Origin: Candidatus Parcubacteria bacterium
Lineage (GTDB): Bacteria > Patescibacteriota > Patescibacteriia > PEXW01
Reading direction: 5' to 3'
Length of the DNA stretch: 64,000 nt
Assembly (NCBI GenBank): GCA_003597955.1
Contig: QZJU01000021.1
Coordinates: 44,880 to 108,879, forward strand
Of this stretch, positions 1 through 64,000 are shown one piece after another. How positions within the stretch are numbered: the stretch's first letter is position 1; each line of letters begins with the position of its first letter. A program made the translations under genes and the position numbers. The notes beneath the pieces are model-generated. The model had not been told where the DNA came from, searched no databases, and saw nothing but the letters and a program-made list of their open reading frames with translations.

Positions 1-1027
1 GCCCTGCCGCGATGAGAATCAAGAAGCGGCATACATTGCCCAGCGGGTTTTGGAATTCCAGGCCACGGGCATGAAATTAGCCGAGATTGCGGTTTTGGTA
101 AGGGCCGTAAGCCATACCCAGGCGATTGAATTTGAACTGGCCAAGCGCGAAATCCCGTACCTGGTTCGCGGTGGTTTGCGGTTTTTTGAAAGGGCGCATA
201 TAAAGGATGTGGTTTCTCACCTAAAAATTTTGGCCAACCCCAATGACGAAGTCGCCTGGTTGCGGGCTTTGGGTTTGCAGGTCGGCGTTGGTCCGAAAAC
301 CGCCACCGAGGTTTTTTTAAGGTTACAAGAAAAGAATATTGGGGTTAAAGAATTGGCCAAAGTTAACTTTACGGAATTAGTCGACCGCCGCGCCAACCGG
401 GGCATAGAAATTTTTCAAAAAACCTTGCGCTTAATGCTGGTCGCCGGCTATAAGGATAAAAAAACCGGGGAAACCGTTTTCGCCCCCCAAGATTTAATTA
501 GGATTATTGCCACCAGCGATTATGTGGATTATTTGCGGAGCCAATATCCGAACGCTGACGAAAGGCTGCAGGACTTGGAGCAGCTGGCCTTGTTTGCGGG
601 AAAATACAAGTCTTTGAATTCTTTTTTGGCGGATGTCAGTTTGCAGGAAGCATTTAGCGCGGGCGCGGCAGTTTCGGCCGAAAACGATGACGCGCTTATC
701 TTATCCACCGTGCATCAAGCCAAAGGCCTTGAATGGGAAGCGGTTTTCGTGCCGCGTTTGACCGAGGGCGGCTTCCCTAATGCGCGGGCCTTGGATGAGC
801 CTATGGGCATTGAAGAAGAACGGCGACTTTTTTACGTAGCGGTCACGCGCGCTAAAACTTGGCTGACTTTGACTTACCCGCTTTTGCTAAATCCCGCTGG
901 CTCGATGATTCTGACTCGGCCGTCCAGGTTCATTGAAGAAGTTCCGGAAAGCCAACTGGATCGGGTTGAGATTGAAGAAGAAGCTTTTGGCGAATGGGAC
1001 GGCACTGAACGCATTATTCAAATCTAA
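1..1027 (+). CDS. UvrD/PcrA-family DNA helicase, C-terminal portion. The 5' end is cut by the window edge; the frame is open from nt 2.
   Basis: The translation contains LILSTVHQAKGLEWEAVFVP and RLFYVAVTRAK, the helicase motif VI region of UvrD-like proteins. Upstream in-frame residues ENQEAAYIAQRV continue the same protein. Confidence 0.8.
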   Translation, partial: PCRDENQEAAYIAQRVLEFQATGMKLAEIAVLVRAVSHTQAIEFELAKREIPYLVRGGLRFFERAHIKDVVSHLKILANPNDEVAWLRALGLQVGVGPKTATEVFLRLQEKNIGVKELAKVNFTELVDRRANRGIEIFQKTLRLMLVAGYKDKKTGETVFAPQDLIRIIATSDYVDYLRSQYPNADERLQDLEQLALFAGKYKSLNSFLADVSLQEAFSAGAAVSAENDDALILSTVHQAKGLEWEAVFVPRLTEGGFPNARALDEPMGIEEERRLFYVAVTRAKTWLTLTYPLLLNPAGSMILTRPSRFIEEVPESQLDRVEIEEEAFGEWDGTERIIQI

Positions 1028-1030
1028 AAA

Positions 1031-1061
1031 AATCCCGTCAAGTTTTTTGGTTGACGGGATT
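1031..1061. terminator. Bidirectional hairpin terminator between the convergent helicase and phosphoesterase genes.
   Basis: Perfect 11-bp inverted repeat AATCCCGTCAA / TTGACGGGATT with a T-rich loop, flanked by A- and T-runs. Confidence 0.5.
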
Positions 1062-1069
1062 AGGCAGGA

Positions 1070-1573
1070 TCAGTTGAGCGTCCGCCAGCCTCTGTCCCCG
1101 GAATTTTTGCAATAGACGCTTAACTGGCGAGGTATGAAATTTCCCTTGAAATCAGAGGTGGTCAACTCGGTCAGCAATTGGTCGAGTGATTCGCCCAGCA
1201 CATTTCTGGCGACGGTAATATGAAAAGTTGAGGTTTCATCCTGAAAAGGGCTAAGTTTAGGCAGCACCCGGCAAACCGCGTCCTGGGCCGTTTGCAGAGT
1301 TTTGCCTTCGCAGCCGAGGTAAACCACGTTCTCCTGGTCCCCAGACATAAAGGTGTTGGCTCCGCCGTATTTAACCGCCGAGTTGACGACCTCAAGTCTG
1401 GCAATTTCTTGCAGGGCCGCCTGTTGTTCGGCGCCTAAATTGAAAGGCCGAATGATGGTAATGTGCGGGGGCAGGCTCGGGTCTGCGTTGGGCTGAAAAT
1501 TTTTGCGAAGCGCGAGAATGCGCTTGGTCAGAATTTCTGGCAACAAAAAAACAATCACATACTTGGTTTCCAT
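1070..1573 (-). CDS. 2H phosphoesterase superfamily protein (LigT-like 2'-5' RNA ligase / cyclic phosphodiesterase).
   Basis: Two H-x-T-x motifs are present (PHITIIRPF and FHITVARN). The start is placed at METKY because GGAGGA lies 7 nt upstream. Confidence 0.65.
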   Translation of the reverse strand: METKYVIVFLLPEILTKRILALRKNFQPNADPSLPPHITIIRPFNLGAEQQAALQEIARLEVVNSAVKYGGANTFMSGDQENVVYLGCEGKTLQTAQDAVCRVLPKLSPFQDETSTFHITVARNVLGESLDQLLTELTTSDFKGNFIPRQLSVYCKNSGDRGWRTLN

Positions 1574-1691
1574 TTTTCCTCCATGAACCATGTTTAATTT
1601 TTTTAGTTTTATCTAAATACCCTAGCAAACCCTGGAAATTTGTCAAAGGCCAATGTTAAAAAGCTACGGAATAAATTATAATCAAGACAAC

Positions 1692-2978
1692 ATGCCTACC
1701 CACAAAACTCAAGATTTATTTGATCAAAGATTGGAAAAAGAATTCGGACGCCACGCGCCCTTGGCCGACCGGATGCGGCCGGAAAAACTGGAGGATTTTT
1801 TCGGCCAAACGGAGATAATCGGCCAGGGCAAGCTGTTGCGCCAAGCCATTGAAAACGACGAAATTTTTTCCATAATTTTCTGGGGGCCGCCGGGCAGCGG
1901 CAAAACCACTTTAGCCAGGATTATCGCCAAACTGACCAAGTCGCATTTTGAACAAATTTCGGCCGTAACTTCGGGCCTGGCGGATTTACGGGCGTTGGTC
2001 AAGCAGGCGCTGGAGAGGCGGAAGTTCCAGAATTTACGGACCATTCTTTTTGTGGATGAAATTCATCGCTGGAACAAAGCCCAGCAGGATTCATTTTTGC
2101 CTTATGTGGAAAACGGCACCATTACTTTAATAGGCGCCACCACAGAAAACCCGTCTTTTGAAGTGATTTCGCCGCTGCTTTCCCGCGCCCGGGTTTTTGT
2201 TTTGGAAAGGCTGGGCGTTCCGGAATTATCCAGAATTGTGAAGCGCGCTTTATTGGATAAAGAAAGAGGTTTGGGCAAGGAAAAAATTAAGCTTGAGGCC
2301 AAGGGCATAGATGTTTTATTGGCCGGATCAAACGGCGATGCCCGGACTTTATTAAATGCTCTGGAAATCGCGGTCAAAGCCACAGCCAAAGACGCAAAAG
2401 GCGTTAAACATATTAAAACCCAGACCGTGGAAGAAGCTTTGCAGCACAAAGCTTTAATGTTCGATAAAAAAGGCGAAGAGCATTACAATGTGATTTCGGC
2501 TTTCATTAAATCCATGCGCGGGTCAGATCCGGACGCGAGCTTGTATTGGTTGAATCGTTTGGTGGAGGCCGGGGAAGATCCGGAATTCATTGCCCGGCGC
2601 ATGGTGGTTTTTGCTTCGGAAGATGTGGGCTTGGCTGATCCAAATGCGCTTGCCGTGGCCGTGAATGTTTTTCAAGCCGTGAAGCTAATCGGCTATCCCG
2701 AATGCCAGATAAATTTGGCTCACGGCGTGGTTTACTTGGCATTAACTCCGAAAAACAACACGGCCTATATGGGCTTAATGAACGCCAAGCAAGACGTGAA
2801 AGATACTTTAAATGAGCCCGTGTCTTTGCATTTGCGCAACGCGGTCACGGATTTGATGAAAGATTTGGGCTATCACAAAGGTTATAAATACAGCCATGAT
2901 TATGATAAAGAGGAGGGTAAACAGGAATATTTGCCAAAGAAATTAGTAGGTCGGAAGTATTTTTTTCCAAAAAAATGA
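1692..2978 (+). CDS. rarA: Replication-associated recombination protein A (RarA/MgsA AAA+ ATPase).
   Basis: Walker A GPPGSGKTTLARIIA and the downstream RarA-specific regions are present. The ORF track start at 1653 is probably an N-terminal extension. Confidence 0.85.
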   Translation: MPTHKTQDLFDQRLEKEFGRHAPLADRMRPEKLEDFFGQTEIIGQGKLLRQAIENDEIFSIIFWGPPGSGKTTLARIIAKLTKSHFEQISAVTSGLADLRALVKQALERRKFQNLRTILFVDEIHRWNKAQQDSFLPYVENGTITLIGATTENPSFEVISPLLSRARVFVLERLGVPELSRIVKRALLDKERGLGKEKIKLEAKGIDVLLAGSNGDARTLLNALEIAVKATAKDAKGVKHIKTQTVEEALQHKALMFDKKGEEHYNVISAFIKSMRGSDPDASLYWLNRLVEAGEDPEFIARRMVVFASEDVGLADPNALAVAVNVFQAVKLIGYPECQINLAHGVVYLALTPKNNTAYMGLMNAKQDVKDTLNEPVSLHLRNAVTDLMKDLGYHKGYKYSHDYDKEEGKQEYLPKKLVGRKYFFPKK

Positions 2979-3523
2979 AATTGCCGCGGTTTAACGAAGC
3001 AGGTTATGCGCATTTTGTTACGTCTAAAACCTATAAAAGCCGAAAAGTTTTTGACAATAAAGAGTGTTGTGAAATTCTGGTTGAGGATTTGAACTTTTAT
3101 GCAAAGAAGTTAAATTTTGAAATTTTAGGTTATTGCGTGATGCCGGAACACCTTCATTTAATTGTGCAGTGGGATGCGGAGAAACATCCGAAATTAACAA
3201 TTTCGAAAATAATGCAAGCGATAAAAAACCATTCTGCAAAAGAAATCGCTTTTTATTTAAAAACGGGTAGGCGAAAGCCCTCGCTTTCGCCATATTCAAA
3301 AGACGCGAGCGAGGGCTCGCGTCTACCCGCGAACTATAAATGGCTTGATCGTGGTTTAGTCCATACTAATTCGCTTGTAAAAATCTGGCAAGCCTCATTC
3401 TACGACTTCAACATTTATTCGGAAAGAATTCTTAACCAAAAATACACCTACATTTATTACAACCCGGTCCGCGCGGGCTTGTGTGAAAAGCCCGAGGATT
3501 GGCCGTGGACTTCCATCAAATAA
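2975..3523 (+). CDS. IS200-like / REP-associated tyrosine transposase (RAYT) family HuH-Y1 protein.
   Basis: HuH motif VMPEHLHLIV and the C-terminal WQASFYDF...YIYYNPVRAGL signature of Y1 transposase-like proteins. It carries a 21-aa low-complexity insertion encoded by a palindromic DNA doublet. Confidence 0.75.
   Translation: MKLPRFNEAGYAHFVTSKTYKSRKVFDNKECCEILVEDLNFYAKKLNFEILGYCVMPEHLHLIVQWDAEKHPKLTISKIMQAIKNHSAKEIAFYLKTGRRKPSLSPYSKDASEGSRLPANYKWLDRGLVHTNSLVKIWQASFYDFNIYSERILNQKYTYIYYNPVRAGLCEKPEDWPWTSIK
3265..3328. repeat. REPIN-like palindromic doublet lying inside the RAYT-like ORF.
   Basis: GGGTAG-GCGAAAGC-CCTC-GCTTTCGC ... GACGCGAGC-GAGG-GCTCGCGTC-TACCC. These are two inverted hairpins with outer GTAG/CTAC arms, and the two hairpins are partly complementary to each other. 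Confidence 0.55.
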
Positions 3524-3524
3524 A

Positions 3525-3556
3525 AAACCAGTCCCATAAATGAGACTGGTTAATGA
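3525..3556. terminator. Bidirectional hairpin terminator.
   Basis: AACCAGTC-ccataaatga-GACTGGTT stem-loop, preceded by an A-run and placed between convergent genes. Confidence 0.45.
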
Positions 3557-3567
3557 GCGATTTTTCA

Positions 3568-4215
3568 TTATGCAAACTGGAGTTTTGGTAAGTATGGCTC
3601 TGGGATTTCCACCAGGTCGCCCGCTTCAATGTACTTAAGAATACGCTCGATTTCTCCTTCAATCGTCTTGTCCGAAACCACGAAGTTGTTAGGTGGCTGC
3701 GGCGAGTACACCCAATAGCGCAGGTTTTCATTCGCCGGCGCATTTTTAGGTATTGTCCTGGCCACCCGGGCCATGTGATACCAACTGGTGATGACCACAA
3801 CATTACCTTGGCTGTTGAGAATGCGCGGTTCGGTGTTAAGAACCGTGAATTGGGACTTGGTGTTTCCATGAGGCCTGGCCCCGCAATCGACGCAAGCAAT
3901 GCGTCCAGCTGGAATGTCACATTCGAGCGCTGTTTTTAGCATCATGGGGAGCTGATTACGCTCGCCGTTAAGCATGATCCAGGGATTCCGAGAACCCATT
4001 GTAAAGTCGAGAACTGCGGCCGAGTAAATTCTGTCAATATTTTCCTCGCTCCATTCGGCAATGATTCTTCCGCCACGCATCGCCGGTGGCCCTGAAAGCA
4101 CCATTATGCCAATTGGCGATTCAAGCGGCAGTATGCGACCGTCCGTTTTGGCAAGCAGGATTTCCCCGCGCAAAGTTTCTGCAGAGATTTTCAATGTATA
4201 CCTCCAATATCTCAA
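3568..4215 (-). CDS. DUF218 (YdcF/SanA-like) family protein.
   Basis: Length and the SWYHMAR-type core resemble the DUF218 fold. A GGAGG ribosome-binding site precedes the start. Confidence 0.5.
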   Translation of the reverse strand: MRYWRYTLKISAETLRGEILLAKTDGRILPLESPIGIMVLSGPPAMRGGRIIAEWSEENIDRIYSAAVLDFTMGSRNPWIMLNGERNQLPMMLKTALECDIPAGRIACVDCGARPHGNTKSQFTVLNTEPRILNSQGNVVVITSWYHMARVARTIPKNAPANENLRYWVYSPQPPNNFVVSDKTIEGEIERILKYIEAGDLVEIPEPYLPKLQFA

Positions 4216-4270
4216 TTTGTTTTTTTGAACCGGTTACATTACCATAATTAATATAGCCTGTCAATGCTTT

Positions 4271-4642
4271 ATGCCCAAACACCCTAAAAAAGTTTTTCAG
4301 AACAAAATGTCCTGGGGCGACAAAATCGCGATTAAGATCGCGGATTTCACCGGGAACATGGTTTTTGTCTGGCTGCATGTCTGGTTGTTTACGCTCTGGA
4401 TCGGCGTGAATTTAATCGCTCGGGAATTCGCTTGGGATCCCTACCCGTTCAATTTTTTGACCATGGTGGTTTCTCTGGAAGCCATTTTTCTTTCCACCTT
4501 TGTTTTGATCGCCCAAAACCGGGAAGCAAAAAGGAATGAAATTCGGGAACAGCTGGATTTTGAGGTAAATGTTAAGGCGGAAAAGGAAATTCTGGAAATT
4601 AAAGGCTTGTTAGCGAGGCTGGAGAGAAAGCTAAAGAAATAA
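4271..4642 (+). CDS. Small membrane protein, possibly DUF1003-like.
   Basis: Two predicted TM helices followed by a charged coiled-coil tail. Confidence 0.4.
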   Translation: MPKHPKKVFQNKMSWGDKIAIKIADFTGNMVFVWLHVWLFTLWIGVNLIAREFAWDPYPFNFLTMVVSLEAIFLSTFVLIAQNREAKRNEIREQLDFEVNVKAEKEILEIKGLLARLERKLKK

Positions 4643-4675
4643 TTAATAAAACAAGAAAAAGCCAATTGTCTTGAC

Positions 4676-4778
4676 CCCGTTAGAGTTTTTAACTTATTTT
4701 TCTAAGAAATAATAATATCTTTATCATCAAGATGTTAATATATTTAAAATTACGGGAATTTAAAACTCTAACGGGGAT
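4676..4778. promoter_or_regulatory. Long inverted repeat enclosing an AT-rich core (terminator or regulatory hairpin).
   Basis: CCCGTTAGAGTTTT at 4676-4690 and AAAACTCTAACGGG at 4764-4778 are perfect inverted repeats flanking about 70 nt of AT-rich sequence. Confidence 0.45.
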
Positions 4779-4978
4779 TGACAGATGCTGGCCGATTTGT
4801 TAATGCAAAGATAAGTTCTTTGAAATGAAAAAATTCTTCGGTCAAAACCGACTGCGTTCAAGCGGCATTTTAGCCGATTTAGCGCGGGCAATTACGCCTG
4901 AAGAAAACCTTCGGCTCTTAGGCTCCGGCCCGTTTGCGATAGAATTGGGAAGGAGGGAAAGAGAAGGAGAGCATAGTC

Positions 4979-5812
4979 ATGTCTGATTTAGTTGAAACCG
5001 TCGCGGTTAAGGCCAATTGTTGCAAATGCGACAACCCTAAAAATTTTTGGGTTTTTGGCAATTTAACCCAATGCGCAGTTGTCGCCAGCCAAAACAAATT
5101 AATTCTGCGGAAAGATTTTGGTAGAAGAATCGGTATTAATCATGCCGTAATGATTGAGTGTAAGAATTGCCATCGGCTGACCGTGCATTTGCCGGTTAGA
5201 CAGAAAGATATTTGGAATTTTTCTTTGGTCGCACCATACAAAGACAATTGGAAGACGATTAAACCAAGAGGTTGGCGGAGAAATGTTCGTTTTATCTGGC
5301 CTGATGAAGAGTTTTTGGACATTAGTAAGCGCGATCTCATGAATTGTATTGCAATCAAAATTTCCTTACCAAAACAGGCGTCATCATTTTGGACAATTCG
5401 GTTTTTGCACTCGCCCCGTAATAATTTTCGACGGTCATATCTATGTGGCACAGCCTTCGATATGTTTAGTAGTTATATCAAGGGTGATTACAAAGAATTT
5501 AGAAATGGTTTTAGTGAGTACAAAAACAGAGCTGCGGGTGAATTAATCGAAGATGTCCAGCTCGAATTGAATCGACTTCACAACCTTAAGCAAGAAAAGG
5601 AAGTGCTGTCGTTAGCGGTCGAGCGAGCCATTATTGCTCTGTATCAAGCCCGGCACATTTCAAAGTCCGTCAAACTGAAAGAAATTCGCGAAAATCTACA
5701 ACAGGCCCTGACCCAAGTTGGCATGCCATTGCTCAAGCTGGAGGAGTCTGAACCAATTAAGAAGGCTGATGTACTTATCGCTGAAACTTCTGGTTCGGGC
5801 ACTGGCGAATAG
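4979..5812 (+). CDS. Hypothetical protein with an N-terminal Cys-rich (zinc-ribbon-like) region.
   Basis: Cysteine pairs at CCKCDNP and ECKNCHRL. A strong GGAGG-rich ribosome-binding site precedes the start. It is the first gene of a + strand cluster with the next two genes. Confidence 0.55.
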   Translation: MSDLVETVAVKANCCKCDNPKNFWVFGNLTQCAVVASQNKLILRKDFGRRIGINHAVMIECKNCHRLTVHLPVRQKDIWNFSLVAPYKDNWKTIKPRGWRRNVRFIWPDEEFLDISKRDLMNCIAIKISLPKQASSFWTIRFLHSPRNNFRRSYLCGTAFDMFSSYIKGDYKEFRNGFSEYKNRAAGELIEDVQLELNRLHNLKQEKEVLSLAVERAIIALYQARHISKSVKLKEIRENLQQALTQVGMPLLKLEESEPIKKADVLIAETSGSGTGE

Positions 5813-5925
5813 TTATTTTTTAACCCACTCAATTTTTATTGAGTGGGTTCTTGATTTTTAGGTCAATTTTTGCTATACTATCCATACTGAAAATAAAAAT
5901 AAATACCATGCTACAATTACAGCCA

Positions 5926-7197
5926 ATGAAAAGACTTTTTTTATTGCCAGCCGTAGTTTTATGTGCCGCTGGTTTTTTGGTTCTGGCTAAACCAGCTGCG
6001 GCTTTAGACCGCGCTCTTGTTTACGGACCCAAAGCCGATGCCAATATTCTGGACCAGCCTTTAAAGATCGCGGGCATTATTCCGGTCAACAGTCGAGTAT
6101 TTTTTGTGCTCAATGGCAGAGTCATTGGTTCTGCTGGTGCGCAGAAAACGAAGAACAAGAAAGCCACAACTTCGGCTTTCTCATTTACTTATAAAAAAAC
6201 TTTGAAGGCGGGAACCTACGCTTTGGAAACCCAGGTCTACAAATCCGGGGAGTGGAGCGACAAAACTTCACAAAGTATAACTGTACCGGCAAAGTGGCAG
6301 CGGAAAATCGACGGTATGCAGGTCAAGACCTCAGAATGGAATAAATTGCCAATCGGCATAATGATTGAAAATACACCCGACGCTCGGCCTCAAGCTGGAT
6401 TGGGCCAAGCCAGCGTGGTTTATGAAACTTTGGCTGAAGGCGGAGTCACCCGCTTCTTGGCTATTTTCCCCCAGGCAACCAAACCGAAATTAGTAGGGCC
6501 AGTACGATCCAGTCGGCCGTACTATGTGGACTGGGCCAAAGAATACGACGCGATCTATCTTCACGCCGGCGGCAGCCGTGACGCTTTGAATGAAATTGGC
6601 AAATTAAAAGTCCGGTCTTTTGACGCGCTGACAAAAAGAGCTTACAGTTTTACTTTCCGCAAGTGCGTGGGCGTGCACTGCTTGTTCACGGACAAAGCCC
6701 GCTTGCAGGGCTTGGTTAACAAATACAAATTAACCACCCAAAATGCCATTTCCCAAGGCTGGATATTCAAAAATGATGTGCCCTTAAAAAATCGGCCAAA
6801 GCACTCCAAAAAAATTACCATTGATTTCAACGGCCGGACTTATCGCGTGGACTGGCAATACGATCGCAAAACCAATCGCTACAAAAGGTGGAACGGCGGG
6901 GTGATAGCCAAAGATCGGAACACGGGCAAGCAGTTAACCGCGGCAAATATAGTGGTTATGCGCGTGCCCAAAGAAAAAGTTTTGGATCGGAAGCTCCGGA
7001 TTTCGTTGAAATTAACGGGCAAAGGCAGTGCGACATTGTATCGCGACGGCAATGCCATCAATGTTCAGTGGCGAAAAGCCTCTGCCTCGGCCCGAACGAA
7101 ATTCTATTCCAAAGCCACTGGTAAAGAAATTGAATTCAATCGCGGCCAGACTTGGATAGAAGTCGTGCCCGGCACTCGCAAAGTCACTTATCGCTAA
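5926..7197 (+). CDS. Secreted DUF3048 (YerB-like) domain protein.
   Basis: Signal peptide MKRLFLLPAVVLCAAGFLVLA. The IENTPDARPQAGLGQASVVYE...RSSRPYYVDWA segment resembles the DUF3048 N-domain. Confidence 0.55.
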   Translation: MKRLFLLPAVVLCAAGFLVLAKPAAALDRALVYGPKADANILDQPLKIAGIIPVNSRVFFVLNGRVIGSAGAQKTKNKKATTSAFSFTYKKTLKAGTYALETQVYKSGEWSDKTSQSITVPAKWQRKIDGMQVKTSEWNKLPIGIMIENTPDARPQAGLGQASVVYETLAEGGVTRFLAIFPQATKPKLVGPVRSSRPYYVDWAKEYDAIYLHAGGSRDALNEIGKLKVRSFDALTKRAYSFTFRKCVGVHCLFTDKARLQGLVNKYKLTTQNAISQGWIFKNDVPLKNRPKHSKKITIDFNGRTYRVDWQYDRKTNRYKRWNGGVIAKDRNTGKQLTAANIVVMRVPKEKVLDRKLRISLKLTGKGSATLYRDGNAINVQWRKASASARTKFYSKATGKEIEFNRGQTWIEVVPGTRKVTYR

Positions 7198-7201
7198 AAA
7201 A

Positions 7202-7615
7202 ATGAAGAACCCATTTTCCATCGCGTTTGTTATCGTGGCCGTTTTGATTTTTTCCGGTTGCACTTTTGGCAAGAAAATCACCAACACCGCAGGCGAATTA
7301 ACCAATGATGCCGGCAAGTTGGTCAACAAGGCTACCGGTATTACCGATATCGGCATTAAGCAAGCTGCGGATTTAAGCTTTGCTAAAGCGCGGGCTAAAG
7401 AATTTTACAGTTCTTTCATCGCCCAAGGCGAAGACTTAAGTTCGGGTCCTTGCCTTTCGGATAATTTAACTACGGGTTGGGTGGCGGATTTGGTGCATAA
7501 CCCCCGGCAGCCGATTGATGACGATCCAAAAAACCAGTGTCCAAGTTTTGTGAACGGTCAAAAGCAGCATTTTGTAGAACTGGATTTAAATGGAAATTTT
7601 GTTAGAGGGCAATAG
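7202..7615 (+). CDS. Putative lipoprotein.
   Basis: Signal peptide with a lipobox (VLIFSGC). The gene sits 4 nt after the preceding gene. Confidence 0.5.
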   Translation: MKNPFSIAFVIVAVLIFSGCTFGKKITNTAGELTNDAGKLVNKATGITDIGIKQAADLSFAKARAKEFYSSFIAQGEDLSSGPCLSDNLTTGWVADLVHNPRQPIDDDPKNQCPSFVNGQKQHFVELDLNGNFVRGQ

Positions 7616-7639
7616 CTAATTTTAAAGAGAAAATAAAAA

Positions 7640-7672
7640 AAGTCGTGGGTCTTACTTGACTCACGACTTGTT
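7640..7672. terminator. Bidirectional hairpin terminator.
   Basis: AGTCGTGGGTC-ttact-TGACTCACGACT stem, flanked by A-runs and T-runs, between convergent genes. Confidence 0.5.
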
Positions 7673-8941
7673 TAATGATGAGCGTTTAAGTTTTGAATGG
7701 TGATTCTCGAATTTGGGTAGAGCAGCGAGCAGTTGCTGCGTGATGGCATCGGCTTTGAAAATCTGTTTTTGGGCCTTTTGCCACGATTTTTGTTTTAGAA
7801 TTTTTTGCAAATGGCCGTGCAAAATTTCCAATTGTGCGATGAGCGCTTCAAAAACCCGGAGCGGGCTTCTTTCGGAAAAAGGCGAATCCGGTAAGCCCAG
7901 CAGGCCTTGTTGAAAAAGCTTGATAACATTCCGGATATAGTGCAGTTCCACCCACAGCGCGCGGATGCAGTTTTTTTCAACCGTGGCGCGGATTCGGGCT
8001 TTTTGTCGGGCCTTCAATTGTTCGGCCTCGAATATTCCCAAAAGTTCAATCTGACCGGAGTTCAGGTTTCGCAAATGCTTGCTGACCAGTCCGTGGAAAT
8101 CGGTCACTTTGTAGTTTTTCACTAAGGCGTTTTTAAACCACCAACTTTTGATTTGCGCCAGCGTTTCTCCGTTTTGTTGCAACCGGGCCAGCTCAATCGC
8201 AATGCCATAGGGGATTAAGCCCGTTTTGACCGCCCGCTGTATGGAAGCGGGCAACCGGCAGTAACGTAAAGCGTTGCTGACAGTTTGGGGACTGCGGCCC
8301 ACCTGCAAGGCAAAATGTTTGAGCGTATAAGTGGTGTTGATGCCTTTAATCAGTCGAAAAAGCATATCGTAAACATAAGCTTCGTCCTCGGGCGGAATGG
8401 CCATATGCGTGTTTTCCGAAAGCTGCAAAAACAAAGCGGGCAAAGCGGAAATGCCTCGACACAGGTTAATCCGGATTTTTTCTTTTCGAAAATGTTTCCG
8501 AAAGCACTCGCCCGGCTTAAGCTTAAAGTTGGTTTCCCGGCAAACTTCACAGCCGGTTTCCCACAAGTATTTGCATGCCCGCAAGCGCCTTTCTCCAGCC
8601 AGCAAAACATAGTAGCGATTTCGGCCTTTTATGGTTTGGGATCGAAATTGCTTGAGGCGAAACCGGGTGCCCCACAACTGGTTAATGGTTCTTAAGTACT
8701 GCCAAAAGCCATTTTCGGTGAATTCCGCGATGGTTGGCGGATGCAAAAGGCCTTTTTGGGCTAAGTCATTGCCCAGTTCGGGAATATTTTCGAATTTTTG
8801 CCTGGGTTGCGGCAGCACGATGATCGAAAAAATCTCAATTTCGCTGGGAATATATTTATAGGGCTGGGAGCCGTTGCCCAAAAGATTCGCGAAAGCGTCC
8901 AACCGGTTTGGGGTTTTTGAGGTGGGCGGGATTTTCGCCAA
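7661..8941 (-). CDS. ParB/Spo0J-like DNA-binding protein with a Cys4 insertion.
   Basis: ParB N-domain motifs VLPQPRQKF and YYVLLAGERRLRAC, and a ParB HTH region (SENTHMAIPPEDEAYVY...QVGRSPQTVSNALRYCRL). A Cys cluster (CEVC...C-x-C) lies between them. No parA is adjacent. Confidence 0.65.
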   Translation of the reverse strand: MAKIPPTSKTPNRLDAFANLLGNGSQPYKYIPSEIEIFSIIVLPQPRQKFENIPELGNDLAQKGLLHPPTIAEFTENGFWQYLRTINQLWGTRFRLKQFRSQTIKGRNRYYVLLAGERRLRACKYLWETGCEVCRETNFKLKPGECFRKHFRKEKIRINLCRGISALPALFLQLSENTHMAIPPEDEAYVYDMLFRLIKGINTTYTLKHFALQVGRSPQTVSNALRYCRLPASIQRAVKTGLIPYGIAIELARLQQNGETLAQIKSWWFKNALVKNYKVTDFHGLVSKHLRNLNSGQIELLGIFEAEQLKARQKARIRATVEKNCIRALWVELHYIRNVIKLFQQGLLGLPDSPFSERSPLRVFEALIAQLEILHGHLQKILKQKSWQKAQKQIFKADAITQQLLAALPKFENHHSKLKRSSLNKS

Positions 8942-9198
8942 AACTGCCTCCTTTCTTAATTTTTTTAAAGTACGATTTTGGTTATTTTTTACACCCCGTG
9001 TGGCGGTAAGTCAACCCCGGATTCCTTTTAAAAGAAGGCGTCGTTTTGGTTGTGGTTAAAGCTTAATTAAAAACTATACCCTTAAAACGGTACCGATATC
9101 AATACCTAAGACCTCTAACCTCAACCATTTATCGGAAAGGGCGTGGGTTAAGAAAATTCCAGCTGTTTTTTTGCAAAAAATGTGCTAGGTTTTTACAT

Positions 9199-9798
9199 AT
9201 GCCCCATCCCGTGCCCGTAATGTTAAAAATTGCCCGATTAGCTTTTGGATTTTGGCTCTTTGTAGAAATTTTAAGTTGGGTCAAAATTTTGCCTTTGACT
9301 TTAGAATTTACCTGGCTGGGCTTGGTGGTGACCGCAAGTTTCGCCTGGGGGATTTTAGAAATTATTTCTTGGCGCTTGCGGAGAGTCGGTGCCCGCAACC
9401 TTTGGGGTCTGACTTATTTCGCGGCCTTATTCAGTCAATGCGTTGACGCTTTTGGCGATATCTCTAGATTCTATGGCAAGTTCGGTTGGTATGATCAATT
9501 TGCGCATTTTGTTGGCGGCGCCGTAGTAGCCTTGGTGATTTTTGATTTGCTCTTGGCCTTGCAGGACTCGGGCAGATTAAATTTACCGGCCAAGGGCCGG
9601 GCCATTATTGCCATTTGCGTTTCAATGGCAGCCGGCAGTCTTTATGAGCTAGAAGAATATGGCGAAGATGTGTTTTTCAACAGCAACCGTCTGGGCAATG
9701 CCTTTGATACGGGCAATGATATGTTCCTGAATACTTTGGGCGCCGCGGTTTTAATCTGGTTGATATATTTTATCAGGCGCCGGCGCAAACTATTATGA
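9199..9798 (+). CDS. Integral membrane protein, function unknown.
   Basis: Multiple hydrophobic helices. Its stop codon overlaps the start codon of the downstream Mur ligase gene. Confidence 0.45.
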   Translation: MPHPVPVMLKIARLAFGFWLFVEILSWVKILPLTLEFTWLGLVVTASFAWGILEIISWRLRRVGARNLWGLTYFAALFSQCVDAFGDISRFYGKFGWYDQFAHFVGGAVVALVIFDLLLALQDSGRLNLPAKGRAIIAICVSMAAGSLYELEEYGEDVFFNSNRLGNAFDTGNDMFLNTLGAAVLIWLIYFIRRRRKLL

Positions 9799-11117
9799 TT
9801 AAACAAATAGTAAAAAAATTTTTGCCTAGGCCGTTAATAAAAATTTACCACAGCTTGGTTGCCCGCCTGGCGGCGGGTTGGTACGGCCTGCCCTCTCGCA
9901 GGCTTTTGGTTATTGGTGTAACCGGAACCAAAGGCAAGTCGACGACCGTGAATATGATTGCCCATTTGCTGGAAGCCTTGGGTGAGCGCGTGGCTTTTTT
10001 TTCCACGGTACAAAGAGGGATTATGAGCGCGCGCTTGACGAATCGCAGTAAAATGACCATGCCTGGCCGGGGTGAACTGCAGAGATTTTTAAGGGAGGCG
10101 GTGCGGGCAGGGTGCACGGCAGCCGTGTTGGAAGTTTCCTCCGAAGGTTTGGCTCAAGGCCGACATTTAGGCATTGCCTTTGATGGCGCCGTGCTTTTGA
10201 ATCTAACGTCGGAGCATATCGAAGCGCATCAGGGTTTTCGGAATTACCGGCAGGCCAAAGAAAGGTTGTTCGCCGGCTTAAATCGGCCGTGGCGAAAGAT
10301 TTTGCATGACAAAGAAATTCCAACCGTTATCGCTGTGAACGCCGATGAAAAATTTGCTTTTAATTATTTGCGTCATGCCGCAGACCGGCGTTTGGCCTGG
10401 ACAATGACTAAAAACGGTGTCAAAGATATTCCGGGTTTGCAAATTTTTAGAGCGCAAGAAATTGAATTATCACCAGCCGGTTCCAAATTCAAAGTAAACG
10501 GCATTTTGGTTAAACTTCCACTCGTCGGCGAATTTAATGTTCAAAACGCCTTAGCCGCAATGACGACATTAACCGGCTTTGGTTATGAAGTAAAAAAATT
10601 AATATACGCCTTGGCTTCAGTACCGAAAACTCCTGGCCGACTGGAAGAAGTGAAATTAAATTCCGCATTCAAGGTTTTTGTGGATTACGCGCATGAGCCG
10701 GCGAGCTTGCAAGCCGTTTACAATGCAGTCAAATTGTTTCAACCCAAGCGCTTGTTAACTTTGTTGGGCAGCCAAGGCGGTGGCCGTGATATTGCCAAGC
10801 GGAGCGTGATGGGCGCGCTCGCCGCAAATTCCGCGAACATTGTTTTTGTCACCAACGAAGATCCCTATGATGAGCCGCCGGAAAAAATCGTGGCTGATGT
10901 CGCCCAGGCGGCCGACAGCGTCGGCAAAGCAAAAGTTTTCGCAATTCCGGATCGACGCTTGGCGATTCGAAAAATGTTGAGCTTGGCCCAACCGGGCGAT
11001 GTTCTGCTTTTAACCGGGAAGGGCGGGGAAGAAGTCATGGCCATTTCCAAGGGCAGATTGATTCCCTGGGATGACCGTCAGGTTTTGCAGGAAGAATACT
11101 TAAAAAATACCCAGTAA
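9795..11117 (+). CDS. murE: Mur ligase family protein, probably UDP-MurNAc-tripeptide synthetase MurE.
   Basis: GVTGTKGKSTT P-loop and Mur ligase middle and C-terminal domain patterns. Confidence 0.7.
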   Translation: MIKQIVKKFLPRPLIKIYHSLVARLAAGWYGLPSRRLLVIGVTGTKGKSTTVNMIAHLLEALGERVAFFSTVQRGIMSARLTNRSKMTMPGRGELQRFLREAVRAGCTAAVLEVSSEGLAQGRHLGIAFDGAVLLNLTSEHIEAHQGFRNYRQAKERLFAGLNRPWRKILHDKEIPTVIAVNADEKFAFNYLRHAADRRLAWTMTKNGVKDIPGLQIFRAQEIELSPAGSKFKVNGILVKLPLVGEFNVQNALAAMTTLTGFGYEVKKLIYALASVPKTPGRLEEVKLNSAFKVFVDYAHEPASLQAVYNAVKLFQPKRLLTLLGSQGGGRDIAKRSVMGALAANSANIVFVTNEDPYDEPPEKIVADVAQAADSVGKAKVFAIPDRRLAIRKMLSLAQPGDVLLLTGKGGEEVMAISKGRLIPWDDRQVLQEEYLKNTQ

Positions 11118-11480
11118 ATACAGGCGGATAATACATTATTTAAGTTATCCACAGGTTGTTGATGCTTCTGCCTTGACAGGGGGTGAAGTTTATATTACTT
11201 TCAATTCATATATTTAAAAGGCTTTGCCTAAGAAATTTTAAGCTTGGGCTCCATAAAGCTCCCCTAAGATAATACTCGGGGAAATCCATTAAGGAAATTC
11301 ATGTTAAATTCATAAAGCAAGAACAGGGCTTGTAAACTCTTTCCGTTTTATTTGTGCACGGGTGGAGAGCTTTTGATTCTGTCTTGGAAAATTTCAATTG
11401 CGCTTGACAGCGATTAAAAAATTCACTAGCCAGAGAAATTATTTAAGAAAATTTAAAACAATTCCTTCAATAATTTTCCT

Positions 11481-14400
11481 ATGCAAAAAAAGCGACATAC
11501 CGTACATCACGAAGGGGCAATTGCCGGCTATAACCGAAAGTCTTTTACTAAGATTCGGGAAGCCACGGCTTTGCCGGATTTGATAGAAATTCAAAAACGC
11601 AGTTACCAATGGTTTTTTGAAGAGGGCTTAAAAGAACTTTTTGATGAAATTTCACCAATCCGGGATTTTATCGGGCGAGATTTGGAATTGTATTTTTTAA
11701 ATTACTATCTGGACGAACCCCGCTTTGACGAGCTGACGGCTAAGGCTAAGAATGTCACTTTTGAAGCGCCGTTGCGGGTGGCAACAAAATTAGTTAACAA
11801 AAAAACCGGGGAAATTAAGGAACAGGAGATTTATTTGGGTGATTTTCCATTGATGACCGATCGCGGAACTTTCATTGTCAACGGCATCGAAAGAGTTGTG
11901 GTCAGCCAGCTGATTCGAAGCGCTGGCGTTTTTTTCACTTCGGAACTAATACGCGGCCGGAAATACTACGGCGCCAAAATTATTCCCAACCGAGGCGCTT
12001 GGCTAGAAATCGAAACCGATGCTCAAGATGTCATGTGGGTGAAAATTGATCGTAAACGTAAAGCGCCGATCACGGCTTTGCTGCGGGCTTTTGGTTATGG
12101 CACAAACGAAGAGATCATTGAACTTTTTAAAACCATTGATACCCATTCCGAGCGCCGGTTTATTGATGCAACTTTTAAAAAAGACCCCAGCCGTTCCGAA
12201 GCCGAAGGCTTGAAAGAAGTCTATAAAAGAATCCGGCCGGGTGATTTGGCAACCACGGATAATGCGCGAGAATTAATTACCAAAATGTTTTTTAGTTTTG
12301 ATCGGTACGACTTTGGACGCGTTGGTCGCTATAAACTAAACCAGCGTTTCAATTTTAATTTCCCCAACGATCCCAGTCACCGGGTTTTACAAAAGGAAGA
12401 CCTCCTGTCAATCTTGCAGATGATCATTAAATTAAATCTAAGCCAAAAAGACGCAGATGACATTGACCATTTGGGAAATCGTCGCGTTAGAGCCATCGGC
12501 GAATTAGTTCAGAATAAATTCCGGGTTGGGCTTTCGCGCATGGAAAGAATAATTAAAGATCGGATGTCGACTTTGGACATTACCACAATTACGCCTAATC
12601 AATTAATTAACGCCCGGCCGATCATTGGTGCCATCAAAGAATTTTTCATGTCATCCCAGCTTTCGCAATTTATGGACCAGACTAATCCGTTGGCCGAGCT
12701 GGAACACAAGCGGCGTTTGTCGGCCATGGGGCCGGGCGGCTTATCGCGTGAACGGGCGGGCTTTGATGTTCGGGATGTGCATCGTACCCACTACGGCCGC
12801 ATTTGCCCGATCGCCACGCCTGAAGGTCCAAACATCGGTTTGGTCGGTCATTTGGCAAGTTATGCGCGAGTGAATGATTTTGGTTTTATTGAAACGCCTT
12901 TCCGAAAAGTTGTCCATGACGTGCCCAATGACGGTAAAGCCGCAGTGGGTGAAATTGCCCGAGAGGATATCGGCGACATTATCAAAGCAGGTCAGGATAT
13001 TTCCGAAGTCCAAGCCAAGGCTTTAGCAAAATTGGAAATCGAAACCGTGCCGGTTAAAGCCAGGGTGACCAAAGAGGTTGTTTATCTCGATGCTTTTACC
13101 GAAGAGCGACACGTTACAACCGCCGCCACCACGCCAACCGACGAAAACGGGTATTTTTTGGTAAATCGCACGGAAATTCGAATGCATGGGGAACCGACCA
13201 CCGGCCCAACAGACAAAATTGACTATATGGATGTTTCACCTAACCAGATTATTTCCATTGCCACATCTTTAATTCCTTTTGTGGAACATGATGATGCGGC
13301 GCGGGCTTTGATGGGCACGAATATGCAGCGGCAGGCTGTTTCTTTGGTCCGGCCCGAATCGCCGGTAATCGGTACGGGCGTGGAAGCCCGCGCCGCCCAG
13401 GATTCGGGGCAAGTTATTTTGGCCAAACAAGCAGGTGTAGTCACTTCGGTCGATGCTAGCCATATTGAAGTTTTGGAAGATGACGGTAATTTACGAACTT
13501 ATCGTTTGGGTAAATTCGTCAGATCTAACGCCTCGACCTGTATGAACCAGAAGCCAATTGTGGAAAAACATCAAAAAGTGAAGGCCGGCGAAGTTTTAGC
13601 TGATGGCGCGGCCACGGACCATGGCGAATTAGCATTGGGCCAAAATGTAATAGTCGCTTTCATTCCCTGGGAAGGCGGAAATTACGAGGACGCGATTTTA
13701 ATTTCTGAAAGATTGGTGCAAAAGGATCGTTATACCTCCATTCACATTGAAGATTTTGTCATTGATGTGCGCGACACGAAATTGGGACCGGAAGTGGTTA
13801 CGCGCGATATTCCGAACATCGGCGAAGAGAAGTTGCGCAATCTAGACGAAGAAGGCATTGTCAGAATCGGCGCGCAGGTTTCGTCTGGCGACATATTGGT
13901 CGGTAAAATCACACCCAAAGGCGAAACCGAGCTTTCTGCGGAAGAAAAATTACTTCGAGCGATTTTTGGCGAAAAAGCCAAAGACGTAAAAGACAGCTCT
14001 TTATATTTGGAGCATGGCGAGCATGGCAAGGTCGTGGATATTAAAATTTTTTCTCGCGAAAAAGGCGATAAGCTGCCTTCCGGAGTTATAAAGAGCATTC
14101 AGGTTTCGGTGGCGCAATTACGAAAAATTCAAGTTGGCGATAAAATGGCCGGTCGGCACGGTAACAAAGGCGTGATTTCCAGAGTGGTCGCGGCGGAAGA
14201 TTTGCCGTACCTGCCAGACGGCACGCCCGTGGATATTGTTTTGAATCCTTTGGGCGTGGCCTCGCGTATGAATTTGGGGCAGATTTTAGAAGTTCACTTG
14301 GGCCTAGCCGCCAAGACCTTAGGTTATAAATTAGTCAGCCCAGGTTTGAACGGCGTTCCCGAAGACATAATCCGGCAAGAATTGAAAAAAGCGGGCTTTC

Positions 14401-14909
14401 CAGAGAATGGAAAAATGCGGCTGATTGACGGGCGCACGGGCGTGCCTTTTGATCAACCCGTCACCGTCGGCGTTATGTATATGATGAAGCTCATTCACAT
14501 GGTGGAAGATAAAATTCATCAACGCTCCATCGGTCCATACTCGCTAGTGACCCAACAGCCACTTGGTGGCAAAGCCCAATTTGGCGGCCAAAGATTTGGT
14601 GAAATGGAAGTTTGGGCTCTGGAGGCTTATGGTGCGGCCCATACACTGCAAGAAATGCTAACCATAAAATCTGATGATGTGGTGGGCCGGAGCAAGGCCT
14701 ACGAGTCCATCATCAAAGGCGAGGCTATTCAAAGGCTGAATATTCCGGAATCCTTTAATGTTTTGGTGCGGGAACTAAAAGGCCTGTGTTTGGATGTGGA
14801 ATTGATTGGTGCGCAAACCGAACCCGTGGAAGAGCTACGGGCCAAACCCGCCGCCGAAAATCTCAAGCCAACCTTGCCCGAAGAGGCGGTCAAGGATTCC
14901 GATAATTAA
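11481..14909 (+). CDS. rpoB: DNA-directed RNA polymerase beta subunit.
   Basis: Full-length 1142-aa protein with canonical RpoB conserved regions. Confidence 0.97.
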   Translation: MQKKRHTVHHEGAIAGYNRKSFTKIREATALPDLIEIQKRSYQWFFEEGLKELFDEISPIRDFIGRDLELYFLNYYLDEPRFDELTAKAKNVTFEAPLRVATKLVNKKTGEIKEQEIYLGDFPLMTDRGTFIVNGIERVVVSQLIRSAGVFFTSELIRGRKYYGAKIIPNRGAWLEIETDAQDVMWVKIDRKRKAPITALLRAFGYGTNEEIIELFKTIDTHSERRFIDATFKKDPSRSEAEGLKEVYKRIRPGDLATTDNARELITKMFFSFDRYDFGRVGRYKLNQRFNFNFPNDPSHRVLQKEDLLSILQMIIKLNLSQKDADDIDHLGNRRVRAIGELVQNKFRVGLSRMERIIKDRMSTLDITTITPNQLINARPIIGAIKEFFMSSQLSQFMDQTNPLAELEHKRRLSAMGPGGLSRERAGFDVRDVHRTHYGRICPIATPEGPNIGLVGHLASYARVNDFGFIETPFRKVVHDVPNDGKAAVGEIAREDIGDIIKAGQDISEVQAKALAKLEIETVPVKARVTKEVVYLDAFTEERHVTTAATTPTDENGYFLVNRTEIRMHGEPTTGPTDKIDYMDVSPNQIISIATSLIPFVEHDDAARALMGTNMQRQAVSLVRPESPVIGTGVEARAAQDSGQVILAKQAGVVTSVDASHIEVLEDDGNLRTYRLGKFVRSNASTCMNQKPIVEKHQKVKAGEVLADGAATDHGELALGQNVIVAFIPWEGGNYEDAILISERLVQKDRYTSIHIEDFVIDVRDTKLGPEVVTRDIPNIGEEKLRNLDEEGIVRIGAQVSSGDILVGKITPKGETELSAEEKLLRAIFGEKAKDVKDSSLYLEHGEHGKVVDIKIFSREKGDKLPSGVIKSIQVSVAQLRKIQVGDKMAGRHGNKGVISRVVAAEDLPYLPDGTPVDIVLNPLGVASRMNLGQILEVHLGLAAKTLGYKLVSPGLNGVPEDIIRQELKKAGFPENGKMRLIDGRTGVPFDQPVTVGVMYMMKLIHMVEDKIHQRSIGPYSLVTQQPLGGKAQFGGQRFGEMEVWALEAYGAAHTLQEMLTIKSDDVVGRSKAYESIIKGEAIQRLNIPESFNVLVRELKGLCLDVELIGAQTEPVEELRAKPAAENLKPTLPEEAVKDSDN

Positions 14910-14917
14910 TTATTTTT

Positions 14918-17900
14918 ATGCCTGAAGACAACCAAGCTTTAAAAGACTTTTCCGCCATTCGTTTGAAATTAGCTTCGCCTGACGCCATCAAGCATTGGTC
15001 GTATGGCGAGGTGACCAAACCCGAAACCATTAATTACCGAACGCAAAAACCGGAAAAGTCCGGACTTTTTGCCGAAGAGATTTTCGGCCCCACTAAAGAT
15101 TGGGAATGTTATTGTGGCAAATACAAAAGAATCCGTTATAAAGGTATTGTCTGCGATAAATGCGGAGTTGAAGTGACGCGCGCTTTAGTCAGGCGGGAAA
15201 GGATGGGACATATAGAATTATCCGCACCAGTTTCGCACATCTGGTTTTTACGTGGCGTACCTTCGAAAATCGGCTTGATTTTAGATCTCTCTATTCAAGA
15301 TTTGGAAAAAGTTATTTATTTTGCTTCTTTTGTTATTACCGGCGTGGATGAAAATTTGCGAAAAGAAACATTAGCGCAGATTGAAGCGGAATTGGAAGCC
15401 AAGCGAAAAAGCATTGAGGCGGACGCGCAAAGAGTCGGTAACGAAATTCAGGCTAAGAAATTAAAAGATTTGGAAACAATTAAAAATAGCCCTGAAAAAT
15501 TGAAGAAGATTGAAAATCAAGTGACCGATGCTTTGGCGGCCAACGCCGCGCGCAAAAACGAACGCCTGGAAGCCTTGAACGCGGCCGCGGCCGTCGCCCG
15601 GAAAGAACTGGCAAATTTGCAGGTAAAACAAATTATTTCCGAAAGCCAGTATCACGATTTGTCTTTGAAATACGGTCACGTCTTTGAAGCTGGTATTGGC
15701 GCTGAAGCCATCCACCAACTTTTAAAGCGGGTGGAGTTAGATCAGGAAATAAAAGGCTTGGAAAAAGACCGTCGTTCTGGTTCGGAAGTTAAACAGAAAA
15801 AGGCCGTAAGGCGATTAAAGCTTTTTCGGAATTTGAAAACTAACAATTTGCGGCCCGAGTGGACGATTCTGACGGTCATTCCAGTAATCCCGCCGGATTT
15901 ACGGCCTATGGTTCAGCTGGACGGCGGTCGTTTTGCCGCCTCGGATCTTAATGATTTGTATCGGCGGGTAATCAATCGCAATAACCGCTTGAAGCGGCTT
16001 TTGGAATTGAACGCGCCCGAGGTCATTACTCGCAATGAGAAACGGATGCTCCAAGAAGCCGTAGACGCTTTGATTGACAACGGCGCCCGACACGGCAAAA
16101 CGGTCACGGCAGCCACGGGCCAAAAAAGGCAATTAAAATCCATCGCTGATATGTTAAAAGGTAAGCAAGGGCGCTTTCGGCAGAACCTATTGGGTAAGCG
16201 CGTGGATTACTCTGGTCGTTCGGTCATCGTGGTGGGTCCCCATTTGAAGCTTCACCAATGCGGTTTACCCAAACGCATGGCATTGGAATTGTTTAAACCC
16301 TTTGTTATCGCTCAGTTGATCAAGCGGGAATATGTTCACAATGTCCGCAGCGCGAATCGGTTTATTGAAAGTGATCGCAGCGAGGTCTGGGATATTTTGG
16401 AAGAAATCACCAAAACCTCGCACGTTCTTTTAAATCGCGCGCCAACTCTTCACCGCCTGGGCATCCAAGCGTTTCAGCCGGTTTTAATTGAAGGTAAGGC
16501 CATTCAAATTCACCCTATGGTCTGCACGGCTTTTAATGCGGATTTTGACGGGGATCAAATGGCCGTCCACGTTCCGTTGACCGAAAGCGCCAAAAAAGAA
16601 GCAGCCGAACTAATGCTTTCGGCCAAGAATTTATTGAAGCCCGCGACCGGCGCGCCTGTGGTCACACCTTCTCAAGATATTGTTTTGGGCTGCTTTTATC
16701 TAACCATGTTGCGGCCCCAGGAAAAGCCTTTTGCCTTTGTAGGCGCTGATGAGGCGCAATTAGCCTTCGCCATGGGCCGGATAAAACTACATGATGAAAT
16801 CATCGTTCGGCAAGGAAAAGAGAAACTTAAAACCACTGTGGGGCGACTGGTTTTTAACGCTAAGTTGCCCGAGGGCTGGGAATTCATAAACCAACATTTA
16901 GACAAAAAATCTTTGTCAAAATTAGTGGGCCGTTTTATTCAAAAGGTGGGTGTGGAAAAAACGGTTGCTTGCATAGATGCTTTGAAGAATTTAGCTTTTG
17001 AATATCTGACCAAGTCCGGCATTAGTTGGGGTATGGATGATTTGATTATCCCCAAGGAAAAGGCGGAGATTTTGGCGGCAGCGGATAAAAAGGTTGACGA
17101 ACTGAATCATAATTATGAGATGGGCCTATTGACCGATGAGGAAAGGCACAACCGAATTATTGAAGTCTGGGATCAAGCCAAAATTAACATTCAAAAAGCC
17201 TGCAAAATTACATTGGATAAATTCGGTCCGGTTTTCAGCATGATTGAGTCAGGCGCGCGGGGCAGCTGGGGCCAAACCACGCAAATGATGGGTATGAAGG
17301 GCTTGGTGACCAATCCGGCCGGAGACATTATCGAATTGCCCGTGCGTGGCAGTTTCAAAGAGGGCTTTGAGGTCTTGGAATATTTTATTTCCACTCACGG
17401 CGCTCGCAAAGGTTTGTCGGATACGGCCTTAAGAACTGCGAATGCCGGCTATTTAACTCGGAGATTGATTGATGTGGCTCAAGATATTGTCATTAGCGAA
17501 GAAATGTGTGAAGACGCCGAGGGCGTAGTGCTTTCCAAAACCGATTCCGAAGTTTTCGGGGAAACTTTAGCGCAAAGAGCCTTGGGTCGGACGAGTCTGC
17601 AGAAAATTCTTGATCCCAAAACCAAGAAGATTATAGTTGCGAAAAATGGTTTAATTTCTGAAGAAATTTTACCGGCTTTGGAATCTTTGGATTTGGATGA
17701 AATTCGGATTCGTTCGGTTTTAACTTGCCGATCGAGTCGCGGATTATGCGCCGCCTGTTACGGTTATGATCTTGGTCATAATCGGCCTGTGAAATTAGGC
17801 ACTGCGGTTGGTATCATTGCCGCGCAATCCATTGGCGAACCAGGCACGCAGTTGACCATGCGGACTTTCCATACTGGCGGTGTGGCCGGCCAAGACATCA

Positions 17901-18805
17901 CCCAAGGTTTACCCAGGGTTGAAGAATTATTCGAAGCCCGGCCTGTTAAAAAACCCGCAATTTTGTCGGCCGTGTCAGGCACCCTGTCCATTCAGGAGGG
18001 CGAAAAAGGCGAAAAGCTTCTGCGCATAAACTATCGGGGCAGCACCGATGACCTGTATCCGCTTAAGCGGGGCTTCAAGCCAGTGGTCAAAGACGGTGAA
18101 ATAGTGAAGGCCGGAGAAAAATTAGCTGAGGCCAAAGGCAAGGACCCGATCTCGGCTATTAAAGGCGGCCGCGTGGTAATTCAGGACGACCAACTTTCAG
18201 TTAAGCGCGAAGAGGATAAAATCCAAGAATACTCAGTTCACCCCGGCGACACGCTTTTGGTCAAAGACGGTGATTTGGTGAATATCGGAGATCAGTTGAC
18301 GGAAGGCAGTCTGGATCTGCATCAGCTTTACCACATGAAAGGCGAACGCGCCGTGCAGAATTATCTGATTCAGGAGATTCAGTATATTTATTCTTCCCAG
18401 GGACAGAAATTAAACAGCAAACATCTCGAAGTCATTGTTCGCCAAATGTTCTCCCGGGTGTATGTGCATGAAGCTAATGAGACAGAGCTGATTTCGGGTG
18501 AAATAATTGAACGCACCCAGTTTGACGCGGCCAATGTCAAAGCCGAGACAAAAGGCAAAAAGCCAGCCAAGGGTGAAATTTTGCTGTTTGGCATTACCAA
18601 GGCCTCCTTATCCATTGACAGTTTCCTTTCCGCCGCCTCTTTCCAAGAAACCGCCCGAGTTTTAATTGACGCGGCAGTTTCAGGCAAAGTCGACAGACTA
18701 CGCGGTTTAAAAGAGAATGTTATTATCGGCAAATTGATACCAGCGGGGACTGGCTATAAACCCGTTGAAAGTCCCGTAGACAAGGACCAAAAAGCGAAAA
18801 GCTAA
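14918..18805 (+). CDS. rpoC: DNA-directed RNA polymerase beta' subunit.
   Basis: Zinc-finger CYCGKYKRIRYKGIVCDKCG and the NADFDGD catalytic motif. The gene begins 9 nt after rpoB. Confidence 0.97.
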   Translation: MPEDNQALKDFSAIRLKLASPDAIKHWSYGEVTKPETINYRTQKPEKSGLFAEEIFGPTKDWECYCGKYKRIRYKGIVCDKCGVEVTRALVRRERMGHIELSAPVSHIWFLRGVPSKIGLILDLSIQDLEKVIYFASFVITGVDENLRKETLAQIEAELEAKRKSIEADAQRVGNEIQAKKLKDLETIKNSPEKLKKIENQVTDALAANAARKNERLEALNAAAAVARKELANLQVKQIISESQYHDLSLKYGHVFEAGIGAEAIHQLLKRVELDQEIKGLEKDRRSGSEVKQKKAVRRLKLFRNLKTNNLRPEWTILTVIPVIPPDLRPMVQLDGGRFAASDLNDLYRRVINRNNRLKRLLELNAPEVITRNEKRMLQEAVDALIDNGARHGKTVTAATGQKRQLKSIADMLKGKQGRFRQNLLGKRVDYSGRSVIVVGPHLKLHQCGLPKRMALELFKPFVIAQLIKREYVHNVRSANRFIESDRSEVWDILEEITKTSHVLLNRAPTLHRLGIQAFQPVLIEGKAIQIHPMVCTAFNADFDGDQMAVHVPLTESAKKEAAELMLSAKNLLKPATGAPVVTPSQDIVLGCFYLTMLRPQEKPFAFVGADEAQLAFAMGRIKLHDEIIVRQGKEKLKTTVGRLVFNAKLPEGWEFINQHLDKKSLSKLVGRFIQKVGVEKTVACIDALKNLAFEYLTKSGISWGMDDLIIPKEKAEILAAADKKVDELNHNYEMGLLTDEERHNRIIEVWDQAKINIQKACKITLDKFGPVFSMIESGARGSWGQTTQMMGMKGLVTNPAGDIIELPVRGSFKEGFEVLEYFISTHGARKGLSDTALRTANAGYLTRRLIDVAQDIVISEEMCEDAEGVVLSKTDSEVFGETLAQRALGRTSLQKILDPKTKKIIVAKNGLISEEILPALESLDLDEIRIRSVLTCRSSRGLCAACYGYDLGHNRPVKLGTAVGIIAAQSIGEPGTQLTMRTFHTGGVAGQDITQGLPRVEELFEARPVKKPAILSAVSGTLSIQEGEKGEKLLRINYRGSTDDLYPLKRGFKPVVKDGEIVKAGEKLAEAKGKDPISAIKGGRVVIQDDQLSVKREEDKIQEYSVHPGDTLLVKDGDLVNIGDQLTEGSLDLHQLYHMKGERAVQNYLIQEIQYIYSSQGQKLNSKHLEVIVRQMFSRVYVHEANETELISGEIIERTQFDAANVKAETKGKKPAKGEILLFGITKASLSIDSFLSAASFQETARVLIDAAVSGKVDRLRGLKENVIIGKLIPAGTGYKPVESPVDKDQKAKS

Positions 18806-18954
18806 AAAGCGCGGTAAAATCAGGTAAAAAATCGCAAAAAATTTTAGCGATGGTTGGGGGTTGCTTACAACTGAATTCTTTGGCTTGAACAGGGGATTTT
18901 TATGCAAAAAACCTAGCTTTTTTGTTTAAAAACTGATAATCTTAATAACACTTT

Positions 18955-21261
18955 ATGGCACAACGACTCAAGAAAAGCGAAAAAACCGGTACCCCGCAAA
19001 AATCAATCGAGCTCCCAAATGGCCGCAGTCGTTTAAATAAGACCGAAGGCCAAACGACAAAAAAATTAAAACCCGAAACCCGTCAAGGTGTTGTGATTAC
19101 GGTTTTAATCGCTCTGGCCTTTTTGAGCGTTTTAAGTTTATTCGGTTGGGCCGGTGGTTTTGGTCGCGGGTTGGATAAAGCTTTAGGCTGGCTTTTTGGC
19201 TGGGCGCGCTTCGTCTTCCCAGTAGTACTTTTGGTTTGGTCGAATTTTTTGTACAAACCTCAAAAATTTTCTTTGCGTAGCGCCAATTATTTTGGTTTGT
19301 TGATTGGCTGGCTCGGACTTTCCGGCCTACTAGAACTGTTTGTGCCTGTCAGCCTGATGACAGAAAAACTTGGCGACGGCACCGGGGGCGGAGTCTTTGG
19401 GTTAATTTCGGCCTGGCCATTAATGCGGGCCATGGGTTATGTGGCCAGCATTGTGGTTTTGTTGGCGATGTTCATAATTGGTTTGTTGATAATGTTTGAT
19501 ACTTCTTTAAACACCTTGGCAGATCAGGGCAATATCTTTAAGCGTTTGAAATTCCGGTGGTTGGCAATGACCGATAAACTTCGCGCGAACAAGCACATTG
19601 AGGAAATCGAACCGCCGCCGGCAGAGCCGGATTTAGAAGCGGAAGACGAACTGGAATTTGACACAAAAGAGTTGGCTGAAACCGAAATAGCCCAGTCCGA
19701 ACAGCAACGCCTGCCAAAAAAGCCAGAATATCTAAAGCCAAAAGTCCGTCGGAAGATCGCTTACTCATTAGACTTACTAGATTTCGCCACCAGCAAACCG
19801 ACCAGTGGTGATATTGCCGCCAACCAGGAACGAATCCAAAAAACTTTGGCGAACTTCGGTTTGGAGGTGGAAATGGGCGAAGTGAATGTCGGACCGACCG
19901 TCACGCAATTTACGCTTAAACCGGCGGATGGCGTGAAGCTTAATTCTATAACCGCTTTAAGTAATGATCTGGCATTAGCGTTGGCAGCCCACCCCATTCG
20001 GATTGAAGCCCCGATTCCAGGAAAGTCCTTGGTGGGGATTGAGGTGCCAAATCAAGCCGCGGCCCTAGTCAGACTGGTCGATATTTTAAAGTCCAAGAAT
20101 TTTGAAGAGCGAAAGTCGGTGCTGACCGTGGCGGTCGGGAAGAGCGTTACGGGAGAAGCCTGGGTCGCGGATGTGGATCGTATGCCGCATTTGCTGATCG
20201 CCGGCGCCACGGGTTCAGGCAAATCCGTCTGCATAAACGCGATTTTGCTTTCTTTGCTTTTTGAAAACGGTCCGGACGATCTGAAACTTATTCTCGTTGA
20301 CCCAAAGCGGGTCGAATTAACCATATATAACGGCATTCCACACTTACTTACGCCAGTTATTACCGAGGTTCCAAAAATCATCAATGCCTTGCGCTGGGTG
20401 GTAAATGAAATGGATCGACGTTTTCAGGTTTTGTCCCAGGCCGGCAAGCGGAACATTCAAGCCTACAACCAAAATAGCCCCGACCCCTTGCCGTTCCTAG
20501 TTGTGGTTATTGATGAATTGGCCGACCTGATGGCTGTGGCGGCTCGGGAAGTGGAGGCGGCGATAATTCGTTTGGCGCAGATGGCGCGAGCCGTCGGTAT
20601 TCATTTGATTGTCGCCACCCAAAGACCTTCCGTGGATGTCATCACTGGCCTAATTAAGGCCAACATTACCCATCGCATGGCTTTTACCGTCGCTTCAGCA
20701 ATTGATTCGCGAACCATTTTAGATTCGCCCGGCGCGGAAAAATTGTTGGGTCGTGGCGATATGCTTTACAGTTCGCCGGAACTCTCCAAACCCAAGCGCC
20801 TGCAGGGCTGTTTTGTTTCGGATAAAGAAATTGAAAAAGTTGTGACAATGCTTAAAGAGCAAGCCCAGCCGGAATATCTTGAGGAGATCGTGGAAAAGCC
20901 CCAAGGTTTGGTCGGTTTGAACAACGGTGTGATGGCCGGCGAATTTTTAGGCGACGAAAGTGATGATGAGCTTCTGGTTGAAGCAAAAAATGTAATTTTA
21001 CGGGCTCAAAAAGCTTCAGCCTCGCTTTTGCAAAGACGCTTACGAATCGGCTATGCGCGCGCCGCCCGTTTGCTGGATCTTTTGGAAGAACAGGGCGTGA
21101 TCGGCCCGGGTGAAGGTGCCAAACCCAGAGAAATATTAATAAGTTCCGATCCTGATGCTGACATTCCTGTGCCTGCTAAAGCCGATGGGCCTGAAGGCGG
21201 AGCCGATGCGGAAGCAGAGAATTTAGCAGAAGACACTTCGAAAATTCAAGAACGACTTTAA
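18955..21261 (+). CDS. ftsK: DNA translocase FtsK/SpoIIIE.
   Basis: N-terminal TM helices, Walker A GATGSGKS, and a C-terminal gamma domain (LLQRRLRIGYARAARLLDLLEEQG). Confidence 0.9.
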   Translation: MAQRLKKSEKTGTPQKSIELPNGRSRLNKTEGQTTKKLKPETRQGVVITVLIALAFLSVLSLFGWAGGFGRGLDKALGWLFGWARFVFPVVLLVWSNFLYKPQKFSLRSANYFGLLIGWLGLSGLLELFVPVSLMTEKLGDGTGGGVFGLISAWPLMRAMGYVASIVVLLAMFIIGLLIMFDTSLNTLADQGNIFKRLKFRWLAMTDKLRANKHIEEIEPPPAEPDLEAEDELEFDTKELAETEIAQSEQQRLPKKPEYLKPKVRRKIAYSLDLLDFATSKPTSGDIAANQERIQKTLANFGLEVEMGEVNVGPTVTQFTLKPADGVKLNSITALSNDLALALAAHPIRIEAPIPGKSLVGIEVPNQAAALVRLVDILKSKNFEERKSVLTVAVGKSVTGEAWVADVDRMPHLLIAGATGSGKSVCINAILLSLLFENGPDDLKLILVDPKRVELTIYNGIPHLLTPVITEVPKIINALRWVVNEMDRRFQVLSQAGKRNIQAYNQNSPDPLPFLVVVIDELADLMAVAAREVEAAIIRLAQMARAVGIHLIVATQRPSVDVITGLIKANITHRMAFTVASAIDSRTILDSPGAEKLLGRGDMLYSSPELSKPKRLQGCFVSDKEIEKVVTMLKEQAQPEYLEEIVEKPQGLVGLNNGVMAGEFLGDESDDELLVEAKNVILRAQKASASLLQRRLRIGYARAARLLDLLEEQGVIGPGEGAKPREILISSDPDADIPVPAKADGPEGGADAEAENLAEDTSKIQERL

Positions 21262-21266
21262 TTAAA

Positions 21267-21962
21267 ATGCTAACCCCAGGTTTTGAGAAAGAACTAAGCG
21301 GAAGTTTCGCCAGGAGAACGTTGCCTCAAAATACTCTTGGCGAAGCTCTAAGAATCGTTAGGGAAGAGGCGGGTTTGAGTTTGGCTGAACTAGCCATTAG
21401 ATCGAAGGTTCAGGAAAAATATATCGCCGCCATTGAGGCCGGCCGTTATGACCAAACTCCCGGTTCGGTTTATGTAAAAGGTTTTTTAAAGGAAATCGCC
21501 AAGGTTTTGGAACTTTCACCCAATTCGGTAATCGCCCGTTTTGAAACCGAACCCTATGTTGTGCCCGCCCGCCAACCCAAACCCCTGGACCAGCCAAAAT
21601 TTTTCTTCGGCCATTACACCTGGCGCCTGTTGGTTTTTTTGGGCTTCCTGCTCATATTTCTTATTTACTTCGGCATACAAATCCAAAAAATCATTTTGCC
21701 TCCGGAACTTAGCGTTAGCTACCCAGCCACAGATATAATCATGAATTCACCGCAGATCACTTTGACCGGCAAGACCGAACCCGAAGTTTTAGTGGAGATT
21801 AATGATCAGGCGGTCACCGTCGACGCTGTCGGGAATTTCCAAGAAACCATTGATTTGCAGCCAGGGGTAAACACCCTGGTCATTAGTGCCAAGAAGAAAC
21901 GCAGCCGTTCAACCGTCATTACTCGTCGAGTTTTGGTAGAATTGAACGAAGTGCTAAAATAG
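21267..21962 (+). CDS. RodZ-like HTH membrane protein.
   Basis: N-terminal XRE-type HTH (LGEALRIVREEAGLSLAELA), then a TM segment and a C-terminal beta-rich domain. Confidence 0.5.
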   Translation: MLTPGFEKELSGSFARRTLPQNTLGEALRIVREEAGLSLAELAIRSKVQEKYIAAIEAGRYDQTPGSVYVKGFLKEIAKVLELSPNSVIARFETEPYVVPARQPKPLDQPKFFFGHYTWRLLVFLGFLLIFLIYFGIQIQKIILPPELSVSYPATDIIMNSPQITLTGKTEPEVLVEINDQAVTVDAVGNFQETIDLQPGVNTLVISAKKKRSRSTVITRRVLVELNEVLK

Positions 21963-22052
21963 AATGACCCGGGAAAATCCTTTGAAATCCTTGAGGTTTT
22001 TAAAAGGCGAAAATCCAGGCAAGACAAGAGGCTAAGCTAACTAATTTTTTAT

Positions 22053-23102
22053 ATGCCCAAGCAAAAAAATCCTGAACCCAAAGTGCAGTTTAAATCTGAA
22101 GACGCCAAGCACAAAGCCGCCTTGCAGGCGATAGCCAATATCCAAGACCGTTTTGGCGAAGGCGCGATCATGACCTTAAATAAGCAGACGGTGCAAAAAG
22201 TTGAAGCCGTGCCCACGGGTTGCCTGTCTTTAGATTTGGCCTTAGGCGTGGGTGGCGTGCCGCGCGGCCGGGTCGTGGAGATATTCGGGCCCGAAGCCGG
22301 AGGTAAAACCACCCTGGCTTTGCATGTCGTCGCCCAGATCCAAAAGTCAGGTGGGATCGCCGCGTTCGTCGATGCCGAACACGCTTTAGATCCAGACTAC
22401 GCTCGGAAAATCGGCGTGAATGTCGACGAGCTTTTAATTTCCCAGCCGGATAACGGCGAACAAGCCTTGGAAATCGTGGAAACCCTGGTGCGGTCAAACG
22501 GCGTGGACATCATCGTGGTTGACTCGGTGGCGGCCTTAACGCCCAGGGCGGAAATTGAAGGCGAGATGGGAGATTCGCACATGGGTTTGCAAGCCCGTTT
22601 GATGAGCCAGGCTCTGCGGAAACTAACCGCCATCGTTTCCAAGACCAAAACCGTGGTGATTTTTATAAATCAGACGCGGATGAAAATTGGCATTATGTTC
22701 GGCAATCCTGAAACCACCACTGGCGGTATGGCATTGAAATTTTACGCTTCGGTGCGGATTGACATTCGACGACTGGCCCAGCTGAAAAGCGGCGAAGCCA
22801 TTGTTGGCAATCGAGTCAAGGCTAAAGTGGTCAAAAATAAAGTCGCCCCGCCATTCCGTTCGGCGGAATTCGATATTATGTATGGCGAAGGTATTTCCGC
22901 CACAGCCGACTTGATCGATCTGGGTTTGGCCAATGGGGTTTTGGAAAAAACCGGCAATACGATAAGTTTTGGCGAAATTAAATTGGGCGTGGGCCGCGAA
23001 CAGGCCAAAGCCTATTTAAAATCGAATCCTAAAACCGCCAAGGAACTGCGGGATAGCATTATTAAGGCGGTGAAGGAGAAGGAGGCAGAAGAAAAGAAAT
23101 AG
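22053..23102 (+). CDS. recA: Recombinase RecA.
   Basis: Canonical RecA core ([12 protein letters not shown], loops L1 and L2). Confidence 0.97.
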
Positions 23103-23242
23103 AATGACGAACCGAAAACAAGATACAAAGAACCAGAGAGCCCTGTCGATGCGGGGCTCTCTTGGTGTTGACCGCCTCGGTTAGTCGGATAGGTTCAGTG
23201 AGTCGGTGCGCACTTTAAACCCCAGATATTCCGCTTTAATTA

Positions 23243-23290
23243 AAAAAACCCGCTCAACTCGATTCGTAATTTTTTGAGAGGAGCGGGTGC
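23243..23290 (-). terminator. Intrinsic terminator of the radical SAM gene. It may also act on recA transcripts.
   Basis: On the - strand, stem CCCGCTC / GAGCGGG is followed by TTTTTTT. Confidence 0.55.
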
Positions 23291-23294
23291 GTAG

Positions 23295-24425
23295 TCAAGG
23301 GTTAGCCATCTTTCCTACCATTCGCGTAACATATTCATGGAATGGCTGGAAGAGTGTGTGGGTCCGGGCCGAACCGCAATCTTGGAGGCCGTTTGGGTAT
23401 ATATCTTTCGTGGCCATGTAGTCGGCGAGCTTCTTATCCAAAGTCCCGTCGCTCACCAGCCCGCGCCGGATTTCCCATAATTTTGCGACGATCGCCGGCA
23501 ATCCCTCCTTTCGAACATTGCCGATTATTGGAAGCTTTTCGGGGAAGCTCTCGCCATCCGGTTCGGTAAAGTCGCAACTTCCGCCATATGCGGTAACCCA
23601 CACATCCCCGCTGTGGCCGATGTGCAGACCGCACACCCCGACACAGTAAGGAGCGGGCTGGGCATGCCAGTAGTTGATTCCCGTTTGTTGTGAGCACCAC
23701 TCAATGAAGTCAATGATCTTTTGAGAATCTTTGATTCTGAATCGGTCCCACATGTCACTGACTGCTCGGCCACCTTTTTCCAGGCGGGCCGCACAGAAGA
23801 AGAGGCCGTTTCTCCAGGAGAATTGCGCCACTTCTTTGACCACCTCAATGTCGGCAGTGTTCAGGGACGTCAGGGTGCACACAAGTCCTAAACGAGTATA
23901 TAACTTTTCGTTTTTTCTGAACGGTTTGTTATAGCCAACATTAAGGAGATTTCTGATTCCGCCGTACACCGCTTCTGCCCCCCGGCCGCCGAGCATCTTA
24001 TTGAAAATATCAGGACGCAAGCTATCGCAATGAACTCCCAGACAAACGCCTATGGAGTACAGTTCACTAGCGATGTCAGGGGTGATGTCCGCGGCGGTCG
24101 TATAGATGAATGTCTCCATTCCCAATTTCGACGCTTCACGAATCATCGGAAGCGTCGTGGAATCAATGAACGGTTCGCCTTCGTGGCAAATCTGAAGAGT
24201 TTTTGCGCCCATGTCCGCGGCTTGCCGGAGAATTTCCAGCTTCTCGTCCAACGTCAAAGTTGCCGGGTCAACGAATTTTTCCACTGACACTGATCCGTAA
24301 ATGCAATGCGGACAGCGGAACATGCACGCAGGCGCGCACGCGATCGAGATTGAAGGCAACAGAGAATCCGTAGCTTTCAAAAATTCGTTTACGCCGCGGT
24401 CATATAACCATACGAATTCTCGCAT
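23295..24425 (-). CDS. Radical SAM domain protein of unknown function.
   Basis: CxxxCxxC motif (CMFRCPHC) near the N-terminus and extra C-terminal cysteines (CVGVCG...SC). AAGGAG ribosome-binding site. Confidence 0.7.
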   Translation of the reverse strand: MREFVWLYDRGVNEFLKATDSLLPSISIACAPACMFRCPHCIYGSVSVEKFVDPATLTLDEKLEILRQAADMGAKTLQICHEGEPFIDSTTLPMIREASKLGMETFIYTTAADITPDIASELYSIGVCLGVHCDSLRPDIFNKMLGGRGAEAVYGGIRNLLNVGYNKPFRKNEKLYTRLGLVCTLTSLNTADIEVVKEVAQFSWRNGLFFCAARLEKGGRAVSDMWDRFRIKDSQKIIDFIEWCSQQTGINYWHAQPAPYCVGVCGLHIGHSGDVWVTAYGGSCDFTEPDGESFPEKLPIIGNVRKEGLPAIVAKLWEIRRGLVSDGTLDKKLADYMATKDIYPNGLQDCGSARTHTLFQPFHEYVTRMVGKMANP

Positions 24426-24476
24426 GACTTTCTCCTTCTTTTTAAAGTACTTTTATTTTCAGAATTCAGTAGTTCG

Positions 24477-24505
24477 ATGGTAATGCGCTGTATATACTTT
24501 GTCAA
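24477..24505 (-). promoter_or_regulatory. Candidate sigma-70-type promoter for the radical SAM gene.
   Basis: On the - strand: TTGACA, 17-nt spacer, TACCAT, placed about 45 nt upstream of the ATG. Confidence 0.4.
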
Positions 24506-24661
24506 GGGAGCAGCTCGCTCACAGTTTTCTCAATCAAAACGCCATAAGTCATTGCGGAAAGGTATGTGAATAATAGATGGTGTTTGTCAGATCCAGTGCC
24601 ATGTCTGCCTCAGCGAGATTCGAGCGGTCAGGTTGGCACTCGGCACATACCTCGCGCAGGG

Positions 24662-24713
24662 TTGACAATATTTTTTATTCGAGTTAGGGTTAGTTATTCC
24701 CAATAACGGGAAT
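24662..24713 (+). promoter_or_regulatory. Candidate promoter plus palindromic operator for the 24756 gene.
   Basis: TTGACA (24662-24667), 17-nt spacer, TAGGGT, followed by the perfect palindrome ATTCCC-AATAAC-GGGAAT (24696-24713). Confidence 0.35.
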
Positions 24714-24755
24714 GTTCACTACGGTCGGCAGACCTAAAATGCGAAGGAGGATTGC

Positions 24756-25271
24756 GTGAGTAATCTAGAGAACGCTCTTAACAGATTGCAGAGAGTTGGT
24801 GACCAGTATTCTGGGACCAACCAAAAGCTCATTCAGGCGGTGATGGAAGTGGCCCAAGCAATTTTAACGGCACTACCCCCAATTCCTACCGGGTATAACG
24901 GCATGGAATTACCGCGAGGATACAGTCTGGTCAGGCTGGATCCCAATATCGGCAATGGCTTGGGAAAAGGCTTGGGATGTCAGGTGAAGCGGTCTAGGTT
25001 CGTCATGTACGCGGTTGATGCAGAATGGCAAAAAGCCGTTGAGCTAAGATGGAGCAGGCTTGAGGACATCTGCGCTCCTAAGGAAGTAATAAATACCGAA
25101 AAGAGCCGCTTCTTGCCAAACCTGGATCTTAAGCTTGCGCGTAAGTTCGCGGACGATGTTGCGGCTGGCCTGGTTGATGAAATCCACAGTTGCCTGGATA
25201 AGCACAATCGGAAAAACGAAGCCCAAATCCAATTGCTCGAGAAAGCCAAAGAGAATATCAGCAGAAAATAG
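24756..25271 (+). CDS. Hypothetical protein (GTG start), divergent from the radical SAM gene.
   Basis: An AGGAGG ribosome-binding site lies 6 nt upstream. No recognisable motifs were seen. Confidence 0.5.
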   Translation: MSNLENALNRLQRVGDQYSGTNQKLIQAVMEVAQAILTALPPIPTGYNGMELPRGYSLVRLDPNIGNGLGKGLGCQVKRSRFVMYAVDAEWQKAVELRWSRLEDICAPKEVINTEKSRFLPNLDLKLARKFADDVAAGLVDEIHSCLDKHNRKNEAQIQLLEKAKENISRK

Positions 25272-25282
25272 CACCTCACCCG

Positions 25283-25312
25283 CCGCACACCGTCCAAGTG
25301 TGCGGCATTTTT
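25283..25312 (+). terminator. Intrinsic terminator.
   Basis: CCGCACAC-cgtccaa-GTGTGCGG stem followed by TTTTT. Confidence 0.6.
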
Positions 25313-25874
25313 AATTGGCCGCTCGCGTGCTGTACTCGCCGGTTTCGGTGTTAATGATGATTTTTTCCCCCGGCTTAATAAACAGCGGCACCTTTAATTC
25401 CAAGCCGTTTTCGAGTTTGGCAACTTTGGAGGCATTGGTGGCAGTATCGCCCTTCACCGCTTCAGGCGCTTCCACGACCTTGTATTCGATTTTTTTTGGC
25501 AATTGTATGGAAACCGGCCGGTTCTCAAAATTCAGCACATCAACTTCCAGCCCCTCTTTTAAATACCTGACCTGGTCGCCAAGCTGTTCAGCCAAAAGAA
25601 AGAATTGGTCGTATGAAGTTTGGTCCATGAAATAGTGTTCGTTGCCCTGAGCGTACAAATAGCTGGCGCGGTTGCGGGCCAGATCCGCTTCGGGAATTTT
25701 GTCGCCGGGTTTGAAAGTTAATTCCAAAATCCGGCCGGAAATCAGATTGCGCAGCTTGGTGCGCATAACTGGTTTGCGCATGGCCGTGCGCATGAAATCC
25801 GACCACACGACAATGTAGGGCTCATTTTCGTGAGTGATGGCCACGCCAATTCGAAGGTCATTCATAGTCAGCAT
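25311..25874 (-). CDS. efp: Elongation factor P.
   Basis: KPGKGxAF-like core and EF-P three-domain length. The tandem TACGAAT repeats directly abut the start codon. Confidence 0.88.
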   Translation of the reverse strand: MLTMNDLRIGVAITHENEPYIVVWSDFMRTAMRKPVMRTKLRNLISGRILELTFKPGDKIPEADLARNRASYLYAQGNEHYFMDQTSYDQFFLLAEQLGDQVRYLKEGLEVDVLNFENRPVSIQLPKKIEYKVVEAPEAVKGDTATNASKVAKLENGLELKVPLFIKPGEKIIINTETGEYSTRAAN

Positions 25875-26070
25875 ACGAAATACGAATTAGGATACGAATA
25901 TACGAATTACGAATAATGTACGCCACCGCCCCGCGGCCGCGGGGCGGGGTCCCGCCTTCTTACAAAAGTATATTAAAGTGGCGGGAAATATACGAAATAC
26001 GAATTGGGTTGCTGCGAGGGAATGTCAAAAATAGTATTCCTACATTCGGACCGATTCGTAATTTCGTAGT
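25875..26070. promoter_or_regulatory. Composite intergenic region: TACGAAT tandem repeats, a GC-rich palindrome, and an inverted TACGAAT pair.
   Basis: Five TACGAA(T) units at 25875-25915. Perfect palindrome CCGCCCCGCGG/CCGCGGGGCGG at 25927-25948. Two units at 25989-26003. Inverted ATTCGTAATTTCGTA at 26055-26069. Confidence 0.5.
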
Positions 26071-26071
26071 C

Positions 26072-26314
26072 TTATTTAGGCGTGTAAGGCTCGAGCGCCA
26101 TGAAACGCGCCCGCTTAACGGCCTCTGCCGTCAGGCGTTGATGCCGCATGCACAAACCCGTCCGCCGGCGAGGCAGGATTTTGAAATAGGAAGAAATGTA
26201 TTTTTGGTACACGCGCGTGTCTTTGTAATCCAAAGCCTTGACGCCCAGAACGCAAAAATTGCAGTGCGTGGGCGGAGCTTGGATTTGAGTCTTTTGCTTG
26301 TTTTTATTCAGCAT
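26072..26314 (-). CDS. rpsR: 30S ribosomal protein S18.
   Basis: DYKDTRVYQKYIS...ILPRRRTGLCMRHQRLTAEAVKRARFMALEPY matches the S18 signature. Confidence 0.85.
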   Translation of the reverse strand: MLNKNKQKTQIQAPPTHCNFCVLGVKALDYKDTRVYQKYISSYFKILPRRRTGLCMRHQRLTAEAVKRARFMALEPYTPK

Positions 26315-26331
26315 AAGCTAGCGGATGTTTT

Positions 26332-26757
26332 TTAAAAAGGAATATCCTCGACATTAATTTCGGGTTCTGCGGCGGCCGGCGCTTCTTGCGGCGCGGGCGC
26401 CTCTTCGCTGACTTTGTCAGCCGCGGGCTTTCGGTCCAACATAATGATGTTTTCCGCCACGATTTCGGTTCGATATTTTTTTTGGCCCGAGGGGTCATCC
26501 CAAGAACGGGTCTGCAGCCGGCCTTCCACAAAGATTTTTGCGCCCTTCTTTACATACTGGCTGACAATTTCTGCCAGTTTTCGCCAGGCCACGACGCTGT
26601 GAAATTCAACTTGTTCTTTTTTAGCGCCGCTGGGATCGGTCCAGGCACGATTGGTCGCCACGCTAAAGAGGGCCACGGTTTGGCCGCCGCTTGTGGTTCG
26701 GGAATCCGGATCGCGGGTCACATTGCCAATTATCATTGCTTTATTTAAGTTCATCAT
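26332..26757 (-). CDS. ssb: Single-stranded DNA-binding protein.
   Basis: OB-fold core and an acidic C-terminal tail ending in DIPF. Confidence 0.9.
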   Translation of the reverse strand: MMNLNKAMIIGNVTRDPDSRTTSGGQTVALFSVATNRAWTDPSGAKKEQVEFHSVVAWRKLAEIVSQYVKKGAKIFVEGRLQTRSWDDPSGQKKYRTEIVAENIIMLDRKPAADKVSEEAPAPQEAPAAAEPEINVEDIPF

Positions 26758-26789
26758 AAAAATTTACGTTTAAGAAATATTAAAAATTT

Positions 26790-27269
26790 TTATTTGGCGA
26801 TGTCTTCTTCCAAAATTTCCTCGATTTTCTTATCAATATCTTCCAACGACAACGGCTTTTCCGGCTTGGGGGCAACCGCGGAAGTTTTTTCAAATTTTTC
26901 TTGGGCTTCGGTGCGGGCTTGGCGGGCCTGAATTTTCTCTTGAATCCGCGCTTCCTCTTCCAATTCCTTGGCGGATTTAGCCCGGATTTTAACGCTTAAA
27001 AATCTGACGATCTCGTCTTTTAGGCGCCAATCTCGCTCCAATTTAAGCAGGGCCGCCGGCGGCAAATTGAAATTTAGATTTACATAAATTCCAAATTTCT
27101 GTTTTTTGACCGGATAGGCCAATTTGCGCTTACCCAAAACTTCCGTCTTCACAATTTCTCCGCCCGATGCGGTTATTGAGTTTTTTATTGATTCCAGAAT
27201 TTTTTCGGTTCCGGCGCCTTCGGTTTGGCTGTTTAGAATCGCTAAAAAGTCGTAAAGTTGGACTGACAT
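26790..27269 (-). CDS. rpsF: 30S ribosomal protein S6.
   Basis: S6 N-domain followed by a charged C-terminal tail. It is the first gene of the rpsF-ssb-rpsR operon. Confidence 0.8.
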   Translation of the reverse strand: MSVQLYDFLAILNSQTEGAGTEKILESIKNSITASGGEIVKTEVLGKRKLAYPVKKQKFGIYVNLNFNLPPAALLKLERDWRLKDEIVRFLSVKIRAKSAKELEEEARIQEKIQARQARTEAQEKFEKTSAVAPKPEKPLSLEDIDKKIEEILEEDIAK

Positions 27270-27378
27270 TAGTGAAATTTTAACAAAAAATGTAGATGGA
27301 GCGTATCATGTCCTAATGCTAGCGTCAAGCCTAATTTAGGGGCCAGATGAGCCTTTTTAATCGTGGTAAACTTAAAAC

Positions 27379-28620
27379 ATGGAAGTTGGTCAGCTTATCG
27401 CGATTTTTGGCCGGGAGCCTAGCCTCTCATTGTGGGAATTAAGTCGCAATTTGGGATGTGCCGATTTTGAAGTCGCTACCCGGGATTTGGCAGTTTTTGA
27501 CTCGCCACAAAATTTAGAAGTTGCTGAATTGCAAAGTCGAAGTGGGGGTTTGGTGAAAGTCGGTCGAATCATGGGTGTGGTTGATGCTTTGTCCGGTTTG
27601 GCGGCGATTTTGGAGAAAAATTGGCCGGATTTAATTCCGGCCGGGAGCACGGCGCGGGTTAATTTTGGCGTTAGCGCTTATGATGCGGGTCAAACTCCAG
27701 ATCGTCATTTTCGAACGGCGCTTAAACGGCAGGCTCAGAGATTCAAAAAGTATTTGACCGCCAATCACCGATCAGCACGACTGGTTGAATCCAAAGAGTC
27801 GACTTTGCCGGCCAGCGCCTTGGTTCAAGGCAAAATTTTGCAACAGGGCTTTGAGATCCTGGTTTTAGTCAGTCCCCAAAAGCTTTATTGGGGCGTCACT
27901 TTGACTGTTCAGGACATCTCTAGGTACGGCCGACGGGATTTTGGTCGGCCAGCCCGAGATTCGCATTCAGGCATGCTGCCGCCTAAAGTGGCGCAGATCC
28001 TAATTAACCTAACTCAACCAAAATCGGAGGAAGTTTTTCTGGATCCTTTTTGCGGGTCAGGCACGATTTTACAAGAAGCGGCGTTGATGGGCTTGAAGAA
28101 AATTTTGGGTTCGGACCTTAGCCAAAAAGCCGTAAGTGATTCGCTTAGGAATCTGGATTGGCTAAAACAGAAATACGAACCCGTGGACTTGGCGGATTTA
28201 CAGATTTTTGAAAGTGACATTAAGGAGCTGCCGGCCAAATTAAAATCCGAAAGCATTGATCTAATAGCCACTGAACCGTATTTGGGACCGCCGCAAAAAG
28301 GCCGGGCGATTGTTGGCAACATCTTGCCGTTAGTTTCAGCCTTAAGCCGGCAGTACATTCCTTGGCTGGAAATTTTAGGCAAACTCTTAAAACCCGCCGG
28401 CCGGATGGCTATGGTTTGGCCGTTTTTTAAGGTTGAAAACCACGGCTATTTTTTGCAGCTGCAGCAAGCTCTGCCACAGACCAAATTAAAGATTATCCCG
28501 CCCTCAAAGCATTTCCTGACTTTGCCGTGGTTTCGCTCAACGCCACGCGGCACGGTTCTTTACAGCCGGCCCGATCAAGTAGTGGGCCGGGAAATCGTTT
28601 TACTTGGAAAAAATGTTTAA
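27379..28620 (+). CDS. Class I SAM-dependent methyltransferase, probably an RNA (m2G-type) methyltransferase.
   Basis: Motif I LDPFCGSGTILQEAA and motif IV-like TEPYLGPP. Confidence 0.55.
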   Translation: MEVGQLIAIFGREPSLSLWELSRNLGCADFEVATRDLAVFDSPQNLEVAELQSRSGGLVKVGRIMGVVDALSGLAAILEKNWPDLIPAGSTARVNFGVSAYDAGQTPDRHFRTALKRQAQRFKKYLTANHRSARLVESKESTLPASALVQGKILQQGFEILVLVSPQKLYWGVTLTVQDISRYGRRDFGRPARDSHSGMLPPKVAQILINLTQPKSEEVFLDPFCGSGTILQEAALMGLKKILGSDLSQKAVSDSLRNLDWLKQKYEPVDLADLQIFESDIKELPAKLKSESIDLIATEPYLGPPQKGRAIVGNILPLVSALSRQYIPWLEILGKLLKPAGRMAMVWPFFKVENHGYFLQLQQALPQTKLKIIPPSKHFLTLPWFRSTPRGTVLYSRPDQVVGREIVLLGKNV

Positions 28621-29602
28621 AAAATTTTTTGGTTTTTTTATTTTGTGTCTGGGCTTGTGGCTACTGCCTGGCCGAGCCTTAGCCCAAAGCGAGTCAGAGT
28701 TAAATTTAATATTTGGCGGCGATGTTATGCTTGGCCGGGCTGTCCGCGATCAAATTGCCAAACGCGGCGGAAATGACGGAGCCTGGGTTATGCAAAACCT
28801 GGCTCCGGAGTTCAAAGCTGCGAATTTTGCATTCGTAAATCTGGAATCGCCTTTTGCGCCAGGCGCAGCTTTGGGGTACAGCTTGATTTTCAGGGCTGAC
28901 CCAAAACATGTTTCCGCTTTAACTTCCGCCGGCATTGACGCCGTGTCTTTGGCCAATAATCACGCAAAAAATCAGGGCCGTTTGGGCTTGCAGACCAGCT
29001 TAAGCTTATTAACGCAAAAGGGGATTGGCGTAGCGGGCGCTGGTTTAACTTTAAAGTCAGGGTATAAACCCGCCCAAGTTCAAGTAAAAAAAACTAAGGT
29101 TTCAGTTTTAGCCTATACCTACAATGAACATTTGCCGCTCAAAAACAGCACGCCAACCGTGGCCGGCATGCTCACCTATGTTATGCAGGCGGAAGTAAAG
29201 AAAGCCAAAGCCAAAGGCGGTCTGGTGATTGTCTCCATGCACGCCGGCAATGAATATACTTTAAGAATAACCAATCAGCAGCGAAATTTTGCTCGTGCCG
29301 CTGTTGACGCTGGCGCGGATCTGGTAATCGGCCATCATCCGCATTGGGTCCAGCCCATTGAGATTTATAAAACCAAACCGATTTTTTATTCTTTGGGCAA
29401 TTTGGTATTTGATCAGCCGTGGTCTTTGGAAACTCAGCTGGGCTTGGTGGCCAAGGTAAAGTTAGTCGACGGCCAAATCAAGCAAATCAAATTATTGCCA
29501 ATCAAAATTGACCTGGCGGCAAAGCCCAGATGGATGAACGAAGTTGAGGCGAGAAAAGTTTTAAATCGGATTGATCGGCCAAGCGGGGTAATTAATTTTT
29601 AA
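28613..29602 (+). CDS. CapA/PgsA-family metallophosphatase-like protein (poly-gamma-glutamate synthesis family).
   Basis: Signal peptide. The GGDVMLGR...NLESP...ANNH motifs are typical of CapA. Confidence 0.65.
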   Translation: MFKKFFGFFILCLGLWLLPGRALAQSESELNLIFGGDVMLGRAVRDQIAKRGGNDGAWVMQNLAPEFKAANFAFVNLESPFAPGAALGYSLIFRADPKHVSALTSAGIDAVSLANNHAKNQGRLGLQTSLSLLTQKGIGVAGAGLTLKSGYKPAQVQVKKTKVSVLAYTYNEHLPLKNSTPTVAGMLTYVMQAEVKKAKAKGGLVIVSMHAGNEYTLRITNQQRNFARAAVDAGADLVIGHHPHWVQPIEIYKTKPIFYSLGNLVFDQPWSLETQLGLVAKVKLVDGQIKQIKLLPIKIDLAAKPRWMNEVEARKVLNRIDRPSGVINF

Positions 29603-29607
29603 AAAAT

Positions 29608-30699
29608 TTATACGCCCACTCGAAAATGGGCCACATCCCCAGGCCGCATAACATAGTCCCGGCCTTCAATGCGCAGTAAACCCTTTTCTTTGCACCCGGC
29701 CTCACCGTATTTTATGAAATCCTGGCAATCGATAATTTCCGCCCGGATGAAATTTTTTTCAAAGTCGCTGTGGATCACGCCTGCGGCTTGGGGTGCGGTC
29801 ATGCCTTGTTTAATGGTCCAAGCCTTGGATTCCATCTCACCCGAAGTATAAAAAGTCTGCAAACCCAGGATAGTAAATGCTTGGTGGATGAGCCGGTGCA
29901 AGCCCGGTTCTTTGAGGCCAAGGCTTTGCATATAGGTCAAACCTTCTTCGTCGGAAAGCTCGGCCAGCTCGGCTTCAATCTTTGCTGAAATTACAACAAA
30001 GTCTTTGGCCGGCTGGTTAAGCGACTTTGCCAATTCGGTTTGGATTTGCTCGGCTTTAGCGATTTCGGATTCGGCCACATTCGCCACATAAATAACCGGC
30101 TTGCCAGTCAGTAAATTCATTTCTTTAATCAGTTTTGCCGGTTCTTCCAAATCCAGCAAAGTCAAAAGATTTTTGCCCTGGGCCAGCTGGGATTCGATAT
30201 CGGCCAAAATCGGCAATTGCGCCAAAGCCGCCTTGTCGCCGGACTTGGCTTTACCGCTCAAATTCTCAATTCTTTTTTTCACCACTTCCAAATCAGCCAA
30301 GGCCAGCTCGGCCTCGATAATTTCCACATCCGCCTTGGGATCCACCCGATTTTCCACATGAATGACTTTGGTGTCCACAAAAACCCTGACCACATGAGCA
30401 ATGGCCGCCACATCGCGGATGTTAGCCAAGAATTTGTTGCCTAAGCCTTCGCCCTGGTGTGCGTTTTTAACTAAGCCGGCGATATCCACGAATTCCACGA
30501 TTGCCGGCACGATTTTTTTTGCTTGGCTGACTTTGGCTAATTTAGGCAGGATCGAGTCCGGCACTTCCACCACGCCGACATTGGGATCGATGGTGGTAAA
30601 AGGGTAATTTTCCGCAGGGACGGCTTTTTTGGTGAGCGCCCGAAAGAGCGTGGATTTGCCCACGTTAGGCAGGCCGATAATGCCGATTTTTAGAGACAT
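29608..30699 (-). CDS. ychF: Ribosome-binding ATPase YchF (Obg-like).
   Basis: [14 protein letters not shown], a TGS domain, and the C-terminal YchF-specific region. Confidence 0.92.
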
Positions 30700-30753
30700 A
30701 TTTCAAAAGTTAACAGACTTTCGCGAAAACTCAAAGTCAGGTTATAATTTAAG

Positions 30754-31483
30754 TATGTTAGAGCCAAATCAAAACCCTGGAAATTTTTCAGCCGGCCAAA
30801 TTCCGCCTTGGAAAAATCCAAATAGACCGGAAAACCAACCAACCCAGAATCCGCCCGGGGAATCGAATTTGCCGTCTCGAAGCGATCAAACTCCAGCTGC
30901 CCCGCGCTATCCCGGTCCGGTGCCGGCCGCGCCAACGCGGCCTAACCCGAACTTTCACGAGGTCCAAACTCCGCCGGGTGTTGAAAAAGATTGGGGACCT
31001 TTGCGGCCGATCCGGAAATTGCCCAAACCCAGCCAGGAAAAAGTGACTTATGTCTTAACCAAAGCCCAACGCGTGGACATCCCCGGAGAGGCCTCAAGCC
31101 GTCGCCGTTGGACCATCGCCGGGTCGATTATCGCGATCTTAGTGATTGGCGGAGGCACCACGGCGTTTATTTTTTTCGGCCGGCAAGAACAAGGCGTAGT
31201 GGTCAGTAATCAGCCTATAATTTTCAGTAATACGAACACCAACACAAACGCCAATACCAATTCCACGGAAAATGTTTTTCCTTTGGCTAATGCTAATACG
31301 AACCAGGCGAACATCAATATAAATTTGGATTCCGATGCAGACGGTTTAACCGACGCTCAAGAAAAAATTTACAGTACTAACGCAAATAATCCCGACACCG
31401 ACGGTGATGGTTTCTTGGACGGGGCTGAAGTAAGCGGCGGTTATGATCCGCTCAAAGGTGGCGGCGCAAAATTAGCCAAGTAA
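30754..31483 (+). CDS. Pro-rich membrane-anchored hypothetical protein with NTNTN repeats and DxDxDG-type repeats.
   Basis: The start is placed at MLEPNQ to avoid overlap with ychF. One TM segment (IAGSIIAILVIGG). Thrombospondin-type-3-like DSDADGLTD / DTDGDGFLD motifs. Confidence 0.45.
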
Positions 31484-32002
31484 TTTTTTCAAGTCGCGCA
31501 AAGCTCGCCGGTTGTTCGCAAAGGCGATTTTCTTTGGCAACTCATTTAATTTAAACCAAGCGCAAGCCGAAATATCGTCAGCCGGTTTTAACTGTCCGAA
31601 CCAATTTTTTATTAAAAAATACAGATTAAAAGTTGATTGGGGGAGATCGCTGAAGTATTCACCCAAATATATGCCCAAAAACCTTGGTTGGCGGATTTGT
31701 ATACCCAGTTCCTCCCGCAATTCTCTGGCCAAACCCTTTTCCGCAGATTCGTGAAAATCCAAAAATCCGCCAGGCGCATCCCAATAGCCTTTTAAAGGCT
31801 TAACCCGCCTTTTGACCAATAAAACTTGGCGGCCTTTGCTTAAAAAACACGAGGCCGTAGGCTTGGAATTCTGCCAAAAAATAAATTGGCAATTTCGGCA
31901 GAACAGCTCGGCTCGGCCGTGGATTTTCTTAAAAACGAATTTTTTGCCGCAACGCGGGCAAAATTTAAAATGGCTTTGGATTTTTTGTTTAAAGTTTGGC
32001 AT
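31472..32002 (-). CDS. NUDIX hydrolase with an N-terminal zinc ribbon.
   Basis: CPRCG...CRNC zinc ribbon and Nudix box GGFLDFHESAEKGLARELREELGI. Confidence 0.75.
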   Translation of the reverse strand: MPNFKQKIQSHFKFCPRCGKKFVFKKIHGRAELFCRNCQFIFWQNSKPTASCFLSKGRQVLLVKRRVKPLKGYWDAPGGFLDFHESAEKGLARELREELGIQIRQPRFLGIYLGEYFSDLPQSTFNLYFLIKNWFGQLKPADDISACAWFKLNELPKKIAFANNRRALRDLKKLLG

Positions 32003-32825
32003 TTTTTTCGTATAAAGCAAGCACTCGCTGCATAAGCATGGCTACGGTCATGGGGCCGACGCCCCCCGGCACGGGCGTGAGCCAACCCGGCAGATTTTTT
32101 ACTGATGCCGAGTCGACATCGCCGACTACTTTGCCATCAACCCGATTAAACCCTACGTCAATAACAATAACTCCAGGGGCAAGATGCTCGGCTTTTAAGA
32201 AATTCGCTTGGCCAATGGCTATGACCACAACCTTGGCCGCCTTGGTCAAGGTTTGGAAATTTTGAAACGGGGGATAAAGCGGAATTACATCCAAACCTTG
32301 GCGCGCAAGCATGATTGACATGGGTTCGCCAAAAGCGGTGCTGTTGGCCAGGATTGCGGCCTTGGCTAGGTTTAAATTTTGATCCGCGCTTTGGATTAAC
32401 CGCCAGACGCCCTGGCAGAGCGCCGGGGCGAGCACATTGGGATCAGAGCGGAAGTTTTTTAGACTTTCAAACTGAAAACCGTCAGCGTCTTTTTTTGGTC
32501 CAATCGCGGAGATAATCTGATCAGCGCTTAAAGGCCTTGGCAGTGGCAGCTGAACCAAGACCCCGTGAATTTGCGGGTTTTGATTTAAAGCCCGGATGCG
32601 GTTAATAATATCCGCCTGGCTGGTATTTTCCGGAAAGACAAATCTCTCAAAATGCATGCCGATTTCTTGGGCGGCTTGAGCCTTAAGCCGGACATAAGTG
32701 TGGGAGGCCTGGTCTTTGCCGACCAAAATAATTGCTAAACCCGGCTTAATTTTAAAACCCGCGATTTTTTGTTTTAAATCTTGGCGGATTTGGAGCGCGA
32801 GTTTTCGGCTATCGAGGAGCTGCAT
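31989..32825 (-). CDS. folD: Bifunctional methylenetetrahydrofolate dehydrogenase/cyclohydrolase.
   Basis: FolD N-terminal and NAD(P)-binding domains (GVLVQLPLP...). Confidence 0.9.
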   Translation of the reverse strand: MQLLDSRKLALQIRQDLKQKIAGFKIKPGLAIILVGKDQASHTYVRLKAQAAQEIGMHFERFVFPENTSQADIINRIRALNQNPQIHGVLVQLPLPRPLSADQIISAIGPKKDADGFQFESLKNFRSDPNVLAPALCQGVWRLIQSADQNLNLAKAAILANSTAFGEPMSIMLARQGLDVIPLYPPFQNFQTLTKAAKVVVIAIGQANFLKAEHLAPGVIVIDVGFNRVDGKVVGDVDSASVKNLPGWLTPVPGGVGPMTVAMLMQRVLALYEKNAKL

Positions 32826-32829
32826 TTTT

Positions 32830-34161
32830 TTAAAGATTTGAACGCTTAGATAAGATCAACCTTTCCGAATACCAATTCTGTCTTAGCTCGCCGGCCAAAT
32901 ACAAAGAACCGGTTATGAGAATGGGCAAGTGATTAGGTGGCCGCAAAAGGTTTTGCAAGGCTCGGCGGCAATTTGGCCAGACCGTGAATTTTTCTTTAGG
33001 CAGGGTTTGGCGGAAAATTCGGCCCAGATTTTTGGCGGGCAGGGGTTTTGGGTAGGGCAGGCTGGCTTGGGTGATTAACCACCGCGCCACCACGGGTCGT
33101 AAGGTTTTTAGAATGGTCTTTGCGGCTTTTTTCTCACCAATGCCCAGCAGGCAGTTAACCTGATTATAGCCCAGAGTTTTTAAGGTTTCTACTAAGGCTC
33201 GGATTTTATCCGGATTGTGCGCGCCATCCAGAATGACCAGCGGAGAATCAGGCCGGATTTCAATTCGGGCTGGCAAAAAGGTTTTTTGCAAACCAGCTTT
33301 AATGGCGGCACGGGAAATTTTTAATTCCTCGGCAACCGCAATGGCCAGATTGGCGTTGTTTTGTTGATGCGGGCCGAGCATTTTTTGGCGGATTCGGCTG
33401 AGTCGAGGATGTTGCCAGGCCATCCAACCGGTCTGGTAAGTAATATTGGCTTTTGGCCGGGGGATAAAAACTCTTGGAATCCGCAAGTGTTTGGCTTGGT
33501 CAAAAATAATTTTTTGAATCCTTGGACTTGTCTCGCCGGTGAATAACTTGGTGCCAGGTTTCAAAATTCCGGCCTTGTTTCGGGCGATCCGCGCCCGGGT
33601 TCGACCCAAAAGCTGCTGGTGATCCAAGCCGACATTGGTAATGACGGCAATTTTCGGCGCTGGAATGACATTGGTCGGGTCGAATTTTCCGCCGCAGCCG
33701 ACTTCAATGACAGCCCATTCAATTTTGTGTTTTTTAAAAATCAGCAAACTCATGGCAAACAGCGTTTCAAAGTGCGACGGAATGAATTTTTTGTTGAATT
33801 TCTTGGTTTGGTTAAGGTAGGGCCGGGCTTTCTCAAATGCCCACAGGAAATCTGCGACTGAAACTAGCTGGCCATTAACCATGATTCTTTCGGTGGTGGT
33901 TACGACATGCGGGGAAAAGTACGAGCCCACTTTTTTGCCCGCCGCCTTCAAGATGTTATGCAAGTACAGAACCACGGAACCCTTGCCCGAGGTGCCAGTG
34001 ACGTGGATGTATTTTAAGAGTTTTTCGGGATTGCCCAAAGCATCCAGGAGTTTTTGCGTGCGCGCCAGAGAAAGTTGGGGATTTTCGCGACGCGTGGCAA
34101 AAACTTGGGCCGGCAAAGCTTCCAAGATTTTTTGGACTTTTTTGTAGGCCGAATAACGCAT
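32830..34161 (-). CDS. folC: Folylpolyglutamate synthase / dihydrofolate synthase.
   Basis: Mur-ligase-family P-loop HVTGTSGKGS. The start is placed at MRYSAYKK to avoid overlapping the upstream gene. Confidence 0.75.
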   Translation of the reverse strand: MRYSAYKKVQKILEALPAQVFATRRENPQLSLARTQKLLDALGNPEKLLKYIHVTGTSGKGSVVLYLHNILKAAGKKVGSYFSPHVVTTTERIMVNGQLVSVADFLWAFEKARPYLNQTKKFNKKFIPSHFETLFAMSLLIFKKHKIEWAVIEVGCGGKFDPTNVIPAPKIAVITNVGLDHQQLLGRTRARIARNKAGILKPGTKLFTGETSPRIQKIIFDQAKHLRIPRVFIPRPKANITYQTGWMAWQHPRLSRIRQKMLGPHQQNNANLAIAVAEELKISRAAIKAGLQKTFLPARIEIRPDSPLVILDGAHNPDKIRALVETLKTLGYNQVNCLLGIGEKKAAKTILKTLRPVVARWLITQASLPYPKPLPAKNLGRIFRQTLPKEKFTVWPNCRRALQNLLRPPNHLPILITGSLYLAGELRQNWYSERLILSKRSNL

Positions 34162-34205
34162 AAATTTCACTTTAATGGTTTTATCGGAAAAATTAAAGCC
34201 GTTTG

Positions 34206-34892
34206 CTATTGCAAACGGCTGGAAGTTTTGACTTGACTGCGGATGACGCATTCAAGTTCGGCGGGTGAGTTTAAATACCAAAGCTCCTTTGGTAACTGGA
34301 CCACGGCAACATTCTCAGGGCGGGCATGAATGCGTCGGTAAGCCACTACGCCGGCCTTAGTGGTTTCTAAACAATTTTTGACAACCCGTTGGGTTTGGCT
34401 GGTAGTATGTACATATTCATGCGGGTTCAGCATAAAGCCAACATGGCCGACTCCCGGAGGGTATTTGGGGTGCGCCCAAGGGCTTTTGCCCTTGAAAAAA
34501 ATCAAATCGCCGGTGCTTAGGTTGGCAGCTTTAATTTCTTGTCCGCAATCCGCCTGCAAAACCGTGTAACGAGGTAGCCAAATTCCGGCGCAGGCAAAAA
34601 TAGTTTTTACCAAACCGGCGCAGTCCAAAGTCTTTGGGGGGTATGCTAGCTCGGCTCGCAGTTCGTAAGGAACGCCAATGAAGCTTTCTGCCAACTCAAC
34701 CAGATTCCAGACGATTAAGCGGCAATACAAATCGGTTAAAATTTCCTCGAGTCTTTTTTGCGAAAGATTGAGGTTTTGGCAGGCCCGAAACGGGTCAAAT
34801 GCTAAAAAGCCAAAAGTCGGATGCATATTCTCCCTTTCAATGAGCAAGGTTTTGTATTGTGAGCACTTTAACACATACATAAAAAACCACAA
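34206..34892 (-). CDS. NlpC/P60 family (C40) peptidase.
   Basis: Catalytic Cys in LDCAGLV and His in GHVGFM. Confidence 0.7.
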   Translation of the reverse strand: MWFFMYVLKCSQYKTLLIERENMHPTFGFLAFDPFRACQNLNLSQKRLEEILTDLYCRLIVWNLVELAESFIGVPYELRAELAYPPKTLDCAGLVKTIFACAGIWLPRYTVLQADCGQEIKAANLSTGDLIFFKGKSPWAHPKYPPGVGHVGFMLNPHEYVHTTSQTQRVVKNCLETTKAGVVAYRRIHARPENVAVVQLPKELWYLNSPAELECVIRSQVKTSSRLQ

Positions 34893-34944
34893 CTGCGGTG
34901 GGGCAGTTAAAGTTTTTAGTTTTTTTGGGAAAGTAGTTTACGAA

Positions 34945-35502
34945 TTAAAGCAGCGCTTGCCAGCCTTTGGTTCTGACTAAATAGGCTGCTTTAGCCACCA
35001 GATAAGCCAAAAAAGGATCGTCTAGTTTGCCGGTTAGAGCAAGCTGTTCCGCTTTTTTAAGTGAGGTAGGAACAGGCCGAATATCTTCACCCGGATCGCC
35101 CGGAAGACGTGAAGGAATCAACCCACTGGCAATAAAGCCGAAGAGCGGCCAAGCGAAATGTTGGGGAGTTTGGTGAAATAGCCAAAGTTTTTTAGCTTTA
35201 AAACCCGCTTCTTCCCGGAGTTCTTTTTGTGCCGCGGCTTTGGCGGTGTGCCCTTTTTCAATTTTCCCGACAGGCAAATGCCAGACAAAACCCCGGCGCA
35301 TTTCTTTGTATTCCCGCGTCAGTATTAACCGGCGTTTGGCATCAAAAGCCAAAATCACAACCGTGGGTACGCGATGAACATATTCGAAAGTCATCTTTCG
35401 GCCGTCGGGCAGATGCGCCGGTACTTCTGTGATAGTGTAAATCCGGCCGTGGTATGCAATTCGGGGCTTGCCCAAGATTGTGTGTTTTCTTTTCATACCC
35501 AT
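34945..35502 (-). CDS. NUDIX hydrolase.
   Basis: Nudix box GKIEKGHTAKAAAQKELREEAGF. TACGAAT repeats abut the start codon. Confidence 0.8.
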   Translation of the reverse strand: MGMKRKHTILGKPRIAYHGRIYTITEVPAHLPDGRKMTFEYVHRVPTVVILAFDAKRRLILTREYKEMRRGFVWHLPVGKIEKGHTAKAAAQKELREEAGFKAKKLWLFHQTPQHFAWPLFGFIASGLIPSRLPGDPGEDIRPVPTSLKKAEQLALTGKLDDPFLAYLVAKAAYLVRTKGWQALL

Positions 35503-35545
35503 ACGAATTACGAATATAGTCTACGAAATACGAATAAGGGAATAG
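35501..35545. promoter_or_regulatory. TACGAAT tandem-repeat cluster (four units) plus an ATAAGGGAATA element.
   Basis: ATACGAATTACGAATATAGTCTACGAAATACGAATAAGGGAATAG lies immediately upstream of the NUDIX ATG. Confidence 0.5.
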
Positions 35546-35603
35546 AAACTTCAGTCTCTATAACTAATGCAAGTTGTGTAAATAAACGAATTGACAGAGT
35601 GCG

Positions 35604-36896
35604 TTAATTAGAGGATTTGTAAAAAAGCGGATGTGTCTTGGTTAAGCTCCTGACTCTTTCTTTAACTTCAATGTGCGTGGCAGAATCATTTGGATTTTTT
35701 AAAACTCTGGCGATCAACAAGCCGATTTCGCGCATTGCATCGGTTTTAAACCCTCGGGTGGTTAGGGCTGGCGTGCCCAGCCTAATGCCCGAAGGATCCA
35801 AGGGCTTTCTGCGATCAAAGGGAATCAGGTTTTTGTTTACGGTAATGCCGACCGAATCCAGGAGCGTTTCCGCCTGCTTGCCGGATAAGCCAAGATTTGT
35901 CAGATCAATTAGTAATAAATGGTTATCAGTTCCACCAGTGATTAGATCCAAGCCCTGTGCGCTCAAGGTTTCTGACAAAGCTTTGGCATTTAGTACGATT
36001 TGACGGCCGTAAATTTTAAATTCCGGAGCGTCGGCTTCTTTTAGGGCAACCGCAATGGCCGCGGTTTGGTGGTTATGCGGTCCACCCTGCAGACCGGGAA
36101 TGATCGCGGCGTCAATCAACTCGGCTAGATTCCGTTTTGAAGTTGGATGATACAGATCATGGAAGCGGTCTTCGACTTTGGGCAGTAAAATTATGGCGCC
36201 GCGCGGTCCGCGCAGGGTTTTATGCGTGGTGGTCATCACTATATCCGCGTAAGGCACGGGCGAAGGGTGCTCGCCGGCTATGATTAAGCCCGTGATGTGT
36301 GAAATATCAGCCAGCAAATAGGCATTTACTTCATCGGCGATTTCACGGAATTTTTGGAAATCAATTATTCGCGGATAAGCCGACGCCCCGCAAATCAGCA
36401 TTTTAGGCTTTTCCGCAAGCGCGATTTTTCGAATCTCTTCATAGTTGAGCAAATGCGTTTTGGAATCGACCCCGTAAGTCGCCGCTTGGTAGAATTTTCC
36501 GGAAAAATTCAGCTTATAACCGTGGGTCAAATGCCCGCCCATGGTCAAACTTTGGCCCAGTACTTTGTCGCCCGGATTGAGCAAAGCGAAATAGATGGCT
36601 AAATTCGCCGGGGAACCGGAGTAAGGCTGGACATTAGCGTGCGCCACTTGGAAAAGCGCTTTCGCCCTTTCCCGGGCCAGATTTTCCACCTGGTCGATAA
36701 ATTCGTTGCCACCATAATAGCGTGCGCCTGGATAGCCTTCGGAATATTTATTAGTTAAAACCGAACCTAAAGCTTCCAGGACCGCGGGGCTGGTAAAATT
36801 TTCCGAGGGGATCATTTCCAGACCCTCTTGTTGGCGATGTTTTTCCGCCTGGATCAGTTCGTAAATTTCCGAATCAGACTCTTTGAGTTTGGACAT
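35604..36896 (-). CDS. glyA: Serine hydroxymethyltransferase.
   Basis: Full-length SHMT with the PLP-binding TTTHKTLRGPRG region. Confidence 0.95.
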   Translation of the reverse strand: MSKLKESDSEIYELIQAEKHRQQEGLEMIPSENFTSPAVLEALGSVLTNKYSEGYPGARYYGGNEFIDQVENLARERAKALFQVAHANVQPYSGSPANLAIYFALLNPGDKVLGQSLTMGGHLTHGYKLNFSGKFYQAATYGVDSKTHLLNYEEIRKIALAEKPKMLICGASAYPRIIDFQKFREIADEVNAYLLADISHITGLIIAGEHPSPVPYADIVMTTTHKTLRGPRGAIILLPKVEDRFHDLYHPTSKRNLAELIDAAIIPGLQGGPHNHQTAAIAVALKEADAPEFKIYGRQIVLNAKALSETLSAQGLDLITGGTDNHLLLIDLTNLGLSGKQAETLLDSVGITVNKNLIPFDRRKPLDPSGIRLGTPALTTRGFKTDAMREIGLLIARVLKNPNDSATHIEVKERVRSLTKTHPLFYKSSN

Positions 36897-36924
36897 GCAG
36901 TTAATTTACGGCTTTCTTAGAGCC

Positions 36925-36953
36925 TTGACAAGTTCGGAAATTTCTGTTAAGTT
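36925..36953 (+). promoter_or_regulatory. Candidate sigma-70-type promoter for the 37032 gene.
   Basis: TTGACA, 17-nt spacer, TAAGTT. An AAGGAGGA ribosome-binding site sits before the ATG. Confidence 0.45.
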
Positions 36954-37031
36954 TTCGAGTCAGATTAAAAAAGACATTGGAAATTGAAAAAATGGACTTT
37001 TTGCTTTACACCCTTTGCTTAAGGAGGAGAC

Positions 37032-37520
37032 ATGCCCTTATTCAGGAAGTATATCGGGGCAGATCCTAGCGGTCTACTGAAAGACCATCAAAATTCGATT
37101 TTGACTTCCCCGGAGAAAAAGGATTTCCCAGTCAAAATCGATTACGACGCCGAGTTGGCGTCTTTCGGCCCGTACAGATGGCTTTCGTGGCCAATGAATC
37201 ATGGCTTGGGTTTGGTTTTCGGATCACCCGAAGCTACGATTCGGCTGGTTCGGTTTAACGGCTATTTTTCCACAAAACAGATTAAAACCCAGCTTAAGGA
37301 GATTGGCCAGCCTGCGAATCTTTTTGAAATTGCCGCGCTCAAAGGCCTGGCCGTGCCTCTGCCAGTTGTCGGTCTGGGTACGGAAATCACTGACCCAGCC
37401 GGCCAGATTTGGTACCCGCGTTTATACAGAAGCGGATCCAAGGTTTACCTGGGCATTGAAGCCGTACAGCCCGGTAAGCAGTGGCACGACGGCATGTGGT
37501 TTGCCATAATGCCTTTTTAA
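37032..37520 (+). CDS. Hypothetical protein.
   Basis: ORF with a strong ribosome-binding site and an upstream promoter-like element. Confidence 0.5.
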   Translation: MPLFRKYIGADPSGLLKDHQNSILTSPEKKDFPVKIDYDAELASFGPYRWLSWPMNHGLGLVFGSPEATIRLVRFNGYFSTKQIKTQLKEIGQPANLFEIAALKGLAVPLPVVGLGTEITDPAGQIWYPRLYRSGSKVYLGIEAVQPGKQWHDGMWFAIMPF

Positions 37521-37574
37521 GAAGACCGCCGTTTTTTTAAGCCTCGAATTTAATGGTTCGGGGCTTTTATTATT

Positions 37575-37606
37575 AAAAAACGTCTTTCCAATTAGAAAGA
37601 CGTTTT
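37575..37606. terminator. Bidirectional terminator with a perfect 12-bp stem.
   Basis: AAAACGTCTTTC-caatta-GAAAGACGTTTT. A second, weaker hairpin precedes it at 37543-37574. Confidence 0.6.
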
Positions 37607-38357
37607 AATGAACGGCCTGGCGGTTAGTCGCCAAAGCTTGCAAAGCCATGATGGAGCTGATGATTTTTTTGTTGATGGCCAGAATTCTTTTTTTCATTTC
37701 CGGATTTTGCATTTCTTGAGAGAAATTAATTGCCGGGCCGAAAATTACCAAAGGTTTTCGAAAAAAATTTCTGGGCAGCCAACGCCAAGTCCCGTGGGTT
37801 TTGGGCCCGCCGCGGGAAAAAATCCGCTCGATGCCCTGGTGAAATACCGGAATAACTGTGATTTTTTCCGCCGCACTGGCAATTAGGTAGCCGGGCCCGT
37901 TTTTAATTAAATTCAGATCATAGCTTCGGGTGCCCTGGTAAAAAATCAGCAAGTTGTTGTTCTCAATCAAGTCCTTATAGCGCCTTAAGAGCTTAGGGTC
38001 TTTGCGGCTTTCCACCGGCACAGTTCTTAAAAGTTTCAAAAACAACTTAATGTACCAGGTCGTGAAGTAATTTTTTTTGTCCGCGAAATTCAGAGGCGGC
38101 CGGCCGGGTCGCGTGAAAATTGAAGGAAAAGAAGCGCTGACTCCAATTAAAAAAGAATCAAACATACTTATGTGATTGCAAACGAATAAGACTCTCCGGC
38201 CTTTTTTGGGAATGTTTTCGCGTCCGAAGACCCGGGTAAAATTCAGGGGAAAACGGAAGAAGCAGAATCCCAAAAGGCTGGTTAGCACCAAGGCCAGATA
38301 TGAAAGCCATAAGCCTGGTCGAGCTTTTAACCACTTGAAAATGCGAGAGATTTTCAA
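37605..38357 (-). CDS. Lysophospholipid (1-acylglycerol-3-phosphate) acyltransferase, PlsC-like.
   Basis: HX4D motif (NHISMFD) and FYQGTRS motif. Confidence 0.65.
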   Translation of the reverse strand: MKISRIFKWLKARPGLWLSYLALVLTSLLGFCFFRFPLNFTRVFGRENIPKKGRRVLFVCNHISMFDSFLIGVSASFPSIFTRPGRPPLNFADKKNYFTTWYIKLFLKLLRTVPVESRKDPKLLRRYKDLIENNNLLIFYQGTRSYDLNLIKNGPGYLIASAAEKITVIPVFHQGIERIFSRGGPKTHGTWRWLPRNFFRKPLVIFGPAINFSQEMQNPEMKKRILAINKKIISSIMALQALATNRQAVH

Positions 38358-38425
38358 AGAGCCTCCTTGTTTTTATTTGTTGGTCCTACTTTAACAAATT
38401 AATTCTTTTTTGCAAGTTTTATCCG

Positions 38426-38497
38426 CGCACCATCCCGCCTGCGGCGGCGGGGGTGCGGGATTTCCCGCCTCCTCCCGCGGCCGCAGGAGGAGGCGGG
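38426..38497. repeat. Nested GC-rich palindromes (REP-like or candidate ncRNA).
   Basis: CGCACC[CCCGCC-tgcggc-GGCGGG]GGTGCG, then GCGGG-attt-CCCGC, then the 12-bp stem CCCGCCTCCTCC-cgcggccgca-GGAGGAGGCGGG. Confidence 0.45.
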
Positions 38498-38554
38498 CAG
38501 GCGCTCCGCACCGTATCCTTTCAGATACCGCTAGGTCCTACTGGCGGAGCTTCA

Positions 38555-38597
38555 TTTAAAAAACCAAACCCCCGCCCGTATGGGCGGGGGTTTTCTT
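38555..38597 (-). terminator. Intrinsic terminator of the giant protein gene.
   Basis: CCCCCGCCC-gtat-GGGCGGGGG stem. On the - strand it is followed by TTTGGTTTTTT. Confidence 0.6.
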
Positions 38598-38616
38598 AAG
38601 GCTTTCGAAATAAAAC

Positions 38617-41600
38617 TTAACGAACCGTTACCGAGCTTGTCCCCACGCCACCATCAAGGTTCACCACCTTAATAGTCTTCTTGCCTTTGGTAAGCTGAGT
38701 GCCATCTATGGTCAGCTGGATTTCCTTGCTGTTCTTGTATTTCACGGTTGTAGCTTTGCCGCCGACGGTGACCACAATGCCCGAAGCGAAGTTTTCGCCT
38801 TTAAGCGTTAGTTTGGCTGTGGCATTGGCAGTAGAAAGCGTGCCGGTCACTTTGCTGACCTTAGGTTTTAGTACGACCAAGCTGACATTCGAGCCGGAGA
38901 TCTTGATCCGCGGGCTGTTTTCTGACAAGGCCAGGTCTTCTTGAAAGCCTTTTTTGCCGAATTTAAAGACTTTGACATCGTTGCGGTTGCGAGTTTGGGT
39001 CAAGATGGCCAAACTGGCCAAACCCGCCTGATGAGCCTCCAAAGTCGTGACTTTCACCGAGCTGCTGCGCGTGGCGCCTGTGGCGATTTTATAACTCGCG
39101 AATTTTTTAGCCGCGTTATAAACTTTCACTTCAGTATTCGGCGCTTCTTTGCCCACCGTCAAGTCAGATTTGCCGTCTTTGGTCAAATCAGCCAAAAGCA
39201 GGCTGATCGAACCCTTATAGTTTTTGTACGGCTCCAAGGTTTTAACCAGTTTGCCTGAAGTGCTATAAACCTTAATTACGCTTTTGCCGGATTTAAGTTT
39301 TTCCGCCGGCGAAACAAAGATCCATTGCCCGGTTTTACTGCCGTAATTCGCCGTTGCCACATTTATGTTTGTGCCAGGGAAGGCTTTTATGGTTTTTTTA
39401 TTGACCGTAAAGCTGCCTTTATTTTTGCCCGTGCCCTTAGTGACGGCTTTTAAGGCTTTGGCGCTGGCATTGGTCACCAAACTATGCTTGGAGAAGTGGT
39501 CGCTTAAGACTGTTATGGTGTTATTCTCCAAATCTTGGGTGACATTAGACGGGGACTTCCAGGTGTTTGAGGTTTCATCAAAGTATTTTGGCAACAAGGC
39601 GCTTTCGTCCACGCCCGCGCCCTCCAACATTTTATCCGTGTACTTGAAAGTAATGGTTACGTTGGAATTGAACTTGGTAATCTCCGCGCCACTGCTGTTT
39701 AACGCTTTAAATTCGTAGCCGTACCAAGCCGGTTTGGCGGTTGACATGCTCATCAGGTTGGCAGTTGGCGTAGCTGTCAAAGTTATATTACCCTGGGTAG
39801 CAAAAGCCGAAGCGCCGGCTGTAATTGAAGTACCATCTTCCAAAATTATTGATTGCGCCTGTGTGGCATCGAAGGTGGTTGAGAAGGGTGCGGGCAAGCG
39901 GAAATTACTGTTGGCATCCAATCTGAAGTCCTGGGTGATGGTTTTTTGCGAACCGTCGACCACGATTGTGATTTCTTCGCTCCGCGCGAAATTATTGTCC
40001 CAGGCCGAATCGCAGCCAATGTGCCAAACGCCTTTGGAAACATTTATTTCATAGGCGCCATTGCGAACCTCGCCACCCGAGAAATTCCCGGTTTCTTCCC
40101 AGCCATGACAGAAGCCAAATGGTCCGCCGCCCGCAACGCGGCCTTTTATCTTAGCGTCGGCTTGGCGGAAGGCCAAGGTCACATTTGCCGTTTTTGCGCT
40201 GGTCAGATCGATTATCTGTGATTTTGCTGGCATATCAGGCGATCCGGGTTGGGGATTAGCCCGCACTTCATACTTGTGTCCGGTTAAGACCGTGATGCTT
40301 GCATTCCCGTTCCGATCGGTTTGGCCACCAACATGCAAGATATTTTTCATGTCTTGCGCGTTCGCCGGTCCGCCCATGGCTTGATTGGCTTTATCCGTGG
40401 ATTCGCCTTTAACCTTGCCTTTGAAAAACGACGCTCCGGTCATTTGGCCTTCGGGTGGGCCGAATTTCATGCACTCTTGTTCGTTTTCAGGCTTGGAACA
40501 AAAGGCTTTGCATTCCGTCTCGGTTTTGCATCCCCCTGGCCCAACCTGCACTTTGCCTGGAGCCGTGGAGGGGCCTTTAAACTTACCGCATTCGGCTTGG
40601 TTGGCCTTCTTTGAGCAGAAGTCAACGCAAGCCATGACATTTTTACATCCGCCAGGACCTTGAGCGATGCCAGGTAAGGCGGTTTTTTTGCACAATTCAA
40701 TCTGCTTTTTGTCATTCTTTTTTCTGGCCGTCTGGCAGATTTGGAACGGATCGCCCTTTTTGCCGTTTTTGTCTTTAAATTCCTGGCTTTGCAGGTTCTT
40801 AGGACCTTCGGGTCCAGGTCCGCCAGCCCGGTTAAAGACCTCAATTTCGTTGCCGATATCAACCCAGGCATTGGGGATGGGGGCGCCATTTGAGCCCAGA
40901 ACTTGGACATTCACCTTGCCGTCGCCGATTAAAGCCGTGATGTTCTTAACGATGCTCTGTCCGGCCTTGACTTCAATTGGGTCTGGTGCGGGATTGCTAT
41001 TCAAGAGGCCGCTGCCGTCGGCAAAATGGTAATTGAAATAGTATTTACCCGCCACCACGGAAATTCGGTAACTGCAGTCTTCCTTAAACATGGTGTTACG
41101 GCCACCTTTGGCCGGGTTGTGTACAAAGACTTCACCAAAAGAAAATTGTCCAGCCGGGGGCGTGCATTTGGTCAAAGGGATGCCGTTTACATCCACCAAA
41201 GAACCATATATAGAAGAATTATTTTTCACTAAAGTAAGTGTGGCGTCCGTGGTGCTGTTAGCGGCGATAGCGACGGTAGCGCCGACATCGCTAACTGAAT
41301 ATTCTGATTCCGGCGGCATGTGCATGCCTAATTGCACTAAGGAGAAAACCGAAGAAGGAAGTTTAATGATAGCAATGCCATCCGGATTTAAAGAGCCGCC
41401 GTAATTCTGTCCCGGACCGAACTCTTGGGCTCCGGCCTTTTGCGCCCAAACCCAACCATTAATTCCGTTTACGGTGTTGCCGGCCTCGTCTTTGACAGTC
41501 ACGCGGATGGTGGCGTCAGCTTTCACGACAACCACATTGCCGATTGCGGCTGAGGATGTATCGGTTTCAAGAATTACCTCAGGAATCATTGCGCTGGACA

Positions 41601-42789
41601 CATACATTGGCGCGCTTGGGTTATTCGGGTCAACCCAATTGTCGATATTGACATTGCACCGACCAGCCAAGACTGCGATATCAAAAGTACCGTTGCTGGC
41701 AGAGGTGGCATTACCATTAACGCCAGGTTGCGGGCCCATATTGTTGGTGGAACCCAAAGGCATACACCAAGCGTTAATCCTGACATTGCCAACAGGCGTG
41801 CCGCTGCCGTCAACTAGCGTGCCGGTGATGTGCGCGGTTTTTTCTTTTACGGCAAAGTTGGCAGTAGCCGTTTGTCCGTCTGTAACGCTCACAATAGCGG
41901 AGGTGGCGGTTAAGTTCTGATTTTCATTATTCCAGTAACTGACATTAAAGGTTCCGGCAGGCACGCGCATGGAATAAGAACCGCCCACAACTTGAGCGTT
42001 GCCGCCACCGCCCGGGCCCATGGTTGACCACGCATTCATGTTTCCACTGGTAACCGGCGCGCCAGTACTGGCGTAGGTCACTGTGCCGGTGATAGTGGCC
42101 GTGGCTTTAGTGACTTGGAAATTCACGGTCCGAGTTTCAGCGGAATTGTCATTCGTGAATGTTACATCATAAGGTGGTTCGTTGTAGGACCAATCAGCCC
42201 CTGCGGGCGGCGTAAGATTAAGACCGTATTTGGAACTGGCCGCGAGAGTGAGCGTGTAATTGCCGTTTGCGTCAGTTGTAGCGTTGCCGCCCCCGGGATT
42301 AAAGTATGACCAGCTATTTACGATTGCGCCGACTACGGGCGTGGAAGTGCCCCGGTAGGTAATCGTGCCGGTAATAGTTTTGGGCGGTACGGTTAAATTC
42401 AGATTTTTATTAGTGACGTCCGTGTTAACCGTGAACGGCGCTGAAACCGCGCGCGTGAGACCGGATTGGGAATAATCCGGCATGGCTTCTAAAATGTAGG
42501 TTCCGGGAAAGACGCCAGCGATTGAGTAATTACCGTTTTCCCCAGGGTTTATCCATCGGCCGTAGTGGTAAAGGTGGTCGGTTGTGTATAAATCGACCTG
42601 AACATTGACGGCCGGCGTGACACCGTCAGGGCGATATATTGTGCCGCTGACCGTGTAAGTGTCTTGAGCTAAAGCCTTAAGAGGGTTAAAAAGTGAGCTT
42701 ATGCCAGAACCGAAAGGCAAACCGGTTATGGCCAAAATAGTCAATATGCCAAATAAGCGTTTGATTATTTTGAAAGGTTTTTTACGCAT
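38617..42789 (-). CDS. Large (1390-aa) secreted or surface repetitive protein with tandem Cys4 modules.
   Basis: N-terminal signal peptide. Beta-rich T/N/G/S repeats. Two tandem modules of about 34 aa (PGGCK-x4-C-x2-FCSK...EC-x-KFGP) near residues 700-770. Confidence 0.65.
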   Translation of the reverse strand: MRKKPFKIIKRLFGILTILAITGLPFGSGISSLFNPLKALAQDTYTVSGTIYRPDGVTPAVNVQVDLYTTDHLYHYGRWINPGENGNYSIAGVFPGTYILEAMPDYSQSGLTRAVSAPFTVNTDVTNKNLNLTVPPKTITGTITYRGTSTPVVGAIVNSWSYFNPGGGNATTDANGNYTLTLAASSKYGLNLTPPAGADWSYNEPPYDVTFTNDNSAETRTVNFQVTKATATITGTVTYASTGAPVTSGNMNAWSTMGPGGGGNAQVVGGSYSMRVPAGTFNVSYWNNENQNLTATSAIVSVTDGQTATANFAVKEKTAHITGTLVDGSGTPVGNVRINAWCMPLGSTNNMGPQPGVNGNATSASNGTFDIAVLAGRCNVNIDNWVDPNNPSAPMYVSSAMIPEVILETDTSSAAIGNVVVVKADATIRVTVKDEAGNTVNGINGWVWAQKAGAQEFGPGQNYGGSLNPDGIAIIKLPSSVFSLVQLGMHMPPESEYSVSDVGATVAIAANSTTDATLTLVKNNSSIYGSLVDVNGIPLTKCTPPAGQFSFGEVFVHNPAKGGRNTMFKEDCSYRISVVAGKYYFNYHFADGSGLLNSNPAPDPIEVKAGQSIVKNITALIGDGKVNVQVLGSNGAPIPNAWVDIGNEIEVFNRAGGPGPEGPKNLQSQEFKDKNGKKGDPFQICQTARKKNDKKQIELCKKTALPGIAQGPGGCKNVMACVDFCSKKANQAECGKFKGPSTAPGKVQVGPGGCKTETECKAFCSKPENEQECMKFGPPEGQMTGASFFKGKVKGESTDKANQAMGGPANAQDMKNILHVGGQTDRNGNASITVLTGHKYEVRANPQPGSPDMPAKSQIIDLTSAKTANVTLAFRQADAKIKGRVAGGGPFGFCHGWEETGNFSGGEVRNGAYEINVSKGVWHIGCDSAWDNNFARSEEITIVVDGSQKTITQDFRLDANSNFRLPAPFSTTFDATQAQSIILEDGTSITAGASAFATQGNITLTATPTANLMSMSTAKPAWYGYEFKALNSSGAEITKFNSNVTITFKYTDKMLEGAGVDESALLPKYFDETSNTWKSPSNVTQDLENNTITVLSDHFSKHSLVTNASAKALKAVTKGTGKNKGSFTVNKKTIKAFPGTNINVATANYGSKTGQWIFVSPAEKLKSGKSVIKVYSTSGKLVKTLEPYKNYKGSISLLLADLTKDGKSDLTVGKEAPNTEVKVYNAAKKFASYKIATGATRSSSVKVTTLEAHQAGLASLAILTQTRNRNDVKVFKFGKKGFQEDLALSENSPRIKISGSNVSLVVLKPKVSKVTGTLSTANATAKLTLKGENFASGIVVTVGGKATTVKYKNSKEIQLTIDGTQLTKGKKTIKVVNLDGGVGTSSVTVR

Positions 42790-43020
42790 ATTTTATTCGT
42801 TAATAAAAAATAACCCAACGCCGCCGACAAACGGCGCGAGGAAAATTAAAGAAAAAGCTTGATGAATTTTTAGGTTTTTTATCGCTCATTTAATAAGCCG
42901 AAGCTGGCTTAAACTGAGGATTAACTTAAAATTAACTATAACAAACTAAGCCCAGCCTTGACAAGTTAAGCCAGAAATCAATTATTTTGGACAATTAATC
43001 TGTAGGCGCCTGAATTTTTT

Positions 43021-43154
43021 AACATCGATCACCACCGGCAAAATCACCCTGTACCATTAAAGGGTACGGGATGAGAATAGTCGAAAAGCCTGTTTAGACA
43101 AGCGTAAAAACTTAATTTAATTAAACATCAATTACCACTGGCAAGATCATTGGG
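43021..43154. repeat. Imperfect ~30-bp direct repeat duplicating the rnj 3' end, flanking a GTACC-type hairpin.
   Basis: Copy B (43123-43154) is the rnj C-terminus (...RRPMILPVVIDV*). Copy A (43021-43052) would encode RVILPVVIDVKK. The hairpin CACCCTGTACC-attaaa-GGGTACGGG at 43045-43070 lies between them. Confidence 0.5.
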
Positions 43155-44839
43155 CGTCGGTTGGTTTTATTAAAGAAGTATTGGCCCAATTCATCACGGA
43201 TTTTATTACCGATATAGGCGTCATTTGCCTCGGTATGGCTTTTTTTATCTTTAAAAAAGGTTTTGACGCGTTTTCTAGTTTCTTCAATCAAGGCCTTGCT
43301 GGTTTTGATGTGCACAAAACCGCGAGTAATGATGTCAGGCTCGCCAATGATATTGCCCGTGTGCCGATCAACATTAACAATCACTACGACCATACCGTCA
43401 GCGGCCAGCATTTGTCGGTCGCGCAAGACCACATTGGAAACATCGCCGACGCCTAAGCCGTCGACAAAGACATAATCAGTTACAGCTTTTTGGTTAAGGA
43501 GTTTGGGCTGGCCATGGGTGAATTCCAGAATCGCACCGTTGTCCAGCACAAAAATTTTTTCCCGGGGGAAGCCTTCGCGAACCGCTAATTTTTCCGCTTC
43601 TTTGTGGAAATAGTGGTTGGCGTAAACCGGCAAAAAATAAGTCGGCCGGATTTGCTTGAGCACGGTTTTCATGTCTTCGGCCGTGCTGTGACCGCTGGAA
43701 TGAATATCCATAATATCGCTGTGGATGACGTTATCGCTGACGCGATAAAGATTGTCTTTCAACCTTTGGATGGTGCGTTCATTGCCTGGAATGATTGAAG
43801 ACGAAAAAACAATAGTGTCGGTTTTTTGAATGCGGACGAAGCGATGGTTTCGGTTGATGATGCGGGAAAGCACGGCATTGCTTTCGCCCTGCGCGCCCGT
43901 GCATATGATGACGATTTTCCGGTCCGGATAATCGCGGATTCTTTCGATGGGAATTAAGGTTTCTTTTTTGATTTTTATGTAACCCAAGCGTTTAGCGGTT
44001 TCCACATTCATTTTCATACTAAAGCCGTCCAAGGCCACTCTTTTGCCGATTTTTTCACAAAACTCCAGGACGTATTTGATTCTTGCCACCTGGGAAGAAA
44101 AAGTGCCGATGATGATGCGGCCGGGCGCTTCACGAATCAGCTTTTCCAAATTGCCGTACATGGTTTTTTCCGTCACGCGATTATGGGTATGGGTCGCGCC
44201 CAGGCTCTCCAGCATTAAAATTGTGGGCTTGGGCAAGCGTGCCAGCTTGGAATATTCCACCGATTGCCGGCCCACCGGATCTTTTTCATAAGTCCAGTCG
44301 CCCGGGTGTATGACCGTGCCGTGGGGGGTGTTAAGAATAACGCCCATGGCATCCATTATTGAATGATCAACTGGGAAAAACCCAACCGAAAAATTTCCCA
44401 GGCGCAGGCGATCGTTGACTGATTTTACCGTAATAGTTTTTAGCCTCTGACTTGAGCCTTTTTTGTAATCTTCCTGCCGGTTTTTAATCAAGGCTAAAGT
44501 TAAAGGCCGGCCAATTATGCTCGGATTGCCCAGTTTTTCCAGCAGAATCGGTGCCGCACCAATATGGTCTAAATGGCCGTGGGTGAAGATTACACCCCGC
44601 ACCTTGGCTTCCTTGCCCTTTAAATAACTGATGTTAGGAATTATGTAATCAATTCCCAGCATGTCTTCTTCGGGGAATTGCACGCCCATATCCACAACAA
44701 CAATATCGTCCTTATATTCAAAGATGGTCATGTTGCGGCCAACTTCCTCTTGGCCGCCGACAGGAATAATTCTTAAACTGTCAGCCGGTTTGAGGCCTTG
44801 GAAGCTCTTGAATTTTTTAGGATTTTTATATTTTTTCAT
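43121..44839 (-). CDS. rnj: Ribonuclease J (beta-CASP metallo-beta-lactamase).
   Basis: HxHxDH motif (THGHLDHIG) and beta-CASP and C-terminal domains. The start is placed at MKKYKNP so the gene does not overlap the NUDIX gene. Confidence 0.88.
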   Translation of the reverse strand: MKKYKNPKKFKSFQGLKPADSLRIIPVGGQEEVGRNMTIFEYKDDIVVVDMGVQFPEEDMLGIDYIIPNISYLKGKEAKVRGVIFTHGHLDHIGAAPILLEKLGNPSIIGRPLTLALIKNRQEDYKKGSSQRLKTITVKSVNDRLRLGNFSVGFFPVDHSIMDAMGVILNTPHGTVIHPGDWTYEKDPVGRQSVEYSKLARLPKPTILMLESLGATHTHNRVTEKTMYGNLEKLIREAPGRIIIGTFSSQVARIKYVLEFCEKIGKRVALDGFSMKMNVETAKRLGYIKIKKETLIPIERIRDYPDRKIVIICTGAQGESNAVLSRIINRNHRFVRIQKTDTIVFSSSIIPGNERTIQRLKDNLYRVSDNVIHSDIMDIHSSGHSTAEDMKTVLKQIRPTYFLPVYANHYFHKEAEKLAVREGFPREKIFVLDNGAILEFTHGQPKLLNQKAVTDYVFVDGLGVGDVSNVVLRDRQMLAADGMVVVIVNVDRHTGNIIGEPDIITRGFVHIKTSKALIEETRKRVKTFFKDKKSHTEANDAYIGNKIRDELGQYFFNKTNRRPMILPVVIDV

Positions 44840-44843
44840 ATTT

Positions 44844-45284
44844 TTATTTTTGATTTTTCTTGAAACGGATAAAAGCTTTAATGGTTTTGTCATAAGTTTC
44901 GGCAAGATTTTTCTTTAGAGCTTGATCCGGCGCCACCCATAAATATTTGTTTAATTCACGGGTTTCCAACCTTATTCGTCCGCCTTTGGTGCGGCAGTAA
45001 ATATCAAAATAAATAAAATGGGCCGGACGGTAAAAGTCCTTAGAATTTATCAGTTCGCCCCAGGCGACAATCGCAATCGCTTTTAACTTTAAACCCGTTT
45101 CTTCTTGGGCTTCCCGAATTTGAGAGGTCAGAATGTTTTCACCGGGTTCCAGGTGTCCGCCCGGCAGAGTCCATTTGTTATGCCATTTTTGGGAGCGCAC
45201 CAGAAGAATTTGTCCTTTTGGATTCTCAATAATTGCTGAACCGACAACTTCAATACCTTTAGTAAACTTGAGGTTTTTTTTCAT
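44844..45284 (-). CDS. NUDIX hydrolase.
   Basis: Nudix box GGHLEPGENILTSQIREAQEETGL. Confidence 0.75.
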   Translation of the reverse strand: MKKNLKFTKGIEVVGSAIIENPKGQILLVRSQKWHNKWTLPGGHLEPGENILTSQIREAQEETGLKLKAIAIVAWGELINSKDFYRPAHFIYFDIYCRTKGGRIRLETRELNKYLWVAPDQALKKNLAETYDKTIKAFIRFKKNQK

Positions 45285-45305
45285 TGCTGACAAATAATTT
45301 TAAAA

Positions 45306-45397
45306 TGGTGTCCTAGGTAGGTGGGACTCGTACTCCCATGACCTTGCGGTCATCCGCCTAGGCGGGACGCGTCAGTTGGTGCACTCTACTGGACAAG
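45306..45397 (-). other. tRNA-like or structured RNA-like element ending in ACACCA. It did not fold as a canonical cloverleaf.
   Basis: Read on the - strand: GTGCAC, GACGCGTC, CCGC-CTAG-GCGG, ATGACC-GCAA-GGTCAT (GNRA hairpin), and TGGGA-GTACGAG-TCCCA (T-arm-like), then ...GGACACCA. Confidence 0.3.
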
Positions 45398-45572
45398 TTT
45401 AGAACCCTGAAATGGGAGGATTATTACCGCTTTCCAGAAGTAGCGCTACAGCAAATGAAATCTTTATTGCAAATGTACCCTGCTCCAATTTCCTAATACT
45501 AGCTTAAAAGCGTTTAAAAATCAAGGGAAAAGTGGTAAAATAGAAGACAAGTAAAGATGTAACGAAGAAGTA

Positions 45573-46127
45573 ATGAAAAAAGAGCAAAATCATCCACAAA
45601 CTAGGGAGCGTATCGCACGGTTGTTGATAGACAAGGGGTTTTTAGAAATGCTGGAAAAAGGGCGTACAAAAAAGAATGAGGAGTTAGATAAGTGGATTTG
45701 TGAGATACGAAAAAACTTCAATCTTTCAAAGTATTATCACAGAGTGTTGCAGACAATAATTTCTATTCCTGACATTCAATATCAAAAGTTCTTAGCTGGC
45801 ACAGCGTGTATCATCGCATTACCTGATGAGTGTCGTAAGAAAAATTATTTTGCAATAGAAGTATTCCCTGAAACATCAGAAAAAGACGTGGTAAGAGCAT
45901 TTTCGGCAATACGCAAGAAATATCACGAATCAGATGAAATACCAAAACGGCTTCGAACCTCACCAAGTTTTTCCAAACAACAGTATGCCTTACAGAGGAG
46001 CGAAGATGGAGCAACGTATAAGAAAATTGCAGAAGAATTGAAGCAAATGGGTTATTCTACGACCTATTTTGAGGTTTCAGATTTAATAAGAAAAATCAAA
46101 AACAAGGCTAAGTCGGTTTCTGGTTGA
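45573..46127 (+). CDS. Hypothetical protein (element cargo) with a possible C-terminal HTH.
   Basis: ORF of 184 aa. The C-terminal ATYKKIAEELKQMGYSTTYFEVSDLIRKIK resembles a sigma-70 region-4-like HTH. Confidence 0.45.
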   Translation: MKKEQNHPQTRERIARLLIDKGFLEMLEKGRTKKNEELDKWICEIRKNFNLSKYYHRVLQTIISIPDIQYQKFLAGTACIIALPDECRKKNYFAIEVFPETSEKDVVRAFSAIRKKYHESDEIPKRLRTSPSFSKQQYALQRSEDGATYKKIAEELKQMGYSTTYFEVSDLIRKIKNKAKSVSG

Positions 46128-46351
46128 TAACGATATAGTTATCGGCCTTATACGTGATTTTGATAGGTAGATAGACTGTGGGTAGAAAGCTCACAGTCTT
46201 ATGAAACTAAGTAGCCAAAAATTATCTGAATTAAAGCAAATCATACAGGATGATTTTGGTGTCAAGCTTGATGACCAATTCGTTTTTGTTATTGGCAGTG
46301 AACTTATTGCACTATTTGACCATTTGTACTCTTACGATTTTCAACAAAAAA

Positions 46352-46645
46352 ATGAGCAACCTAACGAGCGTAACTGAAATATCAATCACGCCTATTAGAC
46401 CACGAGATGGTCTTACCGCTTTTGCCTCTTTTGTCCTTGACGATAAGTATTTCGTTGCAGGCGTAGCAATTTTTACAAAATTGAGCGGTGGCTTCCGCTT
46501 GGTTTTCCCGACCCGCAAAATTGGTCAAACCAATCTCAATTTGTTTAATCCAATCAAGCGTGAAGTTGGCGAGATAATTGAGAGAAAAGTTAGTGAAGAA
46601 TTAACAAAACTGTATGATAGACAACTTACGGAATATAAAACTTAG
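46352..46645 (+). CDS. SpoVG-like protein.
   Basis: ITPIRPRDGLTAFASFVLDDKYFVAGVAIFTKLSGGFRLVFPTRK matches the SpoVG fold signature. The start is placed at MSNLTSV. Confidence 0.6.
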   Translation: MSNLTSVTEISITPIRPRDGLTAFASFVLDDKYFVAGVAIFTKLSGGFRLVFPTRKIGQTNLNLFNPIKREVGEIIERKVSEELTKLYDRQLTEYKT

Positions 46646-46679
46646 AGTCCCTAAATGTTGGCAGGATAAAAGGATAATG

Positions 46680-47033
46680 CGTTTTTTGAGAAAACATTAT
46701 TCGGGGAAAAAACGTACAACCGCCATAGCAATTTATGTAACTCTAAGCGAGATGGCAAGTAATGCTAATTCAGAAACCTTTAAGTCCTATTACAGTCAAA
46801 TTGGTGAGATGGCTGGTAAATCATCATCAACCATCAAGCGTTATTGCAATGATTTTATCAAGCTGACTATTTTAGAAAAAAAGAATCATAAGAAGGGGAA
46901 GCACAACTTAGCTAATCAGTGGTCGTTACTAGCATACTCTCCAATGAGATTACAGTCGGGTCGTAATAATGACCTGACCCCTAATAAAATTAGTCTCAAC
47001 CAAGGCCAAAATAATAACCCCGACTCCATTTAA
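46680..47033 (+). CDS. Hypothetical, possibly a winged-helix DNA-binding protein (element cargo).
   Basis: The start is placed at MRFLRK. The ORF track start at 46614 overlaps the preceding gene. Confidence 0.4.
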   Translation, partial: RFLRKHYSGKKRTTAIAIYVTLSEMASNANSETFKSYYSQIGEMAGKSSSTIKRYCNDFIKLTILEKKNHKKGKHNLANQWSLLAYSPMRLQSGRNNDLTPNKISLNQGQNNNPDSI

Positions 47034-47132
47034 TATACTGACCACATCTCTACTTACCTAATGACCCACTAATAGAATATATTACTTAGAATTATTTACT
47101 AAGAAGGATACCCCCCATAAGCTAATCCTTAT

Positions 47133-47501
47133 ATGAAGTGTCAATTTACAAAACAAGACGGCCAACAATGTGAGGGAAATGCAATATATGATAGCCAGTA
47201 TTGTTTTTCGCATAACCCTGACAGTCGGCAGGCAAAGAATGAGGCAGTCTTAAACGGCGGGCTTGCCCTCAAAAAAATAAAGTTTGAATTAGAAGAAGTC
47301 GAAATAAAATCTATTCAGGACATCACTGCACTTTTGGCCAAAACAATAAATGAACTTAGGACTAACAAAATCCCACCCAAAATCGCCGTTAATATAGGTT
47401 ATTTATCAAACATCATGATTACATCTCTTAAGGAGGGTGAGATTGAAAAAAGATTGGAGGTGATAGAAAATGCAATCAAACTACATAAGTCGAATGAATA
47501 A
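47133..47501 (+). CDS. Hypothetical protein with an N-terminal Cys4 cluster (element cargo).
   Basis: CQFTKQDGQQCEGNAIYDSQYCFSH. Confidence 0.45.
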   Translation: MKCQFTKQDGQQCEGNAIYDSQYCFSHNPDSRQAKNEAVLNGGLALKKIKFELEEVEIKSIQDITALLAKTINELRTNKIPPKIAVNIGYLSNIMITSLKEGEIEKRLEVIENAIKLHKSNE

Positions 47502-48051
47502 AATTATTTCCGAAATGGATTTACCAGCGATGGATGAGCATTTTTTCAATAGTGGAGGTTTAAGTTTTTTAAATGGGCTACCAAAAGGCAAAGTGACGTC
47601 GTTACTTTTGTATGGGACATACCAATCCTCAAGGTTTTATCTTGTCACGGTAGCGTTTAATAAAATTAAACTCTTGACGTATATCAGCGAGCTGATTGCA
47701 GAAGAGTTTGAAAACCTAATTTTGTTATCATACCTCTTTAGTGTTTCAGGCGATGAGAAAACTGTGAGGATGAGAAAATTATTCTCTGATAAGAACCCCG
47801 ATGACACACTAAAGCAAATCTCCCAGTTAGTAGAGAGGCAATCGGTTTTACTAGAGGAATTATCGAAGTTGAAACCACTAATAAAGGAAAACCACAACAC
47901 ACCTTATGTTAGCGAGCAATTTGACGGCTGCAACTTGAAGGATTTGGAAAATAAAATCCTTAATGAGTCATTTTCAGTTGGTTTGGAGACAGCCAATTTA
48001 ATAGCAAAAAAACTCTTAATTTCGTTGACAAATAGCCTATATGAGGCATAA
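47470..48051 (+). CDS. Hypothetical protein (element cargo).
   Basis: ORF overlapping the previous gene by 32 nt (translationally coupled). Confidence 0.45.
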   Translation: MQSNYISRMNKIISEMDLPAMDEHFFNSGGLSFLNGLPKGKVTSLLLYGTYQSSRFYLVTVAFNKIKLLTYISELIAEEFENLILLSYLFSVSGDEKTVRMRKLFSDKNPDDTLKQISQLVERQSVLLEELSKLKPLIKENHNTPYVSEQFDGCNLKDLENKILNESFSVGLETANLIAKKLLISLTNSLYEA

Positions 48052-48215
48052 TTAAGGCACAATCTAAATAGCGGTGACACGCATTCAAGCCCCCGTAAGG
48101 GTGGGTCGAAGCGTGTCACCGCATTAAGCCCATACCTGCGGGGGCTTCAATTTCCAGACAAATATGCAGGTCATTAACAGTCAATTCTTTAAGAAAATAA
48201 TTAACCAAAAGAAGT

Positions 48216-48815
48216 ATGGACAACCAACCTTCTCAAGAGCAAAAACCAAAAAGTAAGTTAAAAAGATTGGGTAAAAGAGTTTTAGCCGTAATAGTTGGGC
48301 TAGTGGCTTTGTTTGTCATTCTGATAATTGTTGCAGTTGCCACAGATAACAAAAATAGTAATAGTAACAGTGCTGGTAGTGAAAATAATAACGCAAGCAG
48401 CGTGGAGATGACCTATGAGAGTAAACTTGAAAAAGCAATCACTGATGAGATTGGCGCAAAAAATAATATGGATAAACCAAAAGTCAGGAGCGTTAAGGTG
48501 ATGAATCCTAATGAAACGTTGGTTGAAATCAACGGCGACGAGAACCTGACAAGTGGGATGACTAAAAAAGGAATTGATAAGGACATCCTCAACACGTTCA
48601 AGGCTATATTCGCCACTGATACAAACCCCAATCTCCTTGCGTCTGTTGATGTTTATTTCCCGACAGTGGACAAATACGGCAATGAATCCGATAACCGTGT
48701 TATCCGTGCTCTCCTTAAACGGGAAACTGCTAACAAGATACAGTGGGATAATATCTTGTTAGAAAATATCCCAGCCGTGTTCGATGATTACGATGAGTAT
48801 GTAAAGTTTGAGTAA
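48216..48815 (+). CDS. Membrane-anchored hypothetical protein (element cargo).
   Basis: N-terminal TM helix followed by a Ser/Asn-rich linker. Confidence 0.45.
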   Translation: MDNQPSQEQKPKSKLKRLGKRVLAVIVGLVALFVILIIVAVATDNKNSNSNSAGSENNNASSVEMTYESKLEKAITDEIGAKNNMDKPKVRSVKVMNPNETLVEINGDENLTSGMTKKGIDKDILNTFKAIFATDTNPNLLASVDVYFPTVDKYGNESDNRVIRALLKRETANKIQWDNILLENIPAVFDDYDEYVKFE

Positions 48816-48817
48816 CC

Positions 48818-50401
48818 ATGAATGCCGTCCTATTCGCCAGAGTGTCCAGTAAAGAGCAGGAGGAGTCAGGGTACTCCCTCCCCGCTCAAGAAAAACTCCT
48901 TAAAGAATACAGCGAGAGGAAAAGTTTTAGCATTGCTAAGATATTTTCCATTTCAGAGTCAGCAACTGGCAAAAAGCAACGGGAGACATTCAACGAGATG
49001 ATTGAGTATGTGACCAAAGGCAATATCAAGCACATCATCTGCGAGAAAGCCGACAGGCTGACCCGAAACTTCAAGGATATGGTGATGATTGATGACTGGC
49101 TGGGTAAGGACGCAGAACGGCAGGTGCACCTTGTTAAAGACTCTCTCGTCTTGCACCAAAACTCCCGCTCCCAAGAAAAGCTTAACTGGGGTATCCGTGT
49201 GCTGTTCGCAAAAAATTACGTTGATAATCTGGCCGAGGAGGTCAAGAAAGGCAAGCGTGAAAAAGTAGCGCAAGGATGGTATCCGACACGGCCACCTTTA
49301 GGGTATATTTCCGTGGGTGAAAGAAGCCACAGGATTTGCGTACCTGACGAACATAAAGCCCCTCTTATCAGGAAAATGTTTGAGTGGTACGCAACAGGCA
49401 ATTACTCCCTAAAGAAGGTGGTGGAAATGATGTATGAAACGGGCTTAAGGACAATCCACAATACCAAGGTACAAAAAAGTCGGCTTCACCAGATTTTGTC
49501 TGACCCCTTTTACTGCGGAAAAATTGTCTGGAAGGGTGAAGAATATCAGGGGAAACAAGAAAAAATCGTGTCAGAGGAGTTGTTTCAGCAAGTCCAAGCA
49601 ATCCTTAAGCAAAAAACGACCCCGCACTACCGCAAACACCTCTCGCTGTTTAAGGGGTTAATCAGGTGCAGTGAATGTGGCGGGTTAATCACTTGGGAAA
49701 CGCACAAAGGGCATTGGTACGGTCACTGCAACCATTACCGTAACTGCTCCAAAAAGGAGTATGTGAGGCAAGAAAAACTTGAGGAACAACTACTCAACCA
49801 ATTTGTAGCTATAGCGCCTAAAAGCGATAGGTTGGTCAAATGGATACAGGAAGCGCTCAAGGAAAGCCACGCAGACGAGATTACGTTCAATACCCAAGCC
49901 CGTGATGAGCTTAACCGTCGCTATGAACACGCCCAGAAGCGCCTAGAAGTCCTCTACGACGACAAAATTGACGGTAAGATAACTACGGAGTTCTACGAGG
50001 CCAAGTTCAAACAGTACAGCGCAGAGCAGAAGGCTGTTTTGAAATCACTTAATGACCACGATGACGCCAAGTCCAAGTATTACGAGCTTGGTGTTAATGT
50101 GCTCGAGCTGGCTCATAGGGCAAAAGAAATCTACGAGCACCCCAAAATGCTGGTTGAGCAGAGACGGACGCTACTTAACCATATTTTTTCGAACCTGCGC
50201 TTAAATGGCGATAGATTAGAGGTTTCTTACACGCCAGTAGTTGAGGTTTTAGCGCAATTGACTCCCGCCCTCAATAAAACTTTCGAACTCCAGAAAAGTA
50301 CCGCAAACACAACACTAACCCTTCAAAGTATGAACGGTTCTAGTGTTTGGTGCCGGAGAGAGGACTTGAACCTCCAAGGGCTTGCGCCCACACGGCTCTG
50401 A
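48818..50401 (+). CDS. Large serine recombinase (resolvase/invertase N-domain, recombinase domain and zinc ribbon).
   Basis: Catalytic Ser region AVLFARVSSKEQ, a recombinase domain, and a CSECGG...HCNHYRNC zinc ribbon. The last ~17 codons are encoded by tRNA-Leu sequence. Confidence 0.8.
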   Translation: MNAVLFARVSSKEQEESGYSLPAQEKLLKEYSERKSFSIAKIFSISESATGKKQRETFNEMIEYVTKGNIKHIICEKADRLTRNFKDMVMIDDWLGKDAERQVHLVKDSLVLHQNSRSQEKLNWGIRVLFAKNYVDNLAEEVKKGKREKVAQGWYPTRPPLGYISVGERSHRICVPDEHKAPLIRKMFEWYATGNYSLKKVVEMMYETGLRTIHNTKVQKSRLHQILSDPFYCGKIVWKGEEYQGKQEKIVSEELFQQVQAILKQKTTPHYRKHLSLFKGLIRCSECGGLITWETHKGHWYGHCNHYRNCSKKEYVRQEKLEEQLLNQFVAIAPKSDRLVKWIQEALKESHADEITFNTQARDELNRRYEHAQKRLEVLYDDKIDGKITTEFYEAKFKQYSAEQKAVLKSLNDHDDAKSKYYELGVNVLELAHRAKEIYEHPKMLVEQRRTLLNHIFSNLRLNGDRLEVSYTPVVEVLAQLTPALNKTFELQKSTANTTLTLQSMNGSSVWCRREDLNLQGLAPTRL

Positions 50402-50434
50402 ACCGTGCGTGTATACCAGTTTCACCACTCCGGC
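50348..50434 (-). tRNA. tRNA-Leu (anticodon CAG), long variable arm, 3' CCA encoded.
   Basis: The cloverleaf folds by eye. Acceptor GCCGGAG/CTCCGGC, anticodon loop UUCAGAG, T-arm GGAGG-TTCAAGT-CCTCT, then ACCA. Confidence 0.8.
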
Positions 50435-50581
50435 AATAGACCATGCGCTCGTATTATCCCTTGTTTGCCAGTTCCGCCACTAGGGCAGTATTTAAGGATT
50501 CCACCCCGCCACAGGACATACTGAAGTGCGTCGGCGGGATGTCGTCCCTAGCAGGCTTAAATTTTTATACAGCCTGGGCGC

Positions 50582-52399
50582 TTAGGGACTCCATTTCCAG
50601 AAGCGTTTGGTTTTAGTGTACCAGTTTGTAGCATCCAGAAAATAGTTGTTGGCAGTGAGCAAAGTGCCCGGAGAAGTTGAGCGCAAATTAACCGTGTTTA
50701 CAATTAAGGCTGAAGGTTGGTACAAAAATACGGCGGGCAAGTCTTTTTGAATTAGATTCTGAATTTTTTGGTTAAGCTCGGCTTTGGCTTCGGGCGTGAG
50801 ATTGGGTTTCTGGGTGTCGGTTAGCGCTTGGTCCAAGTCTTTATTGTAATAACTTGTCAGATTCAAGCCCGGATCAAAACTTTGGGTGGAATGCCAAAAA
50901 GGAAACAAGCTTAAAGTATTATCATAGCGGTCAGCATACAGCAAGGCTTCAAAATTTCGATTCTTTATCACATCTTTGGCCAAAGCCCCGGGATCGATTT
51001 TTCGGATTTCCACTTTGACGCCCAATTTTTGCCAGGCTTCGGCAACCAAGCTGGCAACATCTGTGTATTCTTTTATGTCCGGTACGGTTAAAACCAAAGA
51101 CAGTTCAGCCGTTCCCTTGGTGAAAAATTCCGCATCCTTTTTCCAGCCTGCGTCAGTTAAAAGTTTAGTCGCGGTTTCCAATTCTGTCTTCCGCCCGCTT
51201 GAAATACTTTCCCCGCCCGGCATGCCGTCTAGGACTGGACCGTTAATAAACCTTGCGTCAGGCCGGATTTTTTTAACAATCTCTTCAGTGTCGATGGCCG
51301 CGCTTAGAGCCAGGCGGATATTTTTTTCAGCCAGAAGCTTGTTTTTAAAGTTGAAAAAAATTGCAACAATTTGGGGCAAAGGTTGGTAATTTGCTTTTGC
51401 GCCCCGAAGCTTTACGGCTTTGCTAAAAAAATCATTGGCTACCAAACGCAAGCCGTCGGCCTGGCCTGAAGCGATTAGATCCAATTCGGCTTGGACGTCG
51501 GTCGCGAATCTGATTTTCAGTGTTTTTAAAAGCGCCGGCGTGGCTGCTTGGGCAAAGCGCTCCAAGGTCAAACCCCGTACATCTCCGGATTTTTCCATCT
51601 TGCGAATTTCCTTGAACATAAACGGTCCGCTACCCACAGGTTTAAGATTGAACTCCGTGGCGCTCATGGCGGCAGCTGGAATCTCCGCCCAAATATGGGC
51701 GGGCGCAATACCCAAACCTAAATTCATTATGAAATTTGCATCTGCTTTTTCTAGTTTAAAAATTATTCTTTTATCGTCCGGAATTTCAATTTTAACATCG
51801 CGGAATTTGGCATATTGCGGGCTGCCGACATTTGGATTTTGGATAGTTTCAAAAGTGAAACGAACATCTTCACTAGTAAGCGACTGGCCATCGTGCCAAC
51901 TTAGGCTTGGTTTTAACCACGCCGTAAAGGTTTTGCTGTCAGCGCTGGCCTCAATTTTTTCGGCCAAATCGTTTTCATATTTGCCCTCGGGCGTTAGGCG
52001 AACCAACCCGCTAAAAAACAGGGAAGTCAAGTTCGTGTCAACTTCGCTGCTGGCGAGAATTGGGTTAATAAACCTGGGCGCGCCCACCACCGCCACGGTG
52101 TATGTCCCGCCAACCGCGGGTTCGGGGATCCAATGGCGGTTTATGTATCGCGCCACCAAAAGCATTGCTGAAATAAAAAGCAAAAGTAAGGCCAAACGAA
52201 AAATCCAACCCTCGGTTCGGTTGAGGTATCGGAAAAGGTATGTAAATTGGGTTAGGCTGGGCCATCGGGTTTCATTGAGATTTTGCACGACCGCTTGATC
52301 CGTGGCGAGAGGCACGGCCGGACCCACTTCGGTTCGGCTGAAGAATTTTTGGAAAAGTTTTTTTAGCCCAGCGAAAAAGGAAGAAAAATTTATACGCAC
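50582..52399 (-). CDS. ABC transporter substrate-binding protein, family 5 (OppA/DppA-like).
   Basis: N-terminal TM anchor and SBP_bac_5-like length and pattern. Confidence 0.75.
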   Translation of the reverse strand: MRINFSSFFAGLKKLFQKFFSRTEVGPAVPLATDQAVVQNLNETRWPSLTQFTYLFRYLNRTEGWIFRLALLLLFISAMLLVARYINRHWIPEPAVGGTYTVAVVGAPRFINPILASSEVDTNLTSLFFSGLVRLTPEGKYENDLAEKIEASADSKTFTAWLKPSLSWHDGQSLTSEDVRFTFETIQNPNVGSPQYAKFRDVKIEIPDDKRIIFKLEKADANFIMNLGLGIAPAHIWAEIPAAAMSATEFNLKPVGSGPFMFKEIRKMEKSGDVRGLTLERFAQAATPALLKTLKIRFATDVQAELDLIASGQADGLRLVANDFFSKAVKLRGAKANYQPLPQIVAIFFNFKNKLLAEKNIRLALSAAIDTEEIVKKIRPDARFINGPVLDGMPGGESISSGRKTELETATKLLTDAGWKKDAEFFTKGTAELSLVLTVPDIKEYTDVASLVAEAWQKLGVKVEIRKIDPGALAKDVIKNRNFEALLYADRYDNTLSLFPFWHSTQSFDPGLNLTSYYNKDLDQALTDTQKPNLTPEAKAELNQKIQNLIQKDLPAVFLYQPSALIVNTVNLRSTSPGTLLTANNYFLDATNWYTKTKRFWKWSP

Positions 52400-52406
52400 A
52401 AATTTA

Positions 52407-52640
52407 TTAGACCGATCGAGTTTGAATGATCAAAATGGCCGCCGCCGTTCCGGCAAAAATCACACCCAGTACGATAGTGGTCATAAATAAAACTTTTTCC
52501 GCGCCGCGCTTGGTCCGGTAAACATTGCCTTCGCCACCAAAGACCGCGCCCAAACCCGCGCCTTTGGCTTGCATTAATATTGTCGCTGTCAGTAGAACCG
52601 CCGTGACAATCTCCACAATTGAAAGTATTTTTATTAACAT
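52407..52640 (-). CDS. secG: Preprotein translocase subunit SecG.
   Basis: 77-aa protein with two TM helices and the LLQxxKGxGLGxxFGG motif. Confidence 0.8.
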   Translation of the reverse strand: MLIKILSIVEIVTAVLLTATILMQAKGAGLGAVFGGEGNVYRTKRGAEKVLFMTTIVLGVIFAGTAAAILIIQTRSV

Positions 52641-52835
52641 AATATTTTTATGAATGCGAAATTCAGACTACAATTTTCAGGGTTTTTTGTCAACCCCTTT
52701 TGGTTTTCTTTCTTTTGGCGTGAAGCTTGAGAATCTGAAAAACCCTTTTGCCATGCACGGCCATCCTAGGTTTTCGCTTTTTGTCACGGCGCTTAGTTTT
52801 TAATTCCAGGCGTTTGATGGTGTCAGTCATAATTC

Positions 52836-52890
52836 TACGAATTACGAATAAAGTACGAATTTACGAATTAGAGATAAGGGTATACGAATT
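52836..52890. promoter_or_regulatory. TACGAAT tandem-repeat cluster (five units) plus an ATAAGGGTATA element.
   Basis: TACGAATTACGAATAAAGTACGAATTTACGAATTAGAGATAAGGGTATACGAATT lies between the uvrC stop and the secG start. Confidence 0.5.
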
Positions 52891-52902
52891 AGGCAGTTGG
52901 CG

Positions 52903-54762
52903 TCAGAGATTCTCCAGGAGTTTTTCGGTTAATTTCGGACCTACCGCATTTGTCAGTTCTTTTTCGGAAGCCTGGCGGATCTTTTTTACTGAACCGAAAC
53001 GACTTAATAATAATTTTTTGTGCTTTGGGCCCAGACCATGGATTTCGTCCAAAGCTGATTCAACAGCGGCCTTTTGGTGTTTGCGTCGGAAACCGGCAAT
53101 GGAAAAACGGTGGGCCTCGTCGCGGATCCTTTCAATTAAAAACAAACCATCCGAGGGATTTGGCAATTTTACCGGCGGTCTGCCAGGCAAGAAGATTTTT
53201 TCGCGATCCGCTTGTTGGGGCAGGTTTTGGTGGCCGCCTTTGGCGATGGCTACGATTGGAACAGAAAATTTATTTCCGAGTTTTTGTTTGACAATGTTAA
53301 GCTGACCCAGGCCGCCGTCAAGAATAATTAAGTCGGGTAGAGGCAAGTGGGAAGACTTGGGATTAGGAACCAAGAACTTTGAACCGCGCCCTCCTGGTTT
53401 ATTGTCTGCTGTCCCTCGTTCTTGGTTTGCGTGCGTGAAGCGTCTCGCAAGCATTTCTGCTAGCATGGCCGGGTCATTGGCGACGGTAACGGTTTTAATA
53501 TTAAACCGGCGGTAAAACTTTTTTTCTGGCCTGCCATTAACGAAAACCACCATGCTGCCGCTCGAATGCTGGCCCATGAGGTTAGCCACATCAAAAGCCT
53601 CGATTCTTTTTGGCGGGTTCGGCAGCCTTAAAGCATCGCTTAATTCCTTTAGGCCTTTCCTAAGACGCAAATCATCTTTTTCAAAACTGGCTTTTTGCTG
53701 CCGCAGGAATTCGGCCGCGTTCAAATTACTGACCGCAAGCAGTTTTTTCAGCCGGCCTCTTTGCGGAACCAAGATTTTTGCGTTTAAGATGCTTTTCAAG
53801 ACTTTGGAGACCTTCAGCATAAAAGGCAGAATGAGTTTCTTGGGTAAATCCGTGGCTTGGGCGTAAAATTGTTCGATAAAACTGATTAAAATCCCGTTGG
53901 GGTTTTCATTCTTAATATGTTGCAAAAGTACGGTTTGTTTATCCAGCAGTTTGCCGGCGCGAATGACCAAGCGATTGACCGCAGCCAAGCTGCCCGAAAC
54001 CGCATAGCCGATAATGTCCAAATTTTGTTCCTGACCTAAGATGACATTTTGTCTTTGCATCAGCCGGCTTATGGCATGCAAGCGATCGCGTAGCAAGGCG
54101 GCGCGTTCAAACTGTTTTTGCTCGCTGGCTTTGCGCATTTTTTCGGTCAGGTCTTTTTCGATTACTCGGCTGTCGCCGCTAAGGAATTTGGTTAAGCCGT
54201 TGATGATTTCGCGGTAATTTTTCTGGCTTTGCTCATCCACGCCGTGGCCCAGACAGCGGTTTAAATGAAATTCAAAACAGGGTTTTTCCGGCGGGTTGGC
54301 GCAATTTTTGTAGGGGAAGATTTTTTTCAACAACCTTAAAGTTTCGTAAACTGCTGCCGATGAAACAAAAGGGCCAAAGTATCGAGAGCCGTCTTTGGCC
54401 AGACGGCGGACCGCGCTGACTGAAGGGTAAGTCTCGGCTAGCGCAATTTTTATGTATAGGAAATTCTTATCGTCTCGCATGACAATGTTGTAGGGTGGGT
54501 GGAATTTTTTAATCAGGGTGGTTTCCAACAGCAGGGCTTCCAATTCACTGGCTGTCACAATGGTTTCGATTTTGGCGATTTTGGCAACCATGTTTTTCTT
54601 GGCCGCCGAAAGTTGGGTATTTTTATTAAAATACGAACTGACCCGCGATTTTAATTTTATGGCCTTGCCTACATACAAAATTTCCCCGGTTTGGGAAAAG
54701 AATTGATAAACCCCGGGTTTTTTAGGCAGCACGGAAATTTGGTTTTTTAGACTAGGATTCAT
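52903..54762 (-). CDS. uvrC: Excinuclease ABC subunit C.
   Basis: N-terminal GIY-YIG (GVYQFF...ILYVGKA), UvrC middle domain, and C-terminal RNase H-like and HhH domains. Confidence 0.92.
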   Translation of the reverse strand: MNPSLKNQISVLPKKPGVYQFFSQTGEILYVGKAIKLKSRVSSYFNKNTQLSAAKKNMVAKIAKIETIVTASELEALLLETTLIKKFHPPYNIVMRDDKNFLYIKIALAETYPSVSAVRRLAKDGSRYFGPFVSSAAVYETLRLLKKIFPYKNCANPPEKPCFEFHLNRCLGHGVDEQSQKNYREIINGLTKFLSGDSRVIEKDLTEKMRKASEQKQFERAALLRDRLHAISRLMQRQNVILGQEQNLDIIGYAVSGSLAAVNRLVIRAGKLLDKQTVLLQHIKNENPNGILISFIEQFYAQATDLPKKLILPFMLKVSKVLKSILNAKILVPQRGRLKKLLAVSNLNAAEFLRQQKASFEKDDLRLRKGLKELSDALRLPNPPKRIEAFDVANLMGQHSSGSMVVFVNGRPEKKFYRRFNIKTVTVANDPAMLAEMLARRFTHANQERGTADNKPGGRGSKFLVPNPKSSHLPLPDLIILDGGLGQLNIVKQKLGNKFSVPIVAIAKGGHQNLPQQADREKIFLPGRPPVKLPNPSDGLFLIERIRDEAHRFSIAGFRRKHQKAAVESALDEIHGLGPKHKKLLLSRFGSVKKIRQASEKELTNAVGPKLTEKLLENL

Positions 54763-54793
54763 GGCAGCTAAAGTATATCAAGGATGATAGAAC

Positions 54794-54808
54794 TACGAAT
54801 TACGAATA
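54794..54808. promoter_or_regulatory. TACGAAT tandem pair in the divergent uvrC-uvrA intergenic region.
   Basis: CTACGAATTACGAATAC lies about 30 nt upstream of the uvrC ATG. Confidence 0.45.
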
Positions 54809-54887
54809 CTGTGATTTTAGTTTTTTCAAATCACGCCCACAAACTATACGGCCAACCACACCTAAGCCCAAAACCACCCTATACCCC

Positions 54888-54917
54888 TTGACCCACTCTT
54901 GACACATCTGCTACACT
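54888..54917 (+). promoter_or_regulatory. Candidate promoter for uvrA.
   Basis: TTGACC, 18-nt spacer, TACACT. Confidence 0.35.
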
Positions 54918-55004
54918 ATTTCCACTTTCTGCCGCTTTGGCAGACCCGCTTCTGGCGGGCTGGCATGAAACTCGCATTATTTTTTAATTGAAATATCGAA
55001 AAAA

Positions 55005-57875
55005 ATGGCAGAACTTATTAGGATCCGTGGCGCCCGGGTCCACAATCTAAAGAATGTTTCGCTGGATATCCCCCGGAATAAATTTGTGGTCTTCACCGGC
55101 CTTTCTGGTTCAGGCAAGTCGTCTTTGGCTTTTGACACGATTTACGCCGAAGGCCAAAGGCGTTATGTGGAGTCCCTGTCGGCATACGCGCGGCAGTTTT
55201 TAGGTTTGATGGACAAGCCCGATGTGGACCAAATCGACGGCCTTTCCCCGGCCATAGCCATTGATCAAAAATCCGTTTCTCACAATCCGCGTTCCACCGT
55301 GGGCACCGTGACGGAAATTTACGATTACCTTCGTTTGCTTTACGCTCGCATCGGAATTCCGCATTGCCCCAAGTGCGGCCGGGAAGTGCAAAGACAAACC
55401 ATTGAACAAATTCGTAAGCAAATCTTGGCTTGGCCGATTGGCACGCAAATAATGGTATTGGCGCCCATGGTCAGGGACCAAAAAGGTGAGCACAAGCACA
55501 TTTTTCAGAATATCCGTAAAGCCGGCTTTGTGCGCGTCAGGCTTGATGGAATCGTCACGGCTCTGGAGGAGGCCGAAAGGCTGGAATTGGACAAGCAAAA
55601 AAGACACTCGATTGAAATCGTGATCGACCGTTTGACTTTGGCCAAGGATTTGGAAAAACAAAGGCTGACCGAGTCTTTGGAAACCGCCGGTCGGTTGGGC
55701 AATGGCTTGATTCTCGTCACCCGTCAGGCGCAAAACGGCAAAGCCATCAACATTGACACTTTGTTCAGTCAGAACTTCGCTTGCCCGCACGACGGCACGA
55801 ATCTGCCACCGATTGAACCCAGGAATTTTTCTTTCAATTCCCCGCACGGCGCTTGCCCGGACTGCACGGGTTTGGGCACCAAGCTAGAAATCGACCCCAA
55901 GCTGGTGATTCCCAATCCTAAACTGACCATTGCTCAAGGCGCGATCCGGCCTTGGTCGCGTTCGGCCTCCAGCCAGACTTGGTATATGCGGATTATCGAG
56001 GCCGTGGCCCGGGAACTGAAGTTTTCTTTGAATACACCCGTAAAAGATTTGCCAAAAAAAGCTCTGGACGCGGTGCTTTACGGCACCGGCGAAAAGCAGT
56101 TTGATGTGAACAACACTTCGGGCGAAGGCAAGGTGCGCTCGTTTATGACCACTTACGAAGGCGTGATTCCGAATCTGATGCGGCGCTACAAAGAAACTGA
56201 TTCTGACTATATCCGCTCGGAAATTGAAAGGTATATGCGCGTTTGGCCCTGCCCGACCTGCGAGGGCCGGCGCTTGAAGCCGGAGATTTTGGGCGTAACC
56301 GTGGCCGGCCAAAATATCGCCAAGCTCACAGCCTGCACCGTGGAAAAAGCCGGCAAATTTTTTGCGGATTTGGCAAAGCCCAAAAGTTTGAGCGAGAAAG
56401 AAGAAAAGATCGCTAGGCAAATATTAAAAGAGATTCGTTCGCGTCTGGGCTTTTTGCAGAATGTCGGCTTGGACTACCTGACCTTGGATCGCGCGGCCTC
56501 CACGCTTTCTGGTGGGGAGTCGCAGAGAATCAGCCTGGCCACGCAAATCGGCTCTTCTTTGGTCGGGGTTTTATACATTTTAGATGAGCCCTCAATCGGC
56601 CTGCACCAAAGAGACAATGCCAAATTAGTCACGACTTTGAAGACCCTGCGGGATCTGGGCAACACAGTAATTGTGGTCGAACATGATGAAGAAACGATTT
56701 TGGCGGCTGATCATGTGGTGGATATCGGACCCGGGGCCGGGGAGCACGGCGGGCAGGTGGTGGCCGCGGGCTCGCCCAAGCAGATTGAAAAAAGTCGGCA
56801 TTCCCTGACCGGCCAGTATCTTTCCGGCCGAAAACGCATTGAGATCCCCGCGCGAGCCCGCAAGGGCAATGGTAAGGCCATCATAATCAAAGGCGCTCAG
56901 GAATTTAATTTGCAAAATCTGACCGTTAAAATTCCTTTGGGCATGTTTGTTTGCGTCACCGGCGTTTCCGGTTCGGGCAAGTCGACTTTAGTCACCGACA
57001 TTCTTTCGCGAGCATTGGCGCAGAAATTTTACAACGCCAAAGATTTGCCGGGTAAACACCAAGAGATAAAAGGCCTGGAAAATTTAGACAAGGTCATAAC
57101 TATTGATCAGTCGCCGATCGGCCGGACACCCCGTTCCAACCCGGCTACTTACACCGGAGTGTTTACGCCCATCCGGGATTTGTTCACCCAAATTCCTGAA
57201 GCCAAAGCTCGGGGCTTTGGGCCCGGCCGGTTCTCATTTAATGTGCCGGGCGGCCGCTGCGAAGCCTGCGAGGGCGACGGCCTGGTTAGGATTGAAATGC
57301 ATTTTCTGCCGGATGTGTATGTGGAGTGCGAAGAGTGTCATGGCCGCCGTTATTCTTCCCAGGTTCTGGAGATTATGTACAAAGGCAAAAACATCGCGGA
57401 TGTCTTAAATATGACCGTGGAGGAGGCATTGCAATTTTTCCGCAACATTCCAGCCATTAAAACCAAACTTCAGACCTTGCTGGATGTGGGTTTGGGCTAT
57501 ATTCATTTGGGCCAAAGCGCCACCACACTTTCCGGCGGCGAAGCTCAGCGGGTGAAATTGGCCACCGAGCTCTCGCGGCGCGCCACTGGCCGGACTTTAT
57601 ATATTTTGGACGAACCGACCACGGGCCTGCATATGGACGATGTCAAAAGATTGCTGAATGTTTTGAGCCAATTGGTGGATAAAGGCAATACGGTGATCGT
57701 TATCGAGCATAATCTGGATGTTATTAAGTGCGCGGATTGGGTGATTGACCTGGGCCCGGGCGGGGGCGACAAAGGCGGTAAGCTGATTGCCGAAGGCCGG
57801 CCGACTGAAGTCGCTAAGACTAAAATCAGCTATACCGGGCAGTATCTGAAGAAATTATTTGCTCACAAAAAATAA
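55005..57875 (+). CDS. uvrA: Excinuclease ABC subunit A.
   Basis: Two ABC ATPase modules and zinc-finger motifs; full length. Confidence 0.97.
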
Positions 57876-57878
57876 ACC

Positions 57879-57901
57879 CCTGGTCAATGACCTGGGGTTT
57901 T
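57879..57901. terminator. Bidirectional terminator between uvrA and csrA.
   Basis: CCCCTGGTCA-a-TGACCTGGGG stem with T-runs on both strands. Confidence 0.55.
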
Positions 57902-58102
57902 ATGCTTGCCGAGTAACCTTTTTATAAAGCCCGGGGTTTTTTCAGCTTCGATCTTGGCTTTAATTTCCTCGCGGTGGATTATGACATTGGCGGGAGCGTC
58001 AATACCGATACGGACTTGCCTGCCTTGAATTCCGAGAACCGTGAGAATTATATCGTCTCCGATGATTATTCTTTCCCCCGATTTCCGCGTCAGAATCAGC
58101 AT
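57884..58102 (-). CDS. csrA: Carbon storage regulator CsrA.
   Basis: [47 protein letters not shown] matches CsrA closely. AGGAGG ribosome-binding site. Confidence 0.85.
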
Positions 58103-58252
58103 AAGGCCTCCTATGGCCTGGGAATAAGCGATTTTTGTGGTATTTTTTAAGGTTTACAAGTTTAAGCGAGTATAACAGGCTAACTTTTCTTGTCAAGAAT
58201 CTTAGCATTTTTAGCGATTGAGCTTTTGGTTCTTGGACGGTAGCATATAGTC

Positions 58253-59170
58253 ATGAACGAGTTGGAATCGGCAATTTTAAAAACCCTGGTTTATTTTGAC
58301 ATTTTCGCCTACCCTTTAACGGCGTGGGAAATTTGGAAGTGGTTGTACGGTCAGAAAGCCGAATTCTTCGAAGTTGAAAAAGCTCTGCAAAACAGCCAGG
58401 CTTTGCGCGGCCAGCTTGAAATGACTTCGGGTTTTTACCATTTGGCGAGTCGGGGGGGGACGGTAAGGTCGCGTCAGGATAGGTACGAATTGGCTTTGCA
58501 GAAATTTCAAATCGCCCAACCTTTTATTAAAAAGTTGTCTCGTTTGCCTTACGTAAAATTCGTCGCCATTTGTAATTCATTAGGACTGTTTAACGCCCAA
58601 GGCCCCAGCGACATCGACCTTTTCATTGTGGTTAAGCCCGGTCACATTTGGACCGCGCGTTTGCTGGCCGCGGGTTATGCCAAACTCCGAAAATTGCGGC
58701 CGACCCAGAAATTCCGACAAAACAAATTTTGTCTGTCTTTTTACCTGACCGAAGATGCCTTGAATGTACAACCGTTGTTATTTCCCGTAGACCCGTATTT
58801 CGCATTTTGGTTAGCTACTTTGGTTCCCGTCTTTGACCCAGAAAAAATCCTGGAAAGACTCTACGCTTCGAATGCCTGGCTGTTCCAAATTTTGCCAAAC
58901 TTGCTGCCGCGCAACATCGCCCGCCAGCGCGAGATCGCTCGGTCTAACTTGCAAACCCTGGGCGAGAAGTTTTTTAACTTTGGTTTTTGGGAAAAACTTG
59001 CCGAAAAGCTTGAGCAGAAATGGCTGCCCTCCAACCTGAAAAAACTAGCGAATCTTGATTCGAGAGTCGTGCTAAACGACCAAGTGCTGAAATTTCACGA
59101 TAATGACCGACGCCAGGAATACGCCCGGCTTTTTCAAGCCAAACTTCAAACTTTGGGGCTGAATGTATGA
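58253..59170 (+). CDS. Hypothetical nucleotidyltransferase-fold protein.
   Basis: GPSDIDLFIVV resembles the NTase G[SG]...DxD motif. The gene overlaps the next gene by 4 nt. Confidence 0.45.
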   Translation: MNELESAILKTLVYFDIFAYPLTAWEIWKWLYGQKAEFFEVEKALQNSQALRGQLEMTSGFYHLASRGGTVRSRQDRYELALQKFQIAQPFIKKLSRLPYVKFVAICNSLGLFNAQGPSDIDLFIVVKPGHIWTARLLAAGYAKLRKLRPTQKFRQNKFCLSFYLTEDALNVQPLLFPVDPYFAFWLATLVPVFDPEKILERLYASNAWLFQILPNLLPRNIARQREIARSNLQTLGEKFFNFGFWEKLAEKLEQKWLPSNLKKLANLDSRVVLNDQVLKFHDNDRRQEYARLFQAKLQTLGLNV

Positions 59171-60549
59171 CAAAGCCTGAAAAATGGTTGAATTGGGCAT
59201 TAGCTGCATATGCGTTTTTATTGCCCTGGCAGACTCGCTTGCTTGTGGATTTTTCCAGCCTAGGCGGAAAAATTTCCGAATACGCAAGCTTTAGTATTTA
59301 CGCCACGGATTTTCTGCTTTTGGGGATTTTCTTGGCCAGCTTGCTGGCGCCGGGCGTCTATACCGTGGGTAATAAAAAGCTGGGCTTTGGCATGCTGGCG
59401 TTTTATATCGTGGTTCTGGGTTCAATGCTTTCGGCCAACCGAGTTGAGGTGTCGATTTTTAGCCTGCGCAATTTACTACTCATCGGCATGCTGTATTTGC
59501 TGATTCAGCAAAAATGGGCCCGGCGGGAATTTTTGCTAGCGGGTTTCTTGGCCGGGGGAGCGGGTCAAGCCTTATTTGCGATTGCGCAATTTATTTTTCA
59601 AACCTCGCCTGCGATGTCGTGGCTGGGTTTGGCTAGCCACGATCCAGCCCAGGCCGGCACTTCGGTGGTTGAAGCCGGGGGCATGCGCTGGTTAAGAGCT
59701 TATGGCAGCCTGCCACACCCCAACATTTTGGGGGGCTATCTGGCCGTCAGTCTGTTTATCGCTTTTGGTTTTTACCTTAAGCTCTATGAAAAAGTCAGGG
59801 CGGGTTTTGGGGTCTGGACTCGGGAAAATCTGAAACGCCATATTGAGGGCCGGCAGTGGTATTTCAAAATGTCGTGGCAGATAGCCATTTTGGTTTTGAC
59901 CTCGATGCTTTTAAGCCTGGGCCTGTTTTTAAGTTTTTCCCGGTCAGCCTGGCTGGGTTTTTCCATTGCCTGGCTGGCGATAATGGCGGTTCTAATTTTT
60001 AAAAGAATTCCTTGGGGCTGGGCTTTGTGGCTGAAATGGTCGGGCTTTATTTTGGCGGTTCTGGTGCTGGTTTTTGCGGTTCTGCCCCAAACTTTTTTAA
60101 CCCGATCTTCAACCCAAAGTCGTTTGGAAAATCAGTCGGTGACGACTCGCCAGGGCCTGTATCAAGACGCTTGGGCCTTGTTAAAACAAGCGCCTTTCCG
60201 GGGCGTGGGGTATGGCAACATGGTCGCGGCAGTTTATGACCAACTCGATTCTAACCGCGAAACCGTTCATGACTACCAGCCCGTGCACAATATTTATATT
60301 TTAAGCGCCGTGGAGCTGGGCATAATTGGCGGGCTGGTTTTTGTGATTTTTCTAATTCTGGTTTTACAAAAGGCTTTTCAAAATTTGCTTAAAGTCTTCA
60401 CGCCGGAAAAAACAGCGCTTTTTGGTATGCTGGTTTGTTTACTGGCTATCGGGTTTTTTGATCATTATTTTTGGACTTTAAGCGCGGGCGTGAGTCTGTT
60501 GTGGTTTTGTATTGCTATAATCAGCAACGACGTTTCCGAAAGACAATAG
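59167..60549 (+). CDS. O-antigen ligase (Wzy_C / WaaL-like) family membrane protein.
   Basis: Ten or more TM helices and a periplasmic loop with SRSAWLG. Confidence 0.65.
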   Translation: MTKPEKWLNWALAAYAFLLPWQTRLLVDFSSLGGKISEYASFSIYATDFLLLGIFLASLLAPGVYTVGNKKLGFGMLAFYIVVLGSMLSANRVEVSIFSLRNLLLIGMLYLLIQQKWARREFLLAGFLAGGAGQALFAIAQFIFQTSPAMSWLGLASHDPAQAGTSVVEAGGMRWLRAYGSLPHPNILGGYLAVSLFIAFGFYLKLYEKVRAGFGVWTRENLKRHIEGRQWYFKMSWQIAILVLTSMLLSLGLFLSFSRSAWLGFSIAWLAIMAVLIFKRIPWGWALWLKWSGFILAVLVLVFAVLPQTFLTRSSTQSRLENQSVTTRQGLYQDAWALLKQAPFRGVGYGNMVAAVYDQLDSNRETVHDYQPVHNIYILSAVELGIIGGLVFVIFLILVLQKAFQNLLKVFTPEKTALFGMLVCLLAIGFFDHYFWTLSAGVSLLWFCIAIISNDVSERQ

Positions 60550-60576
60550 GCTTTTAAAGACCCGATTTTCGCCCTC

Positions 60577-60605
60577 TTGACGGCTTTTTTCAGCTTGTTT
60601 AATAT
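60577..60605 (+). promoter_or_regulatory. Candidate sigma-70-type promoter of groESL.
   Basis: TTGACG, 17-nt spacer, TAATAT. Confidence 0.5.
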
Positions 60606-60621
60606 AGTTCTGCGGGATAAA

Positions 60622-60648
60622 TTAGCACTCTTTAATTGAAAGTGCTAA
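60622..60648 (+). promoter_or_regulatory. CIRCE (HrcA operator).
   Basis: TTAGCACTC-N9-AAGTGCTAA, one mismatch to the consensus TTAGCACTC-N9-GAGTGCTAA. Confidence 0.8.
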
Positions 60649-60697
60649 ATTATCATCAATGCTTAGATTTTTTAATTAAATTAACCTTTAATAAAAT

Positions 60698-60976
60698 ATG
60701 CAGCTCAAACCCCTGGGCGATAGAATTGTGGTCAAGCCCGCCACACAAGAAGAAGTCACTAAGTCCGGCATTGTTTTGCCAGACACCGTGGACAAAGAAA
60801 AAAAAGAGCAAGGCGAAGTTATTGCCATTGGCTCTGGCGAAAAAATCCAGAAGCTTGGGCTAAAAACCGGCGATCTGGTTTTATTCGGCAAATACTCCGG
60901 CGACGAAGTCAAAGTTGAAAACGAGGAGTACAAAATCCTCAAAGACGAGGATATTTTAGCGATTTTAGAAAAGTAA
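60698..60976 (+). CDS. groES: Co-chaperonin GroES.
   Basis: Canonical GroES (LKPLGDRIVVK...). Confidence 0.95.
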   Translation: MQLKPLGDRIVVKPATQEEVTKSGIVLPDTVDKEKKEQGEVIAIGSGEKIQKLGLKTGDLVLFGKYSGDEVKVENEEYKILKDEDILAILEK

Positions 60977-60980
60977 TTAA

Positions 60981-62642
<1,662 letters not shown>

Positions 62643-62786
62643 AAGATTCAGAAGAGGAACCCCTAGGGGTTCCTCTTCTGTGCATCTCCTCCTCTTCTGG
62701 TGTCGCGTCGTCAGGGCTCGGTTTGGGTACCCACGAGACCCTAAACCTCGCCCTTCCTTGCGACAGTTTAAAGAAAAATTATAAAA

Positions 62787-62815
62787 CCCGTCAGTTTACC
62801 TGGCGGGTTTTTGGA
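62787..62815 (+). terminator. Intrinsic terminator downstream of groEL.
   Basis: CCCGTCAG-tttac-CTGGCGGG followed by TTTTTGG. An additional hairpin AGAGGAACCCC/GGGGTTCCTCT lies at 62654-62680. Confidence 0.6.
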
Positions 62816-62832
62816 TTTTAGGAAATGAGCTT

Positions 62833-63390
62833 TTAGATTGTGGTTGAAGGGTTTCTTAAGATCTCAATGGCGTTTTCAAGAATTTGCCAGAGCTGATCTG
62901 GCATGGGAATTTTGTGGCTGCAGGTTTGCAGAGGGAGGGTCAAGAATTTAAAGATCCGCTTTTGGGAAAACTGGTGGGTTTGTTCAAATTCCTTCGGCGC
63001 AATTCGGCTGATGCACACTCGGGTTTTGTGGCACAGCGGGCAGAAATTGGCGAAAATTTTACTTTGGCCCTTAACCAAACCCACGTAAATTACCAGCCTT
63101 TGATTCTTTAGCGGATTGAGGACGACATATTCCTCCAAATGCATTTTAACGGCATAGCCAAGCCAGCGCAGCTGCTCTTCGACGGCATCCTGCCAGCACG
63201 CGTAAGCTTGCGGGTTGTTGGGAAAATTTTTTACCAGCCAGGCTTTTGACATCGTGGCCAAAAGCTGCGGCTCATTCAGAATGCTCTGAATGTGAGTGCT
63301 TGCCAGAATTTCCAAAGCGGTTTTAAAGTCTTTGCCGCCATGGCTGATGGGGATCCTGGCCTGACCACCAAAAAAGTTTTCCTCCATTTT
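62833..63390 (-). CDS. Hypothetical protein.
   Basis: ORF of about 185 aa from MEENFFGG. No confident family assignment. Confidence 0.45.
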   Translation of the reverse strand, partial: KMEENFFGGQARIPISHGGKDFKTALEILASTHIQSILNEPQLLATMSKAWLVKNFPNNPQAYACWQDAVEEQLRWLGYAVKMHLEEYVVLNPLKNQRLVIYVGLVKGQSKIFANFCPLCHKTRVCISRIAPKEFEQTHQFSQKRIFKFLTLPLQTCSHKIPMPDQLWQILENAIEILRNPSTTI

Positions 63391-63481
63391 TAATCTGACC
63401 TCCGAGTTGCTTTTAGGTGCATTGTTGAAGTTAGTTTTGATTTTCAAATTGGTATATTAGCAAATCCATGTCTTTTGTCAA

Positions 63482-63524
63482 CCCCGTACCACCCTGTACC
63501 ATTTCGGTGCAGGGTGGTACGGGG
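63482..63524. repeat. Perfect 15-bp-stem palindrome (GTACC family).
   Basis: CCCCGTACCACCCTG-taccatttcggtg-CAGGGTGGTACGGGG. Confidence 0.6.
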
Positions 63525-63533
63525 TCAAGCGAA

Positions 63534-63561
63534 TGTACATATTTTACAAGAGAGGTATAAT
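63534..63561 (+). promoter_or_regulatory. Candidate promoter with a perfect -10; probably yields a leaderless mRNA.
   Basis: TATAAT at 63556-63561 sits 8 nt before the ATG of the next gene. The -35 (TGTACA) is weak. Confidence 0.4.
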
Positions 63562-63569
63562 TTAAACAT

Positions 63570-63875
63570 ATGCAAGACCCAATTACTCAAAAAACCCAGA
63601 ATACGGGTTTTAACAACACCCGCAATTTGATAGCCGCCTTGGGCTATGTTTGGTTTGTGTGCGTGGTTATTTTGCTCTGGAAGCGGGATGACCCTTTCAT
63701 TGTGAATCACGCCAAAAACGGCACGGCCCTTTTCGTCCTTTCAATCTTGTGGTTTATTCCGATCTTGGGTTTTATAATCCTGATTTTTGAAGTTTACGGT
63801 TTGTATCAGGCTTTTGTGGGGAACCCCTACAAACTCCCGTTGATCGGAGATTGGCTGGAAAAATACAAGATATGA
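63570..63875 (+). CDS. Small integral membrane protein.
   Basis: Two TM helices. No ribosome-binding site (consistent with a leaderless transcript). Confidence 0.5.
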   Translation: MQDPITQKTQNTGFNNTRNLIAALGYVWFVCVVILLWKRDDPFIVNHAKNGTALFVLSILWFIPILGFIILIFEVYGLYQAFVGNPYKLPLIGDWLEKYKI

Positions 63876-64000
63876 TTGGGCGGGTTAAACCGCAGGGCGG
63901 CTAAGGAAACGCTTTCGTTTATTCAGAAATAATTTTGTCAAAAAGATGGACAAAAGTCGTTTTTTGTGTTAAAATTAGAATACATTTCTCGAATTTAAAA

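What the first reader, a model, noticed from the sequence alone, without database searches (positions are those of the whole stretch)
43021..43154. Duplicated rnj 3' end flanking a GTACC-type hairpin; a larger relative of the hairpin lies at 63482-63524
The last nine codons of rnj (43123-43154) recur in diverged form 100 nt downstream (43021-43052, which would encode RVILPVVIDVKK). Between the copies sits the hairpin CACCCTGTACC-attaaa-GGGTACGGG. At 63482-63524 there is a perfect 15-bp-stem palindrome containing the same CACCCTGTACCATT...GGTACGGGG sequence, so the two are members of one repeat family. This looks like a small palindromic element that inserted at the rnj terminus with a target duplication and later decayed. 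Just upstream, 42958-42983 carries a promoter-like GCCTTGACAAGTT box.
Basis: seen in the sequence. Interest (0 to 1): 0.6.

Follow-up and report, generated by a model that had tools for sequence, protein, structure and literature searches.

The report
Split rnj end with spare terminus
The end of the essential RNase J gene of this tiny (CPR/Patescibacteria) bacterium is split by a small hairpin-bearing insert that carries a spare copy of the last nine codons. The same trick is seen at three other core genes of the genome, which points to a repeat-element process that can invade essential genes without killing them.

Summary
The last nine rnj codons (43121-43150, minus strand) recur at 43021-43047, with 22/27 bases identical (0 of 20000 shuffles). 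Between them lie a 50-nt spacer and a GC-rich hairpin (43047-43070).

It is not private decay. The two other species of the genus have the same junction, a 47-50 nt spacer, a larger hairpin with one compensatory pair, and a downstream copy that keeps its own stop. Other genera lack it.

All six variable sites among the three downstream copies are synonymous third positions, so this copy is not drifting neutrally.

The hairpin stem (CCCYGYACC) is the building block of a genome-wide REP/REPIN-like family. That family has about 31 elements of about 105 bp, about 10 palindromes of 43 bp including 63482-63524, and about 20 single hairpins. A RAYT transposase gene lies in this window. The family's own flanks are 4-bp TTGA-type repeats, not 30-bp duplications.

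The same hairpin type joins duplicated termini of fusA and lepA, and its arms bracket the 5S rRNA gene, which has partial copies outside them.

Best reading: a hairpin-bounded insertion-duplication that supplies a spare gene terminus. How the unit forms, and why the leftover copy stays codon-conserved, is unresolved.

The parts
43121..44905 (-). rnj (RNase J) ORF. The true start may lie at a later ATG.
   Evidence: TIGR00649, 478 bits; Pfam RNase_J_C.
43121..43150 (-). Copy 1: the last nine codons plus the TAA stop of the working gene (MILPVVIDV*).
43071..43120 (-). 50-nt spacer. Its sequence is unconserved but its length is kept (47-50 nt) in the three species.
43047..43070 (.). GC-rich hairpin of the CCCYGYACC family. 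It probably serves as the rnj terminator or 3' stabiliser. In this genome it is shortened by a 19-nt loop deletion and a 1-nt bulge.
   Evidence: The stem changes T:A to C:G between L002 and L003.
43021..43047 (-). Downstream copy ('relic') of the last nine codons, (V)ILPVVIDV. It abuts the foot of the hairpin. Its stop codon is lost here (AAA at 43018-43020) but kept (TAG) in both sister species.
42935..42964 (-). Promoter-like site, TTGTCA-18-TATAGT, facing the downstream 1390-aa gene.
   Evidence: This is a consensus match only and is not above chance.
63482..63524 (.). 43-bp REPIN-like palindrome with TCAA on both flanks. It abuts the -35 hexamer of a minus-strand promoter-like site (TTGACA-16-TAATAT) and lies between divergent genes.
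2975..3523 (+). REP-associated tyrosine transposase (RAYT) gene, a candidate mobiliser of the hairpin family. It is not flanked by the hairpins.
   Evidence: NF047646, 113 bits, cut-off 80.

Best explanation
The 134-bp feature is a split gene end. A block of about 75 nt lies between two copies of the last nine rnj codons. The block is a 50-nt spacer plus a GC-rich hairpin of the genome's REP/REPIN-like CCCYGYACC family.

The copy attached to the gene body finishes the working RNase J. The copy that abuts the hairpin foot is the original end, left behind. In one sister species it still sits just upstream of a canonical CCCCC...GGGGGTTTT terminator, much like the terminator that follows rnj a short way downstream of its stop in other genera.

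The layout is shared by all three known species of the genus and is absent from the other genera examined.

It is one instance of a recurrent process tied to this hairpin family. Equivalent joints occur at the 5' ends of fusA and lepA, and hairpin arms bracket a 5S rRNA gene that has partial copies outside them. In rnj, fusA and lepA the order is the same: leftover copy, hairpin foot, short spacer, then the working copy and the gene body.

Proposed mechanism (inferred): DNA carrying a hairpin next to a gene terminus is joined at the foot of the hairpin to a site a few codons inside the resident copy of the same gene. The incoming DNA could be a relative's allele taken up by the cell, or a hairpin unit processed by the genome's RAYT/HUH enzyme. 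Such an event survives in an essential gene only because the incoming piece brings a complete spare terminus.

Today the hairpin most likely serves as the rnj terminator or 3' stabiliser (inferred).

Shown: the anatomy, its age and distribution, the family membership of the stem, the parallel cases, and the codon-like conservation of the leftover copy. Inferred: the joining mechanism, the source of the new DNA, and the terminator role.
For: Anatomy and statistics of the repeat.

Same junction, spacer length and hairpin in G002 and G001 and in three metagenome contigs. No second copy in 17 other genomes.

After the leftover copy, G002 keeps CTCCCCCAAG...CTTGGGGGTTTTCT, like the terminators that follow rnj in genera g2 and g3.

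Stem covariation, CCCTGTACC/GGTACAGGG against CCCCGTACC/GGTACGGGG. Hairpin energies are -27.5 and -31.1 kcal/mol (z = -3.2 and -4.8).

The repeat family. The RAYT genes.

Parallel cases:
- fusA: 25 codons duplicated, with the hairpin at the joint and the leftover copy in the native 5' context. Its GC3 of 0.56 is like the rest of the gene, while the working copy has 0.24.
- lepA: the same hairpin at the same joint in G000, G002, G004 and G010, which span 3 genera.
- 5S rRNA.

A genome-wide scan found no other local peptide duplications of this kind.

Synonymous divergence of the working rnj rises towards the joint only in the genus that has it. The last 9 codons give 0.67-0.78 against 0.40-0.44 for the whole gene. 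Controls from other genera give 0.45 against 0.40. This fits a separate history for the terminal piece.
Against: No enzyme is tied to the events. The three RAYT-like genes are not flanked by these hairpins. No DDE transposase was found.

The family's ordinary insertions make 4-bp TTGA-type flanks, not duplications of 27-75 nt.

A passive leftover copy should have decayed. Instead, 0 of 18 first and second codon positions changed in three lineages, while third positions diverged 0.44-0.56. Gene conversion from the working copy is excluded for rnj, because within-genome similarity is no higher than between-genome similarity.

Only three lineages carry the rnj structure, so mobility cannot be shown.

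The 5S case has the spacer between the arm and the leftover piece, which is a different order. The terminator scan did not call the hairpin.
Confidence: 0.55

Rival explanations
1. A small palindromic MITE inserted at the rnj terminus, made a target-site duplication of about 30 bp, and has since been decaying.
For: Direct repeats flank a hairpin whose stem matches a genuine repeat family. Empty sites exist in other genera. In this genome the hairpin has a deletion and the leftover copy has lost its stop.
Against: The family's flanks are 4 bp (TTGA, TCAA or TTTA). The rnj hairpin lacks the CCCCGCACCAC termini. The hairpin sits at one end of the insert only. The stem and the leftover copy are conserved across three species, with only synonymous change. 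That is not decay.
Confidence: 0.1
2. A single ancient in-place tandem duplication arose by slippage between the terminator's T-tract and the similar rnj codons ATGATTTTGCC. The extra copy has since been kept because it is translated. It could be a nine-codon mini-ORF starting at the conserved GTG, or it could be reached by post-termination ribosomes. Its product would mimic the C-terminal strand of RNase J.
For: All 6 variable sites among the three downstream copies are synonymous third positions (hypergeometric 84/296010). Its third-position rate equals that of the gene. GTG is conserved as its first codon. GGAGG-like purine runs lie 9-11 nt upstream in L002 and L003. In L003 a second GGTACAGGTGTTTTAGG lies 28 nt past the copy's stop, as a second repeat unit would leave. 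The antisense frames are closed.
Against: This lineage shows little Shine-Dalgarno use at the genes examined. The GTG sits at the foot of a stable stem. In this genome the purine run is deleted and the stop is lost. The frame relative to rnj differs between species (+1, +1, +2). No function is known for a 9-residue peptide. A tandem duplication does not fit fusA or lepA, where no hairpin precedes the leftover copy.
Confidence: 0.2
3. This is programmed recoding. Ribosomes would hop from the last Val codon plus stop of rnj over the spacer and hairpin to the matching GTG, as in T4 gene 60 or the mitochondrial 'byp' elements.
For: The take-off codon (GTT or GTG followed by a stop) and the landing GTG are both Val in all three species, with a hairpin in the gap.
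Against: The gap is 76-94 nt, longer than known hops. The hairpin is at the landing side, not the take-off side. The product would merely repeat the last eight residues. This reading cannot explain fusA or lepA.
Confidence: 0.03
4. The feature is a chance resemblance or an assembly artefact.
For: None beyond the short length of the repeat.
Against: 0 of 20000 shuffles reached the observed match. The same structure is present in two other genomes and three independent metagenome contigs.
Confidence: 0.01

Closest known systems
REP / REPIN elements with RAYT (REP-associated tyrosine transposase), e.g. in Pseudomonas and E. coli (PMC3116915, PMC5581495)
   Same: Both have short GC-rich imperfect palindromes, mostly between genes, in many copies. 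Both occur as singlets and as inverted doublets of about 40-110 bp. RAYT genes are present; one in this window scores 113 bits against NF047646.
   Different: The RAYT genes here are not flanked by the repeats. There is no 5' GTAG. The doublets have TTGA-type 4-bp flanks and often abut -35 hexamers. To my knowledge, REPINs have not been reported to split gene ends with a duplicated terminus.
Integrative elements that rebuild the gene they interrupt: e14 and phage 21 in icd, SXT/R391 in the 5' end of prfC, islands in trmE or dusA (own knowledge; see also 10.1101/2021.06.18.448947)
   Same: The incoming DNA supplies a replacement gene terminus that differs mainly at synonymous sites, and the original terminus is left as a fragment. 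prfC, like fusA and lepA, encodes a translational GTPase that is hit at its 5' end.
   Different: Those elements are 10-100 kb, carry an integrase and have att sites. Here the whole insert is 75-135 bp, has no gene, and its joint lies at a hairpin foot.
Rickettsia palindromic elements (RPE), in-frame insertions in coding genes (own knowledge)
   Same: Palindromic repeats are tolerated inside coding sequence. One 45-nt hairpin sits in frame inside the lepA leftover ORF.
   Different: RPEs are translated as part of the working protein. Here the working protein is kept free of the insert by a duplicated terminus.
IS200/IS605 'peel and paste' transposition and its non-autonomous derivatives (PMC6006769)
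   Same: Both involve hairpin-recognising Y1/HUH enzymes, joints at a fixed distance from a hairpin, and no classical target duplication.
   Different: No TnpA/TnpB element with these ends is assembled. There is only one hairpin per unit. The carried gene fragment has no precedent.
Translational bypass elements: T4 gene 60 and mitochondrial byps (own knowledge)
   Same: A GC-rich hairpin-forming insert lies within coding sequence, flanked by matching codons.
   Different: Here whole terminal segments are duplicated and the working ORF needs no bypass.

Membership tests
REP/REPIN-RAYT system | Many copies of a short GC-rich palindrome, mostly extragenic | tested here: met
   CCCYGYACC occurs 122 times against 19.6 expected. 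There are about 91 hairpin or doublet loci.
REP/REPIN-RAYT system | A RAYT (Y1/HUH) gene in the genome | tested here: met
   NF047646, 113 bits against a cut-off of 80, for window 2975-3523. Two further PF01797 hits.
REP/REPIN-RAYT system | The RAYT gene is flanked by its REPs | tested here: not met
   300 nt on each side of all three genes show only ordinary terminators.
REP/REPIN-RAYT system | The rnj hairpin itself carries the family stem | tested here: met
   The stems in L002 and L003 are identical to the inner and outer arms of the 63482 palindrome. A CAAG 3' flank is shared with the single-hairpin subfamily.
MITE (terminal inverted repeats plus target-site duplication) | Inverted termini and a short flanking direct repeat | tested here: met
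   This holds for the 101-112 bp elements and the 43-bp palindromes. They have 17-19 bp termini, CCCCGCACCACTTTCCA, and TTGA, TCAA or TTTA flanks.
MITE (terminal inverted repeats plus target-site duplication) | The rnj insert has those termini and flanks | tested here: not met
   It has no CCCCGCACCAC termini. The hairpin is at one end only. The flanking repeat is 27-30 nt.
MITE (terminal inverted repeats plus target-site duplication) | An autonomous partner with the same ends | tested here: inconclusive
   No DDE_Tnp_1 or DDE_Tnp_4 match. Unassembled repeats sit at contig ends, and one has a CCCCGCAC...GTGCGGGG hairpin.
Integrative element that restores the target gene end | A duplicated gene terminus with synonymous differences | tested here: met
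   For rnj, 4-7 of 9 third positions differ and no others do. For fusA, 21 of 75 nt differ with 1 amino-acid change.
Integrative element that restores the target gene end | An integrase and cargo between the repeats | tested here: not met
   Only 73-94 nt lie between the rnj copies.
Intrinsic terminator | A GC-rich stem followed by a U-tract, at the end of the transcript | tested here: inconclusive
   The stem is present and is followed by UGAUUUUG (UGAUAUUG in L002). The scan did not call it because of the bulge. Transcript ends cannot be tested here.
Translational bypass (gene 60 type) | Matching take-off and landing codons, a stop after take-off, and a hairpin at take-off | tested here: not met
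   The Val codons match and a stop follows the take-off codon. However, the hairpin lies at the landing side and the gap is 76-94 nt.

The most novel reading that the evidence does not exclude
The spacer, hairpin and spare gene end together form a tiny non-autonomous mobile unit. It would be mobilised by the RAYT/HUH enzyme or spread by DNA uptake, and it would home into conserved termini of essential genes (rnj, fusA, lepA, 5S rRNA).

Lineages would alternate between occupied and empty states, so both the carried copy and the resident copy of the terminus serve as the real gene end at different times. This would explain three things:
- both copies evolve like coding sequence;
- the working rnj end has a steeper synonymous divergence than the rest of the gene;
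- the lepA unit is patchily spread over three genera, with a hairpin that is 42/43 identical between two of them.
Probability: 0.25. Interest if true: 0.85.

Novelty: new variant of a known kind. Interest (0 to 1): 0.62.

Why it matters
Repeat elements of the REP/REPIN type are regarded as residents of intergenic space. Insertion into an essential gene is normally lethal.

Here a hairpin family in a reduced CPR genome sits inside the terminal codons of RNase J, EF-G and LepA, and next to 5S rRNA. Each time it comes with a duplicated terminus that keeps the gene whole.

If this is a regular process, it is a new way for very small elements to use the most conserved sites of a genome as safe harbours. 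It would also rewire expression. A new terminator would sit after rnj. Upstream ORFs would end in ATGA overlaps with the lepA start.

The leftover rnj end has been conserved at the codon level across three species, and no standard neutral model explains this. The question is directly testable with transcript-end mapping, ribosome profiling and population metagenomics.

Tried and rejected
- Antisense coding of the leftover copy: the antisense frame whose third positions coincide has no start codon and is closed by a stop in L002.
- Frameshift read-through from rnj: the frames differ (+1, +1, +2), and in this genome the path has three stops.
- Gene conversion keeping the copy intact: for rnj, the within-genome third-position match (about 3 of 8) is no higher than the between-genome match, by my count on the sequences. 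Conversion or recent origin does fit lepA, where the leftover copy is 36/37 identical to the working copy of the same genome in G000 and 47/48 in G010.
- DGR template/variable repeat: the differences are not adenine-specific and the repeat is too short.
- CRISPR-like or guide-like reading: the copy has the same sense as the gene, occurs only twice per genome, and no array is present.
- Known RNA families: nothing in Rfam for 42500-43500 down to E = 10.
- Shine-Dalgarno evidence for a mini-ORF: suggestive in L002 and L003 only, and the lineage seems to use little Shine-Dalgarno.
- Simple tandem duplication for fusA and lepA: no hairpin or spacer lies upstream of the leftover copies, which sit in the native context.
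- Mosaic test along rnj: 50-codon windows gave no sharp breakpoint. Only the gradient towards the 3' end appeared.
- The same gradient test on lepA: uninformative because of saturation.
- Rearrangement at the rnj end: I first thought the loss of an adjacent trpS marked one. The downstream leader is in fact conserved in g1, g2 and g3.
- RNAalifold on the three hairpins: MAFFT misaligned this genome's shortened 5' arm, so the pair counts are not used.

Full report
**What is at the site**

The window is G000:C2:44880-108879 of a 990-kb, 21-contig genome. The nearest named RNase J proteins are from Patescibacteria. rnj occupies 43121..44905 on the minus strand and ends RRPMILPVVIDV*. Reading down the rnj strand, the order is:
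- copy 1 (43150-43121): ATG ATC TTG CCA GTG GTA ATT GAT GTT TAA;
- a 50-nt spacer (43120-43071);
- a hairpin (43070-43047);
- directly at the hairpin foot, GTG ATT TTG CCG GTG GTG ATC GAT GTT (43047-43021), followed by AAA AAA.

The repeat is 22/27 identical. None of 20000 shuffles of the intergenic region reached that. The hairpin folds at -14.3 kcal/mol, z = -3.8. Four of the five differences between the copies are third codon positions. The fifth (ATG to GTG) is the base that also closes the stem.

**It is old and shared**

RNase J was found in all 31 relatives searched. A second C-terminal motif downstream of rnj exists only in the three genomes of the genus, G000, G002 and G001. It also appears in three metagenome contigs that are the same species as G002 and G001.

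All three species have the same joint, TGGTAC[A/G]GG|GTGAT, a spacer of 47-50 nt whose sequence is not conserved, and a hairpin. In the two sister species the hairpin is larger (-27.5 and -31.1 kcal/mol), and the downstream copy ends in its own TAG. This genome has a 19-nt deletion in the loop and a 1-nt deletion in the 5' arm, and it has lost that stop.

The stem reads CCCTGTACC/GGTACAGGG in G002 and CCCCGTACC/GGTACGGGG in G001. This is a change on both sides that keeps the pair. In the other genera of the family, rnj is followed by other small repeats and a CCCCCGCC...GGCGGGGGTTTTGG terminator, or directly by trpS. G002 still has such a terminator 16 nt after the downstream copy once a repeat-element insertion is discounted. 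This is why I read the downstream copy as the original gene end, and the upstream copy, spacer and hairpin as the newer DNA.

**The leftover copy is not drifting**

Among the three orthologous downstream copies, six sites vary. All six are third codon positions and all are synonymous (84/296010 by the hypergeometric; sequences). Their third-position divergence (4-5 of 9) equals that of rnj as a whole (0.42-0.47). Yet 0 of 18 first and second positions changed, which at a neutral rate of 0.44 is about 3e-5 per pair.
- The antisense frames are closed.
- The frame relative to rnj differs between species, so frameshifting is out.
- Similarity between the two copies within a genome is no higher than between genomes, so gene conversion is out for rnj.
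- The sequence occurs only twice per genome.

This leaves two options. Either there is direct selection on the copy, for instance because it is translated. Or the copies were real gene ends until recently in each lineage.

In favour of a separate history for the working end, its synonymous divergence rises towards the joint:
- last 9 codons: 0.67-0.78;
- last 25 codons: 0.55-0.71;
- whole gene: 0.40-0.44.

In nine genomes without the duplication the profile is flat, at 0.45, 0.42 and 0.40.

**The hairpin family**

The 14-mer shared with 63482-63524 occurs three times in the genome. The 63482 element is one of about ten 43-bp palindromes, CCCCGYACCACCCTGYACC-loop-GGTRCAGGGTGGTRCGGGG. Their outer 11 bases are also the termini of about 31 elements of 101-112 bp, with the ends CCCCGCACCACTTTCCA...TGGAAAGTGGTGCGGGG. 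About 20 single hairpins use the same stem. CCCYGYACC occurs 122 times against 19.6 expected.

The doublets are flanked by 4-bp repeats. Of 124 outward-reading ends, 24 are followed by TTGA, 21 by TCAA, 13 by TAAA and 8 by TTTA. Of 25 ends followed by a TTGACA-like hexamer, 14 have a -10-like hexamer 16-18 nt further on, against 7% for all such hexamers in the genome. The 63482 copy is one of these. It abuts a TTGACA-16-TAATAT site that faces the gene at 62833..63447.

The termini also occur in genus g2, and one copy has inserted 6 nt after the leftover rnj copy in G002.

The genome has three Y1/HUH genes. The one in this window (2975-3523) meets NCBI's REP-associated tyrosine transposase model. 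None of the three is flanked by the repeats. No DDE transposase was found.

This is a REP/REPIN-like system. The rnj hairpin belongs to its single-hairpin branch: on the opposite strand it carries the CAAG flank of that branch in G002 and G001. It does not belong to the TTGA-flanked doublets.

**The same joint elsewhere**

Looking at what lies next to the single hairpins turned up three more cases.

fusA (G000:C16, L030):
- The native 5' leader and the first 25 codons ([25 protein letters not shown]) run straight into a hairpin, CCCCGCACCAG...TTGCGGGG.
- A 30-nt spacer follows, carrying an in-frame TAA. Three bases later the complete gene starts with the same 25 residues.
- 21 of 75 bases differ, with one amino-acid change.
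- The duplication is absent from G001, G002 and nine others.
- The leftover copy has the codon composition of the rest of the gene (GC3 0.56 against 0.52-0.68). It is closer to orthologues (0.32-0.44) than the working copy is (GC3 0.24; 0.48-0.80).
- It carries an A-to-T change in the otherwise invariant AHIDAGK motif.
- Here the leftover copy is clearly the native end, and the working end has another history.

lepA (G000:C8, L049):
- Five bases after the stop of the upstream gene comes ATG...IRNFCI.
- A 45-nt hairpin is then inserted in frame, followed by (V)AHIDH.
- Next come the hairpin CCGCGCACCAATCGTTCCGCTCGAGCGGAACTCTGGTGCGGGG, a 28-nt spacer, and the complete gene.
- The same hairpin at the same joint (GACCAC|CCGCGCACC) and the same spacing occurs in G002, G004 and G010, which span three genera. 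It was not found in the other eight genomes of the family, nor in about 390 others of the class.
- In G002, G004 and G010 the leftover ORF stays open through the hairpin or hairpins and stops in an ATGA overlap with the real start. This suggests translational coupling.
- Here the leftover copy is nearly identical to the working copy of the same genome (47/48 in G010, 36/37 in G000). So conversion or recent origin applies, unlike rnj.

5S rRNA (L078):
- The gene is bracketed by CCCCGCACC and GGTGCGGGG arms.
- Partial copies of its two ends lie outside the arms.

A genome-wide scan for local peptide repeats and a flank comparison at 91 hairpin loci found no further cases. That makes four of about 20 single-hairpin sites. 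In rnj, fusA and lepA the order is leftover copy, hairpin foot, spacer, working copy.

**How it most likely works**

Shown:
- the joints lie at hairpin feet;
- the hairpins are one family;
- the interrupted genes are among the most conserved in the genome;
- each keeps a complete ORF through a duplicated terminus;
- where it can be judged (fusA, lepA, and rnj in G002), the leftover copy is the native one.

Inferred: DNA in which a family hairpin lies next to the gene terminus is joined, at the hairpin foot, to a point a few codons inside the resident gene. The other side is resolved by homology within the gene. The incoming DNA is either a relative's allele taken up by the cell or a unit processed by the RAYT enzyme. 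Only products that regenerate a whole gene survive.

I put about 0.55 on this core. Within it, I split roughly evenly between an imported or mobile unit and an in-place event. The hairpin followed by UGAUUUUG is the only strong structure between rnj and the next promoter-like site in this genome. The ancestral terminator has decayed here but not in G002. So a terminator role is likely, but untested.

**What remains unexplained**

The codon-like conservation of the leftover rnj copy is unexplained. I keep two explanations open:
- It is translated, either as a mini-ORF or by post-termination ribosomes. This is rival 2.
- Lineages alternate between occupied and empty states, so that it periodically serves as the real end. 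This is the novel case.

**Comparison with known systems**

The repeat family is closest to REP/REPIN-RAYT. The RAYT-flanking criterion fails, and the TTGA flanks and the association with -35 hexamers are unusual.

The gene-end rescue is closest in logic to integrative elements that rebuild icd, prfC, trmE or dusA, but here it happens without an integrase and at 1/100 of the size.

In-frame tolerance recalls the Rickettsia palindromic elements. The hairpin within coding sequence recalls bypass elements. I file the finding as a new variant of a known kind.

**Verdict**

The feature is real, conserved, and part of a recurrent pattern. Interest: 0.62.

Noticed in passing
L030:578-790 (G000:C16:27377-27586): The fusA 5' end is duplicated. 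The native leader and 25 codons run into a family hairpin. After a 30-nt spacer with an in-frame TAA, the complete gene restarts three bases later. Seen only in this genome. The working copy has GC3 of 0.24, against 0.56 for the leftover copy.
   Followed up: yes
L049:1919-2082 (G000:C8:18118-18281); also L052, L055, L066: The lepA 5' end is duplicated around a conserved 43-nt hairpin in four genomes of three genera. The leftover ORF stays open through one or two hairpins and ends in an ATGA overlap with the real start in G002, G004 and G010. The hairpin is 42/43 identical between G000 and G004, although the two are in different genera.
   Followed up: yes
L078:312-676 (G000:C2:2211-2575): The 5S rRNA gene (453-561, minus strand) is bracketed by CCCCGCACC and GGTGCGGGG arms. 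Copies of its 3' two-thirds (66 nt) and its 5' third (46 nt) lie outside the arms. A 105-bp family element lies next to it.
   Followed up: partly
Whole genome; in the window, 63454-63524: The doublet elements often abut real-looking promoters. 14 of 25 TTGACA-type flanks have a -10 hexamer at 16-18 nt, against 7% genome-wide. Either they insert into -35 hexamers (TTGA^CA) or they supply them.
   Followed up: partly
window:2975-3523 (+): A REP-associated tyrosine transposase gene (NF047646, 113 bits) overlaps the stop of the preceding ORF by 4 nt. Two further Y1_Tnp genes lie at G000:C12:14413-14661 and C17:37127-37243. None is flanked by the repeats.
   Followed up: partly
window:42790-42945 (-); L002, L004, L005, L007, L010, L012: A conserved leader lies upstream of the 1390-aa surface-protein gene. 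It has two TTGTCGGC-type motifs, ...GCTTGTCGGCT..CATGAGTGA... and CGTTTGTCGGCGGCG followed by a T-run. It is present after rnj in three genera and has no Rfam match. It may be a cis-regulatory RNA.
   Followed up: no
G000 contig ends (C5, C6, C18 starts; C7, C12, C20 ends, and others): At least four unassembled repeat families break the assembly. One, at six contig ends, has a subterminal hairpin CCCCGCAC...GTGCGGGG about 20 nt from its junction. It could be the autonomous relative of the family.
   Followed up: no
L002:~3355-3465 (G002): A family element, TCCCGCACCACTTTC...GAAAGTGGTGCGGGA with TTGA on both sides, has inserted 6 nt after the stop of the leftover rnj copy in G002 only. This shows the family was active after the species split.
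   Followed up: partly
G000:C9:7295-8278 and L024/L027/L029: In relatives with 73-77% rnj identity, a trpS-type tRNA synthetase gene follows rnj by 10-20 nt. The genus of the window has only a 35%-identical synthetase elsewhere, so the neighbour was replaced by a distant version.
   Followed up: partly
G000:C6:69837-70233: The eight residues VVGAIYLD of RNase III recur, with synonymous differences, at the N-terminus of the next gene 373 nt downstream. This is probably chance or convergence. No hairpin is involved.
   Followed up: no
G000:C6:80300-80412: Two family-type hairpins lie in tandem about 75 nt upstream of the 16S rRNA 5' end (TTGATCCTGGCTCAG).
   Followed up: no

What the first reader, a model, noticed from the sequence alone, without database searches (positions are those of the whole stretch)
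45398..50434. A ~5 kb low-GC cassette with a large serine recombinase reading into the 3' end of tRNA-Leu(CAG): probable integrated element
Seven + strand genes (hypotheticals, a SpoVG-like protein, a putative winged-helix protein, a Cys4 protein, a membrane protein) end in a 527-aa large serine recombinase. The last ~17 codons of that ORF are encoded by the - strand tRNA-Leu gene (50348-50434), which is the typical picture of an element integrated at a tRNA 3' end. Base composition is visibly more AT-rich than the flanks. Large serine recombinases leave only a 2-bp crossover, so no long direct repeats are expected at the borders.
Basis: partly seen in the sequence, partly recalled or inferred. 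Interest (0 to 1): 0.7.

Follow-up and report, generated by a model that had tools for sequence, protein, structure and literature searches.

The report
Small serine-integrase element at tRNA-Leu
A 5-kb mobile DNA element sits at the very end of a leucine tRNA gene in a Parcubacteria genome, and its integrase gene contains the element's own attachment site, so inserting into the chromosome cuts off the enzyme's natural tail and replaces it with a short stretch read backwards through the tRNA.

Summary

- **Element.** A 4,971-bp element is integrated at the extreme 3' end of tRNA-Leu(CAG). It is bounded by an identical 7-bp core, TTGGTGC, at 45376-45382 and 50347-50353.
- **Empty site.** Related Parcubacteria keep UvrC-SecG-SBP-tRNA-Leu-(NUDIX)-RNase J without the cassette.
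- **tRNA.** The tRNA stays host-encoded. No tRNA half is duplicated.
- **Split integrase gene.** attP lies inside the large serine recombinase (LSR) ORF. The excised form would be 549 aa. Its last 37 codons, a family-conserved tail (..DKFRTLKW..PE..LLQ), now lie at the far end of the element (45383-45496). The integrated form, 527 aa, instead reads 15 codons of antisense tRNA.
- **Family.** This LSR clade is large and mostly in Patescibacteria. Of 116 near-full-length loci sampled, 67 end in an opposite-strand tRNA (Asn, Gln, Asp, Tyr or Arg).
- **Independent checks.** One circular 6.7-kb relative shows the free form. In the window and at least seven other elements, the element-side arm carries the T-loop box exactly 5 bp farther from the core than the tRNA does. 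This matches the published attP/attB rule for serine integrases.
- **Partner gene.** A 58-aa gene (46201-46377) accompanies the LSR in 90 loci.

Activity and the function of the tail swap are inferred, not shown.

The parts
45306..45375 (-). Host-side (B') flank. It is a tRNA-Leu-like relic with a variable-arm-like hairpin, a T-arm-like hairpin and an acceptor-like end in CACCA. It is not part of the element.
   Evidence: Sequence reading. Not called as a tRNA by ARAGORN or Rfam. Homologous units lie downstream of tRNA-Leu in the empty-site relative L001.
45376..45382 (+). attL core TTGGTGC, identical to the attR core. The crossover dinucleotide lies somewhere inside it.
   Evidence: This is the same 7-mer as at 50347-50353, and it is placed exactly where the P-arm homology predicts it.
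45383..45412 (+). P arm of attP (ACTCTACT GGAC AAGTT TAGAAC CC...). It carries a T-loop-like box 5 bp farther from the core than the tRNA does.
   Evidence: alignment of attL with attR. (match to the attP-type sequences of L062, L018 and L105). The 5-bp rule is described in PMC3783163.
45383..45496 (+). Detached 3' end of the LSR gene: 37 codons plus a stop (TLLDKFRTLKWEDYYRFPEVALQQMKSLLQMYPAPIS*). It is in frame with the core and would be joined to 48818-50353 in the excised circle.
   Evidence: Translation. Alignment with the C-terminal extensions of attP-type homologues. An HMM built without the window gives E=2.5e-6 and E=4.3e-7, and this is the only significant hit in the 64-kb window on either strand.
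45513..45541 (+). Promoter-like site ahead of the cargo genes. Weak evidence.
   Evidence: Consensus scan. The number of sites found in the region is not above the shuffle expectation.
45573..46127 (+). Cargo ORF 1, 184 aa, no family match.
46201..46377 (+). 58-aa helical-hairpin protein, a conserved partner of this LSR family. Candidate recombination directionality factor or regulator (inference).
   Evidence: tblastn hits in 12 loci. An iterative profile search finds it in 90 loci, on the same strand in all but one, 5-3600 nt upstream of the LSR. AF2 predicts two helices. No fold or family match.
46352..46645 (+). SpoVG-like protein. The listed ORF starts at 46250, but the likely start is the ATG at 46352.
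   Evidence: Pfam PF04026, 31.1 bits against a cut-off of 29.6. NCBIfam match is weak. Homologues occur in elements L042 and L131.
46614..47033 (+). Winged-helix protein resembling the N-terminal domain of DnaD/O-type replication initiators.
   Evidence: phrog_186 (E=6.5e-6), phrog_270 and phrog_345.
47133..47501 (+). Cys-rich 122-aa protein.
   Evidence: Homologues occur in LSR elements L021 and L071.
47470..48051 (+). Cargo ORF, 193 aa, no family match.
48216..48815 (+). Membrane or surface protein, 199 aa.
   Evidence: phrog_8263 (E=2e-15) and phrog_25008.
48818..50401 (+). Large serine recombinase in its integrated form, 527 aa. Residues 1-512 are element-encoded (the last two, W-C, lie in the shared core). 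Residues 513-527 (RREDLNLQGLAPTRL) are read from antisense tRNA-Leu.
   Evidence: A family member has the serine-integrase fold.
50347..50353 (+). attR core TTGGTGC, the reverse complement of tRNA-Leu G71-C72-A73-C74-C75-A76 plus 1 nt.
50348..50434 (-). Host tRNA-Leu(CAG), intact. Its T-arm and acceptor end (about 50354-50380) form the B arm of attB.
   Evidence: Orthologous tRNA-Leu(CAG) sits at the same locus in relatives L001, L003, L004 and L005.

Best explanation
Window 45376-50353 holds a 4,971-bp integrative element in a Candidatus Parcubacteria chromosome. A large serine recombinase (LSR) inserted it at the extreme 3' end of the host tRNA-Leu(CAG) gene.

**Sites.** attB is the tRNA's T-arm and acceptor end (B arm), a 7-bp core, and the downstream spacer (B'). 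attP lies inside the LSR's own ORF. P' is the coding sequence just before the core. P is the next roughly 30 bp, which imitates a tRNA acceptor/T-arm but carries the T-loop box T[ATC]GAAC 5 bp farther out.

**Consequences of strand exchange within the core.**
1. The tRNA sequence is unchanged, so no gene restoration or long repeat is needed.
2. The int gene is split. The free circle encodes a 549-aa enzyme ending in a conserved short helical module of about 37 aa on a flexible linker. The integrated copy encodes a 527-aa enzyme that has lost this module and runs on through antisense tRNA to a chance stop in the anticodon loop.

**What is shown in silico.** The borders, the core, the split ORF, the family behaviour and the 5-bp geometry.

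**What is inferred.**
- The zinc-ribbon domain of the enzyme reads the T-loop box, which is conserved across tRNAs, while the acceptor stem sets which tRNA is used.
- The tail swap alters the enzyme's activity, stability or directionality after integration.
- The conserved 58-aa partner gene is the directionality factor.
- The element is still mobile.

The cargo has no virion or conjugation genes. The element is best described as a small cryptic integrative element, possibly plasmid-like.
For: **Empty site.** Relatives L001-L005 have SBP-tRNA-Leu(CAG)-(NUDIX)-RNase J with no LSR or cargo homologues.

**Composition.** Cargo GC is 0.372 against 0.474 +/- 0.017 elsewhere in the window.

**Recombinase.** It has the three LSR Pfam domains. 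A family member folds like the serine integrases solved in complex with att DNA: 9y66, 9dxh, Bxb1 9iu2, PhiC31 9rah and 4kis.

**Family.**
- About 2,000 homologues score E<=1e-20.
- Of 116 near-full-length loci, 67 end in an opposite-strand tRNA (Asn 44, Gln 14, Asp 5, Tyr 3, Arg 1). A further 14 look like intron-containing tRNA-Asn (one, L012, confirmed by Rfam), and at least 8 are in attP configuration.

**Free versus integrated form.** Circular contig L107 (127-bp terminal repeat) and its tRNA-Asp-integrated relatives follow the same pattern up to ...TTTGGCGGG, which corresponds to tRNA positions 71-76. They then diverge into a pseudo-T-arm in L107 and a real T-arm in the relatives.

**The window's junctions.**
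- The 7-bp core is identical at both ends.
- The P arm TGGACAAGTTTAGAACCCTGAAATGG matches attP-type homologues, for example L062 TGGACGAGTTTAGAACTCTTAACTGG.
- In-frame translation gives the conserved tail.
- An HMM built without the window gives E about 1e-6 there, and this is the only hit in the window.
- The same detached tail lies 7-10 kb from the tRNA in 10 other integrated elements.

**Geometry.** The T-loop box is exactly 5 bp farther out in attL than in attR in the window and at least 7 other elements. L107 shows the same net shift by hand alignment. This is the published attP/attB rule for serine integrases (PMC3783163).

**No displaced tRNA half.** No duplicated tRNA 3' half was found upstream of the LSR in the 31 integrated family loci scanned or in the window (for the window).
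Against: - No near-identical copy of this element exists in the collections searched. The best LSR identity is 64%, so excision and the attP junction are reconstructed, not observed.
- The closest host relatives are distant (flanking SBP 56-67% identical), so the empty site is shown by synteny, not at base-pair resolution.
- The B' and P' arms show only weak similarity to each other.
- Several attP-configured LSR copies sit inside long chromosomal contigs (L013, L018, L062, L089). The simple reading 'attP form = free circle' does not explain them.
- Nothing tested here shows that the tail swap or the 58-aa protein has the proposed function. Fold and family searches for the 58-aa protein were uninformative.
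Confidence: 0.82

Rival explanations
1. The element is a fossil. It was inserted by the mechanism above but can no longer excise. On this reading the intact reading frames only reflect a recent insertion, and the tail swap has no regulatory meaning.
For: - No circular or empty-site sequence for this exact element was found.
- Only one source contig carries it.
- The tRNA-encoded tails of integrated copies vary in length and sequence, so the integrated enzyme may simply be a truncated product.
Against: - The LSR ORF, every family-invariant residue including the catalytic serine region, both cores, the P arm and the detached 37-codon tail are all intact.
- Detached tails are also intact in 10 other elements. 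This argues for selection on the ability to excise.
Confidence: 0.25
2. This is classical tRNA-island integration. Crossover is in the anticodon loop or T-loop, the element supplies a replacement tRNA 3' half, and the tRNA-like sequence at 45306-45395 is the displaced original half.
For: - The LSR ORF stops exactly in the anticodon loop.
- A tRNA-like relic ending in CACCA lies near the left end.
- Relatives show arrays of tRNA-Leu 3'-half-like relics.
Against: - The relic's acceptor strand (CTAGGAC) does not pair with the 5' strand of the present tRNA (GCCGGAG).
- Similar relics are present at the empty site of L001.
- No displaced tRNA half was found in the 31 integrated family loci scanned or in the window.
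- The free-versus-integrated comparison places divergence at tRNA positions 70/71.
- The true P arm and the detached int tail lie at 45383 onward.
Confidence: 0.03
3. The cassette is a defective prophage or a phage satellite rather than a plasmid-like integrative element.
For: - The LSR matches a phage integrase PHROG.
- Two cargo proteins match PHROGs of unknown or 'moron' function.
- One has a replication-initiator-like winged helix.
- One 9-kb IMG/VR contig carries a family member.
Against: - There are no capsid, terminase, portal, tail or lysis matches in the window's cargo or in the circular relative L107.
- Only 2 of 2.9 million viral contigs encode a relative.
- Element sizes are 5-10 kb.
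Confidence: 0.12
4. The region is native host DNA with a domesticated recombinase, and the relatives have lost it.
For: The LSR gene's GC content (0.461) is host-like.
Against: - The cargo is about 6 sd more AT-rich than the rest of the window.
- The att-site anatomy is that of a serine-integrase attL/attR pair.
- All five relatives, from three lineages, lack it.
- Family members sit at different tRNAs in many unrelated hosts.
Confidence: 0.02

Closest known systems
Serine integrases (large serine recombinases) of phages and ICEs: Listeria A118/LI integrase, Bxb1, PhiC31, TP901-1
   Same: - Same domain set (Resolvase + Recombinase + zinc ribbon with coiled coil) and same predicted fold.
- Short att sites with a small identical core.
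- The distal recognition motif is 5 bp farther from the centre in attP than in attB (PMC3783163).
   Different: - Sequence is very remote. Only the TP901-1 catalytic domain is detectable in the PDB by sequence, at E=2e-4.
- The target is a tRNA gene. A 2020 survey stated that use of a t(m)RNA gene by an S-Int had not been reported, and found only 14 of 297 candidate cases (PMC7192596).
- attP lies inside the integrase ORF, so integration exchanges the C-terminal tail. I found no report of this for a serine integrase.
- I do not recall any of the named integrases having an intragenic attP (from memory, not checked here).
SSV1-type 'suicidal' tyrosine integrases of archaeal viruses and plasmids
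   Same: The att site lies within the integrase gene, integration is into a tRNA gene, and the int gene is partitioned on integration (PMC8371274).
   Different: - They belong to a different enzyme superfamily (tyrosine recombinases) and are described as exclusive to archaea.
- There the gene is disrupted. Here all catalytic and DNA-binding domains stay intact and only a tail of about 37 aa is exchanged.
Tyrosine-integrase genomic islands and prophages in tRNA genes (Williams 2002 sublocation classes; Islander/TIGER islands)
   Same: The int gene abuts the tRNA 3' end and the tRNA stays functional. The 3'-end sublocation resembles one of the known classes (from memory; the reference appears in PMC12884075).
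   Different: There is no tyrosine recombinase and no duplicated block of tRNA sequence (a 7-bp core only). Recognition follows the serine-integrase half-site rules.
Integration-dependent immunity of mycobacteriophages (attP inside the repressor gene; Broussard et al. 2013, from memory, not checked here)
   Same: Integration changes the C-terminus of a phage protein because attP is intragenic, and this acts as a switch between the free and integrated states.
   Different: There the remodelled gene is the repressor and the integrase is a tyrosine recombinase. Here the remodelled gene is the serine integrase itself, and a switch function has not been shown.

Membership tests
Large serine recombinase / serine integrase | N-terminal resolvase-type catalytic domain with the catalytic serine | tested here: met
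   PF00239, E=4.4e-20, residues 3-153. The R8-V9-S10-S11 motif falls in nearly invariant columns of the family alignment.
Large serine recombinase / serine integrase | Recombinase domain followed by a zinc-ribbon domain with an embedded coiled coil | tested here: met
   PF07508 (E=3.5e-19) and PF13408 (E=9e-8). The AF2 model of homologue P0088 shows long helices at 337-441 inside the zinc-ribbon region. Foldseek top hits are full-length serine integrase-att complexes.
Large serine recombinase / serine integrase | Short attP and attB sharing only a small core, with the distal (ZD) motif shifted 5 bp between attP and attB | tested here: met
   The core is 7 bp. GGAC sits at the same offset in both arms, and TAGAAC (P arm) lies 5 bp farther out than TTGAAC (B arm). 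The same holds in L012, L016, L041, L072, L084, L103 and L107. The rule is in PMC3783163.
Large serine recombinase / serine integrase | Catalyses conservative attP x attB recombination with a 2-bp staggered cut; excision requires a directionality factor | not testable with these tools
The conserved 58-aa partner gene is only a candidate RDF.
Integrated mobile element (genomic island) | Absent from the same locus in related genomes | tested here: met
   L001-L005 keep the flanking genes and the tRNA without the cassette. tblastn finds no LSR or cargo hits in them.
Integrated mobile element (genomic island) | The free (circular) form or the restored empty site of this very element has been observed | tested here: not met
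   There is no exact or close copy in the viral, metagenome or genome collections. Only a 40%-identical relative (L107) was seen as a circle.
Classical tRNA-integrating island (tyrosine integrase type) | Tyrosine recombinase, plus a direct repeat that duplicates a block of the tRNA 3' part | tested here: not met
   No Phage_integrase domain is present. The repeat is only 7 bp. No displaced tRNA half was found across the family.
SSV-type suicidal integrase | attP lies within the int ORF | tested here: met
   The detached in-frame 37-codon tail at 45383-45496 continues the ORF across the core.
SSV-type suicidal integrase | Tyrosine recombinase whose gene is inactivated by integration | tested here: not met
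   This is a serine recombinase, and its catalytic, recombinase and zinc-ribbon domains stay contiguous.
Prophage | Virion structural, packaging or lysis genes | tested here: not met
   No such PHROG, Pfam or NCBIfam matches were found in the seven cargo ORFs.

The most novel reading that the evidence does not exclude
This is a widespread, largely Patescibacteria-borne clade of serine integrases specialised on tRNA 3' ends. On this reading the zinc-ribbon domain reads the universal T-loop box as double-stranded DNA and the acceptor stem sets the target. Placing attP inside the int ORF would be a built-in state switch. The free element makes a full-length enzyme with a C-terminal helical module. 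The integrated element makes a tail-less enzyme whose activity, stability or directionality differs, and which would work with the conserved 58-aa partner for excision.
Probability: 0.35. Interest if true: 0.8.

Novelty: new variant of a known kind. Interest (0 to 1): 0.62.

Why it matters
**tRNA targeting by serine integrases.** Serine integrases are described in the literature as not targeting tRNA genes. A 2,168-genome survey called such use unreported and in need of proof (PMC7192596). Here a whole clade does so, with an att-site logic that can be read from sequence: a shared core at tRNA positions 71-76, and the T-loop box shifted by 5 bp.

**Possible applications.** That logic would give a family of compact integrases whose targets are conserved and present in every cell. 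Their specificity appears to have moved between Asn, Gln, Asp, Tyr, Arg and Leu tRNAs. This is relevant to integrase engineering and to genetic tools for uncultivated CPR bacteria.

**Intragenic attP.** An attP inside the integrase gene, so that integration remodels the enzyme, has so far been described only for archaeal tyrosine integrases. It offers a testable model of how an integrase could sense whether it is free or integrated.

**Annotation.** Annotators should not treat the tRNA-encoded tail as the real C-terminus of these proteins.

Tried and rejected
1. **Anticodon-loop crossover with an element-supplied tRNA 3' half.** Rejected. No displaced half was found in the window or in the 31 family loci scanned, and the free and integrated forms diverge at the acceptor end.
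2. **My first placement of attL at 45306-45310, with the pseudo-tRNA taken as the P arm.** Rejected. The family P arm and the detached int tail were found at 45383 onward, next to a 7-bp core. The pseudo-tRNA is host-side, as in relative L001.
3. **'DSNLQP..YT'-tailed loci without an ARAGORN tRNA call taken as free forms.** Rejected. They are tRNA-Asn genes interrupted by a group I intron.
4. **The structured module 4.8 kb upstream of the LSR in L027 and L049 taken as attL.** Rejected. It is a LOOT RNA, and it does not carry the detached tail.
5. **Exact look-up of the LSR.** Not on record.
6. **Searches for close relatives.** The viral-contig scan with the single protein found nothing. The metagenome scan found no relative above 60% identity. 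The attP-junction search in viral contigs found nothing.
7. **Cargo annotation with Pfam, PHROGs, NCBIfam and PADLOC.** Mostly no matches.
8. **The 58-aa partner protein.** The Pfam, PDB sequence and Foldseek searches were uninformative.
9. **Folding the left intergenic region as RNA on either strand.** Not better than shuffled sequence.
10. **Rfam gathering-mode scan of the whole window.** It returned nothing, although the tRNA is found in E-value mode.

Full report
**1. Observation**

The ORF list shows a run of + strand ORFs from 45573 to 48815, followed by a 527-aa ORF at 48818-50401. That ORF carries the three domains of a large serine recombinase (LSR): Resolvase, Recombinase and Zn_ribbon_recom. 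It also matches phrog_95 'integrase' at E=5e-76.

ARAGORN and Rfam both find tRNA-Leu(CAG) at 50348-50434 on the minus strand. The last 54 nt of the ORF are the reverse complement of the tRNA from A76 back to U33, and the stop codon falls in the anticodon loop.

The cargo has GC 0.372. Windows of 3.3 kb elsewhere in the window average 0.474 +/- 0.017, with a minimum of 0.421. The LSR gene itself is host-like at 0.461.

NCBIfam and PADLOC add nothing.

**2. Host and empty site**

The flanking solute-binding protein (SBP) is 100% identical to a protein of a Candidatus Parcubacteria MAG. Contigs carrying its closest relatives (56-67% identity) keep the order UvrC-SecG-SBP-tRNA-Leu(CAG)-(NUDIX)-RNase J. 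Only 0.3-0.7 kb lies between the SBP and the next gene. None of these contigs has an LSR or any cargo homologue. The cassette is therefore an insertion relative to the conserved gene order, although the comparison is at genus or family distance.

**3. The recombinase family ends in tRNA genes**

About 2,000 homologues score E<=1e-20, at 50-64% identity. Many end in '..LLRGxDSNLQP..', which is a T-arm and acceptor stem read backwards. I fetched 80 loci from GTDB genomes, mostly Patescibacteria, and 64 from metagenomes. The census of 116 loci with a near-full-length LSR is:

| LSR 3' end | Loci |
|---|---|
| Opposite-strand tRNA-Asn(GTT) | 44 |
| tRNA-Gln | 14 |
| tRNA-Asp | 5 |
| tRNA-Tyr | 3 |
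| tRNA-Arg | 1 |
| Intron-containing tRNA-Asn-like (motif-based; group I intron confirmed in L012 by Rfam, 95 bits) | 14 |
| T-loop motif present but no tRNA call | 4 |
| Alternative conserved tail '..W[DE][DE]FRTLKW..PEL..QVKQLLQ' | 8 or more |
| Contig ends at the LSR | 5 |
| Other or unclassified (some attP-like, e.g. L028, L070, L078, L107) | 18 |

The window is the only tRNA-Leu case. ORF/tRNA overlap ranges from 13 to 111 nt. The tRNA-encoded tail is therefore not a conserved part of the protein.

**4. Where the crossover is**

I first tested the classical model, in which the element replaces the tRNA 3' half. No displaced half exists in the window or upstream of the LSR in the 31 integrated family loci scanned.

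A direct comparison settled the point. Contig L107 has a 127-bp terminal repeat, so it is a circular element of about 6.7 kb. Its relatives L106, L108, L109, L110 and L113 are integrated at tRNA-Asp. L107 and these relatives follow the same pattern through the end of the LSR gene up to ..TTTGGCGGG, which corresponds to tRNA positions 71-76. They then diverge. The integrated copies continue with the real T-arm, and the circle continues with a T-arm-like sequence. Crossover is therefore at the extreme 3' end of the tRNA, and the tRNA stays host-encoded.

**5. The window's left junction**

Just inside the left end, 45383-45412 reads ACTCTAC TGGACAAGTTTAGAACCCTGAAATGG. This matches the attP-type sequences of homologues: L062 TGGACGAGTTTAGAACTCTTAACTGG, L018 GGGACGATTTTAGAACTCTAAAATGG, and L105. 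It is preceded by TTGGTGC (45376-45382), the same 7-mer that joins the LSR gene to the tRNA at 50347-50353.

Reading on from the shared W-C codons gives TLLDKFRTLKWEDYYRFPEVALQQMKSLLQMYPAPIS*. This aligns with the conserved C-terminal extension of the attP-type homologues. An HMM of that extension, built without the window, scores E=2.5e-6 and E=4.3e-7 there. Nothing else in the 64-kb window, on either strand, scores better than E=1.2.

The same HMM finds detached tails 7-10 kb from the tRNA, on the LSR strand, in ten other integrated elements: L012, L016, L041, L042, L043, L063, L068, L072, L084 and L103.

The conclusions for the window are:
- The element is 4,971 bp.
- Its free form would encode a 549-aa LSR. 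Attp-type homologues are 552 aa.
- Integration splits the gene 37 codons before its end.

The tRNA-like sequence at 45306-45375, which I first mistook for the P arm, is on the host side. Similar relics follow tRNA-Leu in the empty-site relative L001.

**6. Independent check of the att assignment**

For the Listeria integrase, the zinc-ribbon-domain motif lies 5 bp closer to the centre in attB than in attP, and the same was seen for other serine integrases (Rutherford et al. 2013, PMC3783163).

In the window, both arms read core + 8 nt + GGAC. The tRNA arm then continues directly with TTGAAC. The element arm has AAGTT and then TAGAAC, exactly 5 bp more.

The same 5-bp insertion is seen in L012, L016, L041, L072, L084 and L103. 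Hand alignment shows the same net 5-bp shift in the free/integrated pair L107/L106. The shifted motif is the T-loop box of the tRNA.

This also explains the two tail types. '..D-S/L-N-L-Q..' and '..D-x-F-R-T..' are the same DNA motif read in two frames.

**7. Protein structure and partner gene**

An AF2 model of the attP-type homologue P0088 (mean pLDDT 80.7) shows the standard serine-integrase body. A disordered linker follows at residues 486-516, and then three short helices at 517-549 with pLDDT 54-78. The attP core maps to the linker, so integration removes just this terminal module. Foldseek's best hits are cryo-EM and crystal structures of serine integrases on att DNA. By sequence the family is remote from all solved ones.

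Between L018 and L105, the tail region beyond the att site shows several synonymous differences (read directly). This suggests selection on the protein and not only on the DNA site.

The 58-aa ORF at 46201-46377 has relatives in 90 loci. All but one are on the LSR strand, 5-3600 nt upstream of it, including in the circular L107. It is predicted to be a helical hairpin with no informative match. It is a candidate directionality factor by position only.

**8. What kind of element**

The cargo differs between family members. It shares only small genes: the 58-aa partner, SpoVG-like and Cys-rich proteins. No virion, packaging, lysis or conjugation genes were found in the window or in the circular L107. 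Only two IMG/VR contigs encode a relative. The best description is a small cryptic integrative element, possibly plasmid-like given the initiator-like winged-helix protein.

**9. Comparison with what is known**

- **tRNA targets.** A survey of 2,168 genomes stated that serine integrases were 'not known for targeting tRNA genes'. It found only 14 of 297 candidate cases and asked for proof (PMC7192596).
- **Discovery papers and searches.** The large LSR discovery paper (PMC10083194) does not contain the word tRNA. Full-text searches for serine recombinases in Patescibacteria/CPR, or for an attP inside a serine integrase gene, found nothing relevant.
- **Intragenic att sites.** These are described for archaeal 'suicidal' tyrosine integrases, said to be exclusive to archaea (PMC8371274). 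Here the arrangement is analogous but not suicidal.

The finding is therefore a new variant of a known kind.

**10. Caveats**

- No near-identical copy, circle or base-pair-level empty site is available for this element.
- The crossover dinucleotide cannot be fixed within the 7-bp core.
- The B' and P' arms are only weakly alike.
- attP-configured copies inside long chromosomal contigs (L013, L018, L062, L089) are unexplained.
- The roles of the tail and of the 58-aa protein are inferences.

Noticed in passing
L012 9604-9833 (-); also L007, L034, L046, L051, L058, L061, L071, L072, L079, L092, L097, L100: tRNA-Asn(GUU) genes of Patescibacteria-type genomes carry a group I intron in the anticodon loop. 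Rfam Intron_gpI scores 95 bits in L012. ARAGORN therefore misses these tRNAs, and LSR ORFs read on into the intron.
   Followed up: partly
L027 4673-4780 (-); homologous segments in L049, L020, L034, L083 (alignment A2): A LOOT RNA (RF03000, 74.5 bits) lies about 4.8 kb upstream of the LSR, in the same orientation as tRNA-Asn, and shows compensatory changes between loci. By eye it resembles the 3' end of a group I intron fused to a degenerate tRNA-Asn 3' half. The LOOT model also weakly hits the intron/exon-2 junction in L012 (30 bits).
   Followed up: partly
window 45306-45375 (-) and 50463-50486 (-); L001 11885-12345; L004 2545-2700 and 2860-2925: tRNA-Leu is flanked by tRNA-Leu-like relics: 5' pieces upstream and 3' pieces downstream. 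Their acceptor strands do not match the resident tRNA. In several of them a GC-rich hairpin CCCGCC-N4-GGCGGG sits where the anticodon arm should be. The LSR mechanism does not create such duplications, so their origin is unexplained.
   Followed up: partly
L013, L018, L062, L089 (LSR at 8001-9650 in each): LSR genes in the un-split attP configuration, each with the 58-aa partner gene upstream, lie inside long contigs (147-984 kb, one a complete Wolfebacteria genome). No tRNA lies within 8 kb. These are not simply free circles. The tail in L062 is degenerate.
   Followed up: partly
L018, L024, L025: Family members at 56-57% identity are found in contigs labelled as archaea (Methanodesulfokora, Methanoperedens, Bathyarchaeia). 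Several others are in bins labelled Gammaproteobacteria. This could be cross-domain spread, mis-binning or mislabelling.
   Followed up: no
L004 2704-2791: The tRNA-Leu(CAG) at the orthologous locus of this relative has a completely different acceptor stem (GGGCGGA/TCCGCCC) from those of the window (GCCGGAG) and L001 (GCCGCGG). Relics carrying the other acceptor sequences lie beside it.
   Followed up: no
window 1-64000: The Rfam gathering-threshold scan of the whole window returned no match, although the same tRNA scores 49.3 bits (threshold 29) in the E-value scan of the sub-region. A negative result from the fast mode should not be trusted for tRNAs.
   Followed up: no
window 43121-44905 (-) and 44844-45293 (-): The listed RNase J ORF (TTG start at 44905) overlaps the NUDIX ORF by 62 nt. 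The RNase J start is probably over-extended: relatives are 572-580 aa against 594 aa here.
   Followed up: no
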